NCBI GenBank assembly: GCA_963720545.1 | Contig: OY970399.1 | Span: 1,440,001-1,504,000 of the forward strand | Length of the DNA: 64,000 nt | Direction: 5' to 3' | Source: an uncultured Acidobacteriota bacterium | GTDB taxonomy: Bacteria > Acidobacteriota > Vicinamibacteria > Fen-336 | Part shown: one piece after another, positions 1 to 64,000 of the stretch | How positions within the stretch are numbered: the stretch's first letter is position 1 | How the letters are laid out: every line of letters begins with the position of its first letter | The notes under the pieces: generated by a model | What the model was told of the DNA's origin: nothing | The model's input: only the letters and a program-made list of their open reading frames with translations | Databases searched by the model: none | Translations under genes and position numbers: made by a program

Positions 1-231
1 AAGGCGCTGGTCGAGCGCGAGGGGCTGGTGCAGATCAGCGACGTGGCGGCGGTGCAGGAAGCGGTCGACGCGGTCATCGCAGGGAACCCGGACGCCGTGA
101 ACACCTACCGCAAGGGCAAGACCGGCAGCCTCGGCTTCCTCGTGGGCGCCGTCATGAAGCGGACCGCCGGCAAGGCCAACCCGCAGCTCGTGAACACCTT
201 ATTGAAGAGGGCTCTTGACAGCGCCGGCTGA
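1..231 (+). CDS. gatB: Asp/Glu-tRNA amidotransferase subunit B, C-terminal part (truncated by window edge)
   Basis: Open frame from base 1; GLVQISD...YRKGK...GFLVGAVMK...GKANP is the GatB/YqeY C-terminal signature. Confidence 0.93.
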
Positions 232-348
232 CCGGCCAAAGGTAAAAGAGCGTGAAGCACCGCCGGGAGGCCCCCACGGAACAGCCGCGGCTCGTATCAT
301 CCCCGGCGAATACTCACTCAGGCACGCACCTCTAAAAGGAAATATCCA

Positions 349-927
349 ATGAACGTTCGCATGGCATTCGTAGTGGGCGCACTGGCCCTGGCCGTTCCCG
401 CAGTTGCGCAAGACGCCGCCCCGCGCGAGACCGTCAGCGCGGTGGTCGGCGGCAAGAAGGTCGCCGTCGAGTATGGCCGTCCCTCGCTGAAGGGCCGGGA
501 TCTCGGCGCGATGCTGAAGCAGCTCCCCGCCGACAAGGTGTGGCGCGCCGGCAGCGAGCAGGTCACCACGCTCACGACCGAAGGCGCTGTGATGGTCGGC
601 GGCAAGAAGCTGCCCGCCGGCAAGTACAGCGTCTACGTGGTGGTGGCCGACGACGGCACGCGCTCGCTGCTGCTCAACAGCGACGGCGGCATGCCGCTCG
701 GCGAGCTTTGGGCCGAAGCGCCGGCCGCGCTCAAGACGGCGCCGTGGCCGCAGATGGGCCCGAAGGGCTACGCCAACGTCGCCGACAAGGAAGTCGCCCG
801 CGTGAAGATGGCGAAGGCCGAACTCGCGACCCCCACCGACATGTTCACCATCAAGATGACCGACAAGGCCCTGACGATGGCGTGGGGCAACGAGAGCTGG
901 TCCACGACGCTGGCGCCCGCCTCCTAG
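349..927 (+). CDS. DUF2911 family secreted protein
   Basis: Signal peptide; VEYGRPSLKGR, VWRAG and LPAGKYS motifs; AAAGGA SD upstream. Confidence 0.85.
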   Translation: MNVRMAFVVGALALAVPAVAQDAAPRETVSAVVGGKKVAVEYGRPSLKGRDLGAMLKQLPADKVWRAGSEQVTTLTTEGAVMVGGKKLPAGKYSVYVVVADDGTRSLLLNSDGGMPLGELWAEAPAALKTAPWPQMGPKGYANVADKEVARVKMAKAELATPTDMFTIKMTDKALTMAWGNESWSTTLAPAS

Positions 928-952
928 GCCGAAGCACCGCCACGGCCGCATC

Positions 953-992
953 GCGGCCCGCCTCTCGCAAAGGGGCGGGCCGTTTTCCTTTT
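953..992 (+). terminator. Intrinsic terminator
   Basis: CGGCCCGCCTCT-CGCAA-AGGGGCGGGCCG hairpin followed by TTTTCCTTTT. Confidence 0.85.
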
Positions 993-998
993 CGGGCG

Positions 999-2561
999 CT
1001 AGAGGACGAGCTGCTCGCGGTGTTCGCCGAACACGCCGCGCAACACCGCGGCCAGTTCGCCGACCGTCGCCCAGGCGAGCACCGCGTCGACCAGCAGCGG
1101 CATCAGGTTGGCGCTGCCGCGCGCGGCGCCTGCGACCGCCGCAAGCGCTGCGTCGCACTTCGCCTGGTCGCGGCGCGCTCGCAGGGCGCGCACCCGGTCA
1201 ACCTGTGCCTTCTCAACCGCCGGGTCGATCCGCAGCAGCTCCATCGTCGCGGCTTCGTCGGCGGCGGCGAAGCGGTTGACGCCGACGATTACGCGTTCGC
1301 CCTGTTCCACGGCCTGCTGGTGCGCGTACGCCGATTCCTGGATGGCGCGCTGCACGTCGCCGCGCTCGATCGCTGCCAGCGCGCCGCCGCGGGCCTCGAT
1401 GCGCTCGAGCAGCTCGCGAGCCGCGGCCTCGAGCGCCGAGGTCTCCGCCTCCACCGCCCAGGAGCCGCCCAGCGGATCGACGGTCTCGATCACTCCCGAC
1501 TCGAAGGCGATGACCTGCTGCGTGCGCAGCGCGAGGCGCGCCGACTCCGCGGTGGGCAGCGCGAGCGCTTCGTCCTTGCCGTTCGTGTGCAGGCTCTGGC
1601 AGCCGCCGAGCACCGCCGCCAGCGCCTGCAGCGTGACGCGCACGACGTTGTTGTCGGGCTGCTGCGCGGTGAGCGTGACGCCGCCCGTCTGCACGTGGAA
1701 GCGCAGGTGCTGCGCCTTGGGGTTCAGGACGCCGAGCCGTTCCCTGACGAGGTGTGCCCACAGGCGCCGCGCGGCGCGGAACTTGGCCACTTCCTCGATG
1801 AAGTCGGAGTGGCAGGCGAAGAAGAACGACAGGCGTTCGCAGATGCGGCCGGGATCGAGGCCGCGGGCCGCCGCCGCACGCACGTACTCGAGCGCATTGG
1901 CAAGCGTGAATGCGATCTCCTGCGCCGCCGTCGCACCGGCTTCGCGGATGTGGTAGCCGGAGACCGAGAGCGTGTTCCAGCGCGGCACGCGCGCGTCGCA
2001 ATAGCCGATGAGGTCGCTCACCAGGCGCAGCGACGGCTGCGGCGGGTAGATGTAGGTGCCGCGCGCCGCGTACTCCTTGAGGATGTCGTTCTGCACGGTG
2101 CCGGAAAGGGACGCCTCCGCGACGCCGCGGCGGCGCGCCACCGCGATGTAGAGGGCCAGCAGCACCGCAGCGGTGGCGTTGATCGTCATCGATGTGGACA
2201 CCGTCTCGAGCGGGATCGAGTCGAGCAGCGTCTCCATGTCCTCGAGGCTCGCGATCGAGACGCCGACCCGGCCGACTTCGCCCGCAGCGTGCGGGTCGTC
2301 GGGGTCGTAGCCGATCTGGGTCGGCAGGTCGAAGGCGACCGAGAGGCCCGTGGTGCCGTGGGCGAGCAGGTAGCGATAGCGCTCGTTCGACTCCTGCGCG
2401 GTGCCGAAGCCCGCGTACTGGCGCATCGTCCACAGCCGCTCGCGGTAGCCGCCCTGGTGCAACCCGCGCGTGAACGGAAACGACCCGGGCTCGCCGACCT
2501 CTTCCGGCGCCGGGGCGTCGCCCGCGCGATAAACCGCCTTGCGAGTCGGTCCCGACGGCAT
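999..2561 (-). CDS. Methylmalonyl-CoA mutase, substrate-binding (large) subunit lacking the B12-binding domain
   Basis: [42 protein letters not shown] and SLHTN motifs. Confidence 0.92.
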
Positions 2562-2595
2562 CCGGGCAACTTAGCACGGCTACAATCGGCCCACC

Positions 2596-4800
2596 TTGTC
2601 CCGAGCGGTGCGCACCAACCTGGTGGCCCTCGCGTTTGCGCTGAGCGGCGCCGCGGCGCTCGTCTACCAGGTGGTGTGGCAGCGGATCCTCGCGCTCGCG
2701 ACCGGCGTCGGCATCGTTTCGGTCACCGTCATCACCGCGGCCTTCATGATGGGACTCGGCATCGGCAACCACTGGGGCGGGCGGCTCAGCGAACGGCTCG
2801 GGCCGTCGCGCTCGCTGCGCGCGTTCGCGGTGCTCGAACTTCTGATCGGCGGGTTCGGCGTAGCGAGCGTGGCGCTCTACTACGACTTGCTGTACCGAAA
2901 CGCCACCAGCCTTTACGCGAGCGACGCGCTCGGACTGTCGCTGCACTTCATCGCGCTGCTGCCGCCCACGGTGCTCATGGGCATGTCGCTGCCGCTGCTC
3001 GTCTGCGGCACCGCGCTGCCGCTCGCGCGCGGCGACCGCACCGTCGACTTGCTGTACGCGCTCAACACACTGGGCGCCGCGGCCGGCGCGCTCGCCACAC
3101 CGGCGCTGATCCTGCGCCACACCGGGCTGCGCGGTGCCGTGTTCGTGGCCGCCGCCGCCAATGCCGCCGCGGCGCTCGGCGCGCTCGGCGCCGGGGAACG
3201 CCTCGCTCGCGGCAACGAACGCGCGCCGTCGGCGCCCGCCGGCTACCCGCGGCGCGAGTGGCTGCTTTTCTACGCGTTCGGCGGCTTCGTCTCGCTCGGG
3301 CTCGAGCTCGTGTGGTTCCGCCTCACCGACATCGGCGTGAAGGCGACCGCGATGACCTTCGGCGCGGTGTTGTGCGTCTATCTCGCCGGCCTCGGCGCCG
3401 GCGGGCTGATCGGCCGCAACCTCGCGGTGGTGGCGCGCCGGCCGCTGCGCACGTTCTTCCTCGCGCAGGCGGCGATCGGCCTGTGCGCCGCGCTGCCGGT
3501 CATCGCCATCCCGCACGTGCGCCAGAGCTGGCCGGTCGTCGGCTGGTTCGTGCACTACTGGGGGCAGCGCTTCCACCTGCTGCGCGAAGGGCCGTGGGAC
3601 ACGGCCGGCTTCCTGCGCCTCTACGCGCTGTGGCCGGCTCTGCTGTTCCTCTTACCGACGCTGCTCATGGGCATCGCCTTCTGCGCGCTGCAGAAGGCGG
3701 TGGCGAACGAAGGCGGCACCAGCGGGTTGCGCGTCGGCGCGCTGCAGGCCGCGAACATCGTCGGCTGCGTCGCCGGCAGCCTGTGCGTCGGCCTGTTCCT
3801 CATGGAGCGCTTCGGCACCACCGGCACGCTGCGCTTCCTCGCCGGCTGCTCGGCGGTATTCGCACTGGCCGGCGCGCGCCGCGACAGCCGCAAGGTGTTC
3901 GTGCCGATGCTCGCGGCCCTGGCCCTCGCCTGCATTGCCGTGCCCTCGCAGGAGGGCTTGTGGCGTGCGCTGCAGGCGCGCGAACGCGAGCGCTTCATGG
4001 TGGAAGAGGACCGCACCGGCGTGATCGCGCTCTCGTACGAGCCGCAGCACGAGTGGTACATGTGGATCAACGGACAGAGCCTGAGCTGGCTGCCGTTCGG
4101 CGGCATCCACACGATGCTGGGCGCGGTGCCGACGCTCATCCACCGCTCACCACACAGCATTGCCGTGGTCGGCCTCGGCTCGGGCAACACCGCGTGGGCG
4201 GCCGCGTGCCGCAAGGAGGTGGAGCACGTCACGGTGTTCGAGATCATGCGGCCGCAGGGCGACTTGCTGCACCGGCTCGCAAACGAAACGCGCCACGGCC
4301 GTCCCCCGCACCTGGCGCCGTTCCTCGCCGACCGGCGCATCGAGACGCGCTGGCAGGATGGCCGCCACGCACTCACCCACGACGCGACCAGCTACGACAT
4401 CATCGAAGCCGACGCGCTGCTGCCGGAAACGGCCGGCAGCGGCAGCCTCTATTCCGTCGAGTTCTTCCGCCTCACGGCGCGTCGGCTCAACCCCGGCGGC
4501 CTGATGTGCACCTGGGCGCCGACGCCGCACGTCGCGGCGGCCTTCCATCGCGCCTTCCCGTACGTGGTCGAGTTCGGCGGCGAGGTGCTCGTGGGATCGC
4601 TGCAGCCGATCGTCCTCGAGCCGGCGGCGTGGCTCGCCCGGGGACGCTCGCCGGAGGTGGGCGACTACCTCGGCCAGCGCAACACCGGTATCGCGGTGGC
4701 CGCCCTGGCCTCGGCCCGCTTCCCGCCCTTGCCGCCGCGCGGATTGGTACCCGACTCGGATCTCGTGCTGTGGGACGAGTTTGCGCGGCGCGACCCGTGA
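2596..4800 (+). CDS. Multi-TM membrane protein fused to a spermidine-synthase-like SAM-dependent domain
   Basis: SGAAALVYQVVW, LMG-x-SLP and LYALNTLGA repeated TM motifs; C-terminal VVGLGSG, DGR and YDII motifs. Confidence 0.85.
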   Translation: MSRAVRTNLVALAFALSGAAALVYQVVWQRILALATGVGIVSVTVITAAFMMGLGIGNHWGGRLSERLGPSRSLRAFAVLELLIGGFGVASVALYYDLLYRNATSLYASDALGLSLHFIALLPPTVLMGMSLPLLVCGTALPLARGDRTVDLLYALNTLGAAAGALATPALILRHTGLRGAVFVAAAANAAAALGALGAGERLARGNERAPSAPAGYPRREWLLFYAFGGFVSLGLELVWFRLTDIGVKATAMTFGAVLCVYLAGLGAGGLIGRNLAVVARRPLRTFFLAQAAIGLCAALPVIAIPHVRQSWPVVGWFVHYWGQRFHLLREGPWDTAGFLRLYALWPALLFLLPTLLMGIAFCALQKAVANEGGTSGLRVGALQAANIVGCVAGSLCVGLFLMERFGTTGTLRFLAGCSAVFALAGARRDSRKVFVPMLAALALACIAVPSQEGLWRALQARERERFMVEEDRTGVIALSYEPQHEWYMWINGQSLSWLPFGGIHTMLGAVPTLIHRSPHSIAVVGLGSGNTAWAAACRKEVEHVTVFEIMRPQGDLLHRLANETRHGRPPHLAPFLADRRIETRWQDGRHALTHDATSYDIIEADALLPETAGSGSLYSVEFFRLTARRLNPGGLMCTWAPTPHVAAAFHRAFPYVVEFGGEVLVGSLQPIVLEPAAWLARGRSPEVGDYLGQRNTGIAVAALASARFPPLPPRGLVPDSDLVLWDEFARRDP

Positions 4801-4827
4801 TGCGCATTGCGTTGTCGCCGGCGACAC

Positions 4828-4857
4828 TTGACAGTAGAAAGGCACCGTCCCGATAAT
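4828..4857 (+). promoter_or_regulatory. Sigma-70-type promoter
   Basis: TTGACA-N18-GATAAT upstream of the 4883 ORF. Confidence 0.6.
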
Positions 4858-4882
4858 CATCCTGCAAGGCGAACGGCTAACA

Positions 4883-5206
4883 ATGGCACCCGCGGAGAAA
4901 ACCGACGCCGTCAGCGTAGAAGACGTCAAGCGCATGGTCCAGGACATGGGCACGACGATCCGCCGAACCTTGTCCGAGTCGCCGCAGATCACGCACTGCC
5001 TCAATCGCGTGCGCGCCGAGGGCTACGAAGTCTCCCTGGTGCTCGAAGCCACCATCGGCTTCAGCCGCAGCGGCAGCCGCGAGACCACCGAGGTCTCGAC
5101 CTTCGACTTCCAGATCGAGAAGGCCGAGCAGCCGTCGGTGAAGATGACGCCGCTCGACAAGAAGTTCCTGCGCTCGCTCAAGATCACCGTCAGCGACGAA
5201 GACTAG
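4883..5206 (+). CDS. Hypothetical protein (107 aa)
   Basis: Own promoter, GC3-biased codons, fills the gap; no family recognised. Confidence 0.8.
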   Translation: MAPAEKTDAVSVEDVKRMVQDMGTTIRRTLSESPQITHCLNRVRAEGYEVSLVLEATIGFSRSGSRETTEVSTFDFQIEKAEQPSVKMTPLDKKFLRSLKITVSDED

Positions 5207-7766
<2,560 letters not shown>

Positions 7767-7813
7767 GCTGCTTCCTCCCCGAAGGACATCGGGGAGGTTA
7801 GCACGCGGAGTCA

Positions 7814-7842
7814 TTGACACTCCATGGGGGTGCTGGTACGTT
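7814..7842 (+). promoter_or_regulatory. Sigma-70-type promoter, probably producing leaderless mRNA
   Basis: TTGACA-N17-TACGTT, 5 nt before GTG 7848. Confidence 0.65.
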
Positions 7843-7847
7843 GAGCC

Positions 7848-9560
7848 GTGGCGAACCCACATTTGCACGTGCCGGTGCGGGCCGCGGCGCTAGTTCTGGG
7901 CGCTGCGCTGCTGGCTGCCGCTCCGGTCGCGGTCGCGGCCGAAGCAGCATCGGTCGGCGCCGAAGGCGGCGGACGGCTTCTCGGCTACGTTCAGGACAGC
8001 CGCGGCGTGCCGGTCGCCGGCGCGCTCATTTCGGTGTTCGGCAAGGGCCTGCGCGGCGGCATCGTCACCTACTCCGACAAGTCGGGCCGCGTGGTCGTGC
8101 CGAGCGTGCCGGCCGGCGCCTACACGCTGCGCGCTCTGGTCGGCATTCCCGGCGCCGGCGCCATGCAGAAGGTCACGGTGCTGCCGAACCAGGATTCGGT
8201 GTTCGCGCTCAGCCTGCAGGCGGCGCTTGCCGATCCGGACGCGAAGGTCGAGGACGAAACCGCGAACGTCGCGCCGCGGCGGCTGCGCTGGCTGGTGCGC
8301 CACAAGGACCGCTCGATCCTGGAATCGGAAGACGAGGCGGAGATACCCGAGGCGCAGGACCTCGACCGCGTGCGCGCCGCGAGCGGCGGCCTGCTCAGCC
8401 AGGCGCTGCCGTGGCTGCCCGAGATGCAGGGCTCGGTGGAATGGGCCACTCCGGTGATCGTCGGCTCCGAGACGACGCCTGCCGATTCGCTCGCCACCAA
8501 CCTCGGTTCGGTCAAGCTGCGCGGCAAGATCGGCGACGACGCCGAGTGGAGCCTCGGCGGCTTGCTTGCCGAGAGCGACAGCGCTTCGTGGCGCATGGCA
8601 GCCGAGTTCGTGGTGGCCCCGGCGGAAGGGCACCATCTCGAGGCGGGCGCCGGCTACGGCGACAACCTGCTGCGGCGCACGCTCACCGGCGGCACCAAGG
8701 ACAACGGTTCCACCGGCGCCGCGTTCATCACCGATCGCTACGAAGCCGGGCCGCTCGAAGTGAACGTCGGCGCGCGCTACCGCTACATCTCGTTCCTGGT
8801 GGACGGCAATCACCTGAGCCCGCAGGCGAGCATCACCGCGAAGGCGGGCGCCAACACCCGGTTCCGTGCCTCGTACGCGAGCCAGGCGGTGACGCCCGGC
8901 GGCGACTTGCTGGCGCTCTCGACGCTGCGCGTCGCCCCGGTCGCAACCGAGGTGGACGTCGATCCGTCGCTGCGCGCCGAACGCGTCGGCCACGTCGAAC
9001 TGGCCGGCATCCGCACCTTCGGGCCGGTGGAGCTCACCGGATTCGTGTTCACCGAACGCGTCTACGATCCGCTCCTCAATCGCTACGAAGGCGGCCGCCG
9101 CCCGGTGCTGCGCGTGACGAACGGCATCGACGCCGACACCCGCGGCGGCGGGTTCACGCTCGGGCGCAAGTTCGGCAGTGTCGCCGATGCCTCGGTCACC
9201 TACACCGTCGGCCAGCAGAACGGCTACTGGGTCGGTGCCGGCGGCGGCTCACGCTTCAACGACCTGGTCGCGCGCGTCGAGACCGTCATCGACGCAACCG
9301 ACACGCGCCTCAGCGGCATGTACCGCGTCAACCGCCTCGGCCGTCCCGGCGATCCGCTGGGTGCTTCGGTCGCCACTCGCTTCGACGTGCAGCTGAGCCA
9401 GGGACTGCCGTTCCTCGGCAGCCTGACCCGCGCCGACTGGGACCTCCTGATCGCCTATCGCAACCTCCTCTACGAGGCTGCGGAGGGCGGGTTCCTCGAC
9501 GAGGTCGTCATCCGCAACCCTCCCCGCCAGGTGGTTGGAGGCGTCTCGGTCCGTTTCTGA
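7848..9560 (+). CDS. Outer-membrane beta-barrel protein (TonB-dependent-receptor-like) with N-terminal carboxypeptidase-regulatory-like domain
   Basis: Signal peptide, GYVQDSRGVPVAGA...PAGAYTL beta-sandwich, amphipathic strands, terminal ...VSVRF. Confidence 0.75.
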   Translation: MANPHLHVPVRAAALVLGAALLAAAPVAVAAEAASVGAEGGGRLLGYVQDSRGVPVAGALISVFGKGLRGGIVTYSDKSGRVVVPSVPAGAYTLRALVGIPGAGAMQKVTVLPNQDSVFALSLQAALADPDAKVEDETANVAPRRLRWLVRHKDRSILESEDEAEIPEAQDLDRVRAASGGLLSQALPWLPEMQGSVEWATPVIVGSETTPADSLATNLGSVKLRGKIGDDAEWSLGGLLAESDSASWRMAAEFVVAPAEGHHLEAGAGYGDNLLRRTLTGGTKDNGSTGAAFITDRYEAGPLEVNVGARYRYISFLVDGNHLSPQASITAKAGANTRFRASYASQAVTPGGDLLALSTLRVAPVATEVDVDPSLRAERVGHVELAGIRTFGPVELTGFVFTERVYDPLLNRYEGGRRPVLRVTNGIDADTRGGGFTLGRKFGSVADASVTYTVGQQNGYWVGAGGGSRFNDLVARVETVIDATDTRLSGMYRVNRLGRPGDPLGASVATRFDVQLSQGLPFLGSLTRADWDLLIAYRNLLYEAAEGGFLDEVVIRNPPRQVVGGVSVRF

Positions 9561-9680
9561 CGCAATCCAATGTCACTGCCGGATCCAAGCGGCCGGATCG
9601 TTGATGCGTCCGGCCGGATTCGAGACTGCTGTGGCAGGCCTCAAGCTCAGCATTTTGAACGTTTTGGATGCTGTTCGGCT

Positions 9681-9696
9681 GGGCATACGGATTGCA
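9681..9696 (+). promoter_or_regulatory. Candidate sigma-54 (-24/-12) promoter
   Basis: GGGCATACGGATTGCA: GG-N10-GC spacing with TTGCA. Confidence 0.5.
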
Positions 9697-9718
9697 CCTT
9701 CCCGAGCCTGGTGCGTAG

Positions 9719-12534
9719 ATGAGGGCGCTCAACCTTAAGACGGCCGCGGTGCTCTCGATGGCCGCCCTGCTCACCGCGCTCGGCTCCTACAACGCTTACC
9801 TCAAGGCCAGCTGGAACCCCTCGGACGATGGGGTCCTGTGGATCTCCTCGCCGGTTGGTGTCATGGCCGACCGCATCGATCCCGAAGGGCCGGCGGCAAC
9901 CGCTGGCGTGCAGCAGGGCGATGTGCTGCTCGCGATGAACGGCGACGAGCCGGAGTCCGCGCGTCAGGTGCGCGCTTCGGTCGCGGCGCGGCCGGTGGGC
10001 GCGCCGGCGAGCTACAAACTGTTCCGCGCCGGCCGCGAACAGCTCGTCGAGCTGCAGGTTGAGACGGTGCCGAAAGGCAACACCACGCTCTTCTACGCGC
10101 TGTCGCTGCTCGGCTTCTTCAGCCTGCTGGTCGGCACGGTCGTCATGTGGCGGCGGCCGTGGGACCGCATCACCGCGCACTTCTACGCCATCTGCCTGCT
10201 GTTCTTCGCGATGTACTCGCTGTCCTTCGCCGGCCAGCTGTCGCTCGTCGACTGGTCCTTCTACTGGATCGATCGCGGCGCCGTCTTGTTCCTGCCGGCG
10301 GCGTTCCTGCACTTCTGCCTGGTGTTTCCCGAACGCCGCCTCGGCAAGGGGCCGTGGCCGCTCGCCGCCATCTATGCGCCGGCCTGCCTCGGGCTCCTGG
10401 CGTCGGCCGGCAACATCCTGCTGCTGGCGCGGCGCGCCGACCTCGATTCGCTGTGGCTGACGCAGACGCTCCTCGACCGGCTGCTGCCGATGTACTTCGG
10501 CGTGTGCTTCGCGGCCTCGTTCGTGGTGCTGCGCCGCGCCTACCGCAGCACCCGCAGCGTCGTCGCCCGCCGCCAGATGAAGTGGCTCGTGTGGGGCACC
10601 GGCGCCGGCGTGGTGCCGTTCCTCAGCCTCTACGCCATTCCATTCGCGGTCGGCCGTCATCCGGTGGGCGGCTTCGAGCTCCTGGCCTATCTCGGCATGG
10701 CCGTGATCCCGTTGTCGCTCGCCTACGCGGTGGTCAAACACCGGCTGATGGACGTGGACCTGATCTTCCGCCGCACGCTGGTGTTCACGCTCGCCACGGT
10801 CGCGATCGCCGCGATCAGCCTGGTGGCGAACGGCGCCGTCGAGTTCTTCATCCACGGCGACGAGCCGCACGCCTTCGTCATCGCGCTGCTCTGCACCATC
10901 GTCGTGCTGCTGCTGTTCGCGCCCGTGAAGGGCCGCATCCAGGAAGCGATCGACCGGCTGTTCCTGCGCGAGCGCTACAAGTCGCGCAAGGCGCTCTTGC
11001 GCCTGTCGCGCCAGCTCAATGCCGAGCTCGACCTGGTGCGCACCGCGGAGCGGCTGCTCGAGGGCATCACCGCGGCTCTCGGGGTGCGCGCCGGCGCCGT
11101 GTTCCTCGCCGAAGCCGATGGCTCGCACGCGCTCCTGCGCTCGGTCGGCGTGCCGGCCGAAGCGCCCGCCATGCGCATCGCGGCCGGCAATCCGCTGCTG
11201 CACAAGCTGCGCGCCGGGCGGCCGACCGCGGCGGTGACGGCGCGCGGCCCGTTCCCCGAAGCCGACAGCTTCGGCCTGGTGCACTACTTTCCGTGCATCG
11301 TCAACGACGAGCTCATCGGCGTGCTGGGCGTGGGGCTGAAGGAAGGCCTCGAGCCGCTCGACAGCGAGGAGCTCGACGTGCTGCAGGCGCTCGCCAGCCA
11401 GGCCGCCACCGCGTTCATGAACGGCCGCCTCTACCGCACCCTGCGCCACAAGGCCGAGGAGCTGCAGCGGCTCACCGAATACAACCAGAACGTGCTCGAG
11501 AGCATGGACGCCGGCATCGTGGTGCTCGACCTCGAGGGCCGCGTGGCGCGCTGGAACCGAGCGATGGAAAACCTCTCGGGCCGCCGCCGCGAGGCGGCCG
11601 CGGGCAAGCTGCTCTCCGAGGTGCTGCCGGGCGGCTTCGCCGATGCGCTCGCGGGCAGCCTCGACGGTTCGCCGAACGAGGACATCTCGCACATCTACAA
11701 GCTGCACCTGCCGACGGAAAACGGCCGCAGCTCGATGGTGAACGTCAGCGTCGCGCCCTTCCAGTGGGGCTCGGGCGAGCGCCTCGGCCACGTGCTGATC
11801 CTCGAGGACATCACCGCGCGCGTGCGCCTCGAGGAGCAGCTGCAGCACTCCGAGAAGATGGCGTCCATCGGCCTGCTGGCCGCCGGCGTCGCCCACGAGG
11901 TCAACACACCGCTCGCCGGCATCTCGTCCTACACGCAGCTGCTGCGCGCCGAGTTCGCCGCGGAAGACCCGAAGTCGCCGCTGCTCGAGAAGATCGAGAA
12001 GCAGACCTTCCGCGCCGCCAAGATCATCAACAACCTGCTCAACTTCTCGCGCGCCGGGAGCGCCGACCTCGGGCCGATCGACGTCAACCGCGTGCTCGGC
12101 GACGTGCTGAGCCTGGTCGAGCACCAGCTCGACGCGGCGCACATCAAGGTGCGCCGCGAACTGCACGCCGAGCTGCCGCCGGTGCGCGGCAACGAGAACA
12201 AGATCCAGCAGGTGTTCTTCAACCTGGTGCTGAACGCGCGCGACGCCATGCCGCGCGGCGGCTGGCTCACGGTCAAGACCGACGCCGACCAGGACGGGGT
12301 CACCATCGAGGTGGCCGACACCGGCCACGGCATCAGCAAGGAAGACGTGAAGCGCATCTACGACCCGTTCTTCACCACCAAGGGCATCGGCCGCGGCACC
12401 GGCCTCGGCCTGTCGGTGACCTACGGCATCCTGCAGGAGCACGGCGGCGCCATCTTCGTCGACAGCGCGCCCGGCAAGGGCACCACCTTCACTGTCACCC
12501 TGCCCGCGGAGCGTGCGGCCTCCGCCGCGCGGCG

Positions 12535-12538
<4 letters not shown>
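9719..12538 (+). CDS. Membrane sensor histidine kinase (PDZ, multi-TM, GAF, PAS, HisKA, HATPase)
   Basis: PDZ GPAATAGVQQGDVLLAMNG; H-box AHEVNTPL; NLVLNARDAM, DTGHG, PFFTTK and GTGLGL. Confidence 0.93.
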
Positions 12539-13995
<1,457 letters not shown>

Positions 13996-14010
13996 CCTTT
14001 TCCGGACCAC

Positions 14011-15069
14011 ATGTCCTTCCAGGGTTCCCTCGCAGAACTGCATCTGCCCGACATCCTGCAGCTGATGGCGGCGTCGGGAAAGACCGGCGCCTTCCATCTC
14101 GAGCGCGACGGCGCCGACGGCCTCGTCTACCTGCGGGACGGCAAGATCGTGCACGCCCTGCTCGGGGAAGAGCAGGGCGAGGAGGCGATCTACACGCTCG
14201 CCACCTGGGGCAAGGGCAGCTTCCGTTTCGAGGCCGGGGAAACGAGCCCCGCCGAGACCATCGCGCGCAGCAACACCAGCCTGCTGATGGAGGCGGCGCG
14301 CCGCCTCGACGAGTGGCGGGTGCTGCAGCGCAAGATCCCGTCGGTGGACCTGGTCCCCGAATTCGTGGTGCAGCAGCACAAGGAAGGGCAGATCAACCTC
14401 AACACCAGCGAATGGCTGCTGCTCTCCAAGATCGACGGCGTGCGCAGCATCAAGGGCATTGCGCAGGAGGCCGGCATCTCGGTGTTCGACGCCGCCAAGG
14501 TGCTCTACGGGCTCGTCGCCTCGTCGCTCCTGAAGCTCAACGAGCCGGCGCCGCAGCCGGTCGTTCCCGGCGCGCCGCCGGTGTCGCGCTCGCCGCTCTC
14601 GGGCCCGGTGCCCGTCTCCCAGCCGCCGCTCTCGGGATCGGTGGCGTTGTCCCAGACCCAGGCGCCGCTGACCGCTGCCTCGCCGGTCTTCGGCACGCCC
14701 ACCCGGGTGGGTGCCGCCTCATCCTCGCTGCCGACGCCGCAGGCGCCCGTGCGGGTGCGCGCGGCGGCGCCGCCGGACGCAGCCGCGGCCAGCGCGCCAA
14801 CCCAGACCTTGCCGTCGGTGTTGACACCCATGCAGGCCGAGCTGGCGCGGCTCGCCCGCGTCAAGGAAATCTGCAACACCGCGCTCGGCGCCGTCGGCGG
14901 CGACATCATCGAGAAGCACTACCAGAAGGCGCGGCTCGACATCGAGGCCGGCAATCCGGGCCCGGAAGCGATCGCGGAAGCCGTGCACCAGATCGGCCGC
15001 GCCGCGGCCATCCTCAAGGGCCCCTCGGTCACCGAGGCGCTCCTCGCCCAGATCAAATTGCTGCGATGA
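14011..15069 (+). CDS. DUF4388 domain protein with Pro-rich linker
   Basis: MSFQGSLAELHLPDILQL...KTG...GKIVHA...W..GSFRF...LLMEAARRLDEW. Confidence 0.85.
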   Translation: MSFQGSLAELHLPDILQLMAASGKTGAFHLERDGADGLVYLRDGKIVHALLGEEQGEEAIYTLATWGKGSFRFEAGETSPAETIARSNTSLLMEAARRLDEWRVLQRKIPSVDLVPEFVVQQHKEGQINLNTSEWLLLSKIDGVRSIKGIAQEAGISVFDAAKVLYGLVASSLLKLNEPAPQPVVPGAPPVSRSPLSGPVPVSQPPLSGSVALSQTQAPLTAASPVFGTPTRVGAASSSLPTPQAPVRVRAAAPPDAAAASAPTQTLPSVLTPMQAELARLARVKEICNTALGAVGGDIIEKHYQKARLDIEAGNPGPEAIAEAVHQIGRAAAILKGPSVTEALLAQIKLLR

Positions 15070-16243
15070 GGGCGCGGTAGCGGCCGAGCACCACCGGCCA
15101 CGCATACTGCTCTTCGACGTAGCGGCGGCCCGACTCCCCCATCGCCGTGCGCAGGCCGTCATCGCCCAGGAGCCGCTGCAGCGCGTGCGCGAACTCGGCG
15201 CCGTCCGCGTAGAAGAGGCCGCCGCCCGACCGCAGGCAGTGGTCCTCGAGCACCGCGCTGCGGCGGTTGACAAGCACCGGCACACGGCACGCAAGCGCCT
15301 CCAGCAGCACGATCGACAGGCTCTCGAACGGGCTCGGGCAGATCACCACCGACGCGCCCGCGAACGCGGCGCGCTTTTCTTCCTCGGACACGAAGCCGAG
15401 ATAGCGCACGTCGCTGCGCTGCGGCAGCTCCATCGCCAGGCTGCCGAGGAGCACCAGGTCGGGCGCGGGTGCGAATTCACGCGCGTAGCTGTCGAAGTGC
15501 GCAAGCATCTCGGCACAGCCTTTGCCCGCGTCGATGCGTCCGGCGTAGAGGACATAGGGACGCCGCAGCCCATGGCGCGCGCGAAACGCGGCCGCCGCGG
15601 TGGGCGCCAGCGCGGCCGCCTCGAGATCGACACCCATGCCGGCGACCGCCGCGGGGCGGCTGCCGAGGTCGAAGCGCGAGCGCACCAGCGCCTCCTCGGG
15701 CGGCGTCAGGAACGCGAAGCCCGAGGCCCGGGCGAACATCTCGGCGTAGATCGAGAAGCGCAGCGGCGGCTCGTCGTGGGTGGTCGGCACCAGCAGCGTC
15801 CTGGCGGAAACCGCCTGCAGGCCGGCCCAGGTCGGGTAGTAGAGGTAGGTGAAGAACAGCAGCGCATCGCAGTCGGGTGCCGCGTCGCCTAGCGCCTCGA
15901 CCAGCTCCGGGACGTATGGTCCCTGGCGGCGCAGCCACTCCAGTTCTTCCGTTCGCGACGGGGTGCGCGCGTAGAGCTCGTCGGAGTAGCGGTTGAAGGC
16001 AGCGAGGTCGCGCTCTTCTTCGACCGCGAAGCGGCGCACGCGCACTCCTGCGTCATCGGACTCTCCGGGCGGCAGCTCGTTGCGCCAGGTGACGTAATCG
16101 AGCGCGCACGTGGAGAACACCGTGACCGAGTCGCCGCCCTGCGCCAGCCGGGTCGCGAGCGCGCGCGCCAGCGACTCGGAACCGCCCGTAATCGCGGCGC
16201 CGTAGCGCTGCACCACCACCCCGAGCCGCAGCGGCTTGCTCAC
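15053..16243 (-). CDS. Glycosyltransferase family 4
   Basis: GGSE, YAGRIDAGKG and ESLSIVLLEA (EX7E). Confidence 0.9.
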   Translation of the reverse strand: MSKPLRLGVVVQRYGAAITGGSESLARALATRLAQGGDSVTVFSTCALDYVTWRNELPPGESDDAGVRVRRFAVEEERDLAAFNRYSDELYARTPSRTEELEWLRRQGPYVPELVEALGDAAPDCDALLFFTYLYYPTWAGLQAVSARTLLVPTTHDEPPLRFSIYAEMFARASGFAFLTPPEEALVRSRFDLGSRPAAVAGMGVDLEAAALAPTAAAAFRARHGLRRPYVLYAGRIDAGKGCAEMLAHFDSYAREFAPAPDLVLLGSLAMELPQRSDVRYLGFVSEEEKRAAFAGASVVICPSPFESLSIVLLEALACRVPVLVNRRSAVLEDHCLRSGGGLFYADGAEFAHALQRLLGDDGLRTAMGESGRRYVEEQYAWPVVLGRYRALIAAI

Positions 16244-17301
16244 AGCGAGTCCAGGTAGCCGCGCAGCCGCCCCAGCACCACCTCGGGCCGGAAGTCGCGC
16301 ACCCGCTGGTCCTGGCCCGCGAGCACCGCGGCGCGCAGGAATTCGTTGCGGATCACCTCGTTGCCGACTTCGGCCATCGCCGGCAGGTCGAGCGCGTCGA
16401 AGCGCACACCGGCATCGCCGAGCGTATCGCCGACGGCGGTGTTGACGAGCGCCAGGATCGGCACGCGCAGCAGCATCGCCTCGACGAGCGGCACGCCGAA
16501 GCCTTCATGGCGGCTCAGCGACACGAACAGGTGCGCGGAGCGGTAGGTGGCGAGCAGCTCGCGGTGGCCGAGGTGTCCGGTGAACATCACGTCCCACGGC
16601 GTCAGGCCCTCTTCGTAGTGCAGCGCCTGCAGGGCGTCGCCGTAGGAGCCGCGCACCGGCGGCTTGCCGACCAGCACCAGGCGCACGTCGGCGGCGACGA
16701 ACTTGCGCCAGTAGGCCGCGAGGCGGATGAGGTCGTCCTGCTTCTTGTTGGGCGCGATCCGGCCGACGAACAGCAGGTTGGTGCGGCCGTCCGCGAGCAT
16801 CGCGCCGAACACCGGGTCGGCCGGCTCTCGGTAGCGGTCGAAGTCGAGCAGGATCGGCAGCACGCCGGTGTTCGCGAAGCCGGCGGCCTGCAGTTCGCCG
16901 CGGTTCCATTCGCTGTCGCCGAGCGCCAGCTCCACATGGCCGGCGAGTTCGAGAAGCTCGGCGCGGCCCAGCGCGCAGATGCGCGCCATCTCCGGATCGT
17001 AGGCGGTGAAGAAATGCGGCGGCGTGACGTTATGGTGGATCAGCACGCGGCGGCCGCGATGCGCGCGCAGCGCTGCGCTCAGCGGCGAGGGCAGCGCGTA
17101 GTGCAGGATCGTGATGTCCCGCGCGTCGCCGGGACGAAAGTCGGCGTAGCGGCGGCCGTCGCCAACGAGGTCGTCGTCCATGTCGAGCGCATAGACGTCC
17201 GCTTCGTGCCCCCAGGAGCGAAACGCGTCGCGCATCAGCCGCGCGGAATCGCCGATGGCGTCGCCGCGGTGCAGTGCCGGCACCCACTGGTCGATCCTCA
17301 A
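16240..17301 (-). CDS. Glycosyltransferase family 4
   Basis: TTG start overlapping the upstream stop; GDAIG, HHNVTP, VGRIAPNK and EGFGVPLVEAM. Confidence 0.88.
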   Translation of the reverse strand: MRIDQWVPALHRGDAIGDSARLMRDAFRSWGHEADVYALDMDDDLVGDGRRYADFRPGDARDITILHYALPSPLSAALRAHRGRRVLIHHNVTPPHFFTAYDPEMARICALGRAELLELAGHVELALGDSEWNRGELQAAGFANTGVLPILLDFDRYREPADPVFGAMLADGRTNLLFVGRIAPNKKQDDLIRLAAYWRKFVAADVRLVLVGKPPVRGSYGDALQALHYEEGLTPWDVMFTGHLGHRELLATYRSAHLFVSLSRHEGFGVPLVEAMLLRVPILALVNTAVGDTLGDAGVRFDALDLPAMAEVGNEVIRNEFLRAAVLAGQDQRVRDFRPEVVLGRLRGYLDSL

Positions 17302-18377
17302 GGAAGCACCCGCGACAGCTGCGCCTCGAGCAGCGCGCCGAAGTCGCGGGAACGGGCGCGCTGCAGCGCATCCTGCTGCCCCGCGAGGATGCTGGCACGC
17401 AGTGCGGCGTCGCCGAGGATGCGGCCCAGCAGCTCGCCGACCAGCGCCGGCTGCTTCGCGCGCAGCAGCACGCCGCCGCCGTCGAGCGTCTCCGCGACGG
17501 CGCCGGCGTCGTAGGCGACCACGGGGAGGTCGAAGCGCATCGCCTCCAGCAGCGGCACGCAGAAGCCTTCGTGCTCGGAGAGGCACAGGAACAGGTCGGA
17601 GGCCTGGTAGTACGCCAGCAGGTCGGCGTGGTCCACGTGGCCGGTGAACACCACCTCGGCGGTACGCAGCTCGTCGCAGAGTTCCAGCAGCCGATCCAGA
17701 TAGCGCTCATGGCCGCGGTGGTCGCCGACCAGCAGCAGGCGGCTGTGCGGCTCGACGTAGCGCTGGTAGTAGCTGAAGGCGCGGATCAGGTCTTCGATCT
17801 TCTTGTTGGGAATGATGCGGCCGACGAACAGGATGTTCCTGCGCGAGTCGCGGTACAGAGCGCCAACCGCCGGCGCAGGCGCGGCGTCGTAGACCGACCA
17901 GTCGAGCACGATCGGCAGCACCCCTGTTGGCTCGAACCCGGCCGCCACCAGCTCCTGGCGGTTGAACGCGCTGTCGCCGAGCGCCAGCGCGGTGCGCGGC
18001 GCGAACGCGCGCAGCTCGCGGCGGCCGTGGTGGCACAGGCCCGCGAGGTGCGGATGGAAGCCGAGGAAGAAGCGCGCCGGCGTGATGTTGTGGTAGATGA
18101 GCACCAGCCTGTCGGGCGCGCCGAAGATGAGGCGCGAGGCGGCGCTGCCGATCGAGAAATGGAACAGGCAGGTGGTCGCGGGGCTCGACACCTGCGGGTA
18201 TTGCCACAGCGGCCGCGCCAGGTGCGCGACCCGCGGGTGCACCTTGTCGGCAAAGATCTCCGAGCGGAAGCCGCGCGCGCGCAGCTGCGCCTGGATGGCG
18301 AGCGCCTCGTTGCCGATGGCGTCGCCGTACGAAAGCGCCGCGACCAGCTGGTGGACCTCGGGCTTTTCCGCGGGCAC
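17298..18377 (-). CDS. Glycosyltransferase family 4
   Basis: GDAIG, YHNITP, VGRIIPNK and EGFCVPLLEAM; paralogous to 16240..17301. Confidence 0.9.
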   Translation of the reverse strand: MPAEKPEVHQLVAALSYGDAIGNEALAIQAQLRARGFRSEIFADKVHPRVAHLARPLWQYPQVSSPATTCLFHFSIGSAASRLIFGAPDRLVLIYHNITPARFFLGFHPHLAGLCHHGRRELRAFAPRTALALGDSAFNRQELVAAGFEPTGVLPIVLDWSVYDAAPAPAVGALYRDSRRNILFVGRIIPNKKIEDLIRAFSYYQRYVEPHSRLLLVGDHRGHERYLDRLLELCDELRTAEVVFTGHVDHADLLAYYQASDLFLCLSEHEGFCVPLLEAMRFDLPVVAYDAGAVAETLDGGGVLLRAKQPALVGELLGRILGDAALRASILAGQQDALQRARSRDFGALLEAQLSRVLP

Positions 18378-18890
18378 TCAGGCCTTCGGCTTGCCCAGGC
18401 TCAGCTCCTCGAACGCCTTCTCGCGGCGCGCCAGGAACTCGATGCGCGCCTGCATCTGCAGGCTGCGGTTTTTCAGTTCCTGCACCTCGAGGCGCAGCCG
18501 GGTGAGCTCCTCGACGAGGTTGTGGAGGAGGTGCGCCTGGTACTGATTGATGCTCGACTGGCGGGAGAGCGCGGCGATCATCGGGTTCGGGTTCCAGAAG
18601 AGCTTCTGCACGGGACGCAGGAAGCGGCGCACCGTTTCCAGGGTGCCACCGCGGCTGCTGCGATAGATGGTCTCGGCGTCGAAGGCGTAGCCCCAGCGCG
18701 CCGCGCCATGCTGCAGCTCGGCGAGCAGGCCGCTGCGGAACTCGTTGCCGTCCACCGCGGCTTCGAGCGGCCGCTCCGCGATCTCGCGGACCTCGGCGTC
18801 GCTCACGAGCGTCTCGCGCTTCGCTTCGATCCGCCGGTTCACCTCGGCCATCAAGGCCGCGACGTCGACGCCCTTGATCTCGACGCTCAT
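18378..18890 (-). CDS. Hypothetical protein with C-terminal coiled coil
   Basis: Abuts the GT4 genes; heptad-like C-terminus. Confidence 0.75.
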   Translation of the reverse strand: MSVEIKGVDVAALMAEVNRRIEAKRETLVSDAEVREIAERPLEAAVDGNEFRSGLLAELQHGAARWGYAFDAETIYRSSRGGTLETVRRFLRPVQKLFWNPNPMIAALSRQSSINQYQAHLLHNLVEELTRLRLEVQELKNRSLQMQARIEFLARREKAFEELSLGKPKA

Positions 18891-18916
18891 CAGGGATGAC
18901 GCCTGCGCGCTCCGTC

Positions 18917-19252
18917 CTAGAAGCTGGTGACGGCTTCGTCCTCGTTCTCGAACGTCTCGAACACCGTGAGGAGCTTGGTGATCGACAGCAGGTCCTTGAT
19001 CTTCTTGGTGAGGTTCAGCAGCTTGAGGCGGCCGCCCTTGCGGCTGACCGTCGTGTAGCAGCGAACGATCTCACCGAGACCGGCCGAATCGACGTAGGGC
19101 ACTTCAGCGAGGTTCAGCAGGATGCGGGTCTTCCCGGAGTCGACGACGCGGGTCACAGCCTCGCGCAGGGCGTCGTCACCCTCGCCGATCAGGATCTTGC
19201 CTTCCAGATCGAGAATCGTGACGTCCTTGACCTGGCGCTCGGTGATTTTCAT
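18917..19252 (-). CDS. STAS-domain anti-sigma-factor antagonist
   Basis: [16 protein letters not shown], with the phosphorylatable Ser motif. Confidence 0.92.
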
Positions 19253-19297
19253 GCCGCGTTCTCCCTTTGCTATTAATGACTTAAGAGGAAGGCAGGA

Positions 19298-19327
19298 ACG
19301 GTATCACAGCGACTTTACGGGTGTCAA
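19298..19327 (-). promoter_or_regulatory. Sigma-70-type promoter of the STAS-GT4 operon
   Basis: Minus strand TTGACA-N18 (ending TGA)-TACCGT. Confidence 0.5.
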
Positions 19328-19400
19328 CGCATTCACGCGGCAGAAGGGCCGCGCGCTCCACGAGCGCGAGCCATGCTAGTTTGCGGCGCAACGGCAAGAC

Positions 19401-20405
19401 ATGACAGGTTTCCTCGAGCGGCTGCATGAGCGGGCGAAGGCGCAAAAGCGCCGCATCGTGCTGCCCGAAGGCGACGAGCCGCGCACGCTGCAGGCGGCCG
19501 TGCGCGCGGCGTCGCTGGGCCTCGCCGAGGTGAGCGTGCTCGGCGACCCCGGCGCCATCGCGACGGTCGCCGCCGAGCACGGTCTCGACACCTCGGGGAT
19601 CACGATCGCCGCGGTCCCGCAGGCCGGCCCCGCGCTGGAGCAGGCGGTGCGCATCTACAACGAGCGAGCGAGGGCGCGTGGCATCACCGCGGACGAAGCG
19701 CGCCGCGAAGCTGCCGCTCCCCTGCTGTTCGCGGCGCTCGGCGTTGCCTCGGGACAGTGGCACGGCATGGTCGCGGGCGCGCGCGCGACCACCGCGCAGA
19801 CGCTGCGCGCCGCGCTGCGCGGCGTGGGCGTGCGCTCCGGCGTGCAGCGCATTTCCTCGTTCATGCTGATGGCGACCGCCAACCCCGATTGCGGCGAGGG
19901 CGGCGTGCTGGTGTTCGCCGATTGCGGCGTCAACCCCGAGCCGTCGGCGGCCGAGCTCGCGGAGATCGCACTCCTCGCCGCCCGCAGCGCGCGCACTTTT
20001 CTCGAGGCCGAGCCGCGGGTTGCCCTGCTGTCGTTCTCCACCCACGGCAGCGCCGCCGATCCGCGCGCGAAGAAGGTGGCCGAGGCGGCGCGCATCGTGG
20101 CGGCGCGTGAGCCTGCTCTCGTCGCCGACGGCGAATTGCAGCTGGACGCGGCGCTGGTGCCGGAGGTCGCGCGCAGCAAGGCGCCGCACAGTGCGGTGGG
20201 CGGGCGCGCGAACGTGCTGGTCTTTCCCAACCTCGACGCCGGCAACATCGGCTACAAGCTCGTGGAGCGGCTCGGCGGGGCGCGCGCGCTGGGGCCCATC
20301 CTGCAAGGGCTCGAGCGTCCGGTGAACGACCTGTCGCGCGGCTGCTCGGTCCGCGACATCGTCGACGTCATCGCGGTGACCGCGGTGCAGGCCGCGGAAA
20401 AATGA
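19401..20405 (+). CDS. pta: Phosphate acetyltransferase (short form)
   Basis: [44 protein letters not shown] and NDLSRGC. Confidence 0.93.
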
Positions 20406-20406
20406 T

Positions 20407-20441
20407 TCAGGGCGCGGCCACTTGCGTGGGTCGCGCCCTGA
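20407..20441. terminator. Hairpin between convergent pta and rpsU
   Basis: TCAGGGCGCGGCCAC-TTGC-GTGGGTCGCGCCCTGA; no clear U tract. Confidence 0.55.
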
Positions 20442-20471
20442 TCACGTCGTTACGAGTCGCGGAAGACCGAA

Positions 20472-20669
20472 CTACTCGGCGTCCCTGCGCATCTTCTTGC
20501 GGTTACGCTTGCGGGCCAATGCTTCCTTCGCACGCCGCCGGTCGCCGGGCTTCATGTAGAAGCTATGCTTCTTGATGTCCTTGATGATGTCTTCCTGCTG
20601 CACCTTGCGCTTGAAACGCCGCAGGGCATTCTCGATGGACTCGCCGTCCTGGAGCTTGATCTCGGCCAA
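20472..20669 (-). CDS. rpsU: 30S ribosomal protein S21
   Basis: ESIENALRRFKRKV...FYMKP and basic C-terminus; TTG start. Confidence 0.95.
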   Translation of the reverse strand: MAEIKLQDGESIENALRRFKRKVQQEDIIKDIKKHSFYMKPGDRRRAKEALARKRNRKKMRRDAE

Positions 20670-20774
20670 ACTTGATTACACCCCCTCGGCACTGCACAAC
20701 TTCACGGTGCTGAGCATGCGGCAAGACCAGGGGGGCCTTCACGCCGTTCGGACTTCCGTGTCGTTCGTTCGGGC

Positions 20775-20803
20775 ATCGTATGGCACGCGAGCCGGGGTGT
20801 CAA
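20775..20803 (-). promoter_or_regulatory. Sigma-70 promoter of rpsU
   Basis: Minus strand TTGACA-N17-TACGAT. Confidence 0.75.
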
Positions 20804-20835
20804 GCCAGGGTCAAAACACTGTACTGTAACGAGTT

Positions 20836-21706
20836 ATGACGAAAACGACCGAAAGCGGCGTGCTTTACGTCGTGGCGACGCCGCTCGGGAACCTCGAAGA
20901 CCTGTCGCCGCGGGCGCTGCGCACGCTCGGCGCCGTCAGGTGGATCGCCTGCGAGGACACCCGCCGCACCGGCCATCTGCTGCAGGCCTGCGGGGTGCGC
21001 ACGCCGATGATCTCGTACCACCAGCACAACGAGACGGCGCGCGTCCGCGAACTCATCGCCAAACTCAAGGACGGCAACGACATAGCGCTGGTGTCGGATG
21101 CCGGCACCCCGGCCATCAGCGATCCCGGTGAACGCCTGGTGGCGGCGGCCCACGAGGCGGCGGTGCCGGTCATCCCGCTGCCCGGCCCCTCGGCGGTGAT
21201 CGCCGCGCTGTCGGTGAGCGGGCTCGACACGTCGCGCTTCCTGTTCGTCGGTTTCCTGCCCAGCCGGCCTGCCGCGCGGCGCAAGGCGATCGCCGAGTTG
21301 GGCGAGCGCACCGAGACGCTCGTGCTCTACGAGTCGCCGCTGCGCGCAACGGCCGCGCTTCATGACCTGGCCCAGGGCCTTGGCGACCGCGACGCGTTCC
21401 TGTGCCGCGAAGCGACCAAGCTGCACGAGGAATACTTGCGCGGCACGCTCGCGAGCCTGCGCGATGCGCTCGGCGCGCGCGCGGCGGTGAAGGGCGAGAT
21501 CGTGCTGGTCGTCGCCGGTGCGGAGTGCCGGCACGGCGCAAAAGCTGGATGCCGGGGATCCCCTGCCATTGCTGCGCGAGCTGCGCGCCGCGGGCATGAC
21601 GCCGCGTGCCGCCGCGCGCGAAGCCAGCCGCCGCACGGGCGCGCCGACGCGCGACTTGTATCGCGCGCTCGTGCAGGATGGCGGCGTGGAAGGCCCGACG
21701 GATTGA
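20836..21706 (+). CDS. rsmI: 16S rRNA C1402 2'-O-methyltransferase, with apparent +1 frameshift near 21522
   Basis: LYVVATPLGNLEDL, CEDTR, LVSDAGTPAISDPG, YESP, REATKLHEE and KGEIVLVV; the HTH-like tail lies in the +1 frame ending at 21706, while the unshifted frame stops at 21750. Confidence 0.9.
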
Positions 21707-21746
21707 CAGGCGCCGGTGGCGCGTGTCAGCTTCGCTCCGAGAACAA

Positions 21747-23052
<1,306 letters not shown>

Positions 23053-23060
<8 letters not shown>

Positions 23061-23580
23061 GACGGTGCAGGTGGCGATCCTGATGGGCTCGGACAGCGAC
23101 TTGCCGACAATGGCGGAATGCGCGCGCGTCCTCGAGGGCTACGGGATCGGCTACGACATCCGGGTGCTGTCGGCGCACCGCACTCCGGAGGCGTGCGTCT
23201 CGTACGTGTCGGCCGCAGCCGGCAACGGCGTGCGTGTCGTCATCGCCGGCGCCGGCGGCTCGGCGCACCTCGCCGGCGTGTGCGCCGCGCATACGCTGCT
23301 GCCCGTCATCGGCGTGCCGCTCGAGGGTTCGCCGCTCTCGGGCTTCGATGCGCTGCTTTCCACCGTGCAGATGCCGCCGGGGATACCGGTGGCGACGGTG
23401 GGCGTCGGCGCCATGGGCGCGCGCAACGCCGGCCACCTCGCCGCCACCATCCTGGCGCTCGGCGATGCGCAGCTCGCCGCGCGCCTGCTGGCGGCGCGCC
23501 AGAAGATGACGGCCGACGTGCTCGCGAAATCGGACGGGATCCGCGCGCGCCTGACGGAGCTGCTCGCGAAGAAGAAGTAG
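23053..23580 (+). CDS. purE: N5-CAIR mutase
   Basis: MGSDSD, SAHRTP, AHLAG, PVIGVP and [22 protein letters not shown]. Confidence 0.96.
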
Positions 23581-23582
23581 AC

Positions 23583-26072
23583 CTAGGGCCGGCTGTTGAG
23601 GTGCGCCTCGAACAGCTTCAGGATGCGCGCGTACTCGTCGCGCCACGACTCCGGATGGTGGAAGCCGTGGGCCTCTAGCGGGTACGGCGCCAGCTCGACA
23701 TTGTCCTTCTTCAGCTCGATGAGCCGCTGGAAGAGCCGCACCGAATCCTGGAAGAAGACGTTGTCGTCCACCATGCCGTGCGCGATCAGCAGCGGCCCCT
23801 TGAGACTCCCGGCGAACTCGATCGGCGACGACCGCCGGTAGGCGATGTCGTCGACGCTCGGCGTGTTGAGGATCGCCGACGTGTACTCGTGCCCGTACTG
23901 CGTCCAATCGGTCACCGGGCGCAGCGCCGCGCCGGTCTTGAACACCTCCGGCGCGCGGAACAGCGCCATCAGCGTCATGAAGCCGCCGTACGAGCCGCCG
24001 TAGAGGCCGACGCGCCTGGCGTCGCCGTTGTGCTTCTTCACCAGCCAGTTGACGCCGTCGATGAGGTCCTCGAGTTCCGGATGGCCCATCTGCCGATAGA
24101 TCGCCGTGCGCCAGTCGCGCCCGTAGCCTTCGGAGGCGCGGTAGTCCATGTCGAGCACCAGGTAGCCGCGCTCGGTGAGCAGGTTGTGGAACATCTGCTC
24201 GCGGAAGTAGTACGGGAACTTGAGGTGGGTGTTCTGGGTGTAGCCGGCGCCGTGCACGAACATCACGATCGGGCGCGGACCCTTGAAGGTGGCCGCCGGC
24301 CTGTAGAGCTTCGACAGAATCGCCTGCTTCACGTGCGTCGAGGGCACGCTCACGATCTCGGGCTCCTGCCAGCGCATCGCCTTGTAGGCCGCGGTGCGCG
24401 TGTCGGTGAGCGCGCGCAGCGGCTGCTGGCCGTCCGCCGCCAGGACCGACAGCTGCCGCGGCGTGTAGCTCGCGGAATGCGCGACCAGCAGCGTCGCGCC
24501 GTCCGGCGCAAGCGCAAACGATTCGATGCCCTTCTGTGACGAGACGCGCTCGAGCTTGCCGCCGGCGGATGCCACGCGATAAACGTCGTAGACGTGCCGC
24601 GCTTCCTGGTTGGCGAGCACGTAGAACCACTTGCCGTCGGGCGAGACCACAGGGTTCTCCACCTCGAACTCGCCGCTCGTGAGCGCCGTGGCCTTGCCGT
24701 CCAGCGGCTTCAGGTAGAGGTGCGAAAAGCCCGTCTCCTCGGACAGGAAGAAGAGCGACTTGCTGTCCGCAGTCCAGCCTACGGCGCTTCCCTTCCAGTT
24801 CACCCAGGCCGCGTCGCTGTCGCGGTGCTGCGGCACGACGGCATGCTTCGCGAGTTCCAGCGAGACGATCCAGCGGTCCTTGTTGTCGTTGGCGTCGATG
24901 GTGATCGCCGCCTGGTTGCCGTCGTCACTCCAGACGATGTCGGAGACGCGCACCGGCCGCCGCTTGTCCTTGCCGCTCTTCTCGTCCTTACCGTCCTTGG
25001 CTTCCTTGCCGCTCTTCTCGTCCTTGCCGTCCTTGCCCTCGTCCTTCGCCGCCTCGGCATCGGCCTTGCCTTCCTTCGCCTCCCGCTCCTTGCGCGCCTT
25101 GTCGTTCTCGGCGCGGATCGCGGCCAGCGGATCGTCGGCGATGCCTGGAAGCCCCTTGGTCTCGAGCTCGTCGAGCGCGCGCGACTCGAGGTCGACCAGG
25201 TAGAGCCGCTGCGCCGGGTAGCCATTCTTCTCGACCCGCGTGCGCACGTTCTCCACTTCCTCGTAGCCCGACTCGGTCACGTAGCGCGGCATCTTGCCGG
25301 TGCGGCCCTCTTCGAAGCCCTTCGGCTGTGTCACCACGACCAGCCAGCGGCCGTTCGGCGAAAGCGACGTGTCGCCGATCGCGACGTCGTCGCCGAGGTA
25401 GATGGGCGCCGGCAGGCGGGTACGGTCGGCGCCGCTCAGCTCGTCCTCGCGCTTGCGCTTTGCCTCGCGGTCGTCGCGGTCGCGCTTCAGGTTCGAGCTG
25501 AGCCGCAGCTGCATCTCCTCGAAGGTATCGGGCTTCTTCTTGTCCGGATCCTTGTCGAGGCGCACCACCGCGGCCAGCGCGCCGATGCCGCCCTCGATGT
25601 CGTAGCTGTACCAGTCGTTGTTCGCGCGGAAGCGCAGAAAGCGCCCGTCCTGCGAGAAGCGCGGCGCCGCTTCCTGCTGCGAGGTGCGGGTGAGCTGGGT
25701 GAGCTTGCCGGAGGCCGCGTCGCGCATGAAGACGTCGCCGTGGCGGATGAACGCCGCGCGCTTCCTGTCCTTGTCGAACACCGCATCCGGGCCGTCGGCC
25801 TGCGCTTGCGCAGCGCCGTCCACCACCGCGTCGCGGCCTTCGCCAAGCGACACGACGTGCAGGTCGCGCAGGCTCGAGCCGGTGCGCTTCAGAGAGTAGT
25901 AGATCGACTTGCCGTCGACCGACCAGTAGGGCGACTCCACCGGCGGGCCGATCCAGTCGGGGTCCTGCATGATTTGCTCGAGGCTGATGGCGGCGCGGCT
26001 TGCGGTCGAGGCGCCGAGGACGCAGATGCCGAGCGCGGCTATGGCGAGGGCGTTCGCTTGCGGTGTCTTCAA
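23583..26072 (-). CDS. S9 family (DPP IV-like) peptidase, secreted; start approximate
   Basis: VHGAGY, GGSYGG nucleophile, HGMVDDNV and EAHGF; beta-propeller repeats; signal peptide after TTG 26072. Confidence 0.9.
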   Translation of the reverse strand: MKTPQANALAIAALGICVLGASTASRAAISLEQIMQDPDWIGPPVESPYWSVDGKSIYYSLKRTGSSLRDLHVVSLGEGRDAVVDGAAQAQADGPDAVFDKDRKRAAFIRHGDVFMRDAASGKLTQLTRTSQQEAAPRFSQDGRFLRFRANNDWYSYDIEGGIGALAAVVRLDKDPDKKKPDTFEEMQLRLSSNLKRDRDDREAKRKREDELSGADRTRLPAPIYLGDDVAIGDTSLSPNGRWLVVVTQPKGFEEGRTGKMPRYVTESGYEEVENVRTRVEKNGYPAQRLYLVDLESRALDELETKGLPGIADDPLAAIRAENDKARKEREAKEGKADAEAAKDEGKDGKDEKSGKEAKDGKDEKSGKDKRRPVRVSDIVWSDDGNQAAITIDANDNKDRWIVSLELAKHAVVPQHRDSDAAWVNWKGSAVGWTADSKSLFFLSEETGFSHLYLKPLDGKATALTSGEFEVENPVVSPDGKWFYVLANQEARHVYDVYRVASAGGKLERVSSQKGIESFALAPDGATLLVAHSASYTPRQLSVLAADGQQPLRALTDTRTAAYKAMRWQEPEIVSVPSTHVKQAILSKLYRPAATFKGPRPIVMFVHGAGYTQNTHLKFPYYFREQMFHNLLTERGYLVLDMDYRASEGYGRDWRTAIYRQMGHPELEDLIDGVNWLVKKHNGDARRVGLYGGSYGGFMTLMALFRAPEVFKTGAALRPVTDWTQYGHEYTSAILNTPSVDDIAYRRSSPIEFAGSLKGPLLIAHGMVDDNVFFQDSVRLFQRLIELKKDNVELAPYPLEAHGFHHPESWRDEYARILKLFEAHLNSRP
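24967..25035 (-). repeat. Intragenic 36-bp-period tandem duplication (KDGKDEKSGK x2)
   Basis: 33-nt copies at 24967-24999 and 25003-25035 differ at one base. Confidence 0.85.
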
Positions 26073-26104
26073 GAGCAGTGACCTTTCGCTTGGAACCCGC
26101 ACGA

Positions 26105-28018
26105 CTAGCGGGGGTTGAGGTAACGATTGAAAAAGTCGACCAGTGTGACGGTGGAGCGAATGCGGTTCGCGGTCTTGCGCCAGCCGTGGCCTTCGTCCGG
26201 AAACAGAAGGTACTCGACGGGCACCTTGCGTTTCTTCAGGCTCGCAACCACCTGCTCGGCCTCGATCACCGGCACGTTGGTGTCGTTGGCGCCGTGCATG
26301 ACGAGCGTCGGTGCCTTGATCGCGGTTATCTGGTGGATCGGCGACAGCTCCGCGAGCAGCGTCGCCTGCGTCGCCGGGTCGCCGTACTCGACCTTGGAGA
26401 TGGCGGCCATCCACGGCTCGCTCTTCGCGAAGAAGGTCTCGAAGTTGACGATGCCGTAGAGGTCGGCGCCGGCCGCGAAGGTGTCCGGAAACTGGGTCAG
26501 GCCGACGAGCACCGCGTAGCCGCCGTAGGAGCCGCCCATGATGCCGAGGCGTTTGGCGTCGCCGATGCCCTCGCTCACCAGGTACTCGGCGCAGGTGCGG
26601 ATGTCGCGGTTCGCGTCCTTGCGCAGGGCGCCGTTGTCGAGGTTCACGAAGCCCTTGCCGAACCCTGAAGAGCCGCGGATGTTGGGTGCAAACACCGCGA
26701 TGCCCTGCGCCAGGAGCGCCTGGTAGTCGGCGCGGAACGATGGCCGCTCCTGCCCCTCCGGCCCGCCGTGGAAGCTGAGGACCACCGGACCCGGCTTGCG
26801 GAAATCCTTCGGTAGGTAGAGCCAGCCGCTCAGCGGCACGTCGTCGTGCGCCTTGAAGGCGCGGCGCTCCGGCGCGACCAGCGGCGCCAGGTCGACGCCG
26901 GCATGCGGACTCTCCGTCAGGCGGCGAAAGGCGAGGGTGCGGCGCTCGAGGATGTAGATGTCCGACGGCTGGCGCGCGCCCTGCACGGCGAGCGCCACGA
27001 AGCGGTCGTCGGGCGAGAACGCCATGGCGCTCACGATCTCGCCGGGCAGCGAGCGGATGGGGGTGCGCGCGCCGGTCGCGAGGTCGAAGTCTTCGAGTTC
27101 GCTGCGGCCGGCGACGTTCCAGTTGAGGAGCGCCGACTCGCCGCGATGGCCCAGCTCGAAGTCGGCAAGCTCGGCGTCGGCGCGCTCGGCGACGACGGTC
27201 GTCTCGAGGACGCGGCCGGTGTAGTCGACCGCGATCTTGCCGAAAGCGAGGCGGTCGCGGCCGCCGTTGGTGCCGACGTACACCGCGCGTTCGTCCATCG
27301 AGATCCTGCCGAAGAAGGTTCCGGGGCCCTCGTGCGGCGTCAGCAACTCCTCGTTGCCGCTGTCGCGGTTCAGCAGCACCAGGTCGTTGCTGCCGCGCGC
27401 CACCTGTCGGTTCTGCAGCACGTAGCGACCGTCCTTCGAAAGGTCGGCGATGGTGGTTCGGCCGGCGCCGGGTTTCGTCACCATGCGCACGCTGCCCGCC
27501 TCGAGGTCGAAAACCCAGCCGTCGCTGGCGGCGGCGGTGCGGGCGTTCGACACGTAGTAAACGCCCCTGCCGTCGGGGGTGAAGCCGCCGAAGAAGTTCG
27601 TCGCCTGGTTCACTTCGGTCAGGCGGCGTAGCGCGGTGCCGTCGGGCCGCACCGTGTAGATCTGCGCGTTGAAGCTGCCGCCGGGCGCTGCCTCGAACGC
27701 CAGCAGGTCGGCCTTGGGCGACCACTGCGCATTGCTGACCGCGTCGTCGAGGGTGGTGACCAACTGCGGATAGCCGCCGGCGGCGGGCACGACCCACACC
27801 TGGAACGAGCCGCCGAGGTTCGAGACATAGGCGAGCCGCGTGCCGTCGGGCGACCACGACGGGCCGAACGCGGAGCCGATGCGCGCCATCGCGGTGACGC
27901 GCGCGACGAGCGCAGGATCGGGAGAAGGTGTCGGTTCCGGTTCCTGCGCCGGCAGGGACGCCGGCGCAATCGCAACGAGCAGTGTGATGAGCAGGAGCCG
28001 AAGGCCGGGACGGGTCAT
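26105..28018 (-). CDS. S9 family (acylaminoacyl-peptidase-like) peptidase, secreted
   Basis: PD40-like WSPDG repeats; FHGGPE, GGSYGG, HGANDTNV and DEGHG. Confidence 0.92.
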   Translation of the reverse strand: MTRPGLRLLLITLLVAIAPASLPAQEPEPTPSPDPALVARVTAMARIGSAFGPSWSPDGTRLAYVSNLGGSFQVWVVPAAGGYPQLVTTLDDAVSNAQWSPKADLLAFEAAPGGSFNAQIYTVRPDGTALRRLTEVNQATNFFGGFTPDGRGVYYVSNARTAAASDGWVFDLEAGSVRMVTKPGAGRTTIADLSKDGRYVLQNRQVARGSNDLVLLNRDSGNEELLTPHEGPGTFFGRISMDERAVYVGTNGGRDRLAFGKIAVDYTGRVLETTVVAERADAELADFELGHRGESALLNWNVAGRSELEDFDLATGARTPIRSLPGEIVSAMAFSPDDRFVALAVQGARQPSDIYILERRTLAFRRLTESPHAGVDLAPLVAPERRAFKAHDDVPLSGWLYLPKDFRKPGPVVLSFHGGPEGQERPSFRADYQALLAQGIAVFAPNIRGSSGFGKGFVNLDNGALRKDANRDIRTCAEYLVSEGIGDAKRLGIMGGSYGGYAVLVGLTQFPDTFAAGADLYGIVNFETFFAKSEPWMAAISKVEYGDPATQATLLAELSPIHQITAIKAPTLVMHGANDTNVPVIEAEQVVASLKKRKVPVEYLLFPDEGHGWRKTANRIRSTVTLVDFFNRYLNPR

Positions 28019-28064
28019 GCCAGTGAGGCGAAGCTTAGACCGGGTCGGAGCGGCGGGCGTGAGC

Positions 28065-29324
28065 TCAGGATGAAACGACGAAGCGCAGGACGTCCACCGC
28101 CTCGACGGCTGTCGGTCCGAGGACGTGATCGGGACGCGGCGTCAACGTGAGCCCGTCGATGTCGGCGATGCCAGGCAGGAGCAGCAGCTCGACACGCCGG
28201 CCGTTGCGGAGCACGTCGCCGGGATCCACTGTGAGCGCGCGGCGCCCGCCGTCATAGGTCAGCTTGACCGCGTCGAACGGCCGGTCGCCGGGCATCACGG
28301 GCCCGGCGTAGCGCAGCATCACGCGGCCGGCAAAGGTTGCCTCGTCCATGTCCTTGCTGAACTGCACGACGAAGCGGGTGTCGGCGGCGACTTCATTTTC
28401 ACCATCGAGCGGCAGCGCGAACACCACCACTGGCGGCACCTTGGGACGCTCTGGCGGCGGTGGTGGCGGCGCGGCTTCGGCGGTCGCCGACGGCGCCGTG
28501 GTGAGGAACAGCTGCTGCGCCTCGACGTAGGTGACGCCGTTGATCGTCTTCGCGCGGCCGACGATCTCGAGCCACTTGTTGGTGTCGCGCTTCAGCCCGG
28601 CATCGAGGTCGAAGCCGCTGCCCTTCGGCTTCTTGCCGGTGACCCATACGGCGAACAGGTCGTCCTTCACCACCCAGTCCTCCGACTTGCGCTGGCTCTT
28701 CACCGGCAGGTCGCCGTAGAGGTTGTGGCCGCGGAACTTGCCGACGATGCGGATCACCTTGCCGTCGCTGGTGCCCGGGTTCTTCACCAGCCGCTCGAGC
28801 GTGACGCGCTGCGACTCCTGCATCTTCTTGATCTTGAGCGGCGAGACGTCGGAGATCGAGAACATCGTGATCGAGTACTGCGGCATCGACGGGTTGTCCT
28901 TGCGGTTCGGCAGCGGCGGCAGCTGCGGATCGGTGCACTGGCTCTCGAGCCCGCAGGCCCGGTTGTACTCCTGCTGGTACGGAATCTCGCGCACCACACC
29001 AGTGACTTCCACCGGCTTGCCCATGAACTGGTTGAGGTCGCTGCCCGAGGCCATGCTCGGCATCGGGATGACGAGCACGGGCTCGCACTCGCCCCGCAGG
29101 GTCCAGTAGCGGTTCATCTCGAAGATGTCGAGGTTGCCCGAGACGCGGTAGTTCTGCTTGTTGACGTTGGCGCCGCGCGTCACGTCGCAAAGGGAGACGT
29201 CCTTGGGCGCTCCGTAAAGGCCGGTGAGCGTGTCTGTGCCGCCGTAGATCTGGGCCCGCGCCGCAACCGCAAGCAGGGCCAGGGCTGCCAGGGCGGCTGC
29301 CGGAGTGAGGAGCCTGCGGACCAC
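28065..29324 (-). CDS. Secreted hypothetical protein with C-terminal Ig-like (Big_5-like) domain
   Basis: Signal peptide; poly-Pro linker, then PPVVVFALP..GE...VQFSKDMD. Confidence 0.7.
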   Translation of the reverse strand: MVRRLLTPAAALAALALLAVAARAQIYGGTDTLTGLYGAPKDVSLCDVTRGANVNKQNYRVSGNLDIFEMNRYWTLRGECEPVLVIPMPSMASGSDLNQFMGKPVEVTGVVREIPYQQEYNRACGLESQCTDPQLPPLPNRKDNPSMPQYSITMFSISDVSPLKIKKMQESQRVTLERLVKNPGTSDGKVIRIVGKFRGHNLYGDLPVKSQRKSEDWVVKDDLFAVWVTGKKPKGSGFDLDAGLKRDTNKWLEIVGRAKTINGVTYVEAQQLFLTTAPSATAEAAPPPPPPERPKVPPVVVFALPLDGENEVAADTRFVVQFSKDMDEATFAGRVMLRYAGPVMPGDRPFDAVKLTYDGGRRALTVDPGDVLRNGRRVELLLLPGIADIDGLTLTPRPDHVLGPTAVEAVDVLRFVVSS

Positions 29325-29422
29325 GTTTCGAGTATAGGCCCGCCCCGGTGGCGGTCAAGGCGGTGCTACGATGCGCTCGCTTCGGCTTTCCAGGCTTCAC
29401 GGCTTCACTCGAGGAGGCAAAG

Positions 29423-31549
29423 ATGGCGCAGGAATTCCGGCCGTACGTGCCCGACAGCGAGAACCCGCCGGAATTCACGGCCCGCGCAATCCTGATTGGC
29501 GTCGTCTTCGGCATCATCTTCGGCGCCGTCACCGTCTACATCGGACTGCGCGCCGGCCTCACCGTGGCGGCATCCATCCCGATCGCGGTGCTCTCGATCA
29601 GCATGCTGCGCGCCCTCGGCCGCGCCTCGATCCTCGAGAACAACCTCATCCAGACGACCGGCTCGGCGGGCGAATCGGTGGCGGGCGGCGTCATCTTCAC
29701 GGTGCCGGCGCTCATCTTCCTCGGCTTCGACCTGGAGCTGTCGCGCACCACCATCCTGGCGATGATCGGCGGCCTGCTCGGCGTGCTGTTCATGATTCCG
29801 CTGCGCAAGCAGCTGATCGTGAAGGAGCACGGCAACCTCCTCTATCCCGAGGGCACCGCTTGCGCCGACGTGCTGATCGCTGGCGAGAAGGGCGGCTCGT
29901 TCGCCAGTCGCGTGTTCGCCGGCCTCGGCATCGGCAGCCTCTACACCGCCGTCCAGAATCCGTTCGTGCTGAAGCTCATCAACCCGGAGCCTGCCTACAA
30001 CCCGGGCTGGCTGCCAGGCGCATCGCTCCGCGCCGCGACCACCTCGGAATACCTCGGCGTCGGCTACATCATCGGGCCGCGCATCGCCGGCGTGATCTTC
30101 GCCGGCGGCGTCTTCTCCTGGCTCGTCATGATGCCCGCCATCCGTTTCTTCGGCAGTCTGGTGCCGACGCCGATCTATCCGAGCACCATCCCCATCGGCG
30201 CCATGACCTCGGACGAGCTGTGGCGCTTCTACATCCGTTACATCGGTGCCGGCGCGGTGGCGGCCTCGGGGCTCATCACGCTCGGCAAGACGCTGCCGAC
30301 GATCGTCGCCGCCCTCAAGGCCGGCGCTGCCGACCTGCGCAAGCGCGGCACGGAGTCGGCAGCCGCGGGCGGGCGCACCGACCGCGACCTGAAGACCACG
30401 GTGGTCCTCATCGGTTCGGCCGTGATCACCGCGATGATGTGGGCGTTCCTCACCTTCAAGCCGGTGCCGGGCGCACCCACGGGCCTGTTCGCCAACCTGC
30501 TCGCGGCGGTGCTGGTCGTCATCTTCGGCTTCCTGTTCGTGACCGTGTCGTCGCGCCTCGCCGGCCTCATCGGCACCTCCTCGAACCCGATCTCCGGCAT
30601 GGCGATCGCCACCCTGATGGCCACCTGCGGGGTTTTCTACCTTGTGGGCTGGACCAGCGCCGCGTACGGCGCGCTGGCGCTGATGATCGGCGGCGTCGTC
30701 TGCATCGCCGCGGCCAACGCCGGCAACACCTCGCAGGACCTGAAGACCGGCTTCCTGGTCGGCGCCACGCCGGCGGCACAGCAGAAGGGCCTGTTCGCGG
30801 GCGTCATCGTCTCGGCGCTCGTCATCGCCTTCACGCTGCAGGCGATGAACAAGGCTCTCGAGCAATACGTGCCCGCCGACTTCGCGATCGAAATTGCGGC
30901 GCTGCCCGACGGCGTCAAGGTGAAGGACAACAACTTCCAGCACGACGGCCGCACCTACACGCTGCTGAACGTGCTCGGCTCCAAGACCATTCCCGAGGGC
31001 CTCTACCTGTTGAACCCGCAGACCGGGCGCGTCGAGACGCAGTGGATCCAGGGCATCGGCAGCGCCGCCGCCCCGGCGCCGCAGGCGCGCCTCATGTCGG
31101 TGGTGATCAACGGCATCCTCAACCAGAAGCTGCCGTGGGGCCTCGTGTTCCTCGGCGTGTTCGTGGTGATCTGCGTCGAGCTCCTCGGCATCCGCTCGCT
31201 GAGCTTTGCGGTGGGCTCCTACCTCGCGATCGGCACCACCGCGGCGATCTTCTGCGGCGGTGTGGTGCGCTGGCTGGCGGAGCGCGGCACCGAGAAGCAC
31301 GCGGGTGAGGAAGAGACGAGTTCCGGATCGCTGTTCGCGAGCGGCCTGATCGCGGCGGGCGGCATCGTCGGCCTGCTGGGCATCGGCCTGCAGCTGCTCG
31401 AGACATCCAGCTACATCCCGAAGGGCATGACGAACCTCGGCAAGTACGTCCCGGGCGTCCACGACAGCCAGCTCATCGGCATCCTTTGCTTCGCCGCGCT
31501 CGCCGGCGCGCTCTACCACTTCGCCCGCAAGCCGCTCGCCAGCAAGTAG
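29423..31549 (+). CDS. OPT family oligopeptide transporter
   Basis: EFTARA, GLTVAASIP, ENNLIQT, YPEGTACA, SNPISG, QDLKTG and APQA; GAGGAGG SD. Confidence 0.93.
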   Translation: MAQEFRPYVPDSENPPEFTARAILIGVVFGIIFGAVTVYIGLRAGLTVAASIPIAVLSISMLRALGRASILENNLIQTTGSAGESVAGGVIFTVPALIFLGFDLELSRTTILAMIGGLLGVLFMIPLRKQLIVKEHGNLLYPEGTACADVLIAGEKGGSFASRVFAGLGIGSLYTAVQNPFVLKLINPEPAYNPGWLPGASLRAATTSEYLGVGYIIGPRIAGVIFAGGVFSWLVMMPAIRFFGSLVPTPIYPSTIPIGAMTSDELWRFYIRYIGAGAVAASGLITLGKTLPTIVAALKAGAADLRKRGTESAAAGGRTDRDLKTTVVLIGSAVITAMMWAFLTFKPVPGAPTGLFANLLAAVLVVIFGFLFVTVSSRLAGLIGTSSNPISGMAIATLMATCGVFYLVGWTSAAYGALALMIGGVVCIAAANAGNTSQDLKTGFLVGATPAAQQKGLFAGVIVSALVIAFTLQAMNKALEQYVPADFAIEIAALPDGVKVKDNNFQHDGRTYTLLNVLGSKTIPEGLYLLNPQTGRVETQWIQGIGSAAAPAPQARLMSVVINGILNQKLPWGLVFLGVFVVICVELLGIRSLSFAVGSYLAIGTTAAIFCGGVVRWLAERGTEKHAGEEETSSGSLFASGLIAAGGIVGLLGIGLQLLETSSYIPKGMTNLGKYVPGVHDSQLIGILCFAALAGALYHFARKPLASK

Positions 31550-31559
31550 CTGCCCGCGC

Positions 31560-31595
31560 AAAAAAACCCCGGAGGCGGTTGCCCGTCCCCGGGGT
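31560..31595 (-). terminator. Intrinsic terminator oriented for a minus-strand transcript
   Basis: Minus strand ACCCCGGGGACGG-GCAA-CCGCCTCCGGGGT followed by a T run; no U tract in the plus orientation. Confidence 0.85.
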
Positions 31596-31655
31596 CGGCG
31601 AGCTGATTGGGATTCGCTCGGGTCGCTTGCTTGAGGCTTCTACGAAAGAGCGGCT

Positions 31656-31706
31656 CTAAGCGTCAGCCACCTCGCGCTTTTCGTCCTGTGTGCGGCAACT
31701 ACCCAC
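31656..31706 (-). CDS. Putative 16-aa small ORF MGSCRTQDEKREVADA, or the coding part of a small RNA
   Basis: GTG preceded by AGAAAGGAGGTGGTCCA; own promoter and terminator. Confidence 0.6.
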   Translation of the reverse strand: MGSCRTQDEKREVADA

Positions 31707-31734
31707 TGGACCACCTCCTTTCTCGCGTAGGCGA

Positions 31735-31764
31735 AGTGTAAGGAGCCCTCTTCCCCGTCGGCAA
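31735..31764 (-). promoter_or_regulatory. Sigma-70-type promoter of the small transcript
   Basis: Minus strand TTGCCG-N18-TACACT. Confidence 0.6.
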
Positions 31765-31859
31765 GGGAAAAGTACAGCCGCTGGTGGCTTTAGCGCGCGC
31801 GACGGCAACTAATTGCGCCACTCTCACTCAAGGGAAGCCGCTTCGTGTGGCTGCGATCC

Positions 31860-31889
31860 TTGACACTCGCGCGACCGGCGTGCTACTTT
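31860..31889 (+). promoter_or_regulatory. Sigma-70-type promoter of the MBL-udk-hydrolase genes
   Basis: TTGACA-N18 (ending TGC)-TACTTT. Confidence 0.6.
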
Positions 31890-31936
31890 TCGCGCCTCTA
31901 CAAGTCTATTTGTATGAGGTACTTGGAGCCCATTTC

Positions 31937-32701
31937 CTGAAGCTGAAAGTTCTCGGTTGCTACGGCGGAACCGTACCTGGGAAAGGCATGACCTCGTTCC
32001 TCGTCAACGGCTCCGTGGCTCTCGACGCGGGCTTCGTTTCCGGCGCTCTCACCCTCCGCGAGCAGGGCAAGGTCAAGAACATCGCGATTTCGCACGCGCA
32101 TCTCGACCACACGTGCTCGCTGCCGTTCCTCATCGACAACAACTTCGCGAGCCCGGGCTTCTCGCTGCGCATCCACGCGATCCCCGAAGTCATTGCCTCG
32201 ATGCGCGCGCACCTCTTCAACAACGAGACCTGGCCCGACTTCACCAACCTGCCGAACGATTTCTCGCCGGTGCTGAAGTTCGTGCCCATCAAGGACGAAG
32301 AGCCGGTCGCGATCGACGGCGTGCAGCTGCGCGCCATTCGCGTCTCGCACAGCGTCCCCACCACCGGCTTCATCGTCGAGGACAAGAAAGCGGCGCTCGC
32401 CTATTCGAGCGACACCGGCCCGACCAACCGCTTCTGGGAGGTGGTGAACGCGGTGCCACGGCTGAAAGCCGTCATCACCGAGACTTCCTTCCCCAACGAG
32501 CAGCAGGCGCTCGCCGACGTCGCCGGCCACCTGACGCCGCAGATGCTCGGCCGCGAGCTCGAGAAACTCGAGCGCGACGTGCCCGTATACCTCTACGGCG
32601 CCAAGCCGCGCTTCGTCGACACCATCAAGCGCGAGGTCGGCAAGCTGCGCACCCGCAAGCGGGTGCGCTTCCTGGTTCAGGGCCGCACCTATAACCTCTA
32701 G
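31937..32701 (+). CDS. MBL-fold 3',5'-cyclic-nucleotide phosphodiesterase (class II-like); probable CTG start
   Basis: KLKVLGCYGG, ALDAG, SHAHLDH, HLFNNETWPDF, HSVP, SSDTGPT, ETSFPN and GHLTP. Confidence 0.82.
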   Translation: MKLKVLGCYGGTVPGKGMTSFLVNGSVALDAGFVSGALTLREQGKVKNIAISHAHLDHTCSLPFLIDNNFASPGFSLRIHAIPEVIASMRAHLFNNETWPDFTNLPNDFSPVLKFVPIKDEEPVAIDGVQLRAIRVSHSVPTTGFIVEDKKAALAYSSDTGPTNRFWEVVNAVPRLKAVITETSFPNEQQALADVAGHLTPQMLGRELEKLERDVPVYLYGAKPRFVDTIKREVGKLRTRKRVRFLVQGRTYNL

Positions 32702-32703
32702 TC

Positions 32704-33336
32704 GTGCCCATCATCATCGCCGTGGCCGGTGGCACCGCGTCGGGCAAGACCTCGTTCGCCAACAAGGTGGCCGGGGCGCTGGGAGACGCGCGCTGCCTGC
32801 TGGTCTCGCAGGATGCCTACTACAAGGACGGCAGCATGCTGGGCGCGGCCGAACGCGCCGCGGTCAACTACGACCATCCCGACGCCTTCGACACGCCGCT
32901 GCTGGTGCAGGACCTGCTCGACCTGAAGTCGGGCCGGCCGGTGCCGCACCTGACCTACGACCACGCGACCTACACCCGCGAGGTGCTGCCCGACCCGCTG
33001 CTGCCGCGGCCGGTGATCCTCGTCGAGGGAATACTGGTGCTGGTGGAGGAGCCGCTGCGGCGCCTGTGCGACATGCGCATCTTCATCGACACCGATGCCG
33101 ACGTGCGCATCCTGCGGCGGCTGCGCCGCGACCTCATCGAGCGCGGGCGTTCGTTCGAGTCGGTCGAGCGCCAGTACCTCGCCTCGGTGCGGCCGATGCA
33201 CCTCGAGTTCGTCGAGCCGTCGAAGCGCTATGCGCACCTCATCATCCCGGAGGGCGCCGAGAACCTGGTGGCGGTCGAGGCGGTCGTCGCCCGCGTGCGC
33301 GCGATGCTCGAACGCACCCCGGACCGCACGCCCTGA
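32704..33336 (+). CDS. udk: Uridine kinase
   Basis: AGGTASGKT, QDAYY, NYDHPDAFD, VEGIL, RRLRRD..ERGR and VRPMH..FVEPSK. Confidence 0.95.
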   Translation: MPIIIAVAGGTASGKTSFANKVAGALGDARCLLVSQDAYYKDGSMLGAAERAAVNYDHPDAFDTPLLVQDLLDLKSGRPVPHLTYDHATYTREVLPDPLLPRPVILVEGILVLVEEPLRRLCDMRIFIDTDADVRILRRLRRDLIERGRSFESVERQYLASVRPMHLEFVEPSKRYAHLIIPEGAENLVAVEAVVARVRAMLERTPDRTP

Positions 33337-34319
33337 CGAACGCGTTCCGCCCGTGGCCCTTCGCATCGGGCTCGCACCGCCAGACGCTGCTCGGCTTCCT
33401 GCGGCGGCGCTTCCTCTCCTGGGGCCTGCCGAGCGAAGCGCTCACGACGCGCATCGACGCCGAGAACGGCGTTTGGCTCACGTCGCGGCTGACGCGCGCT
33501 CCCGGCGCCGATGGCGCGCGCCGCGTGCTGGTGCTGCTGCACGGCATGGGCGGCAGCGACGCCTCCACCTACGTCATCGCCACCGGCCGCCATGCCGTCG
33601 CGCGCGGCTGGAGCGTGCTGCGCGCCAACATGCGCGGCTGCGGCGACGATGCGACGTTCTGCCCGCGCCTGTCGCACGCCGGCCTCGCTTCGGACCTGCT
33701 GGCGGTGGTGCGCGAGGCCGCGCAGCGCTTCGAGCACGTCGCGGTCTGCGGCTTCTCGCTCGGCGCGCACCTGACGGCGCTGATGCTCGCGCGCCATGCC
33801 GGCGAGCTGCCGCAAGGGCTCGTCGCCGGCGCGGCGGTGTCGCCGCCGCTCGACCTCGCCGGCTGCGCCGACGCGGTCGGCCTGCGGCAGAACCGCGTCT
33901 ACCAGCGTTTCTTCATGGCGGGCCTGCGCGAGGGATACGCGCGCATCCAGCAGCGCGCCAACGGGCTCTACGAAGCCGGGCGCACCGCCGGCCTGCGCAG
34001 CGTGCGCGAATTCGACGACCGCATCACCGCGCCTTACGGCGGCTTCGGCACCGCCGACAAGTACTACGCGACGAACACCGCCGGGCCGCTGCTGGCGCAG
34101 GTGCGCGTGCCGCTGCTGATCCTCGCCGCGAGCGACGACCCGGTGATTCCGGCGGCGGGCGTCGACCGCTGGGAGCTGCCGGCGGCGGGCAACGTGGTGC
34201 GCGAGATGACGCCGACCGGCGGCCATGTCGGCTTCGTCGGCCGCACCAGGGCGCCGGGCAGCTTCTGGGCGGCGGAGCGCGTCGTCGATTTCATCGACGC
34301 CGCGGAGGCAGCCCGCTAG
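33333..34319 (+). CDS. YheT-like alpha/beta hydrolase; probable CTG start
   Basis: HRQT, LHGMGGS, NMRGCG, GFSLG, SPPLDL, REFDD, DDP and GGHVGF. Confidence 0.87.
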   Translation: MTNAFRPWPFASGSHRQTLLGFLRRRFLSWGLPSEALTTRIDAENGVWLTSRLTRAPGADGARRVLVLLHGMGGSDASTYVIATGRHAVARGWSVLRANMRGCGDDATFCPRLSHAGLASDLLAVVREAAQRFEHVAVCGFSLGAHLTALMLARHAGELPQGLVAGAAVSPPLDLAGCADAVGLRQNRVYQRFFMAGLREGYARIQQRANGLYEAGRTAGLRSVREFDDRITAPYGGFGTADKYYATNTAGPLLAQVRVPLLILAASDDPVIPAAGVDRWELPAAGNVVREMTPTGGHVGFVGRTRAPGSFWAAERVVDFIDAAEAAR

Positions 34320-34321
34320 CT

Positions 34322-34389
34322 CGTTTTCCCGAGGACGGCAACGCTGGCGCTGGTCAGCCGTTTTCCCGAGGACGGCAACGCTTGCGCTG
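34322..34389. repeat. Tandem direct repeat, 2 x 31 bp (period 37)
   Basis: CGTTTTCCCGAGGACGGCAACGCT(G/T)GCGCTG at 34322 and 34359. Confidence 0.9.
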
Positions 34390-34404
34390 CTACCGAGGGA
34401 TCTC

Positions 34405-34446
34405 ACTGTGTCCGGACACAGTAGCAACTGCGTCCGGACGCAGTTG
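34405..34446. repeat. Two adjacent perfect palindromes (REP-like)
   Basis: ACTGTGTCCGGACACAGT (34405-34422) and CAACTGCGTCCGGACGCAGTTG (34425-34446). Confidence 0.9.
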
Positions 34447-34634
34447 ACTGAAGGACGGCGAGTGGTTCGGAGCGCGGGCGTTGAGGCCCGCGAACTCTGA
34501 TGAAGGGCGCTCTAGCGTCGCGGGCCGAACGAGTGAGGCCGAAGATTTTCCACTGAGCCCGAACGGCCCGCGCGGAGGACCACTCGCCGGCCGCAGTAAC
34601 AGCAGATCGGGAACGACCTGTGAACAGACGATGA

Positions 34635-34781
34635 CGCAAGCGCCTGGGGAACGGCGGGGACGGAAATCGACGGATTGGATGGGGACGGAGAGCCAATCCG
34701 TCGATGGCGAGCGCAAGCGCCTGGGGAACGACAAGAGAGGAAATCGACGGATTGGACGGGGACGGGAGCCAATCCGTCGAT
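34635..34781. repeat. Tandem ~70-bp units, each ending in a 13-bp-stem hairpin
   Basis: CGCAAGCGCCTGGGGAACG...GGAAATCGACGGATTGG...CCAATCCGTCGAT at 34635-34705 and 34712-34781. Confidence 0.9.
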
Positions 34782-35665
34782 TAGCCCGGTTCGTGGGCTC
34801 GCAGCCGCATGGTGTCGGCGCCAGCAATGTACTCGCGCCGCTCCTGCATGCGGCGCACCACCGCGGCGCGATCGCCGAGCGTCGCGGCGCCCACCCCCTG
34901 CACCACGAACGAGGCCGCGCACGAGGCGAACGCCACCGCCTCGGGCAGGTCGTGGCGCTCGACATAGGAGACGAGGAACGCCGCGGCGAACACGTCGCCG
35001 GCGCCGGTCGGGTCGACTTCCGGGCGCGGCTGCGTCGAGAAGCGCTCCTCGCCGTTGCGTGTGAGGAGCGTGACGCCGCGCGCGCCGCGGGTCAACGCCA
35101 CGATCGGCACATGCTGCAACAGCTCGCGGCTGCGCTTCTCCGCGTCCGGCGTGTCGTTCTGCGAGAGGAACAGGATGTCCACTCCTTCGAGGCAGGCGGC
35201 CGCGTTCGTCCAGCGCCGCGGATTGATGCGGCCGTTGGGGTCGGCCTCGCGCAGCCAGCCCTGGGCGATGGCGCCGACGACGCCGGCGCGAAAGCCGCGC
35301 GCGGCGCCGGGCGCCACCTCGTCGATGAGCGGTGCGACCAGGAGCGCCGAGGGCGAGCGCCAGTCGTCGGGCACCGTCGCCAGGTCGATGGCACCGGCGC
35401 TGGCGAGCAGCCACAAGGTGCGGTGGCCGTCGCGCGCGTACTCGTGGCGGAACCTGGTGGTGGCTTCCGCCGGCGCGACGAATGCCGCCACCCCGGGAAG
35501 CTCCTTCTCAGCGACGAAGTCGGCGCCGGCGCGGGTCACGATGCCGGCGTCCCAGCCGAGCGCCTGCGCGGCCAGGCTCGCGTAGGCGACCGAGCCGCCG
35601 AGCACTTCGGTGGCGCTCTGGTCCCGGCGATCCCAGGTGACGGAGCCGATCGTCAGCAGTTTCAA
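34781..35665 (-). CDS. PfkB family carbohydrate kinase
   Basis: GGSVAYA, LTRGARG and VDPTGAGDVFAAAF. Confidence 0.9.
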   Translation of the reverse strand: MKLLTIGSVTWDRRDQSATEVLGGSVAYASLAAQALGWDAGIVTRAGADFVAEKELPGVAAFVAPAEATTRFRHEYARDGHRTLWLLASAGAIDLATVPDDWRSPSALLVAPLIDEVAPGAARGFRAGVVGAIAQGWLREADPNGRINPRRWTNAAACLEGVDILFLSQNDTPDAEKRSRELLQHVPIVALTRGARGVTLLTRNGEERFSTQPRPEVDPTGAGDVFAAAFLVSYVERHDLPEAVAFASCAASFVVQGVGAATLGDRAAVVRRMQERREYIAGADTMRLRAHEPG

Positions 35666-35684
35666 GTTGTGCCCTGGGGATTTG

Positions 35685-37106
<1,422 letters not shown>

Positions 37107-37119
37107 CTCGGGCAGTCTA

Positions 37120-39342
<2,223 letters not shown>

Positions 39343-39427
39343 GGGGTTCAGGGATTTTAGCCATTTGACGCCCTTCGCAGTGGATCGCTACAGTGGCGTA
39401 CACCCCGAAAAGGGGATGGAGGCGCCA

Positions 39428-39907
39428 ATGGTCGCGTTATCGCTCTTCGTCAACGGCCGCAGCCAGGATGTGGACGTCGAGCCCGACACCCCGCTCCTCT
39501 GGGTGCTGCGCGACGCGCTCAACCTGCGCGGCACCAAGTACGGCTGCGGCATCGCGCAGTGCGGCGCCTGCACCGTGCATCTCGACGGCACCGCCGTGCG
39601 CTCCTGCGTCACGCCGGCCTCGTCGGTCGGTGGCCGCAAGATCACGACCATCGAAGGGCTGGCACCCGAGGCGCGCCATCCGCTGCAGCAGGCGTGGGTC
39701 GCCGAGCAGGTGCCGCAATGCGGCTATTGCCAGTCGGGCATGCTGATGAGCGCCGCGACCCTGCTGCGCGCCAAGCCGCGGCCGACCGATGCCGACATCG
39801 ACGGCGCCCTCGGCAGGCACATCTGCCGCTGCGGCACCTACCAGCGGATTCGCAAGGCCATCCACCGCGCGGCCGGCACCGAGACAGCGGAAGGCGGCAA
39901 GTCATGA
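39428..39907 (+). CDS. (2Fe-2S) small subunit of an isoquinoline-1-oxidoreductase-like molybdoenzyme
   Basis: [24 protein letters not shown] and CRCGTY; TTGACG-N18-TACAGT upstream. Confidence 0.92.
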
Positions 39908-42099
39908 CCTCGCGGCGGACTTTCCTGGTGGCCGGCGGCGCCGCCTCGGCCACGGCGCTGGTCGTGGGCTTCAAGCTGTGGCCGACGCTGCGTCACGGCG
40001 TTCCGGCAGGCGGGGCGGCGGCGAAGGCGCGCGTCAACCCGATCGAGGCGTGGCTGCGCATCGATCCCGACGGCGCCGTGAGCATCTATTCGCCCAAGGC
40101 CGAGATGGGACAGGGCGTGATGACGTCGCTGCCTATGATCCTGGCCGAGGAGCTCGACGTGGACTTCGCGAGCGTGCGCGTGGAGCAGGCGCCGACCAAC
40201 CGCGCCCTCTACAACCACGGCACCGGCGGCAGCAACAGCATCCGCGGCAGTTACAAGCCGCTGCGCCAGGCGGGTGCCTCCGCCCGGCAGATGCTGATGG
40301 CCGCGGCGGCGGCGCGCTTCGGCGTGCCCGCAGCCGAGTGCCGCACCGAGAGCGGCAGCGTCATCCACGACGGCTCCGCAAAGCGCGCGCGCTACGGCGA
40401 GCTGGTCGCGGATGCGGCCAAATTGCCGGTTCCCGACCCCGAGACGGTGCCGCTCAAGGACCCGGCGAAGTTCAGGATCATCGGCCAGAGCCTGCCGCGG
40501 TTCGACGTGCCCGCGAAGGTGGACGGCAGCGCCGGGTTCGGCCTCGACGTGCGGGTGCCGGGCATGCTGTACGCGGTGATCGTGCGATGCCCGGTGTTCG
40601 GCGGCAAGCCGAAGAGCTTCGACGCCACCCGCGCGAAGGCGATTCGCGGCGTACGCGAGGTGTTCGAAATTCCGGCGATGAGCGCCGCCAAGTCCGCGGG
40701 CGGCGTGGCGGTGGTGGCCGAGTCCACCTGGGCGGCGATCCGCGCGTCCCGGGCGCTCGATGTCGTCTGGGACCTCGGCCCCGACGCCGCGGAGAGCACC
40801 GACGCGCTGCGCGAGCGCATGCGCGCGACGCTTGGTGCCAGCCAGAAGGCGTACCGCAACGAAGGCGATGCCGACGGCACGCTGGCAAAGGGTGCTGGCG
40901 CGGTGCTCGACGCGGAGTACGAGCTGCCGTTCCTCGCGCACGCCGCCATGGAGCCGCAGAACACCACCGCCCACTTCAAGGATGGTGCCGTCGAGATCCA
41001 TTCGCCGACGCAGGGCGGCAGCTGGACCCAGGACACCGTCTCCGAGGCGCTCGGCATCCCGGTCGAGAGGATCGTGGTCCACACGACCCTCCTCGGCGGA
41101 GGCTTCGGCCGCAAGTCGATCGCCGACGTCGCGGTCGAGGCCGTGCAGGTGTCGCAGAAGGTGGCGGCGCCGGTACAGGTCGTCTGGACGCGCGAGGACG
41201 ACATGCAGCACGACTTCTACCGCCCCGCGTCGCTGCACCGCCTGAAGGGGTCGCTCGACGCCTCGGGCCGGCCCGCGGCGTGGTGGCACCGCATGACCTC
41301 GACCTCGATCAACGCCTGGTTCGAGCCGGGCGGCGACCTCGGCGGCGGCGAAGTGGGCGGCGCCGAGAACCTGCCGTACGCGATCCCGAACCTGCGCTTC
41401 GAGTATGCCGACACCAGGAGCAGCGTGCCGCGCGCCTGGTGGCGCTCGGTCGAACACTCGATCAACGGCTTCGTCGTCGAGAGCTTCATCGACGAGCTGG
41501 CGGCAGCCGCCAAGGCCGACCCGCTCGCGTTCCGGCTCTCGCTGCTCGAAGGCGAACGCGGCATCCCGATGGCTCTCGACAAGGAGACGGTGCTCAGCAC
41601 CAGGCGTCTGCGCTCAGTGCTCGAGCTGGCCGCCGCCAAGGCTGATTGGGGGAAGTCGCTGCCACGGGGTCGCGGCCGCGGCATCGCCGCGCACTTCGCG
41701 TTCGGCTCGTACGTCGCGCAGGTCGCGGAAGTCTCCGTTGCGAACGGCAAGGTGTCGGTGCACCGCGTCGTCTGCGCCGTGGACTGCGGGCGTGTCATCC
41801 ATCCGGACGGCATCGCGCAGCAGGTGGAAAGCGCCATCGCGTACGGCCTTTCAGCCGCCCTCAAGAACGAGATCACGATCGCCGAGGGACGTGTGGTGCA
41901 GGGCAACTTCGGCGACTACAACCCGCTGCGCATCGACGAGATGCCGCACGTCGAGGTGCACCTCGTCGCCAGCGACGAAGTGCCGACCGGCATGGGCGAA
42001 CCCGGCCTGCCGCCGGTCGCCGCCGCCGTCGGCAACGCCGTCTATGCCCTCACCGGCAAGCGCGTCCGCAGGCTCCCGATCCGCCTCGACCAGACGTAA
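39904..42099 (+). CDS. Molybdopterin-binding subunit (IorB-like, xanthine oxidase family) with Tat-like RR motif
   Basis: SRRTFL, EMGQG, TGGS, GGGFGR, WTREDD, WWRSV and GEPGLPP. Confidence 0.92.
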
Positions 42100-42151
42100 G
42101 AGAGATCCCTGGGTCGCGCGCAAGCGATGGGCGCCGTCGGGAAAACGAGCG

Positions 42152-42919
42152 CTAAACGGGCAGCTTGCGGGCGAAGCCCGGGAGCGGCAGGCTCGCGACG
42201 CGCGAAATCATCGCGTCGTCGGTGAGGTCGAGCTGCAGCGGCGTCACCGACACCAGGCCCTCGTCGTGCACGGCGTTGCAGTCGCTGCCGGGGATGTCCT
42301 CATGGCTGTAGTCGCTGCCGCCGATCCAGTAGTAGGCGCGGCCGCGCGGGTCCTTCTTCTCCACCACCTCGAGGCCGTACGTGTGCTTGCCAAGCCTGGT
42401 GACCGCATAGCCCTGGAGCGGTCCGGCGGGAATGTTCACGTTCAGCAGGAAGCGCGGCGGCAGCTGCGCCTCGAGCACCGCCGTCACCAGCGCACGCGCG
42501 AACCGCGCACCTTCTGCGAAGTCGAAGCTGCCGCGGGTGGCGAGGCTGAAGGCGACGGCGGGAATGCCGAGGATGCACGCTTCCATCGCCGCCGCGACCG
42601 TGCCGGAGTAGGTGACGTCGTCGGCGATGTTCGGGCCGTGGTTGATTCCCGACACCACGATCGCAGGGGGCTGCGCCTTCAGTATGTGGTTGACGCCGAC
42701 GTAGGCGCAGTCGGTTGGCGTGCCGTCCACTGCGTACCACTGCTTGCGGACCTCGCGAATGCGCAGCGGCCGGTGGATCGAGATCGCGTGCGACGTGGCG
42801 CTTTGCTCCGACTCCGGAGCCACCACCCAGACGTCGCCAAGGCCTTCCATGGCGCCGGCCAGCGCCAGAATCCCGGCCGACGAATGGCCGTCGTCGTTGG
42901 TGACGAGGATGGTGCGCAC
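42152..42919 (-). CDS. surE: 5'/3'-nucleotidase SurE
   Basis: ILVTNDDG, VVAP, GTPTDC, SGINHG and YSGTVAAA; start GTG 42919 or ATG 42928. Confidence 0.96.
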   Translation of the reverse strand: MRTILVTNDDGHSSAGILALAGAMEGLGDVWVVAPESEQSATSHAISIHRPLRIREVRKQWYAVDGTPTDCAYVGVNHILKAQPPAIVVSGINHGPNIADDVTYSGTVAAAMEACILGIPAVAFSLATRGSFDFAEGARFARALVTAVLEAQLPPRFLLNVNIPAGPLQGYAVTRLGKHTYGLEVVEKKDPRGRAYYWIGGSDYSHEDIPGSDCNAVHDEGLVSVTPLQLDLTDDAMISRVASLPLPGFARKLPV

Positions 42920-42925
42920 GCCGTT

Positions 42926-42950
42926 CATTCTAGGCGCTGCGCCTAGAATG
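42926..42950. promoter_or_regulatory. Palindromic bidirectional -10 element
   Basis: CATTCTAGGCGC-T-GCGCCTAGAATG gives TAGAAT on both strands between divergent genes. Confidence 0.65.
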
Positions 42951-42970
42951 GCGGCGGAGCGCGCCGCCAC

Positions 42971-44098
42971 TTGAACCTGATCGTCCTGGCGATTCCGGTT
43001 TTCTTCCTGCTCATCGTCATCGAGTTCGCCGCCACCTGGCGCGCCGAGCGCCGCGCCTATCGGCTCGCCGACGCCGTCAACGACCTGTCGTGCGGCATCC
43101 TGCAGCAGCTCATCGAGCTGTTCCTGAAGACCCTGCTGTTCGGCGGCTACATCTACATCTACGAACGCTGGCGCGTCGCTTCGCTTTCGGCGTCGTCGGC
43201 GGTCGTGTGGGCCGCGTGCCTGGTGGGCGTCGACTTCCTCTACTACTGGTTTCACCGCACGAGCCACGAAGTCGGCGCGGTGTGGGCCACGCACGTGGTG
43301 CATCACCAGAGCGAAGACTTCAACCTGGCCGTGGCCTTGCGCCAGGGCGCTTTCCAGGGCGCCTTCTCGTGGGTGTTCTACCTGCCGCTGGCGCTTCTCG
43401 GCTTCCCGCCGCTCGTGTTCCTCACCGTGTCCTCGGTCAACACGCTCTACCAGTTCTGGATCCACACCGAGACGATCCGTTCGCTGGGCCCGCTCGAACG
43501 GGTCTTCAACACGCCCTCGCATCACCGGGTACACCACGGCCGCAACCCGGAATACATCGACCGCAACCACGCCGGCATGTTCATCGTCTGGGACCGGATG
43601 TTCGGCACCTTCGAGCCGGAGCGCGCGCCGGTCGTCTACGGCATCACGACACCGCTGCGCAGCTGGAATCCCTTGTGGGCGAACGCGCACTACTGGGTCG
43701 AGTTGTGCACTCTCGCGCGCCGCGCCACGACGCCTGGCGACAGGCTGCGCCTCTTCCTGAAGCCGCCCGGATGGCGGCCCGCGTCACTGGGCGGCCCGGT
43801 GGCGGCGCCGGCCGTGGACGCTGGAACCTACGAGAAATTCGATACCCACCTCGCCCGCCCGGCAGCCGCGTACGTGTTGCTGCAATTCCTGGTGCTGCTT
43901 GCCGCCAGCACGTGGGTGCTGTTCCGCCAGCAGGAACTCGGCGGCTTGCGGGTCGCCATGGCCGCTTCGTTCATCGGCTTGAGCCTGGTGGCGCTCGGCT
44001 TCGTCCTCGAAGGGCGCCGCCACGCGACCTCGATCGAGTGTGCGCGGCTTTTGGCGGGCGCGCTGCTCGTCTTGTGGTTCGTCCATTTCTTCCGATAA
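42971..44098 (+). CDS. Sterol desaturase/fatty-acid hydroxylase family protein (alkylglycerol monooxygenase-like)
   Basis: YYWFHRTSH, HVVHHQSE, YQFWIHTE, NTPSHHRVHHG and WDRMFGTF. Confidence 0.9.
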   Translation: MNLIVLAIPVFFLLIVIEFAATWRAERRAYRLADAVNDLSCGILQQLIELFLKTLLFGGYIYIYERWRVASLSASSAVVWAACLVGVDFLYYWFHRTSHEVGAVWATHVVHHQSEDFNLAVALRQGAFQGAFSWVFYLPLALLGFPPLVFLTVSSVNTLYQFWIHTETIRSLGPLERVFNTPSHHRVHHGRNPEYIDRNHAGMFIVWDRMFGTFEPERAPVVYGITTPLRSWNPLWANAHYWVELCTLARRATTPGDRLRLFLKPPGWRPASLGGPVAAPAVDAGTYEKFDTHLARPAAAYVLLQFLVLLAASTWVLFRQQELGGLRVAMAASFIGLSLVALGFVLEGRRHATSIECARLLAGALLVLWFVHFFR

Positions 44099-44141
44099 AA
44101 ATTGACGTGTACCTGGGCGCGCACTCGCAGTATGTTGAGGC

Positions 44142-44597
44142 ATGCGCCGGTTCCAGAGTCTTTCGAGGAACGGCGGAGGAGACAGGCTGCGCCCCGGTCG
44201 GTTGTTCGCGATCGGCGCGGCGCTGGTGTTCGCCTCCTGCGTCGCACGCGAAGAGCGCGTGTCCGGTGCGCCAATTTCAGCAACGCCCGCGCCTCCGGCG
44301 GCAGCCGTTCCTGCGGCAACCCCGGCGCCCGCTCCTGCCGCGCCCGCACCAGCGCCCGATCCCGTGGCAACGCCCGGACCCGCGGCAGCCGCGACCGACG
44401 ACGCTGCGTTCGCCGCGAACATCCAGCCAATCCTGTTCCGCACCTGCGCGCCGTGCCACAAGCCGGGCGGCATCATGTACGAGCGCATGCCGTTCGACGA
44501 CCCGCGCGTCATCCGCGAACACCGCGCGGGCGTGCTGCGGCGGTTGAAGGGGCCCGATCACGACGCGGTCGCCGCGTGGCTCGGCGCCGGCCAGTGA
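44142..44597 (+). CDS. Putative lipoprotein monoheme c-type cytochrome
   Basis: Lipobox-like FASC, Pro/Ala linker, CAPCH heme motif. Confidence 0.65.
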   Translation: MRRFQSLSRNGGGDRLRPGRLFAIGAALVFASCVAREERVSGAPISATPAPPAAAVPAATPAPAPAAPAPAPDPVATPGPAAAATDDAAFAANIQPILFRTCAPCHKPGGIMYERMPFDDPRVIREHRAGVLRRLKGPDHDAVAAWLGAGQ

Positions 44598-44607
44598 CGC
44601 GGTACCG

Positions 44608-45336
44608 CTAGGCCGAGCGCACCTCGAGCGACGAGCGGCGCGCGGCGGCGAAGCGGAAGAATGCCTCGAGCACGGGCCGGCCGTTGCCCGAATCGAGCAC
44701 GGCTTCGGCGGCGCGTTCGGGATGCGGCATCAGCGCCACCACGTTGCGTTCGGCATTGCAGACGCCGGCGATGGCGCGCGCCGAGCCGTTCGGGTTGCCC
44801 GCCTCGATGGCGGAGCCGTCGGCCGCGACGTAGCGAAACACCACCTGCCCGTTCGCTTCCAGCCGGTCGAGCTCGTCGTCGGCCGCGTAGAAGTTGCCCT
44901 CGCCGTGGGCGATCGGAAATGCGTGCAGCGAGCCGTGCGCGAGGCCGTGGGTGGCAGCCGAATCGGTGGTCTCGACGCGCACGTGCACCAGCTGCGACAG
45001 GAACCTGAGGTTGGCGTTTCTCAGCATGGTGCCGGGCACGAGCCCCGCTTCCTGCAGGATCTGGAAGCCGTTGCAGATGCCGAGCACCGGGCCGCCCTGA
45101 GCCGCGAACGCCTGGACGGCGCTCATCACCGGGCTGAAGCGGGCAATGGCGCCGGCGCGCAGGTAGTCGCCATACGAGAACCCGCCGGGCACCAGCACCG
45201 CGTCGACGTCGCCGAGGGTCTCTTCCTTGTGCCAGACGTAGCGCGCGTCGGCGCCGAGCGCCGCGCCGGCTGCGTTGTACGAATCGTGGTCGCCGTTCGA
45301 CCCGGGGAAGACGATGACGCCGACGCGCAGGCTCAC
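44608..45336 (-). CDS. purQ: FGAM synthase subunit PurQ
   Basis: FPGSN, PGGFSYGDYLRAG, GICNGFQ, AHGEG and MPHPER. Confidence 0.97.
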   Translation of the reverse strand: MSLRVGVIVFPGSNGDHDSYNAAGAALGADARYVWHKEETLGDVDAVLVPGGFSYGDYLRAGAIARFSPVMSAVQAFAAQGGPVLGICNGFQILQEAGLVPGTMLRNANLRFLSQLVHVRVETTDSAATHGLAHGSLHAFPIAHGEGNFYAADDELDRLEANGQVVFRYVAADGSAIEAGNPNGSARAIAGVCNAERNVVALMPHPERAAEAVLDSGNGRPVLEAFFRFAAARRSSLEVRSA

Positions 45337-45575
45337 CGGCGGATCTCCACCTCGAACGACTCGATCACCGGGTTCGCGAGCACGCGCCGCGCCACCTCGT
45401 CGAGCGTCGCCTGTGCCTGCCCCTCGTCCACGCCTTCGAGGCTCACGTCGAAGAACTTGCCCTGGCGCACGTCCGCGACGGCTGCATAGCCGAGCGACGC
45501 AAGCGCGTCATGCACCGCCTTGCCCTGCGGATCGAACACCGATTTCTTGAGCGAGACATAGACACGCGCCTTCAT
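45333..45575 (-). CDS. purS: FGAM synthase subunit PurS
   Basis: DPQG, VRQGK and LANPVIE. Confidence 0.96.
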   Translation of the reverse strand: MKARVYVSLKKSVFDPQGKAVHDALASLGYAAVADVRQGKFFDVSLEGVDEGQAQATLDEVARRVLANPVIESFEVEIRR

Positions 45576-46612
45576 GCGCCGGCCTCCGGGGGTGGGATGC
45601 GGGTCGCGATCACGATGCCCGCCGCGACGAAAAGACGATAGACCTGTTCGTGAACGGCATCCAGCGCCAGCGACTGCGCGGCATAGTCGTCGGCCAGGAA
45701 TGAAAGCCGCAGCAAGACGCCGTAGTCACCGAACTGGCGTATGACCGCCACCGGCGGCTGGCGTGTGTCCACGTGCGGCGCCGCCTGCGCCGCCTGCACC
45801 ATCAGCTGGCGCGCGCGCGCCAGGTCGGTGCCGTAGGCGACCGTGACGTCGAGCCTGCTCGCCAGCTGGCGGCCGGGGCGGGTGACGTTCACCACCCGGT
45901 CCTTGACCAGCATGCTGTTCGGCATCACCAGCAGCGTCTCGTCCGTGGTGCGGATACGGGTGGCGCGGATGCCGATGGTCTCGACGTCGCCGACCTCGCC
46001 GCTCGCGAGCTGGATGCGGTCGCCGATGACGAACGGCCGGTCGAGCATCAGCGCGAACCCCGCGAACATGTTGGAGAGCGTGTCCTGCGCGGCCAGGCCG
46101 ATCGCGAGCGAGCCGACGCCGAGCGACACCACCAGCGACTGGGCGTCGAGGCCGAAGTGGTCGAAGGAGATGATCACCGCCACCGCCGCGATGAACAGCT
46201 TGCCGAGCTTGGAGAAAAGCGGCCCGAACTCGCGGGCGATGCCGTCATGCGCGAGCCGCGACTCGCGCGTGTACCACTGCACCAGGATGCCGAAGGCGCG
46301 CCCCAGGCTGACCGCGAGCAGCAGCACTCCCCAGACGAACAGCCCGCCGTCGAGCCGTGACTTCCAGGTTTCGTGTATCGGCAGCCGGTGGATGGCCGTG
46401 TACGCGCCGAGCAGCACCAGCGCCCAGGCGACCGGCGGCCGCAGCGCGCGCACCAGCTTGTCGTCCACCGTGGTGGCGGTCTTCCTGGCGATGCCGCTGA
46501 CGATGCGCTCGAAGACCAGGGTCAGCACGCGCGCCGCCAGCACCGCAGCGGCCAGGATTGCCAGGCTGACGAGAACCTCGAACGCGACCGGATGCTGCTG
46601 CGGCCAGTTCAC
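45572..46612 (-). CDS. MscS family mechanosensitive channel
   Basis: LAIGLAAQDTLSNMFAG, DRPF..GDRI, GDVETIGIRAT and PNS; GTG overlaps the purB stop. Confidence 0.9.
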   Translation of the reverse strand: MNWPQQHPVAFEVLVSLAILAAAVLAARVLTLVFERIVSGIARKTATTVDDKLVRALRPPVAWALVLLGAYTAIHRLPIHETWKSRLDGGLFVWGVLLLAVSLGRAFGILVQWYTRESRLAHDGIAREFGPLFSKLGKLFIAAVAVIISFDHFGLDAQSLVVSLGVGSLAIGLAAQDTLSNMFAGFALMLDRPFVIGDRIQLASGEVGDVETIGIRATRIRTTDETLLVMPNSMLVKDRVVNVTRPGRQLASRLDVTVAYGTDLARARQLMVQAAQAAPHVDTRQPPVAVIRQFGDYGVLLRLSFLADDYAAQSLALDAVHEQVYRLFVAAGIVIATRIPPPEAGA

Positions 46613-47901
46613 CGGAACACGCGCGCGAACAGCACGTCGACGTGCTTCAGGTAGCGGTCGAGGCGGAACACGTCGGCGAGCTCCTCCGCCGACATCACCG
46701 CGCGCACCTGCGCGTCGCCGGCAACCGCCGCGCGGAAGTCGCCGTCCTGCTTCCAGGCGGTCATCGCGTGGTTCTGCACGATCTTGTAGGCGTCTTCGCG
46801 CTTCAGGCCGCGCGCGGTCAGCTCGAGCAGCAGCTGGCCCGAGAACATCAGCCCCTGCGTCGACTCGAGGTTTTTCAGCATGCGCTGCTGGTCCACGGTC
46901 ATGCCGCGCACGATCTCGGTGAAGCGCCGCAGCATGTGGTCGAGCGCCAGGAAGCTGTCGGGGATGATGATCCGCTCCACCGACGAGTGCGAGATGTCGC
47001 GCTCGTGCCACAGCGCCACGTTCTCGAGCGCCGCGAGCGCGTTGCTGCGCACCAGGCGTGCGAGCCCGGCGATCTGCTCGCAGCCGACCGGGTTGCGCTT
47101 GTGCGGCATCGCCGAGCTGCCCTTCTGCTTGCTGCCGAACGGCTCCTCGACCTCGCGCACCTCGGTCTTCTGCAGCGCGCGAATCTCGGTCGCGAACTTC
47201 TCGAGGCTGGCCGCGGTGAGCGCCAGCGCCATCATCACTTCGGCGTGGCGGTCGCGCTGCAGGATCTGCGAGGCGATCGGCGCGAAGGTGAGGCCGAGCT
47301 TCGCGCACACCTCCTCCTCGACGTCCGGCGCCAGGTGCGAGAAGGTGCCGACGGCGCCCGAGAGCTTGCCGAAGGCGATGTTCTCGCGGGCGCGCACCAC
47401 GCGCGCCAGGTCGCGGTTGATCTCGGCGTACCAGAGCGCCAGCTTCAAGCCGAAGGTCATCGGCTCGGCGTGGATGCCGTGGGTGCGGCCGATCATCGGC
47501 GTGTCCTTGAACTCGAACGCGCGCGCCTTGACCGCCTCGACCAGGTTGCGCAGGTCGGTGAGGATGATGTCGCAGGCGTCGCGCATCATCATGGCGAGCG
47601 CAGTGTCGACCACGTCCGACGAGGTCAGGCCGTAGTGGACGTAGCGGCCCTCGGGACCGATGTTCTCGGCGACGTTGGTGACGAAGGCGATGACGTCGTG
47701 CTGCACCTCCTTCTCGATCTCGTCGATGCGCGCGACGTCGAAGCGCGCCTTCTCGCGGATCGCGACCAGCGCCTCGCGCGGCACGATGCCGCGGCTGGTG
47801 AGCACGTCGGTGGCGGCGATCTCGACCTTGAGCCAGGTCGCGTAGCGGTTTTCGTCGGACCAGATGCCGGCCATTTCGGGGCGCGAGTAGCGGGGAATCA
47901 T
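46609..47901 (-). CDS. purB: Adenylosuccinate lyase
   Basis: HDVIAF, HYGLTSSD, GRTHGIHAEP, GSSAMPHKRNP and WHERDISHSS. Confidence 0.98.
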   Translation of the reverse strand: MIPRYSRPEMAGIWSDENRYATWLKVEIAATDVLTSRGIVPREALVAIREKARFDVARIDEIEKEVQHDVIAFVTNVAENIGPEGRYVHYGLTSSDVVDTALAMMMRDACDIILTDLRNLVEAVKARAFEFKDTPMIGRTHGIHAEPMTFGLKLALWYAEINRDLARVVRARENIAFGKLSGAVGTFSHLAPDVEEEVCAKLGLTFAPIASQILQRDRHAEVMMALALTAASLEKFATEIRALQKTEVREVEEPFGSKQKGSSAMPHKRNPVGCEQIAGLARLVRSNALAALENVALWHERDISHSSVERIIIPDSFLALDHMLRRFTEIVRGMTVDQQRMLKNLESTQGLMFSGQLLLELTARGLKREDAYKIVQNHAMTAWKQDGDFRAAVAGDAQVRAVMSAEELADVFRLDRYLKHVDVLFARVFR

Positions 47902-47914
47902 CGCGGCGATTCTC

Positions 47915-48655
47915 TCAAACTCCCTTCAGCAGCGCGATGTACTCCCTGACCACCGGTTGCAACCCGTGGAAGAGGGCGCGGCTCATCAGCGCGTGGCCGA
48001 TCGACACCTCGTCTAGGTGCGGCAGGTAGCGGAACAGGAACAGGTTGTCGAGGTCGAGGTCGTGGCCGGCGTTCACGCCCATGCCGAGTTCGTGCGCCAG
48101 GGTCGCGGCCGCCACGTAACCGGCGAACGCGCGGCGAGCGGCGCCCTGGCCCGCCGCGTGAGCGCGCGCGTAAGGCTCGGTGTAGAGCTCGACGCGGTCG
48201 GCGCCCTGCGCATGGGCGAAGCGCACGGCCTCTTCGCTCGGCGCGACGAACAGGCTGACGCGCACCCCCGCGGCGCGCAGCGCCGCCACGCCCGCAGCCA
48301 GGTTCGGTGGCGCCAGCTGCGGGTTCCAGCCCTGGTGGCTCGTGACCTCGCCGGCGCTCACCGGCACCAGCGTGCACTGGTCGGGCTTGACCTCGTGCAC
48401 CAGCGCCAGCAGCGCATCGCGCGGGTCGCCTTCGATGTTGAGCTCGACGCGGCTGCGCCACGGCAGCAGCTCCGCGGCGATCTCGCGCACGTCGGCGGCG
48501 CGGATGTGGCGCTCGTCGCCGCGCGGGTGCACGGTTATCCCCGGAGCGCCCGCCTGCAGGCAGGCGCGCACCGCCTCCAGCACCGAGGGCACGGCACCGC
48601 CGCGCGAGTTGCGCAGCGTCGCCACCTTGTTGACGTTGACGCTCAGACGCACCAT
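47915..48655 (-). CDS. pdxJ: Pyridoxine 5'-phosphate synthase
   Basis: LSVNVNKVATLRNSR, ITVHPR.DERHI, NIEG, VELYT, NAGHDL and EVSIGH. Confidence 0.95.
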   Translation of the reverse strand: MVRLSVNVNKVATLRNSRGGAVPSVLEAVRACLQAGAPGITVHPRGDERHIRAADVREIAAELLPWRSRVELNIEGDPRDALLALVHEVKPDQCTLVPVSAGEVTSHQGWNPQLAPPNLAAGVAALRAAGVRVSLFVAPSEEAVRFAHAQGADRVELYTEPYARAHAAGQGAARRAFAGYVAAATLAHELGMGVNAGHDLDLDNLFLFRYLPHLDEVSIGHALMSRALFHGLQPVVREYIALLKGV

Positions 48656-48670
48656 GCCGCGCGGACGCTC

Positions 48671-49492
48671 CTAGAAAAGGCGCAGCTGGGCGTGCCGTGG
48701 CGAAGGCGCGCTGCGCGCCACGGCCAGTTCGATCCAGCCGGTGCCTTCGGGGGCGCAGGTCTCGACCGCGACCGCGCCGCGGCCGGCGCGCACCAGCGCC
48801 GACACCGCCGAACGCAGTGCCAGCGTCGGCAGGTTGTTGTGCTGCGAGAGGTGCGCGAGCACCAGGTGCTGCGCGTGGCGGCCAAGCGATGCCGTGAGAT
48901 AGCGCGCCACCGCTGCGTTCGAGACGTGCCCGATCGGTCCGCGGATCCGTTCCTTCAGCGCCCATGGGTACGAGCCGCCGTCGAGCATGCCTGCGTCGTA
49001 GTTCGATTCCATCAGGACCGCGGTGCAGTCGGCGAAGGCCGCGGCGAGCCGCGGTGTGACGTGGCCGAAGTCGGTGGCGTGCCCGAGACTGTGGCCGCCG
49101 CAGGAGACGACGAAGGCCACCGGCTCGGCGGCGTCGTGCGGCACTGCGACCGCCTCCACCTCGAGATTGCCGATGTAGCGCGGCTTGCCCGCCGCCAGCA
49201 CGTCATAGCCTGCGATCGCCGCGGCACCGAGGCCGGCGGCGGCATATGTCCCGCGCGTGCCGGCGATCCGAGCACCCCACTTCGCCGAGAAGGACGCGGC
49301 GCCGCGCACGTGGTCGACGTGCTCGTGCGACACCAGGATCGCCTCGATCGACGCGGGGTCGATGCCCACGGCGAGAAGCCGCAGCGCCAGCGTGCGCGGC
49401 CCGAGGCCCGCGTCGATCAGGAGCCGCGTGCCGCCCGCTTCCACGACCGTGGCGTTGCCGGTGCTGCCCGAACCGAGGACGCGGAAGCGCAT
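48671..49492 (-). CDS. MBL-fold metallo-hydrolase (YycJ/WalJ-like)
   Basis: LGSGSTGN, IDAG, SHEHVDH, PHDA, ESNYD, GHVSN and LAHLS. Confidence 0.9.
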   Translation of the reverse strand: MRFRVLGSGSTGNATVVEAGGTRLLIDAGLGPRTLALRLLAVGIDPASIEAILVSHEHVDHVRGAASFSAKWGARIAGTRGTYAAAGLGAAAIAGYDVLAAGKPRYIGNLEVEAVAVPHDAAEPVAFVVSCGGHSLGHATDFGHVTPRLAAAFADCTAVLMESNYDAGMLDGGSYPWALKERIRGPIGHVSNAAVARYLTASLGRHAQHLVLAHLSQHNNLPTLALRSAVSALVRAGRGAVAVETCAPEGTGWIELAVARSAPSPRHAQLRLF

Positions 49493-49493
49493 G

Positions 49494-50750
49494 CTAGTGC
49501 CGCAGCCAGGACGCCTTCGGCTTCCAGCGCTTGAGGTTGCCGACGACAGTCGCGGCCGGCGGCCGGGCGAACAGCTCGTTCGCGACGCGCGCGATGTCGG
49601 CCTCGCCCACCGCTTCGATGCCGGAAAGCACCTCGTCGAGGCTGAGCTGGCGGCCGTGATAGATCTCCTGGCGCGCCAGCTGGCTCATGCGGCTGCCGGT
49701 GCTCTCGAGCGAGAGCATGATGCTGCCCTTCAGCTGGTCCTTGGCGCGGCGCAGCTCCGCCGCCGGCACCGGCTCCTCGCGCAGGCGCCGCAGTTCGAGG
49801 AGGGTCAGCTGCACCACCTGCTCGAGGCTCGCGAGGCTGGTGCCGGCGTAGATCGTGAGCTGGCCGGCATCGGCGTACGACGCGACGCCCGATGAGATCG
49901 AATAGACGAGGCCGCGCTTCTCGCGCACGTTCTGGAACAGCCGCGACGACATCGAGCCGCCGAGGATGTTGTTGAGCACGTACACGACGTAGCGGTCGGG
50001 ATGGCTGTAGGAATAGGACGGCGTGCCGAGGCAGAGGTGCACCTGCTCCAGTTCCTTCTTGGAGCGCGTCACCACCCGCGTCGCCACCGCCGGCGGGCCG
50101 CCGTTCACCGCCGTTGCGCCGCGCTCGAGCGGCCCGAAGTGCCGCCGCACCAGCGCCGCGGTCGCTTCGTGGTCGAGATGGCCGGCCGCGGAGATCACCA
50201 GGTTCTCGGGGCGGTAGGTTTCGCGGAAAAACCGCTCGAGGTGATGGCGCTTGAACTTCCCGACGCTGGTGCGGGTGCCGAGGATGGGCCGGCCAAGCGG
50301 GTGCCGCGGCCAGAAGCTCTGCGTGAACAACTCCATCACGAGGTCGTCGGGGGTGTCCTCGACCATCCCCATCTCCTCGAAGATGACCTTCTTCTCCTTG
50401 CCCATCTCGACAGGATCGAAGAGCGGATTGCGGACGATGTCGCCGAGGATGTCGGCCGCCAGCGGCAGGTGCTCGTCCAGCACCTTCAGGTGAAAGGCCG
50501 CGTACTCCTTCGAGGTGAAGGCGTCCATGTTGCCGCCGATGGCGTCGACTTCGGAAGCGATCGCCTCGGCCGAGCGGTTGGTGGTGCCCTTGAAGACCAT
50601 GTGCTCGATGAAATGCGCGATGCCGGACTGGGCGGCCGATTCGTGGCGGCTGCCGCGCTTCAGCCAGACGCCGACCGCGACCGAGCGCACGTGCGGCATG
50701 CGCTCGGTGAGCAGCGTCAGGCCGTTGTCGAGGGTTTCCCGGACGATCAT
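49494..50750 (-). CDS. M16 family zinc peptidase
   Basis: HFIEHMVFKGT inverted zinc motif; AFTSKE, LGGSMSSRLFQNVRE and GLVYSI. Confidence 0.93.
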   Translation of the reverse strand: MIVRETLDNGLTLLTERMPHVRSVAVGVWLKRGSRHESAAQSGIAHFIEHMVFKGTTNRSAEAIASEVDAIGGNMDAFTSKEYAAFHLKVLDEHLPLAADILGDIVRNPLFDPVEMGKEKKVIFEEMGMVEDTPDDLVMELFTQSFWPRHPLGRPILGTRTSVGKFKRHHLERFFRETYRPENLVISAAGHLDHEATAALVRRHFGPLERGATAVNGGPPAVATRVVTRSKKELEQVHLCLGTPSYSYSHPDRYVVYVLNNILGGSMSSRLFQNVREKRGLVYSISSGVASYADAGQLTIYAGTSLASLEQVVQLTLLELRRLREEPVPAAELRRAKDQLKGSIMLSLESTGSRMSQLARQEIYHGRQLSLDEVLSGIEAVGEADIARVANELFARPPAATVVGNLKRWKPKASWLRH

Positions 50751-50853
50751 CGGGATGGCTTTTGCAAAGTGCGCTCGAAGGTAACACGCGCCGCGCACCG
50801 CCGCCAGCAGCGACTGTTGTCGGCGCCTCAGCGGCATGCAAAGATCCGCTGCC

Positions 50854-51711
50854 ATGAAGGCCATTGCCTTGACCGTTGCCCTGCTTTTGCCCGCCGCGCC
50901 GGCGCTCGCGCAAAGCGAAGCCGCGCTCAGGGACGCCTTCGAGGGCCGCACTGTGGTGCTGAGGATCGCGATGCCCGGGACCGCGGCGGGCGTGGACGTC
51001 TGGCCGGACGAACCGCGCGCCATCGAGTTCAGCAAGCACGGTGAGCGCCTCAAGCAGTACGGCACGGCACTGAGCGCCGGACAGAGCGCGATGGTCACCA
51101 AGGTCAAGGTGAAGGACAAGTTGATCGAGTTCCAGCTGGACGGCGGCGGCTACGGCACCTTCGGCGACGACACCAGCACCTCGAGCTACGTCCCGTCTAC
51201 CGGCAAGTCGCGCCGCGAGGAAGACCTCGACCGCGAGATCAAGCGCGAGACCGACCGCGACCGCAGGCGCTCGCTGGAGCGCGAACGCGACCGGTTGCGC
51301 GACGACCGCAACCGCCGCGACGCCGAGAACCGCAACATCGCCGAGGCCAACTCGGCCATCAAGTCCGCGGCGGTCGCCGACAAGCGGCTGCGCGGCGGCA
51401 GCCGCTTCAACATCAACTACCGGCTCGGCACGCCGGACGCAGCGCTCTACCCGCAGGCGGTGATCGAAGCGCTCGCGCAGTTCGTCGACTTCGGCCCGGG
51501 CACGCCGGGCGGGGGCAACGGCGCACGGCCGTCAGGGGAAGGCGGCCGCGCGGACAAAGCGGACCTGAAACCCGGCATGACGCCGCTCGAGGTGATGGAC
51601 ACGCTCGGCAAGCCCGATCGCGAAGTCGCGTTCGGCAACACCGTGAAGTGGACCTACCCCGACCTCACGGTGATCTTCGAGAACGGCCGGCTCAAGGAAG
51701 TGAAGTTCTAG
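50854..51711 (+). CDS. Secreted hypothetical protein with R/D/E-rich coiled coil and C-terminal SmpA/OmlA-like module
   Basis: Signal peptide ALA-Q; charged helix; LKPGMT..EV..TLGKP...W.Y. Confidence 0.7.
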   Translation: MKAIALTVALLLPAAPALAQSEAALRDAFEGRTVVLRIAMPGTAAGVDVWPDEPRAIEFSKHGERLKQYGTALSAGQSAMVTKVKVKDKLIEFQLDGGGYGTFGDDTSTSSYVPSTGKSRREEDLDREIKRETDRDRRRSLERERDRLRDDRNRRDAENRNIAEANSAIKSAAVADKRLRGGSRFNINYRLGTPDAALYPQAVIEALAQFVDFGPGTPGGGNGARPSGEGGRADKADLKPGMTPLEVMDTLGKPDREVAFGNTVKWTYPDLTVIFENGRLKEVKF

Positions 51712-52672
51712 TTTCCGGCAGCACGTCCTCGACCGCTTTCAGGATCGCGCGCCCGGCAATGCGGTGCGCCACCTCGTTCGGGTGCTCGTCGGCGACACCG
51801 TCCACCACCAGCAGGTCCCAGCGCAGCCCGCGGTAGGCCGGCAGCAGGTCGAGGACGCTGGCGCCGGCCGCCGCCGCCGCCGCCGCCACCCTGGCGTGCA
51901 GCGCGTCGAACGGGTAGCGGTCGTCGAGCGGCCCGCCGAAGAGCGGAAAGATCGCGACCACGAACGGCACGCCGCGCCGCCGGCACTCGCCGCCGATCTC
52001 CTGCAGCGCCTTCTGCGCGCCGCGCCATCCCGGCGCGGCGTCGCGATAAAGCGAGAGGTAGTTGGCGACGCGCTGCCGGCTCTCGCGCGTCGCGCGCAGC
52101 CGCTGCAGCACCAGTGAAATGACGGCCGAGCGTTCGAAAAAGCCCCGCGGCGCCGCCGCGCGCTGCTCCGCCAGCCAGCGCTGGGCGCGGCGCGACTCGG
52201 CGTCGTGACCGTCTTCGCTGTCGTTGAGGACGTACGCGAGCACGACCACGTCCGGCTGGTAGCGAAAGCCTTCGGTGAGCAGCGCGTTCTGCTCGTCGCG
52301 CGTGCCGAACCCCGGCTGCGACAGGTTGACGACCTCGTAGTCGCCGCCGCGTTCGCGGCGCAGGGCGCGCTCGAGGTGCTCGGCCCAGGTGTCGTCCCAC
52401 TCGACGCCCGCCCCCCAGGTGAAGGAGTCGCCGAGCACGACGATGCGCGTGGTTCCCGCCGGCTTCGCGAGCGCATGATCAAGATCGCGGTAGCCGGCGG
52501 CATTGACCGGTCCGCGGGCGCGGCGGCTGGTGTCGGTGTTCACCCGCGGATAGCCGCTGGGACTGCGCGCCGCCGCGCCGCTGACGCGCACACCCGTCTC
52601 GAGGAGGACGAACCCCGCCAGGAGGCCCGCTGCGGCCAGGCAGAGCTCCCCGGTCTTGGCGCCCACCAACAC
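51692..52672 (-). CDS. SGNH/GDSL hydrolase, membrane-anchored
   Basis: VLGDSFTWG, VVN, PDVVV...ND and DEHPN. Confidence 0.88.
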   Translation of the reverse strand: MLVGAKTGELCLAAAGLLAGFVLLETGVRVSGAAARSPSGYPRVNTDTSRRARGPVNAAGYRDLDHALAKPAGTTRIVVLGDSFTWGAGVEWDDTWAEHLERALRRERGGDYEVVNLSQPGFGTRDEQNALLTEGFRYQPDVVVLAYVLNDSEDGHDAESRRAQRWLAEQRAAAPRGFFERSAVISLVLQRLRATRESRQRVANYLSLYRDAAPGWRGAQKALQEIGGECRRRGVPFVVAIFPLFGGPLDDRYPFDALHARVAAAAAAAGASVLDLLPAYRGLRWDLLVVDGVADEHPNEVAHRIAGRAILKAVEDVLPETRTSLP

Positions 52673-52768
52673 GCGGGGTCATCATATAAGGAGGATTGTT
52701 CCGGGGTATGCTGCCCCGGCCTGGCCCCCCGCACCTGTACTCATGGAACGTCCTTGCTCTTGCGCTCG

Positions 52769-54271
52769 ATGAACCTTCGGCCGGCGGCGGCCGGTCTCGT
52801 CTTATTGATGGGGTTCATGCCCCCGCTCGCCCATGCGCAGACGCCGGAGACGCCGCAGTATCCGCTGCCCAGCCAGGACGATTTCGACCCTCAGGGCCGC
52901 AACGGCACGGTCCTCGGCTCCGGCGCCCGGGCGCTCGGCATGGGCGGTGCGTTTTTGGCGCGCGCCGACGACGCGACTGCCGCGTCCTGGAACCCGGCTG
53001 GGCTGAGCTACCTGCGGCGCCCCGAGCTTTCGGTGGCCGGCGCGCACAGCTCGTTCGACCGTTTCGATGTCGGCCCGCGTCAGGACGACAGGAGCCGCGG
53101 CGCCTCACCGGACTTCGCCTCGCTCGCGTACCCGATCTCGTTCGGTTCCGCATCGGGCGCCGTTCAGGTGAGCTTCCAGCGCGCGGTCTCGCTCGACTTC
53201 ACCCGCTCGATCCAGCGCCCTGGCGTACCTCCCACGAACGAGACGCCCGTCATCCCGGCGCTCGACAGCCACTATCGCAGCGTCGGCGGGTTCGACACCT
53301 TGTCGCTCGGCACCGGGATCCGCGTGTCGTCGAAGGTGCGGCTCGGTTTCACCTACAACCGCTGGTTCAATCATTTCTCCCTCGAGACGGCGCGCGACCT
53401 GACACGCGGCGACGCGCTGGCGAATACCTCGGTGCAGTTCACCAAGCTGAGCCTCAAAGGCTGGAACGTGAACCTCGGCGCGATCTATTCGCCGATCGAG
53501 GCTGTCAACGTGGGCGCGGTGGTCAAGACTTCCTACAACGCGAGCGGCAAGCTGTTTCGTACGCGCCTCGATTCGGGTTTCGGCACCACCGGCGCCACCA
53601 CCCGCCAGACGAAGATTCGCCCGCTCGACGAGGAAACCCAGGCCGCGGACGACCCGCTCGCCGGACCGGTGCAGTTGCATTGGCCGTTGGCGGTCGGGCT
53701 CGGCGTGTCGTGGCGGCCCTACGGGCGGCTGACCGTCGCGCTCGACTTCACACGCACCTACTGGTCGGGGTCGGAGATCGACAACTACTTCCTGCTGCGG
53801 CGGGGAGGCGGCGACAACAACAACGAAGGCAACAATCCGAACGATCTCGACTACGGCCTGATCCGCGACCCGGTCACGGGCAAGCGCGGACTGCCACTCC
53901 CCTATCCCAACCTCGACCTCGTCGGCACCTCGCTGCAGCAGGATTCGCAGCAGCTGCGGGCGGGCATCGAGTACGTCTTCCTCGTGGGCCAACTGCGCCT
54001 GCCGCTGCGCGCCGGCTACTTCAGGGACGGACAGAATTTTCCCGCAACGGTGATCCGCAACGACGACGCCAACCGCTCGGTGCGCTCGTTCACCGAGGCG
54101 CCAACCTTCAGCGGCGTCACCTTCGGGTTCGGCGTGGTTGCCGGCAACACGCTGTTCGACGTGGCCCACATCTACGAGGAGGGCCGCCATATCGGCAACT
54201 CCGGCGCCGTCCGCACCGGCTCGCACCGTACGCTCGTGTCGGTGATCTTCCGGTTCGGTACGCCAAGATGA
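52769..54271 (+). CDS. OmpP1/FadL-like outer-membrane protein
   Basis: GSGARALGMGGAFLARADDATAASWNPAGL; beta strands. Confidence 0.82.
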   Translation: MNLRPAAAGLVLLMGFMPPLAHAQTPETPQYPLPSQDDFDPQGRNGTVLGSGARALGMGGAFLARADDATAASWNPAGLSYLRRPELSVAGAHSSFDRFDVGPRQDDRSRGASPDFASLAYPISFGSASGAVQVSFQRAVSLDFTRSIQRPGVPPTNETPVIPALDSHYRSVGGFDTLSLGTGIRVSSKVRLGFTYNRWFNHFSLETARDLTRGDALANTSVQFTKLSLKGWNVNLGAIYSPIEAVNVGAVVKTSYNASGKLFRTRLDSGFGTTGATTRQTKIRPLDEETQAADDPLAGPVQLHWPLAVGLGVSWRPYGRLTVALDFTRTYWSGSEIDNYFLLRRGGGDNNNEGNNPNDLDYGLIRDPVTGKRGLPLPYPNLDLVGTSLQQDSQQLRAGIEYVFLVGQLRLPLRAGYFRDGQNFPATVIRNDDANRSVRSFTEAPTFSGVTFGFGVVAGNTLFDVAHIYEEGRHIGNSGAVRTGSHRTLVSVIFRFGTPR

Positions 54272-55608
54272 GGGCGATAGCGCGCACCGCCACGGCGACG
54301 GCAATGACACTGCAATTTGCCTTTTGGCCGGCACCCGCCTCGCAAGCGGCGAGCGACATCGATCCGCGCATCACGGCGATCGTGTCGTCGGTGTCGGCTG
54401 AGCGGCTGGCCGCGACCCTGAGGAAGCTCGAGTCGTTCGAGACGCGCCACTTGCTGTCGTCCACCACCGCGCCGAACCGCGGCATCGGCGCGGCGCGCGA
54501 GTGGATTCGCGCGGAGATGGCGGGCTACAGCAACAAGCTGCAGGTGACGTTCGACACCTATGACGTGCTGAAGCAGGGCGAGCGGGTGATGCGCGACGTC
54601 GAGCTGCGCAACGTGGTGGCGATCCTGCCAGGTCGATCGCCGCGGCGCCTGTACGTGAGCGGGCACTACGACAGCGTGGCGCGCAAGCCGGGCAGCGCCA
54701 CCTTCGACTGGGCCGACGCCGAGGGCAGGGCGCCCGGGGTCAACGACGACGGCAGCGGCACCGCGCTCACCATGGAACTCGCGCGCGTGTTCGCGACCAG
54801 CGGCACCAACTTCGACGCGACGCTGGTGTTCGTCGCATTCGCCGGCGAGGAGCAGGGGCTGATCGGCGCGAAACTGCACGCGCAGCGCGCTGCGCAGGAG
54901 AAGTGGCCGGTCGAGGCGGTCCTCAACAACGACATCGTCGGCAATCCCGACGGCGGCAACGGCGTCACCGATGCCGAGACGGTGCGGGTGTTCTCGGAGG
55001 GGCCGGAAGACTCGCCGTCACGCCAGGTGGCGCGCTACGTAAAGCGGCAGGCCGCGCGCTACGTGCCGGGGCACCGCGTCGAGCTGGTGGCGCGCCACGA
55101 CCGGTTCGGGAGGGGCGGCGACCACACCGCCTTCAACCAGCACGGCTTCGCCGGCGTGCGCTTCAGCGAGTCGAACGAGAACTACTCGCGCCAGCACACC
55201 GTGGACGACACCTTCGCCGGCGTCTCGCCTCGGTACCTGGCGCAAAACGCGCGCGTCAACGCCGCGGCGCTTGCCGGCATGGGCCTGGCGCCGCCGCCGC
55301 CCGCGACGAGCGGCGACGGCGGCCGGCCGCTTCTCGACCGCGGTGAGAGCGGTTACGACGCACGCCTGCGCTGGGCCGCGTCGCCCGGCGCCTCCGGCTA
55401 TCGCGTCTTCTGGCGGCGGGCGTGGACGCCCGACTGGGAATACGACGCGGCCATCGGCAACGTCACCGAGTGGCTGATGCCGAACGTGTCGATCGACGAC
55501 TACGTGTTCGGCGTGTGCGCATTGGGCGAGGGCGGCAACGAGAGCCGCGTGTCCGCATTCGTCAACCCGCTGCGCCCCGAGAGCACCGTCAAGACCCGCG
55601 AGCCTTGA
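54268..55608 (+). CDS. M28 family metallopeptidase with C-terminal FnIII-like domain
   Basis: SGHYDS, PGVNDDGSG, AGEEQGL, NNDIVG and GGDH. Confidence 0.9.
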   Translation: MRAIARTATATAMTLQFAFWPAPASQAASDIDPRITAIVSSVSAERLAATLRKLESFETRHLLSSTTAPNRGIGAAREWIRAEMAGYSNKLQVTFDTYDVLKQGERVMRDVELRNVVAILPGRSPRRLYVSGHYDSVARKPGSATFDWADAEGRAPGVNDDGSGTALTMELARVFATSGTNFDATLVFVAFAGEEQGLIGAKLHAQRAAQEKWPVEAVLNNDIVGNPDGGNGVTDAETVRVFSEGPEDSPSRQVARYVKRQAARYVPGHRVELVARHDRFGRGGDHTAFNQHGFAGVRFSESNENYSRQHTVDDTFAGVSPRYLAQNARVNAAALAGMGLAPPPPATSGDGGRPLLDRGESGYDARLRWAASPGASGYRVFWRRAWTPDWEYDAAIGNVTEWLMPNVSIDDYVFGVCALGEGGNESRVSAFVNPLRPESTVKTREP

Positions 55609-57449
55609 CGCGCGAGCCGCTCGCTTCCGTCGCCGAGGTTCGCGCCGAGCTGCGGCGGCTCGGTTATCTCGAAACCGGGCTCGACCGTTTCGTGCTCGGC
55701 GGTGCGGCGCGCACGCCGCTGCGCGCGTCGCTCGCCGCCGCGAGCCGCGTGGGCGTGGTCGGCGCGCTGGTACTCGGCGCCGGCCTGACGCTCGCCGCGG
55801 TTGGCCTCGACTCCCGCCTGCTGCAGCAGCCGCGCGACCTGTTCGTCCTGTTCCTGTACCTCGCTCTCGCCACGGGCGTGGCCGCAGCGCTGCTGGTGTT
55901 CCTCGGCGGCCTGGTGGCCGCGTTCCTCGCCCGGCGCACGGCGCGGCGTCACCATCCCGGGCCGCGCTTTGCCCGCAATGCCGGCCTGGTGCTGGGCGCG
56001 TGCGGTGCGCTGTACCTGGCGCTCTGGTGGCGTTCGCACCTGCCGGCGGCGACGCCGATGGCACGCGCCATAGCACTCGCGGTGGGTCTCGCTCTCGTGT
56101 TCCTGCTGGCGCGCTTCGGCACGCTCGCGGCGGTGGCCGTCACCTCCGCCGCGGGCATGAGCGGCAATCTCGAAGGCGCGCTGCTGACGCGGCGCCGCCT
56201 GCTGCCGCTGGCCGCGGCGGCGGCGCTCCTCTTCGGCGGCGCCGTCTATGCCGCGTCGTCGCTGGCCACGGCGCCAAAGGCTCCGCCCGATTTCGCCGTC
56301 ATCCCCACCGGCGCGCGCGTGCGACTCATCGGCATCGACGGCTTCGACCCCCGCATGGCCGGGCGGCTCGCGGCGCGCGGTGACCTGCCGCGATGGAGCG
56401 CGCTCGCCGCGACCTCGGCGCGGGCGCTGCTGCGCGCCGAGCCCGAGCAGGTGCCGGCGATCGTCTGGACCACCATCGCCACCGGCCGCGGACCCGAGGC
56501 GCACGGCATCGCGGCGCCCGGCGCACGCCGCGTCGCCGGCATGCGTACGCCGCTCGGCACCACGGCGCCCGGGCCGCTCGCGCAAGCCTTCGCCACCGCC
56601 ACCGACATCCTGCGCATAACCAGGCCGGCGGCGCCGAGCGACACGCTGCGCAGCGTCAAGACGTTCTGGAACGTCGCGGCCGACAAGGGCCTCTCGGCAG
56701 GTGTCGTCAACTGGTGGGCGACGTGGCCCGCGGAGACGAGCAACGGATATGTGGTCACCGACCGCGCGGTGATCCGCCTCGAGCGCGGCGGCGCGCCCGA
56801 CCGCGAGTTTGCACCGCAAGACCTGGCGCCGCGGCTTCGGCAGATCCTCGCCACAGCACCGGCGGATCCGGCACGCCGGCTCGACACGTTCGCGGTTGAG
56901 GCAGCGCTCGCGCTGCGCACGCCGAGCCTCGACGTCGAGGCGCTCTACCTGCCCGGACTCGACATCGCCACGAGCCAGAGCCTCGGCCTCGACAGCGCGC
57001 CGAGCAGCGACATAGCCTCGCTCGAAAGGCGCCTCGATGCGGTGCGCGGGCACTACCGCTTCGTTGACGAGCTGCTCGGCCGTTACGCGGCTTCGCTCGC
57101 TGCCGAGGACGTGCTGATGGTCGTCTGCGACCCCGGCCGGCTCGCACGCCGCGGCGGTGCGCCGGTGGACGGGATGCTGCTGCTGCGCGGCGCAGCGATT
57201 GTGCCGGGCGACCTGGGTACCGCGTCGGAGCGCGACATCGCACCCACGGCACTGGCACTCGTGGGCCTGCCGCGCAGCCGTGAACTGGGCGGCACGGTGC
57301 TGAGCGCGGCGTTCACGGAGGCATTCCGCAGCGCGCATCCGCAGCGCGAAGTCGAGAGTTATGGCCAGCGCTCGGTCTCGCGGCCCGCTGAGAGCGCCCT
57401 CGATCCAGCCGTGATCGAGGAACTGAAGAGCCTGGGGTACATCCAGTAA
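55605..57449 (+). CDS. Membrane protein with alkaline-phosphatase/NPP-fold domain, apparently degenerate active site
   Basis: About 5 TM helices, then IGIDG, WTTIATG, VVNWWATWPAE, DIAPT and LKSLGYI. Confidence 0.8.
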   Translation: MTREPLASVAEVRAELRRLGYLETGLDRFVLGGAARTPLRASLAAASRVGVVGALVLGAGLTLAAVGLDSRLLQQPRDLFVLFLYLALATGVAAALLVFLGGLVAAFLARRTARRHHPGPRFARNAGLVLGACGALYLALWWRSHLPAATPMARAIALAVGLALVFLLARFGTLAAVAVTSAAGMSGNLEGALLTRRRLLPLAAAAALLFGGAVYAASSLATAPKAPPDFAVIPTGARVRLIGIDGFDPRMAGRLAARGDLPRWSALAATSARALLRAEPEQVPAIVWTTIATGRGPEAHGIAAPGARRVAGMRTPLGTTAPGPLAQAFATATDILRITRPAAPSDTLRSVKTFWNVAADKGLSAGVVNWWATWPAETSNGYVVTDRAVIRLERGGAPDREFAPQDLAPRLRQILATAPADPARRLDTFAVEAALALRTPSLDVEALYLPGLDIATSQSLGLDSAPSSDIASLERRLDAVRGHYRFVDELLGRYAASLAAEDVLMVVCDPGRLARRGGAPVDGMLLLRGAAIVPGDLGTASERDIAPTALALVGLPRSRELGGTVLSAAFTEAFRSAHPQREVESYGQRSVSRPAESALDPAVIEELKSLGYIQ

Positions 57450-57457
57450 GGCAGGCG

Positions 57458-57853
57458 TCAGGCCGCGGGCGGCTCTGCGTCGGGATTCCGCGCATAGACG
57501 CGCACCACGTCGTGGCGCCGCAGCATCACCTCACCAGCCGGCGCGCCGCGGCGCTTCGAGACCTCGCCGGCGAAGCACGTGTGCACCTCGATCTTGCCCT
57601 GGCGGGTGCGCGACTTCGAATGCCACGCCGCCAGCTGCGCGGCCCTCTCGAGCACGTCTTTCGGGAGCTTTTCCAGGCCGTCCGGGTTGCGCACCACAAC
57701 GTGGCTGCCGGGCGTGCCCGCTACGTGCATCCAGAAGTCGCGCGGCTTCGCGACCTTCAGGCTGAGCTGGTCGTTGGCGGCGGCGCCGCGGCCCACCAGC
57801 ACCTCGAAGCCGCCAACGTCAAAAGTCCGGAAACTGTTACTGTTCGTGGTCAC
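57458..57853 (-). CDS. Stand-alone NFACT RNA-binding (DUF814) domain protein
   Basis: LVGR....NDQL, DFWMH...PGSHVV and AAQLAAWHSK; start GTG 57853 or ATG 57862. Confidence 0.87.
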   Translation of the reverse strand: MTTNSNSFRTFDVGGFEVLVGRGAAANDQLSLKVAKPRDFWMHVAGTPGSHVVVRNPDGLEKLPKDVLERAAQLAAWHSKSRTRQGKIEVHTCFAGEVSKRRGAPAGEVMLRRHDVVRVYARNPDAEPPAA

Positions 57854-57883
57854 CGCCGCCATCCTAATCAAAGGAATGAAAAC

Positions 57884-59332
57884 GTGAGCACCTTCGACCT
57901 GCCTCCCGACGAGATCCGCCGGCTGGGCCGGCTCGTGGTCGATGCCGTCGCCGACAACCAGGGTTCGCTCCTCGAGCGCCCGGTGTTCGGCAAGGTCGGT
58001 ACGAGCGCCGAGGCCTTCCGCGAGCCGCTGCCGCGGCAGCCGCAGCCGTTCGAGGAGGTGCTGCAGCAGGTGCGCACGCGCATTTTGCCGTTTCCCATGG
58101 GCAATGCGCACCCGCGCTTCTTCGGCTTCATCAACGCGACGCCCGATCCTCTTGGCGTGTTCGCCGACTTCATGGCGGCGTCGATGAACCCGAACTGCTG
58201 GGGCGGCGATCACGCGGCGATCCATGTGGAGTCGGCGGTGATCCGCTGGCTGGCCGAGGCGGTCGGCTTTCCGCAGGCCGCCGACGGCATCCTGGTGTCG
58301 GGCGGGTCGATGGCGAACTTCACCGCCATCGCCACCGCGCGCCGCGCCCGCTTCCGCGGCGACGTCCGTGAACACGGGATGAACGCCGACAAACCGCTCG
58401 TCATCTATGCTTCCGACCAGGTGCACGCCTGCGTGGACAAGGCCGCCGACCTGCTGGGCTTCGGCATGCGCCACCTGCGCAAGATCCCCACCGACGACGC
58501 GTTCCGCATGGACCTCGCGCAACTGCGCAGCGCGATCGCGGCGGATCGCGCGGCCGGCCTCGATCCCGCGATCGTGGTGGGCACCGCGGGCACCGTGAAC
58601 ACCGGTGCCATCGATCCGCTCGAGGCACTCGCCGACATCGCACGCGACGAGGACATGTGGTTCCATGTGGACGGCGCGTACGGTGCGCTTGCCACCCTCT
58701 CGCCGCGGCTGCGGGCCCTGTTTTGCGGCATCGAGCGCGCCGACTCGGTGGCCATGGACCCGCACAAGTGGATGTACGTTCCGTTCGAGGCCGGCGCCAC
58801 GCTGGTCCGCGAAGGCGGCCGCATGGGCGCGGCGTTCCGCCGCTTTCCCGAGTACCTCGCCTCCGACGCCGACAGCCCGTTCCCGGGGCCGGCCTGGTTT
58901 GCCGAACGCGGCGTCGAGCTGTCGCGCAGCTTCAAGGCACTGAAGGTGTGGATCGGCCTCAAGACCCACGGCGCCGACGCGTATGCCGCTTCTATCGAAC
59001 GCGACTGCGCGCTGGCGCAGCACCTCTGCGAGGCCGTGGACGCACGGCCCGACCTGGAGCGGCTCGCCGATTCACCCCTCTCGATCGCCAACTTCCGCTT
59101 CCGGCCCAGGGGCGCGAATCTCGACGACGCAGCGCTCGACAGGATCAACCGCGGCATCGTCAACGCGCTGATGCGCAGCGGCTCCTTCTTCCTGGCGCCC
59201 ACCATCCTGCGCGGCCGCGCCTCGATCCGGGTCTCGATCACCAATTTCCGCACCCAGCCAGCCGATCTGGACGCCTTGGTGGACGCCGTGGAACATCAAG
59301 GGGCACAGGCACTTGCAGCCCTGCAACCTTAA
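57884..59332 (+). CDS. PLP-dependent group II (aromatic amino acid-type) decarboxylase
   Basis: HPRFFGF, SGGSMAN, AGTVNTGAIDP, HVDGAYG and DPHKW. Confidence 0.92.
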   Translation: MSTFDLPPDEIRRLGRLVVDAVADNQGSLLERPVFGKVGTSAEAFREPLPRQPQPFEEVLQQVRTRILPFPMGNAHPRFFGFINATPDPLGVFADFMAASMNPNCWGGDHAAIHVESAVIRWLAEAVGFPQAADGILVSGGSMANFTAIATARRARFRGDVREHGMNADKPLVIYASDQVHACVDKAADLLGFGMRHLRKIPTDDAFRMDLAQLRSAIAADRAAGLDPAIVVGTAGTVNTGAIDPLEALADIARDEDMWFHVDGAYGALATLSPRLRALFCGIERADSVAMDPHKWMYVPFEAGATLVREGGRMGAAFRRFPEYLASDADSPFPGPAWFAERGVELSRSFKALKVWIGLKTHGADAYAASIERDCALAQHLCEAVDARPDLERLADSPLSIANFRFRPRGANLDDAALDRINRGIVNALMRSGSFFLAPTILRGRASIRVSITNFRTQPADLDALVDAVEHQGAQALAALQP

Positions 59333-59380
59333 GGCGGCCGGCAAGCGTCTCACTCATCGATTGTGGGTTTTGCTCTGTCG

Positions 59381-59956
59381 ATGACAGCCGGCCGCACCTT
59401 CACCCCGCGAACCCCGCGCAGTGACGCGGACAAGGCGCGCGAGATCGAACTCGTACGCCAGGCGCAGGGCGGCGACACGTCTGCCTTCGAAGAGCTCTAT
59501 CGCGCCAACGTGAACCGGGTGTATGCGGTGTGCTATCGAATGTCGAGGAACGCGACGCGCGCGGAGGAGTTGACCCAGGACGTGTTCGTGCGCGCCTGGA
59601 ACAAGCTCGGCCTGTTCCGCGGCGAGAGCGCCTTCTTCACCTGGCTCTACCCGCTCGCCGTCAACCTGATCTTCTCGGAGCGCCGCGTCACGGTGCGCGA
59701 AGAATCGCGCTTCACCGCGAGCGAGGACATCGAGGGCTTCGAGCCGGCGGTGCCGGCGGCGAAGACCGGGCTGCGCATGGACCTGGAAAAGGCGATCCAG
59801 CACCTGCCCGCCGGCGCGCGGCGCATCTTCGTGCTGCACGACGTCGAAGGCTACAAGCACGAAGAGATCGCGAACATGACCGGCCTTGCGGTCGGCACAT
59901 CGAAAGCGCAGCTCCACCGGGCACGGCGGATGCTGCAGGAGGCACTGTGTTCATGA
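59381..59956 (+). CDS. ECF RNA polymerase sigma factor
   Basis: AFEELY, AEELTQDVFVRAW, F.TWL, H.EIA and GTSKAQLHRAR. Confidence 0.93.
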   Translation: MTAGRTFTPRTPRSDADKAREIELVRQAQGGDTSAFEELYRANVNRVYAVCYRMSRNATRAEELTQDVFVRAWNKLGLFRGESAFFTWLYPLAVNLIFSERRVTVREESRFTASEDIEGFEPAVPAAKTGLRMDLEKAIQHLPAGARRIFVLHDVEGYKHEEIANMTGLAVGTSKAQLHRARRMLQEALCS

Positions 59957-60699
59957 CGTGCGAAGAAGTCGTCCTGCATCTCGACGAAGCGCAACAGAAC
60001 GAGGCCGCCGTTTCTCAGGAAGCCGGCGCGCACCTCGCCGAATGCGCCGGGTGCGCAGCCTACGCCACGTTCCTCGCGCAGCTGCGCACCGAGGTCGCGG
60101 CGCTGCCGCGCTCGCTGGCGCCGTCGCGCGACCTGTGGGCGGACATCGAACAGCAGATCGCGAAGGAGCGCGTGGTCCCGATCACGCGCTTCCGCACCGC
60201 CGCCTTCGCGCCGTGGCTTGCTGCGGCGGCGGCGCTCATCGTCGGCGTCGGCGCCGGCATGTGGTGGATGAAGACGCAGCCGGCGAGCAACACCGCACCA
60301 ACGCAAGTCGCAACGGCCGCGACGCCGGCTTCGTCCGCTCCGTCGCCAACTGCGTCGGCGCCTGAGCCGGCGTCGTCCGCTCCGGCCAGCGCAATCCCGG
60401 TGGCCGCGCAGCCGAACGCAACGGCGGCGGCGTGGCCGGCGTCGTATGAGACAGGAGCCGCCGAGTTCACGCGGGCCACGGCCGACCTGAGGTCGGCGCT
60501 GGCAGCCCGCAAGGACACGATGACCCCGGAAACGAGGGCCGTGGTGGAGAAGAACCTTGCGGTGATCGACACGGCCCTGCGGGACATCGAGAGCGCCTTG
60601 AGGAAGGACCCGAACAACAGCGACCTGGTGCGGATGCTGGGCGCCATGCGCAAGCGCAAGATCGAGACGCTGCAGCTGGTCGTGAAGCTGACGGCGTAG
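59953..60699 (+). CDS. Zinc-binding membrane anti-sigma factor
   Basis: C...HLAECAGC ZAS motif, one TM helix, ATGA overlap with the sigma gene. Confidence 0.82.
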   Translation: MTCEEVVLHLDEAQQNEAAVSQEAGAHLAECAGCAAYATFLAQLRTEVAALPRSLAPSRDLWADIEQQIAKERVVPITRFRTAAFAPWLAAAAALIVGVGAGMWWMKTQPASNTAPTQVATAATPASSAPSPTASAPEPASSAPASAIPVAAQPNATAAAWPASYETGAAEFTRATADLRSALAARKDTMTPETRAVVEKNLAVIDTALRDIESALRKDPNNSDLVRMLGAMRKRKIETLQLVVKLTA

Positions 60700-60755
60700 C
60701 GGCAGGGCCCGCCGATGGGAACGAAGCGGCAAAGGAAATGAAAGTGGGAGCAATC

Positions 60756-61667
60756 ATGAATCGATTCGCAATGGCAATGCTGGCGACGCTGCTGGCCGGT
60801 GCCGCGGCCAGGGCCGACACCAAGATCGACGAACGCCGCGCGGCGACCAAGGACGCGAAGGTCTCGATCGAAGCCGGCAGCGGCAACGTCCGCGTCATCG
60901 GCTGGGAGAAGCTCGAGGTGCAGGTGACGGGCTCGATCCTCGAAGACCGGGCGAGCCTCTCGTTCGAGAGCGAGAACGGGCGCGTCGACATCAGCGTCGA
61001 CGCAGAGCACTACGACCCGCGCGCCGCCAAGGCCGACCTCGAGATCCACGTGCCCTTCGGCAGCCAGGTGTCGGTGGACGGCTTCGCCTCGGAAATCAGC
61101 GTCGCCGGCATCGCCGGCTCGGTGGAAGCCGAAGCCGTCAACGGCAGCATCAAGGTGCAGGCGACCGGCGGTTCGATCCATGCCACCACGGTCAACGGCA
61201 CCGTCGACGTGGACAGCAAGGGCGGCGCCGTCCATGCCGAGTCGGTGAACGGCCGGGTGAGCGTGCGCGGCGGCGCCGACAACCTCGAAGCGAGCACGGT
61301 GAACGGCGAGCTGGTGGTTGCCATCGGCCGCTCGAGCAATGTCGACCTGCAGACCGTCTCGGGCCCGCTGCAGTTCAGCGGCACGATCGCGGACGCGGGT
61401 TCGATGAGCGCCGAAAGCGTCTCGGGCTCGATCGACCTCGACTTTGGCGCCGGCCAGAACGCGACAGTAGACATCACCACCTTCAGCGGCAGCATCCAGG
61501 GCGGCCCCAAGGGCCGCCGCAAGGGCAAGCGCTGGCACGAAGGCGAAAAGACCACCGAGATCACCATCGGCACCGGCAGCGCCAAAGTATCGGTCAACAC
61601 CCTGAGCGGCGCCATCAACGTCAAGGGCGCCGACATGGAAGTGGAACCGTCCACCGACCAGCAGTAG
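60756..61667 (+). CDS. DUF4097 beta-strand-repeat (putative adhesin) secreted protein
   Basis: Repeated T/SVNG and TVSG units; signal peptide; start 60756 or 60738. Confidence 0.85.
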   Translation: MNRFAMAMLATLLAGAAARADTKIDERRAATKDAKVSIEAGSGNVRVIGWEKLEVQVTGSILEDRASLSFESENGRVDISVDAEHYDPRAAKADLEIHVPFGSQVSVDGFASEISVAGIAGSVEAEAVNGSIKVQATGGSIHATTVNGTVDVDSKGGAVHAESVNGRVSVRGGADNLEASTVNGELVVAIGRSSNVDLQTVSGPLQFSGTIADAGSMSAESVSGSIDLDFGAGQNATVDITTFSGSIQGGPKGRRKGKRWHEGEKTTEITIGTGSAKVSVNTLSGAINVKGADMEVEPSTDQQ

Positions 61668-61692
61668 CCGCCGCTCGTACCAGCCGTCCGCA

Positions 61693-61723
61693 ACGCCCTG
61701 GCCCCACGCCAGGGCGTTTTTTT
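61693..61723 (+). terminator. Intrinsic terminator
   Basis: ACGCCCTGGC-CCCAC-GCCAGGGCGT followed by a T run. Confidence 0.9.
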
Positions 61724-61740
61724 ATCGGAAGGTCCAGGTC

Positions 61741-61885
61741 ATCGGCGGATGGCTGCGGTTCGATCCCATCCGCCGATTTTCGTTACGGGATTCGTTGCCG
61801 TCGGATGCTTCGTTCCTATTCCCTGGAAGATTCCTTCCCTTACGCTCGAAACGCGCACAGCCAACTGCGTCCGGACGCAGTTGGC
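61741..61885. repeat. Second copy of the REP-like modules (hairpin 61741-61777; 26-bp palindrome 61860-61885)
   Basis: ATCGGCGGATGG-N13-CCATCCGCCGAT; GCCAACTGCGTCCGGACGCAGTTGGC. Confidence 0.85.
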
Positions 61886-61894
61886 CAAACGTGG

Positions 61895-62503
61895 CTACAC
61901 GGTGGGCTGGATGCGGAAGACGTAGCCCGTGAGCGGCGAGGTGAGCGAGCGGACGAAGGCCTGGGCGGCCGCGGCGGCGGGAACTGGCGTGAAGCCGGCG
62001 AAGGTGTCGCCGTAGTGGGCGATCGATTCGCTGAAGACGGTGGGGCTGACGGCGTTGATGCGGAGGCCGCGGGGCATTTCTACTGCCGCTGCCATCACCC
62101 AGGCTTCGAGGGCGCCGTTGACGAGGGATGCGACCGAACCCGCGCGCACCGGGACGCTGGCGAGGATGCCGGTGATGATCGTGAACGAGCCGCCGTCGTT
62201 GACTCGGTCGAGGCCCTGGCGCACCAGTTCCACCTGGCCCAGCAGCTTGTCGCGGGTGCCTGCCTCGAAATCGGCGCGGGTCAGGTTGACGAGCGGCTTG
62301 AATGGCACCGAGCCGGCGGCACAGATGACCGCGTCCACCTTGCCAACTGCTGCGTAGAGGGCGGTTATCGAATCAGGTTTGGTGATGTCTACGGCCAGCT
62401 TGCCCTTGCGACTCGCGCCGACGACCTCATGGTTCCTCTCCGACAGCGCCTCGTTGATCGCGGATCCCAGCACGCCCGATGCGCCGACGAGAAGTATCTT
62501 CAT
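61895..62503 (-). CDS. Short-chain dehydrogenase (short atypical type)
   Basis: VGASGVLG, VDI, DAVICAAG, KLLGQV and RINAVSP. Confidence 0.9.
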   Translation of the reverse strand: MKILLVGASGVLGSAINEALSERNHEVVGASRKGKLAVDITKPDSITALYAAVGKVDAVICAAGSVPFKPLVNLTRADFEAGTRDKLLGQVELVRQGLDRVNDGGSFTIITGILASVPVRAGSVASLVNGALEAWVMAAAVEMPRGLRINAVSPTVFSESIAHYGDTFAGFTPVPAAAAAQAFVRSLTSPLTGYVFRIQPTV

Positions 62504-62512
62504 GGCTGCATG

Positions 62513-64000
62513 CTAGAACGCGAGGCCAGCGTTGAGGTAGAAGCGGCTGCCTGCGAATGGGCCCGCGGAACCCTTGCGCAGCGGCACCGCGTAGCCGCCG
62601 GCAAGCGTCATCGGCACGATGTGGAACACCATGAGGTCTGCGCCGATCTGCGCGCCGGCCGAGACGGCGGCATCGTGCCAGTCGAAGTCGGCCGGCACGC
62701 TGACGGGAAAGCCGTGCCACGCGATCGCGGAATCGAGGAAGGCCGCGGCGTGGATGTGGCGCACGAATATCGGCAACGAACGGATGCCGCGTTGCGGGTG
62801 CGCGAGCGGCACGCGCAGTTCGGCGTTGGCGTAGGCCAGGTCCCTTCCGGTGAGGGCGCCACCGTCGAAGCCGCGCAGCACCGAAGGGCGTACGCGGCCG
62901 ACGTCGAACAAGCCGGCGTCCACGAAGCCGCCGGCTGCGAACGAGTCGAAGAAGCGTGGCTCGCCGAAGGTGGTGCCGGCACCGGCCGTCATTGCCAAAA
63001 CCGCGTTCCCCGCGACGCGTGCGTACCCGCGCAAGTCGGCGTTGAGCCGCGTGAGCGACAGGTCGCTGCCGAAGGCGCGCGCCTCGTGCAGCACCGACAC
63101 CTGGGCCTGCACTCCGTCCTGCGCCGAGATCGACCACGGATAGCGCTTCAGGCTCGTGTAAACGAGGTTCGCGGCGAGTCCGCCAAGCCTCACGGAGCGC
63201 TCGGTCGAGTCGATGACGCTCTGGCGTTCGCCGCGCAGGCCCGCGGTGATGGCGGTTTCCCAGCGCACGCGGCGCACGATCGGCGTGGTTGCCCGGACGC
63301 TGAGCGACCGGGTGCGGACGGATGTGTTCGCGACGATGCCGCTGCCGCTGGTGTCGTCTTCGGCCACGAGCAGGATTGTCGGGCGCCACCGGTCGTAGCG
63401 GTAGAAGCCGCGTGCGCCGAAGCGTTCGGTTTCGAAGCCGCGGTGCACCTCGATGCCGTAGGCGTGGCGCAGCAGCGGATCGGCGGCTGCCGTGAGGGCG
63501 CCGACCTTCCATTCGCCGTCGTCGACCTCCACGAACGGGCTCCAGAAGCGCGGCAGCAGCTCGTGGAACGGCCGGTACGGCGCTGTCCGTGCCTCGCTCG
63601 ACGGGTCTGCGCGCGATACGGCGTAGGTGTCCGCGAACTCCGGCGCAGGCTGGCCGCGCGTGAACGCCGTGGTCTCGATGTCGTAGCCCGCGCCGCTGTA
63701 GCCGGCGAAGACCAGTGTCTTGCCATCGGGCGAGATGCCCGGCGAGAAAGCGCCGCCCACGACGTTCGTGACCCGCTGCAGCGGGCCTCCCGTCACCGCG
63801 ACCTTGTAGATGTTGGGAACGCCGTCGCGGCTGGAGCGGAACACGACCTCGCTGCCGTCGGGAGTGAAGCTGGGCTCGACATCCTGCGCTCGGTCGTTGG
63901 TCAGGGTTTTCATCGCGCCGCTCGCAAGGTCGAGAAGCACGATGTCGAGCAGGCTGCCCGGGCTCCAGCGGGCGGCCACCAATGAGCGGCCGTCGGGACT
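62513..64000 (-). CDS. PD40/TolB-like repeats plus Omp85 (BamA/TamA-like) barrel protein, 5' truncated by window edge
   Basis: SPDG repeats; VLRGF loop motif, NAELRVPL and terminal aromatic ...GLAF. Confidence 0.8.
   Translation of the reverse strand, partial: SPDGRSLVAARWSPGSLLDIVLLDLASGAMKTLTNDRAQDVEPSFTPDGSEVVFRSSRDGVPNIYKVAVTGGPLQRVTNVVGGAFSPGISPDGKTLVFAGYSGAGYDIETTAFTRGQPAPEFADTYAVSRADPSSEARTAPYRPFHELLPRFWSPFVEVDDGEWKVGALTAAADPLLRHAYGIEVHRGFETERFGARGFYRYDRWRPTILLVAEDDTSGSGIVANTSVRTRSLSVRATTPIVRRVRWETAITAGLRGERQSVIDSTERSVRLGGLAANLVYTSLKRYPWSISAQDGVQAQVSVLHEARAFGSDLSLTRLNADLRGYARVAGNAVLAMTAGAGTTFGEPRFFDSFAAGGFVDAGLFDVGRVRPSVLRGFDGGALTGRDLAYANAELRVPLAHPQRGIRSLPIFVRHIHAAAFLDSAIAWHGFPVSVPADFDWHDAAVSAGAQIGADLMVFHIVPMTLAGGYAVPLRKGSAGPFAGSRFYLNAGLAF

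Follow-up and report, generated by a model that had tools for sequence, protein, structure and literature searches.

A putative small mRNA of an acidobacterium with an extended complement of the 16S rRNA 3′ end: a diverged member of the rreB-type and Ms_IGR-5 class

Introduction

The rreB gene of Bradyrhizobium gives rise to a 165-nt small mRNA that has an RpoD-like promoter, a terminator and a 14-codon short open reading frame (sORF) (PMC5711450). The RNA co-sediments with 30S subunits, for which its Shine-Dalgarno (SD) sequence must have its 5′ extension. It is translated weakly, at a barely detectable level, on account of the long SD and of GTG as the codon for starting, and replacement of the start codon raises its half-life from 10 to 37 min (PMC5711450). 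A 20-fold overproduction of ribosome-binding RNA in Bradyrhizobium left growth unaltered, which the authors took as an argument against simple titration of ribosomes (PMC5711450). The peptides RreB and RreR are conserved within their clades; synthetic RreB and RreR were unstructured, and there was no change of growth in a strain expected to overproduce RreB (PMC5711450).

The small RNA CC2171 (RF01867) is reported to have been confirmed by Northern blot in Methylorubrum (bioRxiv 10.1101/2022.01.24.477521). The primer used to clone rreB (supplement of PMC5711450) carries the tract described below followed by GTG TCT and matches the CC2171 consensus, and CC2171 and rreB therefore appear, as far as these sequences tell, to be the same RNA. 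Ms_IGR-5 (RF02471) was seen in Streptomyces RNA-seq (PMC8079986; PMC8780764), and in both M. abscessus and M. smegmatis its homologues are reported to carry footprints of ribosomes (PMC4974804). Rfam has no clan for RF02471 or RF01867, and so none that links Ms_IGR-5 and CC2171. Our literature search found no paper that takes rre genes beyond the alpha-proteobacteria or that ties rre to Ms_IGR-5.

An unusually long SD of one transcript also engages the 16S tail in the case of the extended SD of rpsU (bS21) in Flavobacteriales. The rpsU sequence is the leader of a ribosomal-protein gene and acts in autoregulation (PMC9976891), whereas the element reported here would be a stand-alone mini-mRNA with a structured 3′ domain.

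Results

Organization of the locus

The window, by which we mean the whole 64,000-nt stretch of acidobacterial DNA that was analysed, contains a short unit with the following features and neighbours.

31764-31759, minus strand: −35 box TTGCCG, from sequence reading
Between TTGCCG and TACACT, minus strand: promoter spacer of 18 nt
31740-31735, minus strand: −10 box TACACT, from sequence reading
31723-31706, minus strand: 18-nt tract AGAAAGGAGGTGGTCCAG, an extended Shine-Dalgarno sequence and complement of the 16S 3′ end
31706-31704, minus strand: GTG start codon, its G being the final G of the tract
31706-31656, minus strand: sORF MGSCRTQDEKREVADA, GTG plus 15 codons plus TAG, with the stop codon TAG at 31658-31656
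31594-31560, minus strand: intrinsic terminator, a bulged G+C hairpin (31594-31567) followed by T7 (U7) (31566-31560)
29348-31549, plus strand: OPT oligopeptide transporter, convergent neighbour (Pfam PF03169, 289.8 bits)
About 31955-32701, plus strand: class-II cyclic-nucleotide phosphodiesterase (MBL fold), divergent neighbour (Pfam PF02112 and PF12706, atlas)

The preliminary description had placed a promoter TTGCCG-N18-TACACT, the tract, a GTG ORF and a terminator on the minus strand, and all of these coordinates were verified. It had also stated that no minus-strand gene feeds the unit. Both the OPT transporter and the phosphodiesterase indeed lie on the plus strand, so that no minus-strand gene reads into the unit, which stands alone. 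The atlas clusters nearest to the phosphodiesterase are most frequent in Acidobacteriota; the coordinates of this gene (about 31955-32701) are provisional at its start codon.

Transcription would start near 31729, and the terminator hairpin at 31594-31567 was predicted by RNAfold. Neither the promoter (8/12 hexamer matches) nor the bulged terminator was flagged by a simple consensus scan for promoters and terminators. An ORF of 50 codons obtained mechanically (31656-31808), in the frame of the sORF, begins upstream of the −35 box. Contigs of the soil metatranscriptome X20 contained 6% of the sampled words of 29500-33500, and no contig lay over 31556-31730.

Pairing of the tract with the 16S rRNA tail

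The host genome is one contig of 4.09 Mb with 68.7% G+C. The 3′ end of its only 16S gene is CTGGATCACCTCCTTTCT. Alignment of the tract to this end, the check that had been proposed for it, gave Watson-Crick pairs at 17 of the 18 positions and a G:U pair at the remaining one, the two 5′-most bases of the tract pairing with two bases that directly follow the end of the Rfam SSU match (2283080), where the mature 16S end is uncertain. With G:U allowed, 19 contiguous pairs are formed in register with the 16S tail. The computed stability of the 18-bp duplex was −32.0 kcal/mol, as compared with −9.2 kcal/mol for plain AGGAGG. Sites with at least 12 pairs number 18 in the whole genome, one of them being the 16S gene itself, and the runners-up have 15, 15, 14 and 14 pairs. 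The tract is the single outlier in the 4.09-Mb genome, and its complementarity is more than chance.

Two candidate explanations were rejected. A fragment of a 16S gene does not account for the tract, as the similarity to 16S ends after 19 nt. General masking of the tract by an internal anti-SD was discarded for the RNA family at large, in which the median native duplex was −12.9 kcal/mol, as against −14.1 kcal/mol for shuffles (89 sequences). Such masking is valid solely for the window's own taxonomic family, yet not for the window copy.

Conservation among relatives

Forty relatives were searched by BLAST with 31540-31780. Of the 24 genomes that belong to the same family, 16 have the unit, and no two of these share a genus. 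Conservation in relatives, on which the preliminary description had made its reading depend, is thus present. The one genome of a second family gave no match, and the sole match in a third family (15 genomes) was a 24-nt stretch. All 16 family copies have a promoter of the form TTGNCN-N18-TA(C/A)ACT. The −35 box is TTGACA in 13/16, and the −10 box is TACACT in 13/16 and TAAACT in 3/16; the −10 box lies 12 nt upstream of GAAAGG in 15/16. A terminator was likewise found in 16/16. The phosphodiesterase adjoins 15 of the 16 loci and the OPT transporter 14. The flanking proteins are 48-73% identical between genera; in the RNA, the first 25 nt and the stretch CGCGAGGTGGCTG vary hardly or not at all. 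In a soil metagenome, a close strain is different at positions 31640 and 31746, has two insertions around 31550-31560 and shows no change within 31656-31735. Judged by these comparisons, the unit is a conserved gene.

Relationship to Ms_IGR-5 and CC2171

At gathering thresholds, Rfam gave no match in the whole window. In a permissive scan of 31350-32050 (701 nt), RF02471 (Ms_IGR-5) scored 28.2 bits (E = 1.7e-4), short of its cut-off of 45, and model positions 1-184 of 184 aligned collinearly to 31728-31558, with the elements in equal order. When whole genomes were searched with RF02471, the E-value for the window element was 2.4e-4 per genome, and exactly this locus was picked in G000 and in four further genomes of the family (G001, G006, G007 and G010). 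RF01867 (CC2171) scored 21.7 bits on the window element, its cut-off of 75 not being reached; the copies in G002 and G009 scored 25.4 and 24.7 bits with this model. The consensus sequences of RF02471 and RF01867 both open with the same tract. Scores with RF02471 (cut-off 45) were as follows.

Mycobacterium: 172 bits
Micromonospora: 98 bits
Streptomyces: 85 bits
Kineococcus: 85 bits
L178 (window's phylum): 60 bits
L170 (window's phylum): 50.6 bits
L038 (Acidimicrobiales): 48.8 bits
L049 (titled Acidobacteria bacterium): 47.7 bits
L062: 41 bits, below cut-off
L053: 34 bits, below cut-off
L058: 33 bits, below cut-off
L003 (window's family): 31.2 bits, below cut-off
Window element: 28.2 bits, below cut-off

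These scores form an unbroken continuum from Mycobacterium to the window, which suggests that the window element is a diverged member of the family in a broad sense. The preliminary description had recognized no named family. That view has to be given up in the face of the full-length RF02471 alignment, the relatives from the same phylum that score above its cut-off (L178, L170 and L049) and the presence of the sequence hallmarks of rre genes. [quoted passage not shown] A hit to an already described Rfam family had been named as the outcome that would remove the novelty, and by that standard most of it is gone. On sequence grounds, the window element is a new, diverged member of an already described class, that of the rreB-type small mRNAs and Ms_IGR-5.

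With Ms_IGR-5 the window element shares a 5′ GGAAGGAGGUGGUCC, followed by GAGGUGGCUG, a CGCUAGC/GCUGGCG helix, GAAUYCC, CAGYCACC and a terminator. It differs in its score (28.2 bits against a cut-off of 45) and in having a shorter P4 domain (see below). Ms_IGR-5 is filed by Rfam as a non-coding 'Actinobacteria sRNA'.

Distribution across phyla

One genome per species was searched with a two-motif pattern (AAGGAGGTGRTCC, 15-45 nt, GAGGTGGCTG), and at least 120 loci matched. Among the 80 matches listed with titles, 67 were from Actinomycetota and 9 from Acidobacteriota, and there was one each from Leptospira, Syntrophobacter, Eisenbacteria and Sumerlaeota; none of these 80 matches, which carry GAGGUGGCUG, was an alpha-proteobacterial record. 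The pattern gave no match in viral contigs. A BLAST search of plasmids with 31650-31735, in which the plasmid-borne rre of Azospirillum was sought, returned four chance matches (E = 8).

In a sample of 401 genomes of the window's phylum, the exact two-motif pattern was present in three, and it was abandoned as too strict a gauge of spread within the phylum. The tract alone, outside a 16S context, was present in 63 of the 401. As the matches of a backwards-read control were also scattered over many genomes, places were read singly, and 48 of the 68 listed tract-only places were read by eye. At 22 of these 48, in 22 genomes besides G000 and G020, we recognized by eye the full element, complete with terminator, P3 partner and a 12-19-codon sORF whose stop lies at the fixed distance; among these genomes, G149 is from the window's class. 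L188 (G317) keeps the tract and sORF and has a different 3′ part, as in the Bryobacterales loci L055 and L137, and the core of L154, from the phylum sample, is nearly identical to loci titled Blastocatellia. Other tract-alone matches are ordinary genes with a long SD. G191, a genome flagged as unpublished, matched as well and is left out of the argument. A new result, as read from these matches, is that the class is spread over Actinomycetota and Acidobacteriota, with single records from Leptospira, Syntrophobacter, Eisenbacteria and Sumerlaeota.

A four-helix fold

Comparison of the homologues led to a predicted fold of four helices, P1-P4, which in the window are made up as follows.

31724-31727, minus strand: 5′ strand of P1, CGCG, pairing with 31676-31673
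31673-31676, minus strand: 3′ strand of P1, CGCG
31708-31711, minus strand: 5′ strand of P2, GUCC, inside the tract, pairing with GGAC at 31686-31683
31683-31686, minus strand: 3′ strand of P2, GGAC
31664-31671, minus strand: 5′ strand of P3, GGUGGCUG, inside the sORF (codons E-V-A), invariant in 16/16 family copies
31597-31605, minus strand: 3′ strand of P3, CAGCUCGCC, 8 pairs with one bulged U
31658-31662, minus strand: 5′ strand of the P4 base, CGCUU, overlapping the first base of the stop codon (U31658) and pairing with GAGCG at 31619-31615
31609-31619, minus strand: 3′ strand of the P4 base and conserved unpaired GAAUCCC, GCGAATCC, invariant or nearly so in the family

P1 is generally formed by the four nucleotides directly upstream of (G)GAAAGGAGG and four nucleotides ending in the G of GAGGUGG. 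In a MAFFT alignment of 130 distinct sequences, 91.2% of the P1 cells were paired, and three of the four pairs had changed on both sides (for example AU 73, GC 31, CG 13). P2 joins G(G/A)UCC, at the 3′ end of the tract, to GGA(C/U), and in it G-C (99) covaries with A-U (11). The covariation score of P1 and P2 was 0.305, compared with 0.103 for shuffled alignments, and none of 500 shuffles scored as high (130 sequences). Sliding the partner strand reduced pairing in P1 and P2 to 8-51%. The sequence AAAGGAGGUG lies in the internal loop between P1 and P2.

In P3, GGUGGCUG pairs with CAG(U/C)CACC just upstream of the terminator. Since the 5′ strand of P3 had been fixed in the pattern search, this helix was judged on copies that a search by tract only had brought up in the window's phylum. 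Its covariation consists of compensatory classes read by a script, which is not a formal test: GGUGCCUG with CAGGCCACC (7 sequences), GGUGGCGU with ACGCCACC or GCGCCACC (5 sequences), GGUGGCGG with CCGGCCACC (3 sequences), GGUGUCUG with CAGA(C/U)UACC (CAGAUUACC; 3 sequences) and GGUAGCGU with GCGCUACC (1 sequence). We gave up the idea that GAGGUGGCUG is a second ribosome-binding site, since its partner is CAGYCACC, upstream of the terminator, with which it covaries. P4, formed by CGCU(U)AG.. and ..CUGGCG, closes a variable domain of 7 to >150 nt. Its 5′ strand holds the stop codon, GAAUYCC is unpaired after the helix, and its pairs change on both sides (alignment A3).

When all 24 pairs were scored over 55 diverse sequences, 84.2% of cells were paired, as against 77.9% in shuffles and 34-44% with the partner slid. 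The covariation score was 0.230 compared with 0.128 for shuffled alignments, again with none of 500 as high. The count of double changes in P3 was zero in this alignment, as MAFFT misplaces the bulged P3 variants. The motif AAUCC..CAG..ACC was found in 89 of 136 homologues and 5 times in a reverse-complement control. Most homologues were collected by a pattern that fixes both of its motifs, so that the invariance of these motifs in that set carries no meaning. For the window sequence the comparative fold (−62.1 kcal/mol) is less stable than the unconstrained minimum free energy structure (−71.6 kcal/mol), and the whole RNA is weakly more stable than shuffles (z = −1.9). The first helix that Rfam gives for Ms_IGR-5 (GGUGGU with GCUGCC) differs from the P1/P2/P3 arrangement that covariation supports. 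The four-helix structure P1-P4 predicted here is new and is backed by covariation.

The sORF is conserved in frame and end point

Of 131 distinct homologues, 127 possess a start codon, behind the SD and in frame, from which the ORF runs on uninterrupted, as against 8 and 10 in the other two frames, and in 126 the stop lies exactly 15 nt after GAG, counted from its G. The stop codons are TAG (110), TGA (11) and TAA (8), in varied sequence contexts, and the start codons ATG (51), TTG (41), GTG (27) and CTG (10). The sORFs are 9-19 codons long, 12 being the most frequent length (88), and the lengths in the family (12, 13 and 16 codons) represent whole-codon changes. Residues 2-7 of the peptide differ between genera, even inside the family. 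The last six codons have undergone no synonymous change in the family and one replacement, GAC to GCC. The residue after E-V varies (A, P, S or V) in step with the P3 partner, and E-V is changed to K-V in L186.

The frame and end of the ORF are thus kept while the peptide varies with the P3 partner, which points to selection on the fold of the RNA, on its being translated at all and on the geometry of that translation. To the question raised beforehand, whether the RNA or the peptide is conserved, the answer is that the RNA fold and the ORF geometry are and the peptide is not. The suggestion of a very strongly initiated micropeptide fares badly in this respect, the peptide sequence not being the conserved feature. 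These comparisons provide new evidence that the RNA and the ORF frame, rather than the peptide, would be under selection.

Alternative readings

We consider it unlikely that the 16-residue peptide is the product that counts and that the RNA is merely a messenger with an odd ribosome-binding site. The ORF start, frame and stop are kept in 127/131 homologues, and the RreB and RreR peptides are conserved within their clades (PMC5711450), both of which would suit a functional peptide. However, residues 2-7 vary freely inside one family. At the C-terminal codons it is the nucleotides that are kept, every third position and the Ala codon GCU among them; where these codons do change, another amino acid results (A, P, S, V; E to K), and the partner strand of the RNA changes to match. 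In addition, synthetic RreB and RreR were unstructured, and growth did not change with the expected overproduction of RreB (PMC5711450).

The RNA might also be a purely non-coding 30S decoy or sponge, with an ORF that arises incidentally from structure and undergoes no meaningful translation. Its structure is conserved, the duplex amounts to about −32 kcal/mol, and a very long SD should hinder clearance of the ribosome, translation of rreB being barely detectable (PMC5711450). We find this improbable, because start codons shift within the P2 loop yet remain in frame, three types of stop codon occur at one fixed position in differing contexts, and loop-length changes are multiples of three (12, 13 and 16 codons in the family). 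For rreB, moreover, the start codon affects the half-life of the RNA, and growth was not slowed by 20-fold overproduced ribosome-binding RNA (PMC5711450).

A dual-function base-pairing sRNA, in which the unpaired GAAUCCC(AA) between P4 and P3 would be the seed for target mRNAs and docking or translation would gate access to it, likewise has little probability in our estimate. No unpaired 3′ segment is more conserved across phyla than the GAAUCCC loop (89/136 compared with 5 in the control), and Ms_IGR-5 and CC2171 are catalogued as sRNAs; but a tertiary contact or a protein site would explain the motif just as well, and a published target was not found in the literature examined. A chance match, a decayed antisense 16S fragment or an ordinary gene, unannotated and with a strong ribosome-binding site, can be practically dismissed, for although a 15-nt tract is occasional in ordinary genes of the phylum (for example at bL12-like, HU-type DNA-binding and Fe-S oxidoreductase starts, named by eye), 16S similarity ends after 19 nt, a promoter and a terminator belong to the unit itself and are conserved in 16 genera, and it has a conserved ORF of 12-19 codons and covarying helices.

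Discussion

The window unit resembles rreB and rreR in its predicted length of about 165-170 nt and in the RpoD-like promoter and the terminator predicted for it. In all three, 16-18 nt are complementary to the 16S 3′ end, the last base being the G of GTG, the sORF has 14-18 codons (16 in the window), and the 3′ part of the tract is base-paired in the RNA while the 5′ part is free. The host of rreB belongs to a different phylum, and 30S binding, weak translation and start-codon-dependent decay are demonstrated for rreB alone. The preliminary description had proposed a dedicated small RNA or mini-mRNA that captures 30S subunits, with sequestration, hibernation or the sensing of 16S maturation as candidate roles. 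As a stand-alone unit this proposal holds good; the capture of 30S by such a tract has been shown for the analogous rreB and may extend to the window element by analogy. As there is no alpha-proteobacterial record among the 80 titled matches, P3, P4 and the GAAUCC loop may not be shared with rreB, and rreB/CC2171 may be either a homologue or only an analogue of the window element.

We think it probable that the window unit is a stand-alone, structured small mRNA of about 170 nt, belonging to the class of Ms_IGR-5 and rreB/rreR/CC2171 and acting as follows. A housekeeping-type promoter would fire about 5 nt upstream of P1, and the transcript would stop at its own terminator, as the conservation of both sequences suggests. 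The RNA would fold into P1-P4, in keeping with the covariation, and hold AAAGGAGGUG single-stranded between P1 and P2. This loop could then seed pairing with the free 3′ tail of 16S rRNA, a step that agrees with the seed model of Hahn et al. and with the co-sedimentation of rreB and 30S (PMC5711450). Pairing would spread into the G(G/A)UCC strand of P2 to give the 18-bp duplex, opening P2 and freeing the GUG. Gripped this tightly, the 30S subunit would initiate slowly, the duplex hindering clearance. The rare translating ribosome would melt P1, P2, P3 and the base of P4, and would stop at the UAG fixed 15 nt past the GAG codon. Ribosome engagement may thereby be coupled to the conformation and turnover of the RNA.

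With a peptide that is variable and an RNA and ORF geometry that are kept, what is selected would be the RNA, the docking of the ribosome and the act and geometry of translation. Our best guess is an RNA that, bound to the ribosome, signals through its conformation and decay how much free 30S or initiation capacity is available. More tentatively, and with rather less confidence than in the class assignment, we suggest that Ms_IGR-5, the acidobacterial element and the copies in Leptospira, Desulfobacterota, Eisenbacteria and Sumerlaeota might be one ancient family of 30S-docking RNAs, in which the stop of the ORF is fixed 15 nt after the GAG codon where the 5′ strand of P3 begins. Such an RNA could act as a translation-coupled switch. 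Docking would open P2 and a rare ribosome would melt P1-P3, setting conformation and decay as a read-out of free 30S or initiation capacity; rreB would then be a diverged branch or a convergent copy.

The window appears to add no new kind of RNA, and the interest that remains lies in the class as a whole, a widespread, structured mini-mRNA that may dock on 30S. Natural RNAs made for pairing along the entire free tail of 16S rRNA are few, and this class is one of them. Three points can be put to the test: that the actinobacterial 'non-coding' sRNA Ms_IGR-5 carries the hallmarks of an rre-type small mRNA, that the family extends to several phyla, and that its fold has four helices supported by covariation, the peptide sequence being free and the frame and end point of the ORF fixed. 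Streptomyces and M. smegmatis are tractable hosts for the class. The fold and the ORF rule shift attention from the peptide to the complex of RNA and ribosome.

An additional domain in P4

Most relatives carry an additional domain of about 100 nt within P4, the helix that closes the variable domain and holds the stop codon in its 5′ strand. It is present at L003:1554–1781 and at 11 further loci of the window's family (L004, L006, L007, L010–L013 and L015–L017, together with L005, which was assigned by eye). Within this domain the family loci keep the sequence (A/C)CUGGAU(A)GCCUCC, which resembles the 16S tail. The predicted pairing of this look-alike with the 5′ tract has an energy of −18 to −24 kcal/mol, compared with −14 to −16 kcal/mol for shuffled sequences, and in L003 the minimum free energy fold includes the pairing (z = −4.25). 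This element is missing from L008, from L009 and from the window copy. In the Acidimicrobiia copies, CUGGACCACCU is a counterpart comparable to the look-alike of the family.

Variation in the tract and start codon

A close strain represented in the soil metagenome run X4 (one contig, depth about 4.5) shows no difference from the window across 31656–31735; differences were found at 31550–31560, 31640 and 31746. Among the homologues, CTG is the sole in-frame start at the usual place in 10 of 131 sequences, from Acidimicrobiia-type loci (L038, L044, L047, L060, L094, L113, L120, L123 and L146), and occupies the position of the window's GTG. A clade within the window's phylum (L181, L183 and L192, the last from the window's own class) has GGAGGUGGCGUCC as the second motif of the two-motif pattern, a sequence that seems to repeat the 5′ tract almost exactly. 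On inspection by eye, P1 is not obvious in this clade.

Tracts of 15 nt complementary to the 16S tail also occasionally precede ordinary genes in the phylum (L157/L158, L195 and L155/L169), the products of which start like ribosomal protein bL12, an HU-type DNA-binding protein and an Fe-S oxidoreductase, as named by eye.

Relationship to rreB and Rfam families

At the acidobacterial locus L049, about 190 nt separate the element from a tRNA gene (L049:20–91, minus strand); the Bradyrhizobium small mRNA rreB likewise has a tRNA gene beside it (PMC5711450, Fig. 1 legend).

Searches of 14 control genomes, including Corynebacterium glutamicum, gave no match to Ms_IGR-5 (RF02471), and the control genome of Thermus thermophilus gave a match to CC2171 (RF01867) below the cut-off. 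Rfam lists no clan joining these two families. The rreB cloning primer (PMC5711450, Supplemental Table 2) matches the 5′ consensus of CC2171; judged from this sequence match, rreB and CC2171 therefore look like a single family under two names.
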